A DNA stretch of 63,377 bases, counting the filler, from Bigelowiella natans CCMP2755 (taxonomy: Eukaryota > Protista > Cercozoa), in the NCBI GenBank assembly GCA_000320545.1. It is 8 parts of 8 records of this genome, joined end to end, with 100 filler letters (N's around TTAATTAATTAA, not from the genome) between each part and the next. Parts side by side here need not be neighbours in the genome. Positions count along the whole stretch, not along the records: positions 25,227 to 44,208 come from ADNK01000569.1; 7 more parts are not named here. One strand, written 5' to 3'. Numbering within the stretch: the first letter of the stretch is position 1; each line of letters opens with the position of its first letter. The notes beneath the pieces were generated by a model that did not search any database, was not told the origin of the DNA, and was given only the letters and a program-made list of their open reading frames with translations. Made by a program: the position numbers and the translations under genes. Below are positions 1 through 63,377 of this stretch, one piece after another.

Positions 1-346
1 GCCTTCGTGACGTATAGTTCAAGCTCCTCCTTTGTGGATATCTCTGCGACCATGCTGATAACAAACACGCAGGTTGACGCGACGCGAGCAAAGCCGGCCC
101 GATTTCCACCCATCCGCAGGGCGTAACCGAAGCATTCTGAAGCTATTTAATCGACTAACCTTACTCCCAAGAGTCGTTTTCATACTCCCCCCCCCCCCCC
201 CCTTCCCCCTCTTCATCGGATAGGCACATGTACCTTCTGGAGTATCTTTCCACAATGGGATAAAGTAACGTTGAAATGATCGTTTATATTTAAGTGCGAC
301 TTGATATTTATCCTGTTTCTTTTCAAAGAATGACCCATGCCCCAAA
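1..346 (-). CDS. Hypothetical protein, partial (several small exons; runs off the window)
   Basis: Minus-strand splice signals (cctacag|TTTGGG at ~346, GAAG|gtacatg at ~232, ttatcag|CATGGTC at ~52) flank open stretches such as KYQVALKYKRSFQRYFIPLWKDTPE and SMVAEISTKEELELYVTK. No family recognised. Confidence 0.3.
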
Positions 347-699
347 CTGTAGGAATGGCCATGAGTTATTCATTACGACACCATTTACTTTTGTCGTTGG
401 AGAAAACCCAAGGGTTTGTGTCAGGTTCATGGCGAAGAAGCAACTACGACTCGTACAAATTGAAGTCGTTTATAATAATTATCCATTAAAAAGAGGAGAT
501 GAAAAAAGTACGGCCATTTTTGCACTGTGACTAGATTTTCTCAACCAATTTTTTCTAATTTTTGGAAGAGACCTCCCGTGCTGCGACTCTTGTGCTCCCG
601 AATGCCTGCTTGCTGCCTGCAACGATCAGAAATTCATGGCGATTGCCACTAGTTGACCGGCACACAGAAACCCCAGGAACGTGCGAATTTGATGCTGAG

Positions 700-1690
700 G
701 GAATGATTTCTCAAACAATTTGATCCAAGAAAGGTTTTCAGGATTTTGTGGATGAATTTGACTTTCACGGGGCACAACTAGATGTTGAGGCGGAAGCACA
801 ACGAGAACGTGCTCGCCATTGCACTGCTAGACTGTGAAGTTACACCAACAATTTCCATTGAACGGTCTCAGGAACTTCGTCTTGTGCTTCAATGAAAATG
901 TTGTGATCATCGACGACATGCATGTTGGGCTTGCTCCAGTGCTGCTAGACCAACCTAGCAACGCATCTAGCTGGCTAGCTAGCTAGCTCTGGAGCTAGCC
1001 AGGCATGCGCTGGCATGTGAACACTGAAGCAGGTCAGCAGGGACAACTGCAGAATCTTTCAGACTCGCTGCGACGTTGATTTGTGCACATGTTGGCGGCT
1101 ACACACTGCTAGACTGGCTGAATTGACTCTGACCTAGTGACAGTGAACTCTCACTTCGTCCGCGACACCCCTGTGCCCCTAGCTAGCTAGCTAGCTAGCT
1201 AGACCCCTCTACTCTGGCCACTAGCTAGTGCACTGTGAATTGCACACTTTTTGCTTGTGCATCTCGCTCTCATGCTAGCATGGTTTGGATGCACACATGC
1301 ACACCAGAAATTTCGATGGCCACAGAGTCAGTAGGCAACCTAAGAAAACTGCTGCATCTAGCATGCATTTACGGAGCCTGCGCTAGCTGCGCAAAACAGT
1401 CTAGCAGTGAACAACGTCTAGAACGTGGCACTACCACGATGCTTCTTTGTTTTCCCACACAACGTGCAATGCAGGCAGCGGATCAACCCATGTAGCAATC
1501 ATTCGGCAAGCTACAAGGCTGGCTGCTTCCGCCAGCATAAATACGCTTGAGCATGCTAGCTTGCATGCTGATGTGCGTGCCAATCGCATCAAGAGGGAAA
1601 AGCCAGTGACAGGACCCATCCAGCCCGTTGCTGGAAATTCTTAACTATTTCATTCCATCCGTCTCATAACCTAACAATGCACGTGCTCCC
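700..1690. other. CTAG/TGCA/CATG-rich intergenic tract downstream of a gene 3' end
   Basis: (CTAG)6 at 1179-1202, many GCTAGC/TGCA/CATG words, no spliceable ORF recognised. Confidence 0.6.
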
Positions 1691-1703
1691 ACACCCTACT
1701 AGC

Positions 1704-2829
1704 CTAAGTGGCACCGAATTTGAAAGTGATCCAGGCGAGAACTATGCTAAAAATCCCCAGCCAGATCCCGCTATACACCCCTGAAAAGAAATTCGGCCCT
1801 GTTATGGAAGACGCCAATCGCTCCCTTTCTTCGAAATAGTCTGTGTTGCAAGAACAGATATCACCATCACACTGGCGCGCATCCCGTAAACGCCTCAGGC
1901 TGCATTCAATCGTAAAGAACACATAACCTCGCATACTACTTATCACTATCACCCCCCCCCCCCCTTTCGTGTTCTATAATATGTTTTGTCCTCGAAGTCG
2001 TGGGAATTGGTCGAATGGTAACCACGGCTCGTACTTACACCCACGTCATGATAACGAGAAAAGCCCATAATGGCTTCGATATATCTCGCCGCTTCCCCTT
2101 TCGCTAAGGCTAGCATCATCCCTAACCCCCCCCCCCCCCCCCCGTCCCGGTTCTAGAAGCAACTAACCTGATGTACACGAATCTCCAACCACGTATTGGA
2201 CGACGTCTCCCACAGCGTCTGGTTCTCTGAGCGAATGAGGGAGCGAAAGGTGCATAATATGCTTCATGTTTAATAAAACCACGGGCGAAGAATCGATTGC
2301 TCTAAGACCGAACGCTGGCGGAAAAGCCTCAAGAGGGAAACATTCATGCACACGCCTCCCTACCGTTTATCCCCGTCGATTCCGAGCATATCCACTTGGT
2401 TGCGAATGACCTATTTCCGATATCAGCCAACATAGTACACAAAACGGGTCGCGGAGAGAAGTATATTTAGGGGCTGCTGTTACTACTATTGCACACCGTG
2501 CCCGAAATACGTGTGTTTTAGCATTTAAATCGCAAACGGTTTCAGCTTACGAATTCATAAACGATTTCTTCCCGGTCGCTTTTCTTCGGTTGCTGTTGCT
2601 GCCTCTTCCTTTTCCCCCGAGCCTTCCCCTTGCCGTTATCGTTGTCGCTGTAGTTGTCAATCCCGCTCGGATTGCACGTCTTTACGAAATTTACGCATTC
2701 GTCCAGTGCAGGACAAGCAGCCTTTTTATTTTTGGATCGGGGGGAGGGGGGGGGGGTATCAAGAAGGGCAGATTTGCTACCATGTATGTTCCAGATGTTT
2801 CCAGATAGACGAGAGTAAAAATAATAATA

Positions 2830-2866
<37 letters not shown>

Positions 2867-3307
2867 AATATGTATATCTTTTGTTAGCGTTTGAATTTTC
2901 CGGCACCTTCCCAATATCGTGAGGGGAACTTGATTTGATACAAAACCGCACTATAATGAACCCCGCACATCGTCTTACATACACACTCTTTTTCTTGACT
3001 ACCGTGTTATCACTGACTCCTATAACCCGAGCATGGATGTTGGGGAACTCTGCGTCCAAGTACCTACTCGTTAAGCTTATATTACATGCTGCAAATCGAC
3101 GTTCATCAACACCCTTCTAATGTCAGCCAGCATCGTCTGAAGTTCCATTTCTCCTAGTGTGTGGATGGTTCTGACCGGAGTAGGTCCTGCGCCTTCTTCA
3201 CTGCGACACTTCCCTCAGCAAGTGCAGAATGATCTTTCCCATTCTTCGTCTCTGCTGTCGGCGATCGCTCGCTCCTAGCAAAACCCCCTTCTTTGTTCTT
3301 ATCTTCT

Positions 3308-3341
<34 letters not shown>

Positions 3342-3619
3342 TCGGCTCTTTGACTTCCTTTTTCTCAGAAAAACATCGATAAACAACGCTTCCATGAGGA
3401 CAACGCGGCCACGAGCAATGTCAGAGATTCATGCAAAGGAAACACTCGGAGAAAAAAGGTGAGGGGTATCTATCGCCGCGGGGAGAAATAGCAACAGCAC
3501 TCACCGATGCATGCGACTCGATGAAAATAGCGCATTTATTGTGGGTCGCAGCCTTCACTTTGGACTTTAGTAGCCTCCCTAAAATGGTACAGGCAGACCC
3601 GAAAATATGAACCAAAGAA

Positions 3620-3664
<45 letters not shown>

Positions 3665-3768
3665 GTCATCTTCTGAAAATCCAACTCAACGCTGAAGGGT
3701 GGGGGGGATAATGAAGCAGCGACGGACCAGCCAAAGCTGAGCAAGATTCATGACTCTCCTCGCATCAC

Positions 3769-3800
<32 letters not shown>

Positions 3801-4790
3801 ATATCATCATAATTTTCGTCAGATGGAATATAGGAGAAGCTGTGTATCTCGAAGCAGCAGTATAGTGAACGCATTCGATAGATCCAGCGTTCCAACCAAC
3901 GGGGGTACACATCAAATGCGGAAATACGCACGACCGACATGCGTTGTTTACAGGAAGCGAAAACCATGCTTGAATAAGGCACAACCGATGTCTTCTATCA
4001 GCCCTCCTAGCCCATCCTTCTGCTCCCAAACGAGATAGATCAGCTGATGTGTGCCAATACAAAAGGGTATGCAATCACCGAGGGTTATCATCATCTACTA
4101 GATTTTGGATGGTTGGATATCTATACTCGCCGTGTCTTTGCTCGGCACAAAGGCCTTTACTCGGCGCATGACGCCTTTAACCTGTAGAGGAAAAACTTAC
4201 CGAGAAATTCGGCTTCTTCAGTTTCACGTTGCCAATCGTTTCCTACTCATCATGGATATTGTAACGACGAGAAGAATAAGCATTGGATCCTGTTACAGTT
4301 CGTCGGCCGATATATTTGCTAGTTTGAGCTACGCAGCGAGTAGGATTTTCTTTCCATCCCCACTCCCATTGTCTACTACCTGCACAATGGAACCGTCTAC
4401 GCAATTTATGATGACGCCATCCATCTTCAACTCCGAGAGTAAGTAGTATCTGAATGAGAAGGGGGAGAGGGGGGGGTGGGGGGGAGGGAGGGAGAAGGAG
4501 AGAAAGATAGAGAGTAGGGGCGGGGGGAAGGGAGAGGTAGATAATTAGATAAGTATATAGAGAAAACAAAAGACTTATTGCGTCAGTATTGGTTATATCT
4601 TAATCACAAATGGTACCATTTGCCAACCCCTCCCATGTGATCTGTCATGATATCGCATCATCTTAAGACAAACATATACCTTTCTGACGAGTAAGAAGGG
4701 AGTTTCTTCGCTGTCAGTCTTGATACAGCTTCATCTGTCTGTTGGTCTACGGTCTAGCAAGAAAAAACAAGAAAATTAAAACGATCACGT
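1704..4790 (-). CDS. Multi-exon hypothetical protein with a C-terminal transmembrane helix; 5' end uncertain
   Basis: Terminal exon ...ASSITGPNFFSGVYSGIWLGIFSIVLAWITFKFGAT* (stop at 1704). Upstream GT-AG exons include REPDAVGDVVQYVVGDSCTS, YLDAEFPNIHARVIGVSDNT, GRLLKSKVKAATHNKCAIFIESHAS and LKMDGVIINCVDGSIVQ. Confidence 0.5.
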
Positions 4791-4949
4791 AGCTGCACGT
4801 CGCCCCTCTTCTCTCTCTCTTTCCATTCCTTTCGTCCTAGGCTTTCGGAACGAACGCTCATTCGATTCCCCGATGATCATTCGAAACCGGCAAGTGGGAT
4901 AGATAATGCCTGCATTCAGTTCAATCTGAATAGCCTCCGGCATGGGGCA

Positions 4950-5454
4950 CGGCCGATGTTTTGGTTGGTACTCTGCAAAAGACCTGCTCAGCCATTTTTG
5001 TCGACTGGAGCGATGGCCAGGTTGTCAAGCCCATCATCACCGCCCCAAGGTTTTGCTCCGGGGAAATCGGGGAATTATCCGGTTCGCCCTGCCTTCTCAA
5101 GATCTGCAAGCCAATTCGCATCCGCTCCCACGACATTCCCAGGATTTTGTCCCCTTTTCTTGGTAGTTGGCCCGATATCTCCGGGCAATGTTCCGGGTTT
5201 TCCCGTAAAAAATCGGCTTTTTGGATTCCGAAGATCTCGGTTGTGCCAAAATCTCGGAACTACGTTCGTTTGCGGTCTGGTAAAAGGGGGTATTGCTGGG
5301 GATGCTGGAAGTAACGTTATATTTATAAAAAAACGACCTGGAATTTCTTCATTGTCTTGATTTCTTTGTTTTTTGAAAATCTAAATTTCATCCTGCCCCA
5401 CATACTTCCACTTTCATAATCCACAGCCCCCCTCTCCTCACGTATACGTAAACA
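4950..5454. promoter_or_regulatory. Putative bidirectional promoter region between the minus-strand gene and purH
   Basis: Short CpG-rich, microsatellite-free interval between divergent 5' ends (inference from gene orientation). Confidence 0.3.
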
Positions 5455-6264
5455 ATGAGCTCCCACAAGGCCATCGAAGGGAAAAAGGTATTGTGTCCTA
5501 GATAACGATGTCATTTAATAACGGGGGACATAGAATGGCTTCTGTTTCCTAATTTCCAACGAAGGGAGTGTCTTGTTGTAACTGTGGCGAGTGTTCATGG
5601 TAGGCGGACCTCCATCCTGTCAAGCGAGCGCTTGTATCCGTCTTTGACAAAACAGGGGTTGTCGAGTTCGCAAAGGCTCTAACCGAACTCAAGGTAGTTT
5701 TCTCCTTTTTCCCAGCATGAGAAGACAAGAATAAAGGATCAGATGCCACATCCACCCTCAACACATTATAATCGAAGCGACACTATTCCAGGTTGAAATC
5801 CTTTCGACGGGAGGTACTGCGAAGAAACTCAAGGAAGCTGGGGTAACTTTCACGATACTGAGAGCTTTCGTCGGATGATAGAATTTCTTCAATACGTTCC
5901 CCCCCCCCTCCCCTCTCCCTTCCCCGAAACTAATCCTATGTTTGGTTAGGTCCCAGTGGTTATGGTGAAAGATTACACAGGTGCCCCTGAGATTCTCAAT
6001 GGTCGCGTAAAGACGCTTGTTCCTCACATCCACGGTGGGATCCTAGCTGTCCGTGGGAACGAGCTCCATGAGAAGGAGCTTCAGCAGCACAAAATCGGCG
6101 AGATTGATATGGTGGTGTGCAATCTTTACCCGTTCGAGCAGGTGCTGTAATCCCGTAGAGCTACACAAACAAACGCAGAAAATGGGAAATTCGGAAGTGG
6201 TAGGGGGGAAGGGGTTTTGCTCTTAGTTGGACATGAATACACGTCCTATTCGATCACACACACG

Positions 6265-6318
<54 letters not shown>

Positions 6319-6952
6319 TAGATATACACATAGACTCGCACACTTGCTCAAATCTCTGCAACGTGTTTGCCGTGTATGCGTACAGACTGTTGCTAAGACC
6401 AAGGATTGGAACACTTGCATCGAAAACATCGACATTGGTATATGCGAAACAAACCGAAGAAAGTTTGCGAGCATAAAAAAGCAGACACGGTTACTGAATA
6501 GGAATAGTAGAGAAAGGGGTTTTATTTGACAGCCCACGATAGATAGTAGTTATTGGTTATCATCTCCACACAGACACGACAATGTATGAGCAATGTTCTC
6601 TTCATCTGCCAGGTGGCCCCTCCATGATACGCTCTGCGGCTAAAAACTGCAACTACGTGTGCATCGTGAGCAGTCCTTCCCAGTACGTGCTTGTTACAAT
6701 AGGCACGTCAAATGATAGCAATAGAGATAGTAAGAGGCTGGGCGTCGGATGAAAAACGATCTAAACAGCTTTTGAGATAAATTATGTTTGTTAAAACGAA
6801 ATAGGTATGCTGACATTTCGAAGCAGTTGAAGGAGAACAAAGGCTGCACTTCGCTAGAGCTTCGCAAGAGCCTTTCCAAAGCCGCTTTCACTCTCACCGC
6901 CAAATACGACACCGCTATTAGCAACTACATGATTAGCCAGCTTGATAAGTAG
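5455..6952 (+). CDS. purH: IMP cyclohydrolase (MGS-like N-terminal domain of PurH/ATIC) without the AICAR transformylase domain
   Basis: Spliced exons give [11 protein letters not shown]|[30 protein letters not shown]|[17 protein letters not shown]|[33 protein letters not shown]...[13 protein letters not shown]|...CIENIDIG|[11 protein letters not shown]...|...[22 protein letters not shown]. These are hallmark PurH N-terminal motifs; stop TAG at 6950-6952. Confidence 0.9.
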
Positions 6953-7099
6953 GCTGGATCGGCGTAGAGTAATACACGCTTTGTGTACGCGTATGTAGGT
7001 TAATTCATGACCTAAAAGCATATAATTGGTTCGAGTATTGTCCACGTACTGTAAGTACTTCTGCCTCACACCTCTATGAATATTTGCTGTATGCTATAG

Positions 7100-7780
7100 C
7101 GAATTTTTACTATATGGTGCGTATAACTTTACGGTCAGACGTACATGCTCTAGATGCTTCGCTTCACGATAACAATGATCGACCTGTTGCCTCGTCAATC
7201 ATGGTGTCCTCTCACACAAATCTAGGCGTTTGGTGCAACGCTAAGACAAAAACGACAAACAAATGCTCACGCAGGCTACGACATCATGCTAGCATCATGC
7301 CAATTGCAGCAGCAGCATGCTATATATTGGCGGAGTGATCGTAGCATCATTTTGCATACGATACATGCACAGTGCTGCTGCCGACACTACATACTAGACT
7401 GCCCGATTGATGAAACATCTATGCTAGTATGGTTGCGTTATGATAAACGACGAGTATGTGTGTGCGTGCATGCGTGTGTGCATGCGTGTGTGCATGTGTA
7501 TCTAGTGTGCGTGTGTGTGTGTGTGTGTGTGCGATTTAGATGTCACGCTTACAGCCACCAGCATGCATGTGTGGTAGCAACACAGGCTAGCAGAACAGCC
7601 AAGCAATTGCATGCTGTCAATGTGCATGCAATCGATCACATCTTAAAAAAATTGGTTTTAATTTTAGTGACAAGCTACACTAGTACATTCTGTTCGCAAT
7701 ACTTGAGCAGCAGCAGTGTGTTAAGACAGCTACATGAGGATGGCCATTGGACGAATTTGATTTTAATGATTACATCCGTC
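7100..7780. other. CTAG/TGCA/CATG-rich spacer between convergent genes
   Basis: Dense CATG/TGCA/CTAG and alternating purine-pyrimidine words between the purH stop and the stop at 7787. Confidence 0.55.
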
Positions 7781-7786
7781 TTGCAG

Positions 7787-9185
7787 TTAAGACGATATTC
7801 TCTCTCTGATTGGTTCCCCATCAACGACGACAGCTCCGCTATCGTCCATGGCCATTATTGTTTGAGCCTCGCCATCGACGCCGCTCACTATGATGATGGG
7901 ATCATCCTGCCCGCCGCCATTTCCATTTTCACCGTCACCAGCCTCATCCAAGACCAGATCAAAATCATTGCTATCTTCCTCGGGTATTGTCGAGAGAAGT
8001 ATCCCCGACGATGAGCCTCGCCGTTGCTGCCTCGCATGAGAGCCGCCATTATTCTTCTTGTTACCCCTCCTCCACCATTTGTTGCCTTTCGGGGGATGTG
8101 GAGGAGGGGGGGGGGCAGCAGAAGGAGAACCGTTACTGCGCATCCGTAGCGCGCCAATCATTCTACTTGCGAAGGATGAGGAGAGCGCGGGTCGACTCAA
8201 CATCTCACCGCGGCCTCCTTCGAGAGATGCTGAATGCTCCTGAGCCATTTGAACAACCCTGGTATCATCCTCCTCTTCTATAGAACCGCCGTGTGCATAG
8301 CCGCCATTGAACGTGGGGTTGTTCGAACCCTTTCCTCGTGTGATATCTGACTCTGAGAGGTGTAGCGACTGAAACCTGTTTAAAACAAGCGTACTGTTAG
8401 TTTGCCCAAGTTGCCATCCCTATCCGAAGAGTCGTCGTTGAAATCATCTCCGCTTTAGACATTTTATTAACGCAGAGCTTGTGTTCAGTTGGAGTAGTAA
8501 TGATAATGTATTAGACCAATCGATGTGTTTAAGCGTTTTTTGGTTAGTAGGGTCTACACCGTCCCATTCCATCGTCTATTGTAGCATTACGCCGCCTGAT
8601 CCTGCGCTTATACAGGAGGTAGAAGATAGCAACGAGGAACGAAGCCTAATGATTATTGAGCAATACATGCAATTAAAAATAAACTGCTGAATAGGTAGTT
8701 AGTTTGAGTTCCTGGGTAACGCTTTTAAGTCACCTATTTTTGGTGGATTATCATCTTTCTAGACACATTTATGTGTTGGTGTATGTGGAATAATGTCTGC
8801 ATCATCACCAGGAAAGTGCCAACCAACACGCAGAGGATGATTAGAAGCGTTTTGGTGACTCCAGAATCCGCCACCCCCTCCCCCGAGATCCGTTCGAAGT
8901 TGTGTCTATGTTGTATGTTGCGTGGAATGAAGAAATTTTGCAAGCTCTAGGTTTTGATGATTAACAAACGCGCATCGTGTATCCGGTTGGTCACGCAGGC
9001 TACATCCGACCTGCTATGGGAAGAGCTGTCGGAGAATTTGTTGGTGAAACAGGGCTACTAGCCTCGCAAGACTGGAGCAGCTTCGGAGCTAAGGCTACGA
9101 CTGTTAACGCGGTTGAGAGTGGGTTTCTCAATTCTATTGCCATAGCTGCTGCTGCAAGGAGAGCGAGGATTTTGCCCGCTTCCAT
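7787..9185 (-). CDS. Hypothetical single-pass (type I) membrane protein with signal peptide
   Basis: N-terminus MEAGKILALLAAAAMAIE (signal-peptide-like). A spliced TM segment TLLIILCVL|ASFLVAIFYLLY is followed by KRRIRRR (positive-inside), then a low-complexity tail ending at stop 7787. Confidence 0.6.
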
Positions 9186-9651
9186 CACTGACAGCTAACT
9201 TGTGTGTCGGTCGACCAGCCTCACGAGACTCTGGACCTCGCCGATCATCAGGGAACGACAGCACAGTTGATGCACGGCGTGCAGCGGGAAAAAAGGCAGC
9301 AAAGATGAGAACGGGAAATGGGTATCCTCCTCAGTGGCATTCGAACGCGTATGAGCGACAACTAGAGCGAGCTCTTCCAGGCTGCAACGCCAGGCCGCTT
9401 TTCCTTCTTTGGAACAAAAACGAAAGGGACGAAAACCATGGAAGTTTTGATCTGCGACATGGAAACGAGCCCAACTGTTCTCACAACGAGCGCAAAAATT
9501 TAAAGGACCCCCTGGTTTGAAGTCGCAGTGAAAAAATGGTGTGTATTTTTGGCCTTTCGCTGAAAATAATTCTCCTGACAAAGATCGCGTGGATGAGATT
9601 TTCGGAAGTTTGCGCGTAGAAATATCTCGCAATGATTATTGTTCCATGTGC

Positions 9652-9722
9652 GCGCCAATGGTGTAGTGGTAACATGTTTGCTTCCCAAGCAAACGCCCGG
9701 GGTTCGATTCCCCGTTGGCGCA
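9652..9722 (+). tRNA. trnG-CCC: tRNA-Gly (anticodon CCC), intronless, CCA not encoded
   Basis: Acceptor stem GCGCCAA/TTGGCGC plus discriminator A; D arm GGTGTAGTGGTAACAT; anticodon arm TTTGC-TTCCCAA-GCAAA; T arm CGGGG-TTCGATT-CCCCG. Confidence 0.95.
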
Positions 9723-9919
9723 CAAGATAGCGAGCGCAGGTGAAGTTTCTGTCGCTGTGATGCGGTTGAAAAGGTTGTTACATTCGCGAAAGCCACATCA
9801 ATCCCCAACCCTTTTGCATTTTGGCAAAATTAGACACGTTTTTGTCGGGAGATTATCCGAACGAACGAAGGGGGTGCCGCCTCTCTCCGCTGGCCAAGAT
9901 AGTTCAGCGCCCATCAACG

Positions 9920-11701
9920 ATGTCCGACGAAAGGTGGGAACGGCATCCTCGCTCACAACCCCCCCCAGACGAATCCATCAGCCCTTTTTGCGTTGCAGGT
10001 GGAGGCGAAGGGGCCAACATAGCGGGCGTCGCGGGCGTGGTGGAAAGGGGAGAAGGGGGGGGCGAAGAGGACAGAGACGAGAGCAGCAGGCAGGGCGAGA
10101 GTTTGGAAAGGGGTGGGGAAGAAGGGGGAAAGGCCGCCTTCGAGACAATCGTGGAGGCAACACACAGGCTCCTAGTTCGATTTCAGATGGAAGAAGGCAC
10201 AGATGCTCCGCGAGCAAAGCGGCGGTGCTGCAAAAGAGGAAAGTGGGCCTCAGCTACGACCTGGAGAAGACATATCTCAGTGTGCTGACGCAATGTTGCT
10301 CCCTTTCGTAAATAAATTCCGTGTGCCCTCCCCCCCCCCCCCCCCCCCCCTTTCCCCAAATTGACAGATTGACAACCGAGCCGAACTGGGCGAAGGTCAG
10401 GCCTCGGGCCGTGTTGAAAATGGTAGGATTTTCCATCCTCTGAGTCGCCATCAAAGAGCTGACCGTTGCTTTTCCTTCGGTCTCAAAGGCACTCAAGCAC
10501 GTGGTGGACAAGTACCGAGGCATGCTTGAGAGCCCCCAAGGCAGAGAAAGCAGACGGGCTTATGCGTATGTCAATGACCAGCTCAAGGTCTGATCCTACC
10601 ACTCGAATAAGTGACTTCAAACGCAGTGTTGTACCATTCTTCTCGTTTGATTCTTCCTCCGACCTAACCGTGAAACACCATCATGGGCGCAGGCAATACG
10701 GCAAGACTTGAGAGTGCAGCAGATATTCAATGACGCCCTCGCTGTCAACGTGTACGAGGTTGTTGCGCTGGAAAGAAGATTCAGCGCTAACTACCCGAAG
10801 CATTTGTGTCGCACATAATAGTAGTAATAACAATAAACAACAACAATAATGACCAATCCAAAGTCTCGCGGACCCGTGAGACTTCCAATATCGCCTATGC
10901 TCGCTTCTATGCCCGCCATCTAGTCTGACACACCCCCGCTGCGTTTGTTCGCCGTTGTCGCGGCTTAGATGCATGGGCGACTAGCTGTGAGGCACGGGGA
11001 CTTGTCTGAATTTAACTCGTGCCAAATGCAGCTGCAGCAAATCTACGAGTCGGTCTCCAGCTCCCTCCCCCTCGGCAGCGATGGCGGGAACGAGGAGGGG
11101 GAGGAGCAGGAGGAGGGGGGGGGTACTGCTGTTCGCCTGGACAAGGCGAAGGCAGAAGATGGGAAAAGTGATGAGAGCAGTAGGAGTAGGCGGGAGGAGG
11201 TTGATGCCGATAACCGAGCAAGTATTCTGAAGAATCGAATCGAATTCGAGTGCTATAGGTGGGGGGGGGGGGGGGGCCAAAAAAAAAAAACCCCCTCCAA
11301 AGGGAAAAAGAGCCAGAAAAAAAAAAAGAAAAAAAGAGAGAGAGAGAGAAAGCAAGGGAACATATATATCCCTCCTGCATTCATACGTGTCTATTCTTTT
11401 TAAATTGAGTATGGGCGTATATTAGTAATATATATTATACTATATTATATATTATATTTATGTACATTGTGTGTGTGTGTGTGCGCGCGCGCTCCCGCTC
11501 GGATATTTGAACTATCCAGGTTTCTTTACGTATGGCCCACGGAAGATAAACAAGGAGTCGTTTCGTCGCTTTCCACGCTATCGTTTTTTCAGCACTTCCA
11601 CCCCAACGTAGTACCCAGCAGAGGCATTGCGTAATGGGCAGGCCGCACCCCTCTGCTAAGATTGCTATTCGCACACGCAAATAAACCTTTGCCCCCCCCC
11701 A

Positions 11702-11744
<43 letters not shown>

Positions 11745-12081
11745 CCTGAGTGTTACCCTTTTCCTGCGTTGCAGGTGAAACGGTGTATTTCCCTGTACAA
11801 CGCCTATGTGGAGTGGGACTACGTGTCCTATTTCAAGCTGCTGCGGGGGGGGGGGGGCACATGCCTGCAACTGGCGCGGGGAAAGGAGATTGGGGGGAGG
11901 GGGCAAACGGATCAGGAAGATGAAAAGCTAATCAGCAAATGCAGTAGTAGTGGTGGTAGTCTTAGTGGTAGTGGTAGTAGTAGTAATAGTAGTAATAGTA
12001 GTAATATCAACAAGGAAGCTGTTGGCAGCGCCAGCGAAAAGAAAAGACCCGCAGATGCACCTCATGGTAAAACGAAGCTGT

Positions 12082-12115
<34 letters not shown>

Positions 12116-12859
12116 GCGCGCGCGATGCCAAAGCGAGCCAACCGATCCGCGCCAAAACTGAAAAGAAAATGTCTGACGTTCAGCCGTCACGTACATCTAA
12201 TACGCTCGCCGTGAGCAAAACGACAACAAAAAACCTTGAACCGCATCGGATGTGATTCCAATCGATCCCAACCCTCATCGTGTGCTACCTGTGTGTCTTT
12301 GGCGTTGGTGTGTGGTGAAAGGTTGGATGGGTTGGAAGGAGGGGGGGGGCGAGAGTGCCGGAGAATGGTGGTTTGCCTCAGCCGCGACACCCTACCTGAC
12401 CTCATGGATGTTTCTCCGAGAAATCACGCCAAGAATGCGATTTTCTGCGCTCGAGAGAATAGTCAGAGGGTAAGTTGATGAAGCAGCGTTTGGTGGTAGC
12501 AGCAGCAGCGATCGTGTATAGTTACCCTTGCTTTCTTTGCCCCTTCTTTCCGCTTGAAGGTACAGGGGAATGGGTATAACGGTGAAGGACACCGCACGGA
12601 TTCTGGGATTCGGAACGTCTGGCGAAGCAGCAGCGCGCTGTGTGGAGTATCTTGCCCATACCAACACAGTCCTTGATGAGCAGCAGACGGTTTGTTGTAG
12701 GAATAGCAGTGAAGATGGAGAGAGAGAGAGAGAAAGAGAGAGAGAAAAAAAATATTCCCCCCCGACTTTATCAATACACGTCATATGAATAGGAGGCGTT
12801 AGTAGCGGTTGCTAATGTGTGCGCGACCATCGATAATTTTTGTACCTAATATACATTAG

Positions 12860-12908
<49 letters not shown>

Positions 12909-12991
12909 AGTCAGCAAATCCAATGTTGAATCATTGTTTTCCCAAACGTAAATCGCCCTCGTTTTATCCGTGCACACATGTGTGTTTGAGT

Positions 12992-13030
<39 letters not shown>

Positions 13031-13242
13031 TGTGTATATAGAAAATTCTCGCCTCGAAAACCAAACAACTCAAGTTTTGGAAGCCAAGTTGCTGCGAAAG
13101 TGACGAGGTAAACATCCTTTTCCCACAGCCAACACAATGCATGCTTGACCTCTGCATGTTTGCGCTCATCGTGTGGGGGGATTCATAGCGTATTTTGGTT
13201 TTTCCTGATGAAAAGGGCATTATACACGGGTCGTTTGGCTAG
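9920..13242 (+). CDS. SAC3/GANP/THP3 (LENG8-like) family protein with an RG-rich N-terminus
   Basis: Spliced motifs VGLSYDLEKTYLR|LTTEPNWAKVRPRAVLKM, YAYVNDQLK|AIRQDLRVQQIFN..VNVYE|MHGRLAVRHGDLSEFNSCQMQLQQIY and YRGMGITVKDTARILGF match the SAC3/THP3 PCI region. Ends ...GIIHGSFG* at 13242. One donor needs a 1-nt correction. Confidence 0.8.
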
Positions 13243-13413
13243 AGAATCCTTGATGGTGGAAAGGCAGGTTGTTTTCATCAGTTATGCGATATGGTGACGC
13301 TACGGGAAATGATTGCACCGCTTAAGCAGTTGGTATTGGTGAATGCATTGGGAATGATAATGGAGTGTACAAATAACAATGCGTTCTCGTTGTCTCCGCG
13401 CTCTCTTCCCCTC

Positions 13414-13451
<38 letters not shown>

Positions 13452-13499
13452 TCTATCTATCTATATGTCCCTTCTCCCCGCCCCTTTTCTCTCCTATCG

Positions 13500-14330
13500 T
13501 TCTTCATCATGCAATCCGCGTAATAGCTAGATGCTGCGCGTGTGCACGTGTCAGCTTAGCTCTAGCCGCGCGGCAGACCTATGCTGGCTAAGATAGCAGC
13601 TACATCTACTAGTCTAGATAGGGTCAACAAGTCAAGGCATGTATGCGTGCACATACTAGCATAACTAGATAGAGATGATATGTGGTCATAGCATATTTAC
13701 CGCAGCTTTGCGCTGCTCTAGTTGCTGTAATGATCCAGCTAGCTAGCGATGCGCTAACAAGTCGCCATGCACGTGCACCCCATCGATCTAGCCATGCACG
13801 TACGTACAGCTCTACTAGAGATGCACACAGCTAGACAGTGCGCGCAGCACGGGGTTTGTGCATGCAAATAGCTCGTTCGTTTTGCGCGCGGAATGTACAA
13901 CTTGTTTCAATCTAATCGCAACGCTAAATCGTACATCAAGTGCAAACTCATCGTGACCGCAAACTAGCTAGCTAGCTAGTAGTAGTTCTAATTCGCGTCA
14001 CATGCGCCACGCATCGATCTGCCGCAGATCGATGGCAACGTACATGCATGCGCAGTTGCCATTCGTTAGCACTGGCCGCTAGACTGTGCGCAAGACATGA
14101 ACACCTTGCTAGCTAGCCAGCCTGTCTAGCTGCGTGTGCGCACACACGTAGCACATGCTGTCGTCATTTCGCGCGGAAAGTCAGATCACACGTGCCAGTG
14201 TCATATAGCCTTAAGGGCTCTGCCGCGTACCTACCGTGTACTTTAGAACATATGTGACATAGATCATGTGTGCTTTAGAACATGTGTGCCATTAGTGCAT
14301 GTGTGTATATGAACACATGTGTGCAGGTGA
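13500..14330. other. CTAG/TGCA/CATG-rich spacer between convergent genes
   Basis: (CTAG)4 at 13964-13979; dense GCTAGC, CATG and TGCA. Confidence 0.6.
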
Positions 14331-14559
14331 ACCCAGTATTGTACGTCGCGGTTGCAGCTTTCTTAACCGCAAACACTGTGCACACTGTACTGCAGCATCA
14401 TCAGGAACTGGGCAGCCCCTAGCCTTGTTGTCGGTCTTCACTGTCCGAAGTGATTGTTGATCGCCCTTGTAACGTTCCCGTTGGCTCTGGCCAGGAGCGC
14501 CTTCACGTTGCACCAAAAACAAACGCAAAACACGAAATCATACGACACTCAAAAATCTG

Positions 14560-14645
14560 AAATCAAAGTGAGATCCCGCATCCGCCGTCCGCGACATGGC
14601 AATTGCAACTAGAAATCACTGCGGAGGGGAGTTCTTGATTGCCCG

Positions 14646-14676
<31 letters not shown>

Positions 14677-14760
14677 ATGGTAGAGAGCTACACCTTTGCT
14701 TGGGCTTTAGTAACACCTAACAAGACGCCAGAGAGATGGATAAACACACGGAATGTCATA

Positions 14761-14795
<35 letters not shown>

Positions 14796-14802
14796 GTGCT
14801 TG

Positions 14803-14857
<55 letters not shown>

Positions 14858-15800
14858 TATGTATATATTTATAAATCTTGCTTAAATAGAGGTTCATAAA
14901 TTTTGAGAGAGGCATTATAACAGTCGGCGAACCGACGAACCCTTCCCCCCCCCCCCCCCCCCCCCCCTCAAGTTAAACCGGGTAGTACCTGTCATTCCCA
15001 TCACTTGATCAACCTTTTTGTCTTGTACAGGATCGTTGTTAGAAGGAGTAGCGGGAGTGTTGCTGCGGTATGTATAAGCGGGGGAGGGGGGGAGGGAGGA
15101 GGAGGAGGCCGGAAAAGGTATTAGGATGCGAAGGCATCGTGAATGAGATCCACAAAACAACATTTTCAAGCAAGTTCTCGCATTTCTCTTTCTCAGTTCT
15201 CTCCCAAGTTCTATTAGTAGATATGAATGGAAGGCAACGAATAGCATTACGCGATGCTATAGTGCCACCCCCCCCCCCCCCTCCATCCCACTGAGGGAGA
15301 TAAAAAAAGAGAAGAAAAATACGCGCGTTTGAACACCTCTTCGCGTCGGGACGATTGTTGTGACGATTGAGCGCTACGTGTGGTAGGAAGAAGGAGGAGG
15401 AGAAGAAGAAGAAGAAGAAGAAAAATGTGCGTATCATCCGTCATTGCAAGTTATGATGTCACGTGCGACGGCTAAGGGTCAGGGGGGGGGGGGGAGGGGT
15501 AATACCGCAGTTTTTCTCGTGATTATACTTCTGCACGTACGGGAGACTCTTGTTACACCAGCGGCATCTAATGATGGTGATGATGATGATGATGGTGATG
15601 GTGGTGATGATGATGATGATGATGACGATGATGATGGTGGTGATGGTGATGGTGGTGGTAATAGTGGTGCTGATGGCGCGACTACTATGTCGTTGTTAAT
15701 TGATGTTTACGAGAAGTTGGGTGATAATGATGAAATGTATCACTGCTTCTAGCACACTCGCGACGATTGGCGTCACTTTAACACTGCTCTCCCTTTTCTC
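14560..15800 (-). CDS. 3' exons encoding a C2HC zinc finger and a possible UBA-like segment; either the end of the SLX4-like gene or a separate gene across the gap
   Basis: Exon ag|aTGCCGCTGGTGT...AACTGCg|gt gives CRWCNKSLPYVQKYNHEKNC (~15505-15570). Exons DKKVDQVMGMTG|VTKAQAK resemble UBA helices. Final frame unresolved. Confidence 0.4.
14761..14853. repeat. Representative intronic compound microsatellite (GT)n/(AT)n; similar (AT)n, (GA)n, (CA)n, (CAT)n and poly-G/C tracts occur in many introns of the window
   Basis: Directly visible tandem repeats. Confidence 0.9.
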
Positions 15801-15919
15801 GTTAATGCTGTTGTTGTTGATGTTGTTGTTGGTGTTTGAGTTGATGTTGGGCGGTACCGAGATGGCCGATATGGGCAATGGTGCTCGTCATGTTCGGCCT
15901 GATAATTTATTGATAGTAT

Positions 15920-16019
15920 NNNNNNNNNNNNNNNNNNNNNNNNNNNNNNNNNNNNNNNNNNNNTTAATTAATTAANNNNNNNNNNNNNNNNNNNNNNNNN
16001 NNNNNNNNNNNNNNNNNNN
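15920..16019. other. Artificial contig spacer
   Basis: N-run-TTAATTAATTAA-N-run, 100 bp. Confidence 0.95.
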
Positions 16020-16029
16020 CCCCCCCCCT

Positions 16030-16274
16030 TTCCACGCCCCCCCCTCTCCATTCCCGGTCTTGAACTTTCTCGTAAGAGTTCGTCATCCCCCCACGATACA
16101 GCTGCGGATCTTCCTCCCCACTGTGGATGACATCTTGATTCTTCTTTCCACGCCCCCCCCCCGTTTGTCTTTTTTTCTTCTTCGATCATGCGCGGGTGGA
16201 GGGAGTGCAGTTTTTTGCGCATGTAGGGGACGGTCCCGGACTTCAGGCGAAATGGCGCAACCCCATAATTAGGT

Positions 16275-16309
<35 letters not shown>

Positions 16310-19121
16310 CTCCTTTTTTTTTTTGTTTAAATTGGGCGTGATTGAGCGAGGGAGACCAGAAAGGAGACGTCCCCACCAAAGGGCTTTGGGGATAGAGGAA
16401 CCAGGGGATTGATACGGGCGCATATGCGCGCTTCCGGGAGTGTGTTTCCATGGGGGGTCGCGGGGGGGGGGGGGGGGGCGTTTTTTGTCGCGTTTGGTTG
16501 GTGTGACACACCCTCCCACTACTTTGTTTGCCGTGTGGAATAGGAGCGATGATAGATGATGCGACAGGCATGCAACGCTCGGAGAACAACAGCAGCAACG
16601 AGAAAAATCAGAAGACGGCGATGGAAAAGGGGATGATGAGGAAGGAGACGATGATTGATGGTGATATACCCGCTTCAGTTGCGACTCGCTCATGTCCTTT
16701 GGATCAGGGTATCTTCGTTTCGATGAGGAGGAAGAGGAGGAGTGTTGGACTGTTGGGTTGGAACTACCCACAGCTTTCTTTACATCATCAATGCTGCTAC
16801 CCTTCTTCGCTTCCTCATCACCATTAGCTGCAGGACGAGAAGTAGCAGCATGAGAAGATTCTTTGTCAGTTTTATTTTCCTTGGTCCGTTTTCTTCCTGC
16901 TTCTGCTGCTTCTCCCCCCGCCCCCCCTCCTTTCTCTTCTACGTTCCCTTTGGAGCTGTTCGATTTCCGTCCATCGGGCTGTAGTTGCTGCTTCTTCTGC
17001 TTGACAGGGCCGCACAGCTGTTGGAGGATGAGGAGGTCCTCGTCTGAGCTGGAGACGATGACCTCCACGTCGTCGTCAGCACGGTCGCCATCGGATTCCA
17101 CGTGGATGATATCTCTGCCCCCCCCGTCAAAGTCTTCGTTTGCGGATGGTTGCCGTCTCCCCCCCCCTCCTCCTCCCCGTCCTCCTCCATCGTTCGAGTT
17201 TGGTCGTTGCTGGGTGAGAGGGGGCAGGGAGGGGGATGAGGAGGCTGAATTGCTATCACTTCCCTCACCAACATCGCACGCTGCCGTGAGGTCTTCTTGA
17301 GGCATCAAAATCTTCTTCGGCGCCATCGCTCGCTCTCCACCTCCCTCTCCCATCTCCACGCCACCAGTCGTACACAGCTGCTCGCTGCTGCTGCTGCTGC
17401 TGCTGTTCCCCCCCCCGCCACTAAGATTAGCACTCCTCCTCGTTGTCCTCTTTCTCCTCCTCCTCCTCCTCCTCGCATGGCAGCTATTGGAATCATTAGC
17501 ACAGGCTGCATCGATATCCCCGCCCCTCTCACCTGCTGCCTTCTCTTTCCCAGCGGCTGAGGTAGAGCATAGTTCCAGAAGAGAGGCTTCATCGGACGGC
17601 TTGCCACCAACCCCATCAACTTCGTCGTCAGCAGCAGCATCAACATCATCGTCATCATCTCCGAAATAAAGAGCGCCCCCGCCCTCGTTCTCAGCCGCTG
17701 CACCGTCGCTGCTGCTGCCGTTGCTGGGGTGGCGACGATCGCTCCCTCGTCGCTCCGGACCTGCGCGCACAGCTACTGCGGCTTTAGATTCTTCGTGCAT
17801 TTGGCGACCATGTGTGCCGGTGGAAGGGGGGGGGGGACTGCGCTGCTCCGGTGAGCAGAGATTGATGCAATTCTCTGGGGTCTTCGTCGTCGCCGGCATC
17901 GACCCCATTTTGATCGACTTTCTACCCTGCATCGGTGTCGTAGCTGTGGAAGGAGGAGTAGAAGAAGAATGCACAGCTGCAGTGCTGCCCCTCCCACTCG
18001 CACCTTTATCAGCACCACCGTTCCCAGCAGCAGCAGCAGCATCGCTGTCATCTACTTTCGTCTCCTTTGTGCGGCTCCTCCCCCCCCCTTCCATTCTCCT
18101 TCTCCGAGTGAATTTGAATGGTACTAGAGGCGACGATGACCCATCTCTCCCCATGGGGCTTTGCGCCATCTCCCATGCTGATTGCGGTGCCCGCACTTGG
18201 CCGCTGCCACCTCCTCTGGGTGCGAGCTCCTTTCCATCTCGCCCCTCCTCCCCCCCCCCCCCACCGAATCGTCGTTCCCGAGGGCGGCGCCTGCCGTATC
18301 GGAGTGCCAGCTTCGATGGTAGGAAGGGGCTGTCAAGAACGACGACCTCCTTACCACCACCACGGCCGCCATCGTTATCATTGTTATCATTGTTATCATT
18401 GCCACCACCAGCGCTGCTGGTCCTCCTCGCCATGGTGCTATCGTTACCGCTACTGCTAATGCTGCAGCTTGGAGCGTTCTCCCTCATCATCGTTGAAGCG
18501 GAAGAGGTTCTCGTCGTCCTTGACGTCGTTGCTGCTGCTGCTGCTGCTGCTGCTGCTTGCGTTGGGGTGGTTACACTTCCCATCCCTGTTTCTTCTAGTG
18601 CCGTCGTTTTCGTCTTCGGCGTCATCGCTTTGCCCCCCTCCTGGCTACTACCGCTTCGATCTCTTCTGCCGCTGGCGTTGGTCTCATGCTCTTTGATGGT
18701 AGCCTCCGTCGGTGTCACATCCCGTCGCCGCAGGAGCCCCCCCGCCTTGTTGGAAGGGCGAGCCGGCGTCTTGAAGGAGGAGGGCGGGAGCGGGCGAGAA
18801 GAAGAAGATGATGAAGAAGAAGAACAGAAAGGAGAGGAGAGGAGGGCGGGTTTATCCGTTTTGCTAACGGAAGTGATTGTAGCTGCAGGAGTATTATGTT
18901 CGTGCTTATTCTCTTGGAGCGGGCGCTTCCTTGAGGAAGAAGGCGCTGTTGATAAAGTGTGAAGGGAGAGCAGGGGGGAGGGCGAGGTTAGAAGATGATG
19001 AGTGCTGGAATCAGGATAAGGAAAGCATGGGCTGATCTTTTTGCTTTGACAAACGAAGCGTACACGTGGGGGAGAGCAACATCTTTCCATTTCTTTCATT
19101 AATTTTAAGTCGTCGCATAAG

Positions 19122-19173
<52 letters not shown>

Positions 19174-19177
19174 TCAT

Positions 19178-19223
<46 letters not shown>

Positions 19224-19511
19224 GATTATCATGGCAGTTCTCTCAGCTGCCAGGAGCTTTTACTTTTTATGTGCAGACGGGCGAGCAGCTCTTCCCGCTC
19301 AGCGCACAGCTTTTTGATTGCCAAGTCAATTTGGAGGACGCGTCGTCGGATTTGATGGGGCTGCTGAAGGGAGCTGGAAGGGGGTACCAGCGCTGCCCCT
19401 TCAGTCGAAAGTTTGTGCTGCACCTTTGGAATACAAAGAAGCGGATGGGGGAGGGGAAGGAGGTTAGGACGAGGAGAGCTATTCGGTTTTTGCTTCATAT
19501 ATGAATATTAA

Positions 19512-19558
<47 letters not shown>

Positions 19559-19748
19559 ATAGAGGAGTCTTTGTATAGGCGAAACATACTCCCCTCCCCC
19601 CCACCTCCTAACTCTCCTCTCATCAATTCCGATAGCATTGCGTGGTCTCTATTCCCCTCCCTCACCTGTCTTTTCCTGGACCGTTTCTTCGAATGCTGCT
19701 CAAATACTGATGATGATACAATAGAGGTGAATAATGGTTGTAATGCGT

Positions 19749-19785
<37 letters not shown>

Positions 19786-20330
19786 CGAATCAATTACAAT
19801 TTTGAAAATTTGGATGTGCACATACATGCATGCGATTGCATTATTAGATGATGCCGCTTTGCCTCTCCCTCTCTCCCTATCCTCTCTTCTCTACCAACTA
19901 CCAGCAGCGTCTTGCCCAGGCGCAACGATCTCAGCCATTGTCTGCACGATAACAATGCACGCCATGAGTTCTTCCGACAAGCCAGAATGATGGGGCTGGT
20001 GGGTATTTTTCAATGGAGACTAACTACGGCATGCAATCGATGAGCTTCTGACCTTAATATCGAGGTTATGCGTGTTGGCGCATTTGACAAGGTGCTGGAT
20101 CTTTGTTGGTATTATTATCGAAGAATAAGGCATGCAGTTGCGGCAGAGGTTAAGTCGCACAGTCAATGATACCCTTGCTTTTGTCCCCATCCGGCTTAAA
20201 TCCTTCATGCATGCGATGCAGTTGAATCTCGCAGAGTAGAGGGTGTTGACGGCACTTCTCATCCCCCCCCCGACATTTTCCGAGCCTATCGCAAAGTCTG
20301 CCAGATCCCCCTGGAGCGGCGACACACACA
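16030..20330 (-). CDS. SLX4-like structure-specific endonuclease scaffold candidate (UBZ4 zinc finger, long disordered region, SAP-like motif); start uncertain, 3' end runs into the gap
   Basis: Spliced CIACMKDLSRMGTKAR|IQHLVKCANTHN resembles SLX4 UBZ4. A ~2.2-kb low-complexity exon lies within ORF 16277-19177. YPDPKDMSESQLK...YGVAPFRLKSGTVPYMRKKLHSLH resembles the SLX4 SAP region. Confidence 0.55.
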
Positions 20331-21120
20331 CACACACACGCGCTCATCGTTCAATTCGGCGACTTATCACGCGGAGCTTATGGATGGAAACCAACCCCTA
20401 TACGTTCTAGCAATCACCCGCTAGGGACAATATAAAAGGATTTTACGAACGGACGCGTTGCAAACAGTGGCCTCAACCTTCATCGGTTGGACAGCGTAGC
20501 CGTGACGGCCCAGATGGCGGGAAGGGGCTGCGCTTATAAGCGTGTCGTTCCGTTGCAATTCTAGAACAAGGCGCGACAAGGAACATGCTGCGTCGCAATG
20601 GAGAAACGGCAATATTTTCCACAATTTGATTTCATTCAGTACTGCGTCTTGATATTTTGATTGTCGCAGGTCATCAGATCGCCTGTAAACCACCCAGAAT
20701 TGGGTTGTAGTTCCCCTTGCGGGTGGAAAAAAAATAAGTACGCTGTGCTGGATCTACCCCCCCTTCCCTGGACAACGCAAGCCAGACTCCCACCTGGACG
20801 GTGGATTATCAAGGCCCCAGCACAGCGCTGAATTTATGACCTGAATCGGTCAAGGTTGGTTGCGGGACTTTAAGGGGGCGCAGCCCTTTCCTTGGGGGGT
20901 GGGATAGTTCCTTTTTTCTGCGAATTTCGCATTCGGGGGTTCATGAATTCAGGGCCAGTTTTCCGGCCCTTTGGTGAAATTCTTGTTTTAGAGCTGCTGT
21001 ATCGTATTTTGATGGCAGCGGACAACTAACTTTACCTCTCCTCAGGACATATTCTACAGCCTCTTCCTGCCAAAAACAGCGTTCTCTAAAGAGAAAGACA
21101 CGAATCGTATCTGGGCAAAG

Positions 21121-22154
21121 ATGCCCGCCGCGTTCATCAGGATGGTCTCTATTCTTCTTGGCATCCTCCTCATTCACTTCGTCCCGCCCGCTAATGCTCG
21201 TTCAGTCACCACCCAACGCTTTGCGGCGGACTCGGGGCGATGGCAGTCGAAGAGTAATAGAAGGGGTATGCGAAAAATGCCACTACCACGGGTTCGCACG
21301 GGTGCAATTACTTCAAACGGCGTAGCTGAGGCAAGAAAACAGCCGTTTATCGTAGCTCCTCCTCTCTATCGAGATCGACGTAAGGCACGGATTGAGGCAA
21401 TGGCGCCCAGGAGTCTCGAACAAGACGGGCCCGTCCAGGGATTTACACTAGATATGACCGAGCCTCATGGTAATAAGACTCTAGGTTGTTTTTAGCCTGC
21501 CTCGATGCCAATAACGCGATGGTTGCGGTCATGATGTACGTTATCTTCACAGTTACCATCATTTTCTTTCTCCAATTTGGAGTGAATACAAAAGCGAAAA
21601 TACCACACCACCACCACCACCACCACCACCACCATCACAACTACAACCACGACGACGACGACCTCCCTTCAGCACGGGAAGTTAAAAAAAGCCATGATCG
21701 CTGTCGCATCAGTCTCAACACTGTCATGTATCCCCATTACAATCCATCACCGCCACTACCGATGCCATCATCTTCGCCGCCCTCTGTATTAATACGATTT
21801 CCGCATATGCACACATACGACAGGGTCAATTATCGACGTGGCCAAGAGGCATGGGCTCGATACGACATCAAATAAGATAAAGCCAAAGGAGCCTTCCTCT
21901 CGGAACGAGAGCGCATCCTCCTCCTCCTCCTCCTCCGCCGTTGAAGAAGAGGGGATGACGATCGAGCAGATGAGGGCCAGGTACGATTCTCTTCTTCCCC
22001 GCCACCTCCCTCCTCACAGTGCTTCGGCTGGGCTTGGTGATAACTTCTTCTCAGGGTGCTAGATCATGCGGCTGGGCGTTTGCAAACATCAGCTATTCTC
22101 GTGAAATCATTCTTGGAGACAACAGACAAGGTAGGATCTACCCGCTTACCTTTT

Positions 22155-22191
<37 letters not shown>

Positions 22192-23385
22192 GTATAATAG
22201 TGTAGATATTTTCACCTAATGGTTTTGGGTGGCGTCGTGATGATTAAAGATGAGCTAATGAGCCTTCACTCCTCCTCCCCCCTTCCCCCTCCCTACTCCT
22301 TCCACCTTGGCGTTCCATCGACGTAGTCTTTTGTGACGACTATCACCAGAGAGGGCGAAGGCACTACCACGGACTCCTACCGTTTCTTCTCAGTACCATA
22401 AAACGATAACAATTCTGCGTGATGCGTTACCATGCTAAGAGCGACAAAACACGCACCCGTCATGGACTCATAAGGCCACACGCTCATCACCATCCTCCCC
22501 CCCCCCCCCCCTCCATTTTCTTCCCCCTTCTAAGACCGACGAAGACGATCTTATTGACGTGTGCGTTGACCCTTTAGAAGCTACTGCCCTCTAAAATGTC
22601 ACACATTTTAGCGTTTTTTTGGGGGGGAAAGTGGAGGGGTCGCTTGGGGGGAGCCAAAATAGAGGAGTTCTCCTTTTTTTTGGTTTCAAACCACTCAGGA
22701 AAAAATTTTGCAGGTCCCCGGTCCTTCTTTTTGGGTGGGGAGTGGGGGTCCCGGGGGGTGTGTTTGGAAAAGGGGGCCCTCCCCAAATCAACCCCCATTG
22801 TTGATTTTTTCGCCAAATTCCTTCATCAGGTAAAATGAAGGATGTTTTCCCAGAGGGACCCCTTTTTGGGACGAAGTGTTCTTTTGGCAGAGGGGTACTC
22901 CCTCCCACCCGAGATTTTGAGGATATGTGCCCTCCTAGCGGCGGAAAGCCCCCCCCCCCCCCCGGGGGGGGATAGTTAGAGAGGGGGAGAGAGAGGGAGA
23001 GGGAGATTTTTTATTGTATAACATATATCCCCCCATCCAAACATATCCCCATGTGGGATGGGACAAATGATCAACTTGAGAAATTAAGTTCCGAGGAAAA
23101 CTTGGGCCCCCCCCCCCCCCCCCCCCCCCCCGTCCCTAAATTCCTACCCTCATTGCCCTGCCTCTTCAAAGCTTCGCCGGCTACACAACGAGGCTCTCAG
23201 TTGCAGACAAGATAGTAGGAATGCTATGTGATAAGGACGTTGTGGATGGTTCCGTGAGGATATTAACGGTACTATTAAGTAAGTAAGTAAGTTAGTGATA
23301 AGATACCCTTTTTATCATAAGAGAAGCCTTTCTTTTCTCCCTCTCCCCCTCCCCGCTTTCGCTCTCTTCCTCGCTCTCCCCTCCC

Positions 23386-23419
<34 letters not shown>

Positions 23420-23539
23420 TATCACCACCAGATTGCGAGCTCCGTGCACGATTTAGAGGGGGAAGAGGTGGGGGACAACTGTTCTCATCAGCTGCCTGCG
23501 AATCGTTTCTTTTATTATTTCATATAAATATATAGATAT

Positions 23540-23573
<34 letters not shown>

Positions 23574-24880
23574 GCATATTAATATTATTTGCGTCGTAGT
23601 CGTTTTGTTCTTGGCTAGCCAAGCGGAAGGGGTGGGGGGGGGAGGACAGTAACAGCATCATCATCATCATCACCACCATCACCATCTTCCTCTTCTTCTT
23701 CTTCATCATCATCACCACCATCACCATCTTCCTCTTCTTCTTCTTCATCGTTGCCACCACGATCCGGTACAATCATCACGCATCATCCACCACTCATCAG
23801 GTATTTAGACGGCAAATCGCTGCAGGATCCGAGCACGCAGGAGATGGTTCAAGCCTACGCCTCCGGGCAGTGGGGGTGGGAACTCATCGGCGAAAAAGAA
23901 GAAGAGGAGGGGGAAGGAGAGGGGGAGAAAGAGAAGAAAAATGATAATAATGATGACGACGATGAGGATGATGGTTACTAAATTCCCTGCCCATACAACG
24001 ACAACGACGGCATTTTGACCAACCCCCCCCCTCCTCCCCACTCAGGCTAACCCGAGCGCGAAAGATGAAGGCTTGGCTAGGCATCGCATCCTTTATAATC
24101 TTCGTGGGGGCTCTCATTAGCGGGTGAGTGTGAGTGAGTGAGAGAGTCAGTCGGTCAGTGAGATATCACATAGCTGTGCTGCAGCTTGCTTCGATTACTA
24201 CAACCTGCTACTCCTTCTGCTAGTAGTCGTATTTTCAATATTGAATGGAAAAAATGTTACCCACTGGTATTAGCCATATGCACGATAAAGCGCACGTTAT
24301 CGTCCTCCTCCTCATCATCATCATCATCATCGTCGTCGTCGTCGTCAATATCATCACCCGCTCACTTGTTACTGCTTGGTGCTACATCTTCTTCTCTCCA
24401 CCAACAAACACCACAGTTTGCCTTACGCCGACTACGTGCTGCCCCTGAGCTCCCTGGCCATGGGGATCTCGCTCATGTTCGCCGTCGCTGATTCGAAGCT
24501 AGAGCACACGATAAACTCCATTCTCCTGCAACCCCTGCCTTCCTCGGTCGTCGCGGCGGCTGTTCTTTGTGTTTTTAAGTGTGTGTGTGTGTGTGTGTGT
24601 GTGTGAGTGTGTGCTCTGTATAGACCCTCCCCTCGCGGGGGGGCAAAGGTTGAAATGTGGGGTTTTTTTTGGAGCGGCTCTATCGACATGCATTACCATG
24701 ATGATGATGATGATGATGATGATTCTTCTTCTTCATATTATTATTATTCTTATTATTATCTTCTTTTATATGCGAATAGAGAATCCTACGACGCACCAAG
24801 GAAGCGGTGAAGCTTCTTCTCATTCCGCTCGTCATGGTCAGTGATGATTACAAAGAACGCGCGTGCGCACACACTAGCAC

Positions 24881-24918
<38 letters not shown>

Positions 24919-25027
24919 CTCATCATTATTACCATATCTCCCTGACAAGTGCTGTTCTTGTGATTGTTATTGTTGTTGCGCAGATCGGCATTGCGTTTCA
25001 TGGTCATGAGTTGGCTGCGTCAATAAG
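21121..25027 (+). CDS. Multi-exon hypothetical membrane protein, possibly with a signal peptide plus Arg-rich presequence; 3' end cut by the gap
   Basis: First exon open from 21121 (MVSILLGILLIHFVPPANA, then R-rich) to a 26-nt intron. Later exons include VIIDVAKRHGLDT, VFCDDYHQRGRRHYHGLLPFLL and hydrophobic KAWLGIASFIIFVGALISG, YVLPLSSLAMGISLMFAV and AVKLLLIPLVM. An alternative start is ATG 21400. Confidence 0.55.
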
Positions 25028-25126
25028 GTCCGTCCTAATCGTAGTCGGTGTGTTAGTTGATCGTGTTTCTTCTGATGATCTTACCGTCGCCGTCGTCATC
25101 ATTAGCACCGAAGTGTCACATAATCC

Positions 25127-25226
25127 NNNNNNNNNNNNNNNNNNNNNNNNNNNNNNNNNNNNNNNNNNNNTTAATTAATTAANNNNNNNNNNNNNNNNNN
25201 NNNNNNNNNNNNNNNNNNNNNNNNNN
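25127..25226. other. Artificial contig spacer
   Basis: Same 100-bp spacer. Confidence 0.95.
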
Positions 25227-25267
25227 TTCGTCGTCGCTTTTCCCTATAGACAAAGAGCCCGGACAGG

Positions 25268-28200
25268 ATGCGCCTAGAAAAATTAGGGGGGATCATATCA
25301 TTCTACAATCACAAGATATACTTTGCTAAGTTGCCAAAGAAGTCAGGCAGGACCATCAGCCAGAACATGATACGGCTTGACGAGTGGACCTCTGAGTCAA
25401 GCGTTAATGCGTTAGAGTTTATGGACCTAGCGGACAACAAGCTACCTACACCTACCGAGCTACGGAAGAAGAACCCCGGCAAGACCATCCGACAGATAAC
25501 GGAGCTACTGGACAAGACCCCCCCAGCTGATGATTGGGATATCGACAAAGGCAAAAAGTACATTAATAAAATATTAAACGAGAAGTACTCTGACATCACC
25601 AAGCCGACGACGAAGCCCTCCAGCAAGCTTACCCCAGTAAAGATCGAGCTAAAGAAGGGATACGAAGAGTGCATCATCAATGACCCAGAACATAGGCGAC
25701 CGGAAGCGGACTGGGAAAAGATAGAGTGGCAGATCAATGAATGGGCAAAGGAAGGGAAGATAGAGCCAAGCAACTCACCATGGAACGTGAGACATGTGCT
25801 AGCTAAGAAACCTACTTACCCTTTCTTCCGCCTGGCGCACAACTTCATCCGCCACAACCGAGTAATAAAGAGGATCCAGACACCTACACCAAGGATAGAT
25901 GACGTTATTGAACACGTCATAGGATACAAATACTACTCTTCCCTAGATAAAAATGAATCATACATGCAGACACCCATCCACAAAACCTCCCGCCCCATTA
26001 CCGCGTTCTCCAGCAGGCACAGGAAGTGGCACTTCGTCGTATTCCCTTACGGCCTAAGCATATCAGGGGATGCGTTCAGTAGTCAGAACTACAGGGCATA
26101 CACACATGATGGGATGGCGTCTGTGTTGTGGGTGTTTGTGTTTGTGTATGTGGATGATGACATAATATGTACCAACACAGTCGTCGCTCAGATCTTCCTC
26201 CTGGAAAATATATTTATTAGGTTTGCACACTTCGGTTTTACTATTAGACTGCAGAAGTGTACATTCCTAGCTACAAGAATCAAGTGGTGTGGATATTACC
26301 TGGAGCAAGGCCGCATCACCCCAAACCCCGAGAAAGTAGCAGCACTACAGCAAGCCCCTAAACCTAAGAATGCAAAGGAGTTAAAGTCATTCTTGCAGAC
26401 TGCAGCTTGGATACTACGTAGGTTCTCCCCTACCTACGCTAGGACTGCAGCTGCTTTTACTACTGCTTACCGGAAGGAGAACTCTGTAGGCCTCAGCTTC
26501 GCTAAGGTGTGGGCCAAGGCTGGCCTTGATGCCCACTTCGATAACCTAATAAAGTTATGCAGCAACACCCTATTGAATGCTAAGCTAGACACTACTAGAC
26601 CAGCTACCCTATGGACAGACTGGTCTAAGCTAGGTATGGCTGCTGTACTTACCCAAGACCAGCAGATCATACGGGTGTGGGGCAGGGCCTGCACAGCAGC
26701 TGAGGCCAAGTACAGCCCTACAAAAGGAGAGTATAAAGCCATGACTGAGGCGCAGAGGAAACTAAGATACTACCTGCTGTCGGTGCCCAGCTTCACCTTA
26801 ATGACTGACCACAAGCCCCTCCTAGGCATCGACCGCAAGCTCGAAGCGCCTAACGATGAGTATGCAGCTATGAGGGCGGACACGGAAGAGTTTAGGGACA
26901 AGAGGACAGTGGTCTACGCACCAGGAGACAAGCAGCTTGCTGACTATTTCAGCAGGCTGTTCGAAAAGAAAGTCCCTACCCAGGTCACCCCTATGGTTAA
27001 CGCGATTACCTTCGAGGACGGCGACTTCCTGCCTGAGCCAGAGGAGCTCCAGCACCTTCAAGAACACCTGGATAAATACAAACACAAGCATGAGGTACTT
27101 AGTGATAGGATATATGTATACACTAATAATGTTAGGCGTACCTACGTGCCACGGCGGACCAGGGGAGCCCTTCTCTTTACCGCCCATGGACCTGCACACG
27201 TAGGAGAAAACCATATCACTGCTCTACTCTACCATTACTACTGGCCCTACAAGCTAAAAGAGATAAGGACATACCTGCGTGGCTGCAGGTGCTCCAGCTT
27301 GAAGGCGGCAGGCGTCGCCACCAAGGAGTCCAGCAAGAGCCGTGCATCTAAGAAAATCAAAGCAAGGAACTTCTTAGATATCGTGCAAATTGATGTTTAT
27401 AAGTACGATGGCTATCACTACCTTACCTTCGTTGATGTGGCCACTGGAAAGTGCTGGGTTAAAAAGATTATCAAGGTCAACGTTGCTAAGAAGAACAAAG
27501 GCTTATATAAGCAGAGGCTTACTAACTGCTACCGTACCTGGGAGTCTGAGCTCCAGGCTATCCCTGATGAAGTTAGCATAAACAAGATACCAAAGAAGTT
27601 ACATGTGGATAATGAGACCTCTCTTCTACAGCTACCACACCCTAATATTGATGCCTCACCTGTATACTATGCCCAGTCCAACTCCAAGGTAGAGCGACTC
27701 CACCGCACCTTGGCCAACCTAAGCAGGATAAATAGCACCACACCAGACAAGATACAAGGGTTAGTAAACGACACCTTCACGTCTGGGGGAGGTATCAAGG
27801 ATAAGGAGAGGGAAGAAGGCGACGACAACGACGACGATACCGAGAGCGAAGACGAGAAGGTCCCGTACGATGGCCGAGTTCTAAAGGAAGGACAGTATGT
27901 TAGGGCCAAGGTAAATCTGAGATCGAGAAATAAACAAGACCCCTTCTGGGGTGGCGTTGCAAAGGTTACCGAGAGGAAGGGGAGGAAGCAGTACTACATC
28001 TATGATGGGAACAGGGTCACCTTGCGCCACATCAGTCACCTAAAGAATTATGATATCGGTGAGAAGCTCCTAGAGGATGTTAAAGTAAACCCTACTGTGT
28101 GGGAGCGAGCAATGCCTTGTTTAGGACCCCGACCTAAGTTCGATGTGGAATATGGAAACAATAAGGTCAGGGTGAACGACGATTGGCGCATGAAGATTGT

Positions 28201-28456
28201 CTATCTAGGCTACCCTGGATTACGAAATATGGAGAGGGTAGCTATGAAAATAAAGGACGGAAAATATCAGCTACTCTACCTAGCTGTTCCCGACTTACCC
28301 TTTGAGCACTGGTATAAGGTCCTGGGGGACCTTGATGCAGAGGGCTGGTATGGACACGAACCTAAGGACGAAGGTGAGTTCTGGGTAAGCGACAAAGGAG
28401 ATAAGGTTAGAGAGGAATCTATTACCTGGTGGTTGGTGAAGTTCCGAAAGCGATGA
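25268..28456 (+). CDS. pol: Gypsy Pol: reverse transcriptase, RNase H, integrase (HHCC-like, DDE, SH3-like) plus a C-terminal Dam-like methyltransferase-like domain
   Basis: RT: SPWN, LD, PYGL, YVDD, LQKCTF. RNase H: TDWS..TKGEY..TDHKPL. INT: HGPAHVG..YYWP..CRC, QID, VDVAT, VDNE, SNSKVERLHRTL. Confidence 0.9.
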   Translation: MRLEKLGGIISFYNHKIYFAKLPKKSGRTISQNMIRLDEWTSESSVNALEFMDLADNKLPTPTELRKKNPGKTIRQITELLDKTPPADDWDIDKGKKYINKILNEKYSDITKPTTKPSSKLTPVKIELKKGYEECIINDPEHRRPEADWEKIEWQINEWAKEGKIEPSNSPWNVRHVLAKKPTYPFFRLAHNFIRHNRVIKRIQTPTPRIDDVIEHVIGYKYYSSLDKNESYMQTPIHKTSRPITAFSSRHRKWHFVVFPYGLSISGDAFSSQNYRAYTHDGMASVLWVFVFVYVDDDIICTNTVVAQIFLLENIFIRFAHFGFTIRLQKCTFLATRIKWCGYYLEQGRITPNPEKVAALQQAPKPKNAKELKSFLQTAAWILRRFSPTYARTAAAFTTAYRKENSVGLSFAKVWAKAGLDAHFDNLIKLCSNTLLNAKLDTTRPATLWTDWSKLGMAAVLTQDQQIIRVWGRACTAAEAKYSPTKGEYKAMTEAQRKLRYYLLSVPSFTLMTDHKPLLGIDRKLEAPNDEYAAMRADTEEFRDKRTVVYAPGDKQLADYFSRLFEKKVPTQVTPMVNAITFEDGDFLPEPEELQHLQEHLDKYKHKHEVLSDRIYVYTNNVRRTYVPRRTRGALLFTAHGPAHVGENHITALLYHYYWPYKLKEIRTYLRGCRCSSLKAAGVATKESSKSRASKKIKARNFLDIVQIDVYKYDGYHYLTFVDVATGKCWVKKIIKVNVAKKNKGLYKQRLTNCYRTWESELQAIPDEVSINKIPKKLHVDNETSLLQLPHPNIDASPVYYAQSNSKVERLHRTLANLSRINSTTPDKIQGLVNDTFTSGGGIKDKEREEGDDNDDDTESEDEKVPYDGRVLKEGQYVRAKVNLRSRNKQDPFWGGVAKVTERKGRKQYYIYDGNRVTLRHISHLKNYDIGEKLLEDVKVNPTVWERAMPCLGPRPKFDVEYGNNKVRVNDDWRMKIVYLGYPGLRNMERVAMKIKDGKYQLLYLAVPDLPFEHWYKVLGDLDAEGWYGHEPKDEGEFWVSDKGDKVREESITWWLVKFRKR

Positions 28457-28507
28457 AGGTCTAAGGGAATAAGGAAGGAAGGAAGGAGCAACGTGACTTG
28501 GGGGAGG

Positions 28508-28819
28508 TGTAGCGCGTACCACTACGCGGGCACAAGTCACGTGCGACAACAAAGGGGTTGTCGCGGATATAGAATATAGATAACGTAGATATTAATACAG
28601 CATAGGCACGTGGGTTCCGGCGGGACTCATGGCAGCACACCGGAAGTGTGCTGCCCCACGTGCGGCGGCATTCGCGAAAGCTTCGCGAATGATTACGCAG
28701 TGCACGATTTAATAAAAATATAATCTTTAATAAAAATAAACACAACTCTTCAAAAGGAAGCAAACGTGCCTTTCCCCCCCCCTGCCTACTTGTGCACGTA
28801 GCGCCTCGGCCTGTGAACA
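28508..28819 (+). repeat. Putative 3' LTR (~310 bp; right boundary inferred)
   Basis: Starts TGT immediately after the PPT-like GGGGGAGG and plausibly ends ACA at 28819. Contains an AT-rich TATA-like stretch (~28566-28600) and AATAAA signals (~28711-28740). There is no second copy in the window to confirm it. Confidence 0.5.
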
Positions 28820-29430
28820 CCTTACGCGCAACATGCAGGGAAACATGGCTGGCAAGGCCAAAAGGTGTGCTTTTCGCGTCCGTGGACTTTGACTTGGTCG
28901 CCTGCAACATCGCCCGGTGGTGCGAGCAATGAGTTCGCGCAGTTCAACTGGAGCACGACAAAAAGTGGAAGCAGTGAGCGTCGCGCTGGTGCGCCGCCAC
29001 GCAAGCCGTCAATGCCCACACACTTCTTTCAAAACGCATTGTTGGGTTGTGATTGTTTGCCCACACAAAAAGTCGTCAAAACCAGTCACGTGCTAGCGTG
29101 GCGACTTTGTTCTCCGTGGCCAGGTTCAAGGCTCAAAAACTGGCATGTTTTTGCAGGGTGACGAGGATGTTCCGCACGCAAGGGATTCTTCAACTGCGGC
29201 AAGCACATCTGGAAGTCGCAGGATGATGATGTGCCGACTGCTGCTGCTTCTGCAAAAACACCAACTCCGGTGCAACATGTACTTGTCGAAGTTGCGCCTC
29301 AGAATTCCGCCTGCGACTTGCATTTCTTGACAAAAACAATTTGAACACAGGCGGTTCCCTCACCTTCTTCATCTGACTGCCATTGAAGCGAAAGAACCAT
29401 CAACACCAAACTTTCCTCCCCCCGTGCACC

Positions 29431-32400
29431 ATGACCAAGCTTGCATTTGCCGCATTGGCAATTTTTGTGGCAGGGTAATCTAGCATGTAGAATCAAGAAC
29501 AGACGCTAGAACAGTGCGAATGCACAACGCTGAACGAGATGTTGCGACCCTCGAATTTGCCCTTCTTGTCTAAATCATTCGGTCATAACAATGTGTCAGA
29601 TTTGTTGCGGGCCATCAAGAAAGGCAATGATCCACAGTCAATTAATGGAACAGAAAGTATGAAACTTCAACATGCTCTTTTATTGCAGGCTTCATCATGA
29701 GGAAAGTCACCGTGAATACATCACAGAAGAAGAGGTGATGATGTACCTCCGATAGGCCGTTTGAAAATTGTTCCTGATTCAAAACCACAATCAAAACTTC
29801 TATTCGCAGTCTAAAAACGTCAAGCAAATATATGAGGAATTCGGACTCAAATATAATGGACTCACGGTACGACGATGAGGCCACAAAGAAGGGTTGAGGT
29901 TATTGCACTAATTCCAAAACAATTAGGGAACTTCCAACTGCGTTTCTGGCAAACAGTGCGCTGCCCTTGTTGTGTACATGAGGTAAGAGTCGTGAGTGAT
30001 AGGTTATGTGTGCTAAACCTTTGCATTTTCTAGAACGAACGATCAGGACAAAACACAAATATTTAGAGAGGACAGCAAGGAGTACCTCCAGCGATCAACA
30101 TGCGGTATGCACATTGGCAGAATGATGCCAAAAAACTAAAGACTACCTCAATTTGTGTTCACAGGCACCCTGGCAAACGCGATGTACCATACTCATCAAT
30201 TTCCCCAGGAGTTCGGTACAGTCTTCCTCGCCCAGTTATGAATAACCCATCCAAATTAACAACCAAAACTGATGTTAGGTAGCAAATGGCGCTACGGAAT
30301 CGATGTCGTGTTTATGCATGACGAAAATATTCCAGTACCTCAACCTTTTAATATCAAAAATGGGCGTATTCAGAAATTATAATTTTCGAAGGAGCGGCAC
30401 CTGAATGTGATCCGGAGCTTTGGGGCTCGAACCCTCGCACTCTCTGACGACATCAAAAGGATGAGCTGCCGTGGTAGTACAAGTCTTTTATTCCTCTGAT
30501 TTTCTTTACTTTTCTAAGATGCATTTATTGCTTATTGTAGGCTATCTCAAGTCAAATTTTGAGAAGGCGCAAAAACTGGGATTGACACAAGAAAGGTGAG
30601 TCGTGAAGCTTGGGCTAGCTGTTTTTTGTTAACCAAAGCTCTTTGGGTATCAGTTGCAAGAAACCTTTCTCTGAAAAGTTTTTCCCTGGAGAGTTTCTCT
30701 CGATGATCGAGTCTCATTTGAAGGTATGCGGTTCGTAGCCGTGCTCGATTCTAGATGAACAATATGAAACTCTTGACTTCGGTAACTTTTGCCCCTATGC
30801 GTGCATCATCTCTTAAGCTTGCAGCTGTCGGACTGGCAGACTACGATGCCGTAGTGCACATAGAACCGACAACCTTCGTCCGAAGCACAAAGAGTGAGTA
30901 AATTCCTTTGGTCCCCAAATGCTCCGTATCCAAGCGGATTAGTTCTTCATTTCTTCCCACATGATCCGTATCGCTCTCAGAATTATTGTGGAAGTTGGAT
31001 GTTCTTTTCGGGCACCCTGCTATAGAGTTTATAGGAGAAACAGCAGATGGAAGGCCACACAGTCACTCCTCGTGGTCATTTGGCGCCCTCACCTGCTTTG
31101 AAGTCTCAATGTTTATACTAAATATCTCCCCTCTGTGTTGTTGTGTATAGGATAGCACGTCCATCCTTGCAAGCAGTCCAAATATGGCTGGAAGATCTCG
31201 AGGTAGTAGTAATATCGGTAGAAGTAAAAACGGCCATCCATATCAGTGGCGCGTCTACGTTCTTCACACATTGAGATGGAACATATGACAATAAAAAAAA
31301 GGCTGGGTTCAACCCACACCACGGCTGGAGCAACGCTACGTCGGACACAAGCCTTCTTTCCCACAATGACGGCTGGGGATTCCAAGGTTGCCCCACTTAT
31401 AAGCCAGCACATTCTCCCGTTTCAGATATCCAACTTCGAGCAATTTTCAGGGTCTGATGGTGTGCGAGGACTCTTATATCATGTTTTCACCTTAAAGCTT
31501 GGGGCGGGGAAGCACCCAGCTGGTATTCTATAAACCTATCGTAAAGGTTGTGTTGCCTGAAGCTAACAATGTTATAATTAAACCCCTCCAGCAGCAAAAC
31601 GCATCCATACCGACTCCAAGGTTTGTCAAGATTTCTCTCATGGAAAGCCTTCCAATCCTCTTGCATGAGACTGAAACATCCTATCCGATAATAGGATATA
31701 ATAACGGAGGCGAATGGAATTGAGGTTAAGATAGATAAGGAGGAAAATCCTGGAACTTCTCTGCTCCTAAAACTGATGTTGGATGCCTATTTCAGGCCTA
31801 TGGTATTCGGCCGTGGGATTTGAACCCCTGTGGAGATAAACTGTACCTTCACATCATGATGATGATGATGATCATCATCGTCATCATCGACATCACCATC
31901 ACCACCAATTCACTGTTACAACGTCTTTCCTTTGGTTGATATGGCATGATTCGTGTAGTCTGCTAGCGAACATCATTCGATTCCCTGAGTTGCAACCGTT
32001 TTAGCCGCGCAAAGGATATGGGCTACGACGACCGAATGAAAGTCCGCAGACTGACTTCACTTCTTGCGGAACTACTCGTGATGTCAGATCTCAAAAGAGA
32101 ATCTTTGGATGATGAGGTATGTGGATGAAACTGGCTTATACCAAATGCAAAGCATAGATAGGCCATCAAATTGTGCTCCGATTACACATACGTTGTGATA
32201 TATGTATGTATGTATATATATATATATATATATATATGGACAGAGCGATTTCTTAGTAAGTTACTGCCTTCCAATAATCAAGAGGAACGAAGATCACTGC
32301 ATTCAGGTGACAACTGAATTATTTGGAATTGCACTAATGTGTGTAATATCATAAAATACTATCCTCCTATTTTGCCTAGGTCAATCAGCAAATTGACCTT

Positions 32401-32451
32401 GCACGAAAAGCGCACATTGGTGCTTGGGCTAATAAAAATGGGGAAAAGTAA
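29431..32451 (+). CDS. GT8-like (nucleotide-diphospho-sugar transferase fold) protein with an N-terminal hydrophobic anchor; many short introns
   Basis: Spliced MTKLAFAALAIFVAG..., KQCAALVVYM, GTLANAMYHTHQFPQEFG|SKWRYGIDVVF, HLK|LAAVGLADYDAVVHIEPTTFV, GTYDNKKKAGFNPHHGWS, DGVRGLLYHVF, RPWDLNPC, ending ...AWANKNGEK* at 32451. Family assigned from remembered motifs. Confidence 0.55.
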
Positions 32452-32459
32452 GGATTCGT

Positions 32460-33290
32460 AATTAAAATTCGAACAACTAGATGACGATAATAAAAGATAC
32501 AAAAGCAAACTTTCATTATCATGCATACGTATGTAAAGAAGTCTCTCTCCCGTGCATCGGTAACGACAACTGTTAACTTGTTTTAGCGGATTAACTAATG
32601 CTCATTTAGAACTTAAGATCATTCGAATCATGAATCCATGCACCGCACCATGCGCGTATTGGTTTAGTGTCTGCTGCATGTCTAGCTAGCTAGGTGTGAT
32701 GCACCTGCATGCAACGCTAGAACATGCACTGCGGCGCACACACTCTAGATGGAAGAACGAGGCACATAGACATGTGTAGTAGGTCGCAACGAGTTGTCAT
32801 TAGAGGCCTACTGTCAGCTACGATGTTTCAAATCTGCATCTGATGTGATTCTGTAATGATGTGATGATCCTTGTACGTACATACAAGCCTGTTACACATC
32901 TAGACATGTAGACATCGCATGCATGTACTGAGCATGAAAGGTAGCGCAATGTCTGGATCTAGAGATGTAGCATTGCTTGTAGTTGTGTGATTCTGAACTC
33001 TTCGATTCAGATGTATCCGTACCTAATGGAAAATATCAGAGTCATCTAGTCATTGCGGCGCTCTTACTTCGATCGTTATCAACCGCCACGTCACATTGTT
33101 CCTACGATCTTAAAATTTTGAAATCATTTCCATGCCCACAGTTCGTTTTCAGGTGATGATGCATTGTGTTTGTCTCACATTTTGAGAAAATTGTAGGCAT
33201 TGCTAGGGGCGAAGGTGATACGCCTGATAAAATATATTCTTCGATCAACAAATAACGACAACGATTTGTAATGCACATGCAAACCATGGT
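32460..33290. other. CTAG/TGCA/CATG-rich spacer between convergent genes
   Basis: (CTAG)3 at 32682-32693; many CATG/TGCA/CTAG words. Confidence 0.55.
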
Positions 33291-33393
33291 ATCAGATAGA
33301 ATCTTTAAAATGTCTTATTAAGAACATACTCACGAAGAGATGCATATTATTTCTTATCCGTTGAATTGATGTACACACACACAAACGTGATGA

Positions 33394-33446
<53 letters not shown>

Positions 33447-33450
33447 CCTC

Positions 33451-34380
33451 TTATTTTGGAATGGTTTCTATCATCTAAAGAAGTCGTCGTCGTCGTTGTT
33501 GTTGTTGTTGTTTATTTCATCATCAAACCAATGTTTCCGTCTCCACGTCTACTATGTAGCCTCTGCACAGCCAGAAAAAATTAGAGCGTCAGTAGCGGCG
33601 GCGAACAAACAACAACTTGCCACTCTAAGTTGTTTGAGTATTATCATGAAGACGATATGTTTCGAGACGTTTTGCCGGCCTTCGGTTCCGAGAAGGCGAA
33701 GGAAACATTATTTTCAGGAGAAACCGCACTCTCTCCTCATCGCTCACTCGCACGCTCACTTACCCTTGCGCCGAATGAGAGCTCACACCCGTACACTCTC
33801 CCCAATAGAGACAACTGACCACCTTTGGTGGGTGGGAAGAAGAAGAAGAACCCAAGGCAAAAGAAGAAGACGTAGAAAAGGGGGAAGGGGGGGGAAAGGG
33901 GGGGGGGGGGAGATCTGCTGTCATATGGAAGAAGACGAGAAGTGAGACGAAGGGCGCAAGAACTACTCGATACCTTCGGTCCTTTTGGCGTGTCTATCGT
34001 CACAATATCGACGCTGTGCACTCCAAGCTTTGGCAGCGGTCGGACCTGGGAACGGAGCGAGAGTAAGATTTCACCATTGTTGTAAGCTGCTTTAGTGGCA
34101 GCAAGAATCGTGGTTGTAGAGGTGGTAGTAGTAGTAGATGTTTCTCGTAGCTATTTCTCATAGGAAAACAGGAAAAGAGCACGCCGGCCGCCTGGGCGGC
34201 TGTTCCTTATTCTATCGTCCCACTCCTCTTCGCGCCATTGGTATTAATGCTTCGCGCCTCTTGTTTCAACTGCTGCTGCTGCTGCGTATGGCCACCACCA
34301 TCACCACCACTACTACCATATGTGCAACAACCTACCCATTCTAAGAACAACGTCGTCTTTCCTTGCCACTTTGCCTCTTC

Positions 34381-34415
<35 letters not shown>

Positions 34416-34617
34416 TGTACCCCAGAAGCAGCAGCAAGTGAGGGAAATGGGTCGTATCCCTAACCTTCCTTGTGCCCCAATCTCCCCCACTCCCCCCCCC
34501 TTCTATCTTTCTAGTCTATAGTACAATCGCGAGTTTTTCAAGGGACTCTTTCGATTCGAAGTCTTTGCCTGGTGGAAGAGGAAAGGTAGGGGCATGAGAG
34601 CTGTTTGAAATGAAGTA

Positions 34618-34697
<80 letters not shown>

Positions 34698-34844
34698 GCA
34701 CAAACACACACAAGCACAAACACAAACACGCACCATATTCGAGAAATCGATCTCCAATTCCAAGGTAGCTATCCACAATCTGATTCAGCATTAACATGTA
34801 AATATAAGGTAGCTATCCACAATCAGATTTAGCACTAACACGTT

Positions 34845-34897
<53 letters not shown>

Positions 34898-35485
34898 CCG
34901 TGTGTATAATAGTGTATAATATTATATATGTGTATATATTATACATACTATCTTCGTCACTATGAGATCCACATGCTGCTCCCCTCGGGTGCATCTACGA
35001 CAACTACTACTCCTCCTCTTCCTACTCCTCCTCCTCCTGCCGCTGTTGCTGCTACTTTTACCTTTGCAACGATATCCTTGCCCGTGATACTTTGCGGTCC
35101 CGTGAGAGCGAGCTTGTTGGATTCCCACCGCCCAAATTCGTACGGTACTCGAATCTTACTTGTTCCCATCACTCCTCTCCAGAAATCTTTGTCTAATGAT
35201 GCGTAGGAGGGAGGATGAATATGGGGATGGTGAGAGTGCAGCGCAGGGGGCATGCATGTTTGGGGCTCTGTGGTAGGAAGCGCAAAAACCTTGCAAATTC
35301 CTCCGAAAAACATAGGAAACAACGATGGATCATCATCTTGGCAAATATTACCGGTAAGCCGGTCATAGAGCGAGTGCTCCACGGCTAGATCAATTTCAGA
35401 CTAACGATTGTTAAGGATGTTAAGGAGGTGCCGTTCACTATCTAGGAAGCGAGTCCACGACCAACTAACCCCCCTTCCCCATCCG

Positions 35486-35518
<33 letters not shown>

Positions 35519-36201
35519 TTCTCCTTCTCCACATCCTACTCACGCCAAACGCCTGTGATTCTACGTCGTAAGATACCTTCGAACACATGAGGAAAACTCC
35601 AACCATCTGGGATAGGTCAAGGTATGAGTCCCATAACAGAGTCGATAGGCGGCCTGAATAGTAATTCAGCATATCACAGCTTAGCTCAAAGGCGTTGCTC
35701 TCGCTGTGCTGCTTATCATGTGCTACTACCTTCGGGACTAAGGAAGAAGACACGGCCTGGGCCTGCCATCATCCAGTCAGCTTCAACCTTAAACTGAATA
35801 AGAAATTTAAAATGATAAATGAAAATCGTATCGTACTTCGTACAGTCAGTGACACAACGCGCAGGAAGATCGAATCGTTTCCGCACTAGTTTCACTACCA
35901 AGTAAGGCTTTATTCTTTTCCAAGCCGACCACACCATGACAGTAGCTGGGAAAGCGAGGTAGGTGGATGAGGCGACCAAGGCTGTCAAAGGTCCATGCCA
36001 GGTCCGATTCCATGCCCACACATGCTTGAAGAACGAGAATGGATGCGTAAGAGCGAAGTAGTAGTAGAGGCATGCAGTCGTGGCAAAACGCCCCCCAGTA
36101 TCTGCTAATCCAAACCAGCTCCTCTCTGGAAGTGACGTGCTAACATCGTACAGCTTTCCTGCCGTCAGCACACCGGATTGGTCCTCTTTCGAGTCGGCCA
36201 T
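33451..36201 (-). CDS. Hypothetical protein with N-terminal hydrophobic segments and a possible ATP-grasp-like C-terminal region
   Basis: Long first exon from ATG 36201 (MADSKEDQ...GRVFFLSPEG). Later exons: DKDFWRGVMG..GKDIVAK, IVDSYLGIGDRFLEY|GKDF, QVRPLPKLGVHSVDIVTIDTPKGPK|VVSCLYW(G)ECTGVSSHSAQG|GYIVDVETETL. One 1-nt homopolymer correction needed; 3' end uncertain. Confidence 0.6.
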
Positions 36202-36860
36202 CGTTCCAGACCGATTCCAGGCCCGACGGTAGACAAAAAGCTACAACGACACATGCGATAAAAATGCAGACTGTTTTTGTCCTGTTGACTCCATAATGCC
36301 TTGTCGCACGTGAAAGTTATTTGCCGGACGGCCCGGATTTCCCGGAAATATCCGATTACGTTTCCTTACCGCATCCAAGAGGTTTTAGGTGGAAAGGGCA
36401 TGCATTTCACCAGAGATTGGCGTAGTCCATCTCACTTCCTTTGAGTTTTAGCTGGAAATTGTGATCTATGCCCTGCGACATCGATTTTTTCCGCGAAAGG
36501 CCATTTTTGGTGTGGGCGAAAAATTAACAAAGAAACACAGCATCTTTTGTCCATGCGAGCACTATTCATGGTTGGATTTTTTTAAGGTCGTCATAGAAAC
36601 GAAGGGGCGCCTATATGGTAGTAGCAAGGAGAGAAATGTACTTGATTCACTTACTGCGACAATAATATATGACATATTTAGCCGAAATTAGGCGGTATCT
36701 GTCCTTCCAACGGGACAATTCTTATTCGGCCAGAAAGAGGAAGTCCTCCCCTCCCCCAGCTGATCCGAGTGTTCCTCTTCGACCGGAACCGAGGACTCAC
36801 TCCGTGGCGCCCACACCGGGCTACTAATTTACATCCTCTGTCTCTTTCGAAAGCTTCACC
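36202..36860. promoter_or_regulatory. Bidirectional promoter region (660 bp between divergent ATGs)
   Basis: ATG at 36201 (-) and ATG at 36861 (+). CpG-rich and microsatellite-free. Confidence 0.5.
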
Positions 36861-38398
36861 ATGGACGTTGAGGTGGACGTGCCAAATGACTTCATTTGCC
36901 CGATTTCGCGGTGCTTGATGAGCCACCCTACCATCAACGACGCGGGGAGCACGTACGAATACTTATCCATCGCCGAGTGGTTCGCTCTTGGCAACCGGAT
37001 AGATCCTATCTCTGGTATCAAGATTCATAATCCGACTCTTCTCATTCCGAACCGGTCGTTGAAGTCACAAATAGAGGAATGGAAGCAAAAGCACGCGGAA
37101 CACCCGGAAGTGACTACGACCAGGCGAATGCAGAAGGCAGATTACCGATCGGCAATCAAGTTGTTTCAGAAACAAAATAATATTAAACCAAAACACCAGA
37201 AAGGAAAAGACAATGGCAGAGGTCTAGGCGTAGGTAAGCCATCATCGAAGAGCGGTTCGTCATCGGTATCATCACGGACGGAAAGGAAGGGGGGGGTGAT
37301 TACCACCGCTGATTGTAGTTATAACTCTATGGTCAGTAAGAAGGACATTGTTGAGTTTACCATCATCACTTTGGGAGATACTGGCGTTGGAAAATCGTGC
37401 CTTTTGCACCGCTATGCGAAGAATTCCTTCAATACTCTGATGCCCTTCACATGCGGTCCGGAGCTTTACTTTAAGAGACTCAGGGTCAAGGGAAGAGAAG
37501 TGAAGCTTACGATCGTAATAACCCGCCCTTATGACAACCAAAATGCATTACCTTTTTTCTCTATTGTTTCTTCATCTCTATCTTCATCTTATCCCCCTCC
37601 CCCCCCTTCCCCCCCTCTCTCATACTCCTACCTATGCTTTCAGTGGGACACCGCTGGGCAAGAACAGTTCAGGTTGGAGCCCATCGTGCTTACCAGAATC
37701 ATTATTATTGACGATCTATGTGTCCTTTACCTCCTACATCAAATTCAGTATTTCAACTGCTTGTCCCTCGTAATCATTGGAATCCATGGGGTGATAATCG
37801 TTCGCACATCATTCAGGTCGATCACACGGTCTTACTACACAAAGGCTGATGGAGTTGTCCTCGTGTATGACATCACGAGGCGTAATACTTTCTCGAACCT
37901 TCTAGAGACTAAGTCAGGATGGTTAAGGTGAGACTCAGGATTCGGAAAGGGGGGGGGGGGGGGGGGCAATTGGAGAAAGATGGTGAATAGTACTTCATTT
38001 GCCGTTCTACGATGAACTCTTTCTGCTAATTTCTGTTATAACACCTTAATCTCTTGCTCCTCTATCAAAATGTACATCACCATCCTCCCCAATGATGCTG
38101 ACGAAGTATATTTATTCTTGATTACTATCTCTCCTCCGCCGCCCCTTTGCCGCCCCTCCTCCCCTCCCACACGTACTACAGCGAGCTTGAGGACCACTGC
38201 GGGAACAAGGTAGAGAAAGTCGTAGTCGGCGCAAGGGCCGATCTGAGTGAATTCAAGGACGTATCAATTGACGATGTTCACCGTGTGGCTGAGAAATACT
38301 CTCTCGATGTCTTCGAGACGAGTGCCAAAACAGGGCTGGGCGTTGATAAGGTACAGAGCATGAGGGAAGGCGTAGAAAGCTAAGATAATACCGTAATC

Positions 38399-38454
<56 letters not shown>

Positions 38455-38758
38455 GTAAAAAAGACAAGTATTTTCTATGCATGATTTCGGCGCTTCCGTG
38501 CGTGCGTGTGTGCGTAGCGACCACATTTCCCACATGCATGCTGTAGATGATCGTGTTTTGCCCTCATTGTTGGCTTCCTTCAAGGCCATGGAGAGGCTGG
38601 TTGAGAAGTTGCTTGAGAGACAGATGAAACAAGAGAAGAGCGAACTGGGTTCACGAAAGAATAACGCACATCGAAAGCTAAAGCTCCTCGGACCAACATC
38701 TCGTATGAACAAGGGGCGGAAGTCAAGCAATAATAACGCAGATATGTGTTGCGTTTAG
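36861..38758 (+). CDS. U-box domain fused to a Rab-family small GTPase, with C-terminal CC prenylation motif
   Basis: U-box: VPNDFICPIS..LMSHP..GSTYEYLSIAEWF..DPISG..LIPNRSLKSQIEEW. Rab: GDTGVGKS, |WDTAGQEQFR|SITRSYY..ADGVVLVYDIT, VVVGARADL, FETSAKTG. Ends ...ADMCCV* at 38758. Confidence 0.9.
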
Positions 38759-38779
38759 AGAACAATATGGCCCCCGCAC

Positions 38780-39660
38780 TCACTGGGATGCCAATGTATA
38801 AATCGATGCGACGATGGAGTGAATGAATTATTGTTAGTTTTGCATGTCAGTAATCGAATATGGCTTGGAGCGTGCTTATTTTTGGACGTGCATCTTCGTA
38901 TCATTTACTTTTATATAGACATAACAGTCTTACACCTGCACAGGCATGCTTGCATAGCTTGTGAGACGGATGCAATGAAACAAATACAAACAAATACGTA
39001 TTTTTCAATTATCAATGGTCATCATCCTTTTATCGTATGTACAGGCGTACTCTACGCATGCAGTATGCTGTGCATGCATCACACCAAGTTGCTCATTTTG
39101 ATATTTATCAGCGTAGTTCAACATGTAAAAATGACAATGCTATTGCTTAGAATACACACAACACGTTTGGAACTGATCAAACGAGATGAGGTCTAAAGGT
39201 GCTGCTGCACGTCCTACGCAAGCGAATGCACATGACATGCGCGCGTGTGTGCACTGTCTAGACTACGAGTGTTTGTTGCCATTGTGTAAGTGCCGTGGCT
39301 AGCTACATGCTAGCATGCACACAAAAACGTGTTCAGAGATGCATCATGTTAGCATGTCAATGTCATCATTGAGCCAGCACATGCATGACACATCGATCTA
39401 GGAAATGTCACTAAACATCTTTGCATGTCAAGTCAGAAACTGCTATTCACTAGAATGCACTAAGAAACGGTCCACACACATCTTGGCATTCATTTTCAGC
39501 ACACGCACTAGCGCAGGCTAAGAGGACGCGCAGCGCAGTGCTCCAACATGTCTTGACTGTCATCTGTTCAGGCATTCTCACGCGCTGTCCGATTCATTTA
39601 GAAAACTAACATGCCGCAAACTCGATCTATGTACAAGGTACATCTTTCATCACAAAACAG
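38780..39660. other. CATG/TGCA/CTAG-rich spacer between convergent genes
   Basis: Same composition as the other 3' spacers; lies between stops at 38758 (+) and 39743 (-). Confidence 0.55.
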
Positions 39661-39742
39661 TTTCTACATTCTTTGAACAGCTATACTGCCACGTGGACAG
39701 AAATTGTACATACAATCCTGGAATCGGCTACTTCCTGGGGGG

Positions 39743-40433
39743 TCAATCCACAATCAACGACCCATATATTTCGAATCCTGAAAGAGCTAGGAACCAGTGG
39801 CCTGCATACAGCATCAAACACACAAATAAGCATGGTATGGAGGACGTCAATGTGTCTCAGCAAACGAATTACCATTAGAATTTTGGCCTGTCTGGAAAAT
39901 GCGAAAGATTCGGAAGAATTCTGAGGAAGAAATCAATAAACAGAGAGAGCAATTTGTCGTACAAACCATAGCAAATAGTAGCTATCATGAAAAAACAACT
40001 CGTGGATGACTTCATGCTGCAAGGTATATTCTTACGAGGTGCTACTTATTACACGAACATTCAGCTGGCGTTGTTATCTATCTTACTGCGCGACGAGTAA
40101 AAAGGGAAAACGTTCCGAAGACAAAAGGCTGTTGCTTGTCTTAAGATTAGATGCGTCCAATTTCGTCGTGATTGCATCAATATCTCAACATCATCATCAT
40201 CATCATCATCATATCATTGTTTGGAGTAGCCAATGCACGACCTGGTGTATTTAGCCTCCAGGTGAACGTCGAGCCCTTCCCGTCGAGCCCTCTGGAAATA
40301 TATCAGAGATGCAGCATTACATTGACGACACCGAGAAGCTTACTTAGCAACAATTTTCCATTATTAGACAAGGTGTTCTTAGACCCGTCGTCTTTGTGCT
40401 CACGAATCGTGGTCCTGCGACAGAGACAGACAG

Positions 40434-40483
<50 letters not shown>

Positions 40484-41424
40484 AACATGAGAAATGGCCG
40501 TCTGTGAAAAAATCAATTTGACTTTATTGACATCTCCCCTTGTCCTCGTCCTCTCCCCCCCCCATTCTTCTCTTTTACTACTACCAAGTCCTGTCGTTGT
40601 TAGAGCCTTCTAGCCTCCAATTTCTTACAGCCTTTTTTTAAATTTCAATGTGTGATGAAGAAGCGAATTTATTAATCATCCATGCACAATGTTATGTTCA
40701 AACACAGAAGAATCAAAAATATGTTCGCAGTTAGCACGACGAAGGCCCTTTTTGCGCACAAGAATTGCTTTAAACTCCTCGTTGCAAAGCAGAGAAAAGC
40801 CATAGAAAACCTCTTCTTTGCCCTACACTCTACTGCGGAGAATGACGACACTTTCTTCTCTAATTTTTTTCCATTCTTTATTTTGCCCCGGGGGGGGGAG
40901 AGGGGGGGGTGGGTTTAGCGAGCGGAATGACTCCTTTACGCTTATGATATGAAATATATTCTTCGATTCCAGCACAAAGGTGTTAAGGGTAGTAGTAGTA
41001 TTGCGAGGGTGATATCATCGATCGTCAAAGAAGGGCAAGAAAGACCTCAGAGTCCCACGATGAATAGTGCCTGAGTCAAGGGGCAAAGAAGGGTTGCAAA
41101 TGAGGTACGTTATCATGTGCGAGAACGAATCTTCGGACCATTCGGGGGACGAAAATCAACCGAAAACATCGATTGGCTTTTGCGGCTAATCTCGTTTCGG
41201 GAGACGTCAAATTATATCGGCGCTTCCATTGATTTTTTTTGAGAAAAATACGTTTTGGGTACTACTACTACTACTCCAACTTCCTACTCTTACGGTGTGT
41301 GTGGTGCGGTGTACATCTGCACGTTGTACGTACTCTATTGATCTATCTGTTACATGTGTGTACGCGCACAGAAATGACGATTGCATAGAAATAAATCAAA
41401 ACTTGAAGCTAGCGACTACGAACT

Positions 41425-41516
<92 letters not shown>

Positions 41517-41970
41517 CATTCCACCTCAGCGAGTATGCTGTCGGCCTGATCTTCACCGTTCTGAAATCGATCTAAAGCACATACGAGAAATAGGTCAAAA
41601 GCGACGACGACTACGTGACCGACACATCCATTGCACCCACGCACACGCAAACGCACACAAACGCTCTTCTATTGCTGCTGAAGCTTTTAACATGTTGTCG
41701 TTTGTGTTGTTGCAACCTTGAAATAACTCCGCTTTGCTTGCTTAGTCACGCATCGTACTGTGGACCTACCAAGGATCCCTTCAAGGTGGGAGGGAGAAGA
41801 GCGAGGAGGAGAGGGGAGGAGGAGGAGGAGGAGGCGGCGGCGAGAGAGAAAGAGGGGTTAGGAAGGGGCATCAGATACTCCTTACTCACATCCGAAATGT
41901 TAATACATCCTTGTGCTTGTGCGCCCTTCTCTTTCATCTTACAGGGCCAACCCGCATCCCCTTCTATCAT

Positions 41971-42002
<32 letters not shown>

Positions 42003-42340
42003 GCCCAGAGAGGGGGGGGGAAGCGCGCGTTCATACGCAACGGCGGCCTGGTGCTGCCGCTATTATGCAACCCACCCCATGCAGGGACAGAAGCTGGTCG
42101 CTTTGCGAGAGGGCTCGAGGTGACAACGATAGCTCCTGAAAGCAAGGAGCACAGGCGTCATGACAAAAGGAGGGGTATAAGGAAGGGGGGGGGGGGGGCA
42201 CTAAGTAGTATCAAGGGAAGGGCATGAAGATGCCAAGATACACAGACGGAAAGAGAGAATTGAAGAACGACAACACTTTGCTTACACCCGCTTCAATCGG
42301 AATTGGATGTGCCTTCCTTAGACTCGTTTATTCAATCAGT

Positions 42341-42377
<37 letters not shown>

Positions 42378-42543
42378 AATTTTTATCATAATTTTTTAAA
42401 CCGGATTCGCCGGGGTTCTTCCACGTCCTCGAGCGCATCCCAGTACCGATGGCGTATACTATGCCTTGCTCATCAAAATCCACGCCTGATCGATCATCGA
42501 GTTGGATGGTGATGATGGTGATGATGGTGGTGATGGTGATGAT

Positions 42544-42576
<33 letters not shown>

Positions 42577-42793
42577 TAGACCATATAGTAATAATTCAAC
42601 GCAAAATGATTAAATATTATATATGGTATAAATTGTGTAAATGTGAGCAAAAAACGCCTCTGTGTAGTATATTCATTCTGATATATTATGGATGTCGTGA
42701 GGAGCAAAGTAGGAAAGAAACTGAAGTGTGTCTTCGTTGCGGATGATGATCTGCCTCCGAGGAAGAAGCAGAAGGAGGAGATGGAACAGCAGC

Positions 42794-42824
<31 letters not shown>

Positions 42825-43657
42825 GGGACAACGACGATAGTTCCCACCACCAAACCGCCGTTGTTCTTCTTTACCTGAATACTTGAACTCGAGCTGAGAG
42901 GAGGAGGCGGCGCCACTGCTACTCTCCGTCAATTCATTGACGTTCTGTTGATGATGACGAAAGGTCATTAATAATGCATGGAAAGCAGGAGAAGAGGAGG
43001 AGGAGGAGGAGGAGGAGGAATAAGAAGAAGAGGCAGAAGAGGGGGGACAGGAAGGAATGCGAGCAGCAATCTCTTCAATCACGATATAATTTCAATCAAT
43101 CGAGAATAAATATGCGGAGAGACAAAGGGCGGCTCTTGCTTCGCTGCCTAAGACCTGCTGCTCTGTTTCAGGACTCCTATTCCCCGAAGGAGCTGCTGCC
43201 ATCATTTCTGCTGCAGCTTTTGAGAGCTTTACTTGTCCATATAACTGAGTAGGGGGGGGGGGGGGAGCAAGAATAAGAGGAGAAAGAACACGGACAACGA
43301 GGCATGATCGAGCTCCGCCTCACGACTGACCTCAATTCCGCTACAGGCTAAGAAGTAGTGCATGTTCGAGTTCATACCGACTTGCACCTATCGCCAAGCA
43401 ACAATAACAACAACAACAACAACGAAATATACAGATGCTTGCCACCTTTGCGTCGTGCGACAAGAAGACTGTAAGGGGAGAAAGGAAGAAAGAAAGAAAG
43501 AAAGGAGATCGGGAAATGGGAATGGGGGGGGGGTGGGGAGATACCACTCTAAAGCTGTCAAAGAATTCCTTGGTTTCCTGGGGAGAAATACCGACGAGCA
43601 TGTGTTATCAGTACAACGCGCCGTTAGCCCCAAAAAGCAATCTTTGAGGTGCATGTG

Positions 43658-43697
<40 letters not shown>

Positions 43698-44060
43698 AGT
43701 GACAATCGATCGCAACGATGATCTCGCAAATGTACGACAACGCAGCAGCGGTATAAAGAGTGAGAGGGGTGGCTGGCGGGGAGGCATTCATTATTACAAG
43801 TGGCCAGATTGCTTCGGAGCCTTTTGCATTTAACGCCTCATCATTCGTGTGCTCCGACAACACCATCCATTCCTCTCCTTTGCCCGAGGGGGAGGAGGAC
43901 CCTTTTTTCCCTTCTAGTCGCCAGTTCCTTAATGCCTAGTGAACGATTATTCGTGCACGGCAATCATGACGATAGCACAGCGAAACGACGCAGCAGCAGC
44001 AGCAGCAATAGCACCTCTTTGTCCCAGCTAACGTAGTGCCTCAATGCGTACGATGTTGGC
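39743..44060 (-). CDS. Protein with two tandem HECTD1/BTB-associated beta-sandwich (F5/8-type-C/SUN-like) domains; 5' part lost in the gap
   Basis: Repeat 1: PTSYALRHYVSWDKE|ALRNWRLEG..WMVLSEHTNDEALNAKGSEAIWPL..QVGMNSNMHYFLACSGIE|LYG. Repeat 2: EFKYS|GVDFDEQGIVYAIGT..WKNPGES..ILGRSTVRCVTK..|IDFRTVKIRPTAYSLR|HYSSWDSE|AVRNWRLEGSN..W|TTIREHKDD..GSTFTW..|TGQNSNG|HWFLALSGFEIYGSLIVD*. Confidence 0.75.
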
Positions 44061-44169
44061 CTGATAATCATCATTCCGGCAAATACAGCAGGGGCAGTAG
44101 CGTATTACCGACTCGATCGCAATACTCCTCCCCCCCCCCCCCCCACCCCAAGCCACTTATACTAACTAT

Positions 44170-44208
<39 letters not shown>

Positions 44209-44308
44209 NNNNNNNNNNNNNNNNNNNNNNNNNNNNNNNNNNNNNNNNNNNNTTAATTAATTAANNNNNNNNNNNNNNNNNNNNNNNNNNNNNNNNNNNN
44301 NNNNNNNN
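44209..44308. other. Artificial contig spacer
   Basis: Same 100-bp spacer. Confidence 0.95.
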
Positions 44309-44353
<45 letters not shown>

Positions 44354-44361
44354 CACACCAG

Positions 44362-44653
44362 CTGGAACAGATGATCAAATATCCGGAGAACGTATTATGC
44401 TTCACACAATGTCCTCATCAGTCATCAGAGACATTGCCTTATCTCTTCCGTGGCCGTCACTTGTTGTCGTTCATTTCATCATATCTCTTCTCAGACGTTC
44501 AACTCTCCAAAGAAGGGCCCGGCTCCAGGTGAGGGACGAGCTTCTTGGACGCCAGGACCAAAACCCCCCGTAGCATCATACCACGTCAAACGCTCATCAT
44601 GGACTCCGGGAGCGCAGATTGTGCAGCCCACAGGTGTGTATTATTAGCTGATG

Positions 44654-44698
<45 letters not shown>

Positions 44699-46030
44699 TG
44701 ACTTCATAGGGCTCTACCCTATCACTTTGATGTGTCATGTGTTTACCTATGTGCGTCTGTGTGCTCGCAGGCCTACATATTGATGAGAAGAAAGGATATC
44801 GACTGATGAGGGGCCATCAGCACCAGGTCTTGTGCGTGGCCTTCTCCTCGTCTTCGGCCTACCTTGCCTCTGCCTCATGGGACATGACCATTCGCATCTG
44901 GAGTATGAAAACAGGGCGCTGCATCAGCGTTCTTGAGGGTGGGTGATGTGATCTTATGCGTGTGCTCTCTCATCCTTCTTCTATTTCCGGGGAGAATTCT
45001 CTTGTTCGCCGTAGACAAGTTTCGCACGATCTATCTATGACACAAGCCACTCAGTTTGCTGTATCTGTTGCTACTACCGTTGCTGTAGGGCACACTGCAT
45101 CGGTACGGTCCTGTGTGTTCTCACCCGACGAAAAGAACCTTCTTTCCGCGTCTGGGGACAAGAAGGTTATTCTCTGGAGCATGGAGTCTGGTGACAGTGT
45201 AAGAATTCTCGAGGGCCACAGCGAAGCGGTACACACGAGTACTAACAAAAGCGCGCGAGCGCTCACACACAAAACGCGCGCGCTACACTGAGATTGTTGG
45301 GGGATGGAAAAACCAGCATTCATGGAAAAGCAGTGGCTACGAATGTATTTTCTCACAATTGTTATCCTATAGCATCAATACCGTCGTCGTTATCATCATC
45401 ATCATCATCATCATCATCGTCGTCGTCATGTCATCATCTATCAAGGTCCTCTGGGCTAGTTTCTCCCACGATGGAACCGTGGCGGGGTCTGCATCTGCGG
45501 ACTACACGGTGAAGCTATGGGGTGTTCACAAGGGTAAATGCTATAGAACGCTGAAGGGACATCAGGCACAGGTAGCAGCAGCAGCAGTAGTAGTAGTAGC
45601 GGTAGGAGCCGGTGAAGTTAGTTGCAAATGGTACCGACCAAGTAAAGATGCGGCTTGTTGGGGAACATGTATGAAAATATTGTATAAATATATATATTAT
45701 ATATTGGAATCGTGTCGCTCGTGGCCCTGCACTTGGCGTGTGCGCGAGGAGACGAAAGAGAGAGAGAGAGATCACAAGACTGCATCCACCCGTTCTTCAG
45801 TGCTTATATTTTACATTTTTCCTCGTGGTGGTAACAACGCACGAACTCATAGGTGAATAGTTGCGCTTTCTCTCCCGACGGAAAAGTTGTAGCATCTGCA
45901 TCTCACGACAGTACAATCCGGCTCTGGGGCGTGTACGATGGCGTGTGTCGTAAAATCATTAAGGGTAGTAGCATATCAGTCGCGTCGTCGTCGGCGGCAC
46001 AATCACCAACAACAATCGTTTCTTATTAAG

Positions 46031-46073
<43 letters not shown>

Positions 46074-47817
46074 TGGGCGGTTGGGGGCAAGCGAGATTTT
46101 CAAGCAAGGGGGCACACGCGCATACATCGCGCTATATCTATTCCTGGAAAAACTTTACGAGAGAAGGCTGACGTCGTCGTTGTACTACTTTTGATACATC
46201 CACAGGGCACTCCCGCAGCGTGCTCTCCATCAAATACTCTTCGTTTCTGGGGGAGGGCAACGCGCCGTATCTGGCCTCCTGTGGCACTGATAGCACGATA
46301 CGTATCTGGAATCATTCAGGGGAGAGCGTGCGCGTCATTAGTAGCGCGCACAAAGGCTCTGCGCTGTCGGTAGCGTTCTCTTTCGTCGGCGAAGAGGAAG
46401 AAGAGTATGCCAAAGTGCATGGCAATAGCAACGCCCAAGATCTGCAGATTGCCTCGAGCGGAGAGGACAACCTGATCAGAATATGGAGCATGCAAACAGG
46501 TGGCGGAGTAGCCTGGAGTCTCAGTCCCAACCGATGCCTTGTTGTTGCCGTATCTGCCAACGGCTTTGCGCTAGCCTCATCCATCCTTGTGTCTCCCAAT
46601 ATTTAGGAAAGTGCGTGCGGGTTCTAAAAGGACACATCGCCCCTGTGATGGCAGCCGTCTTTGCAAAGAACGGCAAGTTCGTCGCTAGCTGCTCGCGCGA
46701 CCGCAGCGTGCGGCTTTGGGCACATACAAGTGTCATCGGGTTGAAGAGCGAGAGCAGCCGCAGCAAGGTGAGACAAGCGAAAACCTGCTCCTTCTCTGCT
46801 TCGGCGGCTGCTGGTTCCCCTCCACCGTCATCCTCCCCCAGCGACTCCAAAACCGCAAACGATGTGGATTCGAGGCCCTGCTCCCCCCAATCCGCGCCCG
46901 CAGATCCGCATCAATATGCACGGAGAATTAAAGGCGAGGAGGATGTGGCAACGCAGGAGACAGGCAACGAAAACGACGGTGGAAACGGTGATCGTGACGG
47001 TGAAGTTAACGACGCCGAAGACCGAGAAGACTCTCAGAGAAACGCACCCAGAGGGAAGCTCAGCGGCCTCCACGATAGTGGCAGCTCCCAGGCATATGGT
47101 GAGGCAGAAAAGGGGCATGGAGAGGAGCAGGTATCCGTCCCGCGCATCGTCGTGAGGAATGAGGACAGCCCTGCTGCATCATCGAATCAGAGCGACAAGC
47201 AAGAAGAACGAAGGAGCGCGGAGGACATGTGGGGGCCAGGAGAGGAAGAGACCACGATCGAGAAGGAGGGGGGGGGGGACAAGGAAGGGCAGCAGCAGTC
47301 GCAGCAAAATACAAGGAAGGACGATGATGATCATGACGCCAGCGCCAGCAGCCTGGAGCTCCCATGGGCCTCAGAGAGCAAGGATGGGGCTGCAAGGTTG
47401 GATGAGCAGAGCGAGGGAACGAAGGTCGCTACCCATCTAAACCATGTGAAGGAAGAAGAGGCTGCAGACAGAGCGCCAGCCCTTTGCCCTTCTGTTGCTG
47501 CCCAGAGCAAAATGGAAGAAGTAAAACAATCACCCGACGAAGAACAAGAACGTAAAGAAGAGAAGGAACGGTCGAGTGAGCAAATAGGAGATGATGTTGA
47601 TGATGATAAGGAAGAGATCGCGCCAGGCGCGGACCCTGCGCATCTTGATGCGGAAGCGAAAGACTTGAAAGCAGAGTTTGACCAGGCGATGGGCGAGGAT
47701 ATGGCTGCGAGCACCGAGGACGACGATGACGACGAAGAAGATAAGAACCTGGATAAACTCAAAGTTCCTGAAATGCATGACCAATGCTGCAAAGTGAATC
47801 TATGCAGTGTCATGTAA
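44362..47817 (+). CDS. WD40-repeat protein (about 7 repeats) with a long acidic tail ending in CaaX; 5' part lost in the gap
   Basis: Repeats GHQHQVLCVAFS..LASASWDMTIRIW, GHTASVRSCVFSPD..SASGDKKVILW, GHSEA|VLWASFSHDG..., GHIAPVMAAVFAKNGKFVASCSRDRSVRLW. C-terminus DQCCKVNLCSVM*. Confidence 0.9.
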
Positions 47818-47819
47818 AA

Positions 47820-48350
47820 TAAAATCTCCTCATGCGCCGCCGTAATGGAATCGAACAAATAGCAACACTAAGTAGAATGCACGTGACTGATATATGTGAT
47901 TAATGACCGCACGGTACGCACGTCGCTATCTGGTATATGTACGGCATGTAGCACACACGCACGTTCTTGGGCACCCTTGCTACGCCTGTAAAAAAGTCCG
48001 GCATACATGCACGGACTATAGACACAGTATATATAATATATAATATTGTCTATTGTACGGTTCAAGCTACCATGCATATTGCCCAGCGGATATAGTGCAG
48101 GCAGCGTTCGCGCCACATGAATGCGTACTACGTGTGCTTGCGGTAGCGACAGCTATCAATCGAGTGATGTGACGATGAAAGGTGCGGCAGCAACCGATCT
48201 TATGCACCGTAAATGCACATATGCATCACTTTATGATAAATAACATGATGCACGCCATACTTTACTACGATACTGATGGCATAATGACGCACGTTTGGAT
48301 ATTCATGTAACACCCTGTCCAAACACCAGCTCGCTGATATGACGATTCGT
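47820..48350. other. CATG/TGCA-rich spacer between convergent genes
   Basis: Alternating purine-pyrimidine, CATG/TGCA-rich tract between stops 47817 (+) and ~48381 (-); CTAG is less prominent here. Confidence 0.45.
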
Positions 48351-48380
48351 GCAAATACAACGACAACGCCATCAGAGGCA

Positions 48381-48736
48381 TCACAGCTTTAAGCGATCCC
48401 TGAGAACAGAGGCAGCTCGTACGAACAATGGAAGCGAGGGCGCGGCTCCCAATCGAAACTCAGACATAAGATGCGCTGCATTCGGGTTCCAGTCCTTACA
48501 CACAAACAAGAGGAGCAAATTCAGAAAACAGGTCGAACGATTTGATCGTCTCCCCCTCCCCCCCACGTCCCCGGCCGCTTTGCCTCACAGGCAATCAGAC
48601 GGTAGGAGCAGGTGTGTCACCTCCGGCTTCTGCGCGGATTTGAGCCCTGTGATCTCCTCTTCCAGGCGTGAGAGCAGGCTGCTGGATCGCTCCTTGGACA
48701 AGGCCTGTTTTTTGTATTCGTGGTGCGTAACGCGAG

Positions 48737-48778
<42 letters not shown>

Positions 48779-63377: not shown

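Follow-up and report, generated by a model that had tools for sequence, protein, structure and literature searches.

A U-box joined to a divergent Rab GTPase in a single expressed gene of the chlorarachniophyte alga Bigelowiella natans

The window, by which we mean the whole stretch of DNA analysed (63,377 nucleotides, filler included), contains a five-exon gene of Bigelowiella natans CCMP2755 at 36861-38758 on the plus strand, within the part that comes from record ADNK01000569.1 (window 25,227-44,208; assembly GCA_000320545.1). Its product of 378 amino acids begins with a U-box and continues into a Rab-like GTPase (residues 161-335). The features of the gene are as follows.

36744..36860, plus strand: 5′ UTR, minimum extent; the run X2 contig begins at 36744 and continues into exon 1
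36861..37514, plus strand: exon 1, 218 codons without a stop, encoding the U-box, the conserved helix, the linker and Rab G1 plus switch I
36879..37097, plus strand: U-box domain (Pfam PF04564), residues 7-79, with the CPI loop (Ile15), the helix 1 Trp40 and the LIPN loop (Pro63) kept
37122..37175, plus strand: conserved helix 3′ of the U-box (QKADY..AI..F), residues ~88-105, as placed by alignment and model
37176..37340, plus strand: basic, Ser- and Gly-rich linker, residues ~106-160, weakly conserved and of low pLDDT
37374..37397, plus strand: G1/P-loop GDTGVGKS, residues 172-179, a sequence motif
37644..37672, plus strand: exon 2, with G3 (WDTAGQEQF) and its catalytic Gln; the 37514/37644 junction is found in three runs
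37817..37927, plus strand: exon 3, the end of switch II, the RabF3-F5 region (RSIT, YYTKA, LVYDIT) and a family-specific insert of 4 residues
38182..38350, plus strand: exon 4, with G4 and G5 (ETSAK), Pfam Ras positions 96-150, bounded by RNA junctions
38231..38242, plus strand: G4 motif ARAD in place of NKxD, residues 282-285, aligned with GNKCD of Rab10
38585..38758, plus strand: exon 5, the C-terminal helix, the basic hypervariable tail, CCV (38747-38755) and the TAG stop
38759..38936, plus strand: 3′ UTR, with the poly(A) site near 38936; one contig (X8) reaches 39154
37515-37643, 37673-37816, 37928-38181 and 38351-38584, plus strand: introns 1-4, all short and GT-AG, from sequence and RNA junctions

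The region 36744-36860 contains no ATG ahead of the start codon at 36861, and an in-frame TAA lies 12 codons 5′ of it. An earlier note on this DNA had described a complete U-box, a basic and serine-rich linker and the Rab G1/switch I region in one uninterrupted exon, with a product ending in CCV. We find this description sound: the U-box covers 72 of the 73 positions of its Pfam profile, the linker is rich in Lys, Arg, Ser and Gly, the U-box and Ras matches both fall within the stop-free exon 1, and CCV followed by TAG occupies 38747-38758. The end of the exon, which the note had put at 37526, needs correction; the GT donor is at 37515, where contigs from three runs are spliced, so the exon ends at 37514 and the note had overshot by 12 nt beyond the donor. 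Neither intron 1 (129 nt) nor intron 2 (144 nt) shifts the frame or contains a stop, and the unspliced sequence therefore shows a naive open reading frame of 356 codons.

The surroundings of the gene have some features of their own. An intact LTR-retrotransposon-type pol reading frame of 1062 residues lies at 25268-28456 on the plus strand and matches the reverse transcriptase, RNase H and integrase zinc-binding domains, and 5′ of the U-box/Rab gene the opposite strand carries a 161-residue reading frame (35716-36201, minus strand) that has no Pfam match. Dinucleotide microsatellites (TC, TA, AC, AG, TG) are numerous, for example at 33397-33446, 34654-34939 and 38397-38439, the last within intron 4, and introns 1 and 3 contain runs of G and C. 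A tRNA scan of the part that carries the gene found none.

Public RNA runs mapped on 36300-39300 contain all four GT-AG junctions in RNA-derived contigs from three studies. One contig of 1370 nt runs unbroken from the 5′ UTR (36744) to the 3′ UTR (38874) with no breaks other than the introns. An MMETSP transcript of B. natans (P0001, annotated as a complete open reading frame of 378 residues) is identical to the five-exon model, and a second (P0005, also 378 residues) differs at one position. The raw reads of run X24 place loose poly-A ends at 38936; this run, the only one used as raw reads, is 3′-biased and uninformative on the 5′ end. The RNA runs show neither a junction nor a cluster of starts within exon 1, a pattern with which a minor internal start would still be compatible.

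The JGI catalogue model for this gene, Bigna1 52717 (P0006, 222 residues), begins at the internal Met157 (window 37329) and holds the Rab part only. Such a model would suit a reading in which two adjacent genes, or a chimeric assembly, have been mistaken for one, but we give this reading virtually no credence. Both domains are encoded in one stop-free genomic exon, independent RNA contigs from three studies and the two MMETSP transcripts cover both domains, and the architecture recurs in the four remaining chlorarachniophyte sources, where a single open reading frame likewise encodes the U-box and G1. There is thus a single mRNA across exon 1 rather than separate ones, in keeping with the view of the earlier note that the fusion is not a product of gene modelling, and the artefact is effectively refuted. 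We conclude that the U-box/Rab gene is a genuine, expressed and lineage-restricted fusion, one gene with one mRNA. The truncated reference model is corrected accordingly; since it lacks the U-box, domain databases built on it would not show the fusion, and its truncation hides the architecture from them. The internal Met157 and the JGI model may leave room for a Rab-only isoform.

Some of the RNA data depart from the five-exon transcript. A further transcript (P0007, 331 residues) retains intron 4 (38351-38584) and so ends soon after G5, with neither the tail nor CCV; contigs in runs X1 and X2 cover intron 4 in part, at a depth below that of the spliced form. The retention could mean that the pre-mRNA had yet to be spliced or that an isoform without prenylation is made. 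A contig of 133 nt in run X8 crosses the intron 1 donor (37485-37615) at a depth of ~250, as against ~340-370 for the spliced form, and runs X1 and X2 have almost no coverage of intron 1; the X8 depth may be inflated by C-rich low-complexity sequence. The same run yields a 3013-nt contig of which only 75 nt just 5′ of the gene (36668-36742) match, the remainder being absent from the window. It could be an exon from another transcript or a chimeric contig.

The U-box matches Pfam PF04564 at residues 7-79 (E 8.2e-13, profile 1-72 of 73) with 48.7 bits, above the curated cut-off of 21.4 bits, and the U-boxes of the orthologues likewise match above threshold. It aligns end to end with the U-boxes of plant PUB12/13-type ligases, PUB14, LubX and CHIP. 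U-boxes in general are RING-like folds held together by salt bridges and hydrogen bonds and lack the eight zinc-binding Cys/His ligands. The B. natans domain has only Cys13, Cys18, His22 and His56 within residues 7-79, too few for two zinc sites. An Ile in the CPI loop, a Trp in helix 1 and a Pro in the LIPN loop are the established E2-contact positions of CHIP and PUB ligases. In alignment with PUB12/13 these positions are occupied by Ile15, Trp40 and Pro63, which the family conserves, W40 and P63 invariantly so, and it is a reasonable inference from these residues, together with the di-cysteine tail, that the protein would be a membrane-anchored ubiquitin ligase. The AlphaFold model gives the U-box a pLDDT of only 40-70, low because only the family sequences covered this domain in the alignment used by the model. 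The helix that follows is modelled over residues 92-105 with a pLDDT of about 80-87, and the five-row family alignment shows no variation at Q91, K92, D94, I99 and F102.

The same architecture is present in five chlorarachniophyte sources. Besides B. natans, U-box-then-Rab orthologues occur in B. longifila (P0002, 376 residues), Lotharella oceanica (P0004 and P0009) and a further MMETSP species (P0003 and P0008), while the fifth source (L002, with P0163) has the U-box, linker and G1 in one open reading frame. In this last sequence a T-rich insert ending in AG (L002:760-945) splits the Rab domain within switch I/strand 2; from its sequence it looks like a retained intron, placed unlike any intron of B. 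natans. Identity to the distant orthologues is 75-83% for the U-box and 59-62% for the Rab domain, far above the 9-23% of the linker and tail, which indicates that both domains are constrained, the U-box most of all.

We searched widely for the same design elsewhere. The earlier note had presented the combination as unusual, and the architecture is indeed not a common one: the family profile was run exhaustively with HMMER against 1.84 billion representative proteins, the matches were screened with a family U-box HMM and the 84 longer ones passed through Pfam, and no U-box-then-Rab protein emerged outside the chlorarachniophytes. Pfam assigned the other matches with several aligned stretches to GTPase and P-loop families alone, and on this tally they are probably tandem Rabs. 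A word-based protein search with the family profile gave no further fusions, and the family U-box peptides had no relatives in the 185,579 prokaryotic genomes scanned. Within the databases searched, the U-box-then-Rab design is therefore seen only in chlorarachniophyte algae.

Sequence and model comparisons identify the divergent G domain as a member of the Rab family. Exon 1 by itself gives a Pfam Ras match at residues 168-218 (E 8.9e-10, above the curated cut-off), and the full protein P0001 scores 158.9 bits for Ras as against 62.8 bits for Arf. The best sequence matches in the PDB are all Rabs (Rab10, Rab8, Rab14, Rab2 and Rab43, E about 1e-37), and the G domain scores alike against Rab10, 8, 14, 2, 43, 18, 11 and 1. 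The domain is modelled with a pLDDT above 90, and Foldseek superimposes it on Rab43, Rab8 and Rab1 with TM scores of 0.93-0.94 and an rmsd of 1.4 Å. A quick maximum-likelihood tree of narrow sampling places all family members together (SH-aLRT 99) on a long branch of 3.16 changes per column, apart from the Rab1/8 and Rab14 groups that were sampled.

RabF1-F5 are reportedly Rab-specific motifs, as set out by Pereira-Leal and Seabra. B. natans retains RabF2 (KLTIW), RabF3 (FRSIT) and RabF5 (LVYDIT), while RabF1 has changed from IGVDF to CGPEL and RabF4 from YYRGA to YYTKA. Across the family the switch I/RabF1 segment reads TCGPEL or TLGADA, as compared with TIGVDF as the commonest form among 43 comparison Rabs, and RabF4 reads YY[TKR]KA as compared with YYRGx in most of them; the family also has an insert of four residues ahead of WL in helix 3 that sets it apart from the 43. 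So strong a divergence of switch I/RabF1 means that recognition by REP/RabGGTase, GEFs, GAPs and effectors is not to be assumed.

Most of the nucleotide-binding apparatus is intact. Across the family, conservation extends to G1 (GDTGVGKS), the Thr of switch I, the DTAGQ of G3 including its catalytic Gln, the Asp of G4 and the whole of G5 (ETSAK). The canonical G1-G5 set is nevertheless incomplete, as G4 is ARAD instead of [NT]KxD in every member: GARAD occurs in all four full-length family rows and in P0163, as compared with GNKxD in 43 of 43 comparison Rabs. The G4 Asp is the residue that reads guanine, and GBP- and atlastin-type GTPases function with an RD-type G4; by analogy with the GBP type, guanine binding by the Rab domain has probably not been lost. 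Mutation of the G4 Asn of Rab1a (N124I) abolishes nucleotide binding (PMC2120032), and HRAS K117R weakens nucleotide contacts (PMC10856033). Taken with ARAD, these precedents suggest a lower nucleotide affinity and a fast intrinsic exchange.

This pattern bears on whether the Rab module still works as a switch. It might no longer be cycled by GEFs and GAPs and do no more than hold the U-box ligase constitutively, as its prenylated anchor or scaffold, as the replacement of both the G4 Asn and Lys in every member, the divergence of switch I/RabF1 and RabF4 and the long branch would suggest. We regard this as somewhat unlikely, because the family-wide conservation of G1, the switch I Thr, DTAGQ with its Gln, the G4 Asp and G5 speaks for a domain that still binds and hydrolyses GTP, and because an RD-type G4 is found in GTPases that work. 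We prefer to see the Rab part as a targeting module that would be GEF-independent or mostly GTP-loaded, rather than a tightly regulated switch, with ARAD expected to weaken nucleotide binding and speed intrinsic exchange.

The C-terminus carries the di-cysteine geranylgeranylation motif of Rabs in four of the five members, which end in CCV (B. natans and B. longifila), CC (P0008) or CCS (P0163). From this sequence we infer that the terminal di-cysteine is geranylgeranylated. One transcriptome peptide of Lotharella oceanica (P0009) has a C-terminus without any cysteine, which could be a true loss of the anchor or reflect an incomplete transcript.

Rab GTPases give membranes their identity and ubiquitin tags cargo that is to be sorted, and the two systems usually meet through separate proteins. 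The reading of the U-box/Rab protein that we favour, and hold to be reasonably probable, is that of a membrane-targeted E3 ligase in which a U-box, a flexible linker, a divergent Rab and CCV form a single cytosolic chain encoded by a nuclear gene. The U-box begins at residue 7, which leaves no N-terminal targeting sequence and points to a cytosolic location. The two C-terminal cysteines would be geranylgeranylated, the Rab module would bring the protein to a particular endomembrane, and there the U-box would recruit a charged E2 and ubiquitinate nearby proteins. Candidate targets are cargo, effectors or partners bound to the Rab, or the U-box/Rab protein itself.

The linker between the two domains has a pLDDT below 50 across residues 114-153, varies from about 50 to about 100 residues in the family and shares only 16-18% identity with the distant orthologues; from the model, residues ~106-160 are probably disordered. 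A long, variable and unconserved linker favours tethering over rigid coupling. It thus weighs against the earlier note's proposal of a nucleotide-gated ligase, in which the GTP/GDP state of the Rab would switch the activity of the U-box or its capture of substrates, as does the G4 ARAD of every member, with which ordinary switch behaviour is not assured. Such gating could operate if the U-box or its helix docked on the switch regions, or if substrates were recruited as GTP-specific effectors, and it would fit the conservation of the fusion and of the helix between the domains, as well as the precedents of Rab40 and TRIM23, which couple both activities (PMC8129794, PMC12075517). On balance we consider it unlikely. 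A predicted complex of the Rab domain plus GTP with the U-box plus helix scored 0.00, a value that counts neither for nor against docking.

The linker and tail are also lysine-rich, as would be expected if the U-box acted in cis, ubiquitinating its own Rab domain or tail and so controlling activity, extraction or turnover. TRIM23 auto-ubiquitinates its own ARF domain. The architecture of the U-box/Rab protein is analogous to that of TRIM23 (PMC12075517), yet substrates in trans remain compatible with all of these observations, and we judge an action in cis to be distinctly improbable as the main function. A membrane-targeted ligase with a tethered U-box remains our preferred account. An elaboration that we hold to be very doubtful is that of a prenyl-anchored single-chain E3 whose own Rab nucleotide state sets its activity or substrate capture in cis, and whose ubiquitin would mark a chlorarachniophyte-specific trafficking step. 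The complex plastid of chlorarachniophytes is thought to be supplied by vesicles; that the trafficking step marked by the U-box/Rab ligase lies on the route to the plastid is pure speculation.

The gene is of interest because an E2-recruiting domain is wired straight to a Rab with a lipid-anchor motif, an arrangement kept through the divergence of the chlorarachniophyte genera. The family is a compact natural system in which to study the positioning or control of a ligase by a GTPase, and its ARAD a natural NKxD variant for studies of nucleotide handling. Practical impact is limited, since the family belongs to one small algal lineage and the concept has precedents.

The earlier note knew of no characterised protein of this kind. 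For the U-box and Rab pairing this stands: we found no described eukaryotic U-box-Rab protein in the literature searched, in which subscription papers were covered in part. It does not hold for the broader idea, since TRIM23, Rab40 and RhoBTB are characterised combinations of a GTPase with a ligase. The HMMER search did bring up one unrelated singleton, encoded by a single 2182-nt Logan contig (run ERR10755945), a 623-residue protein (P0213) that, like the chlorarachniophyte family, has a Rab (of canonical type) and a U-box in one chain. The order is reversed, with the Rab at residues 20-180 and the U-box at the C-terminal end (residues 540-611, E 1.8e-18), the intervening region is rich in Asn and Lys, G4 is an ordinary TKSD and the C-terminus has no cysteines. 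A word-based protein search gave no further fusions related to P0213, and in prokaryotic genomes only one low-coverage contig of 393 nt matched, to its Rab part. P0213 would be either a fusion that arose independently or the product of a chimeric contig. Clusters with Ras and RING-type fingers in one protein are listed in the ESM Atlas, among them one of 56 members (389-residue proteins) with no recorded taxa and one of 63 nematode members (291 residues), and fusions of RING domains with small GTPases may be commoner than published work implies.

Genome analysis of Legionella has described Rab-like proteins with U-box, F-box or ankyrin domains (bioRxiv 10.1101/350777). These effectors resemble the B. 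natans protein in pairing the Rab and U-box families in one chain (bioRxiv 10.1101/350777), but they are bacterial, secreted and known from prediction only. Plant PUB-type ligases and CHIP share a U-box that aligns end to end with that of B. natans (PUB12/13, PUB14, CHIP), but carry ARM or TPR substrate-binding domains where the B. natans protein has its GTPase. RhoBTB, which joins Rho and BTB domains, is a Cullin3 adaptor (PMC10413933); it too links a small-GTPase domain, in its case an atypical one, to a ligase-recruiting module (PMC10413933, PMC3946479), but through the Rho family and the BTB/Cul3 route, with neither a U-box nor a prenyl anchor.

Rab40, a Rab with a C-terminal SOCS box, assembles a Cullin5 ligase (PMC8129794, PMC10509765), so that here also a ubiquitin ligase includes a Rab-family GTPase, which steers localised ubiquitination (PMC8129794, PMC10509765). 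It acts as a substrate adaptor and depends on Elongin B/C, Cul5 and Rbx2, whereas the B. natans protein carries its own N-terminal E2-binding domain; a Pfam scan of P0001 found no SOCS box, which places it outside the Rab40 subfamily. Animal TRIM23/ARD1 is credited with the activities of both an E3 ligase and a GTPase (PMC12075517) and, like the B. natans protein, combines an N-terminal E2-recruiting domain of the RING class with a C-terminal GTPase of the Ras superfamily in one polypeptide. It differs in its zinc RING, B-boxes and coiled coil, in having an ARF rather than a Rab and in the lack of a C-terminal prenylation motif, and the two show no sequence kinship beyond their superfamilies. 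Of the TRIM23 layout (RING, B-box, coiled coil, ARF) the B. natans protein has only a U-box as its ligase domain and a GTPase that scores higher as Ras/Rab than as Arf. None of TRIM23, Rab40, RhoBTB and the Legionella effectors is homologous in architecture to the chlorarachniophyte family. We suggest that, in function, the U-box/Rab protein would be a one-chain counterpart of Rab40-CRL5 or of TRIM23.
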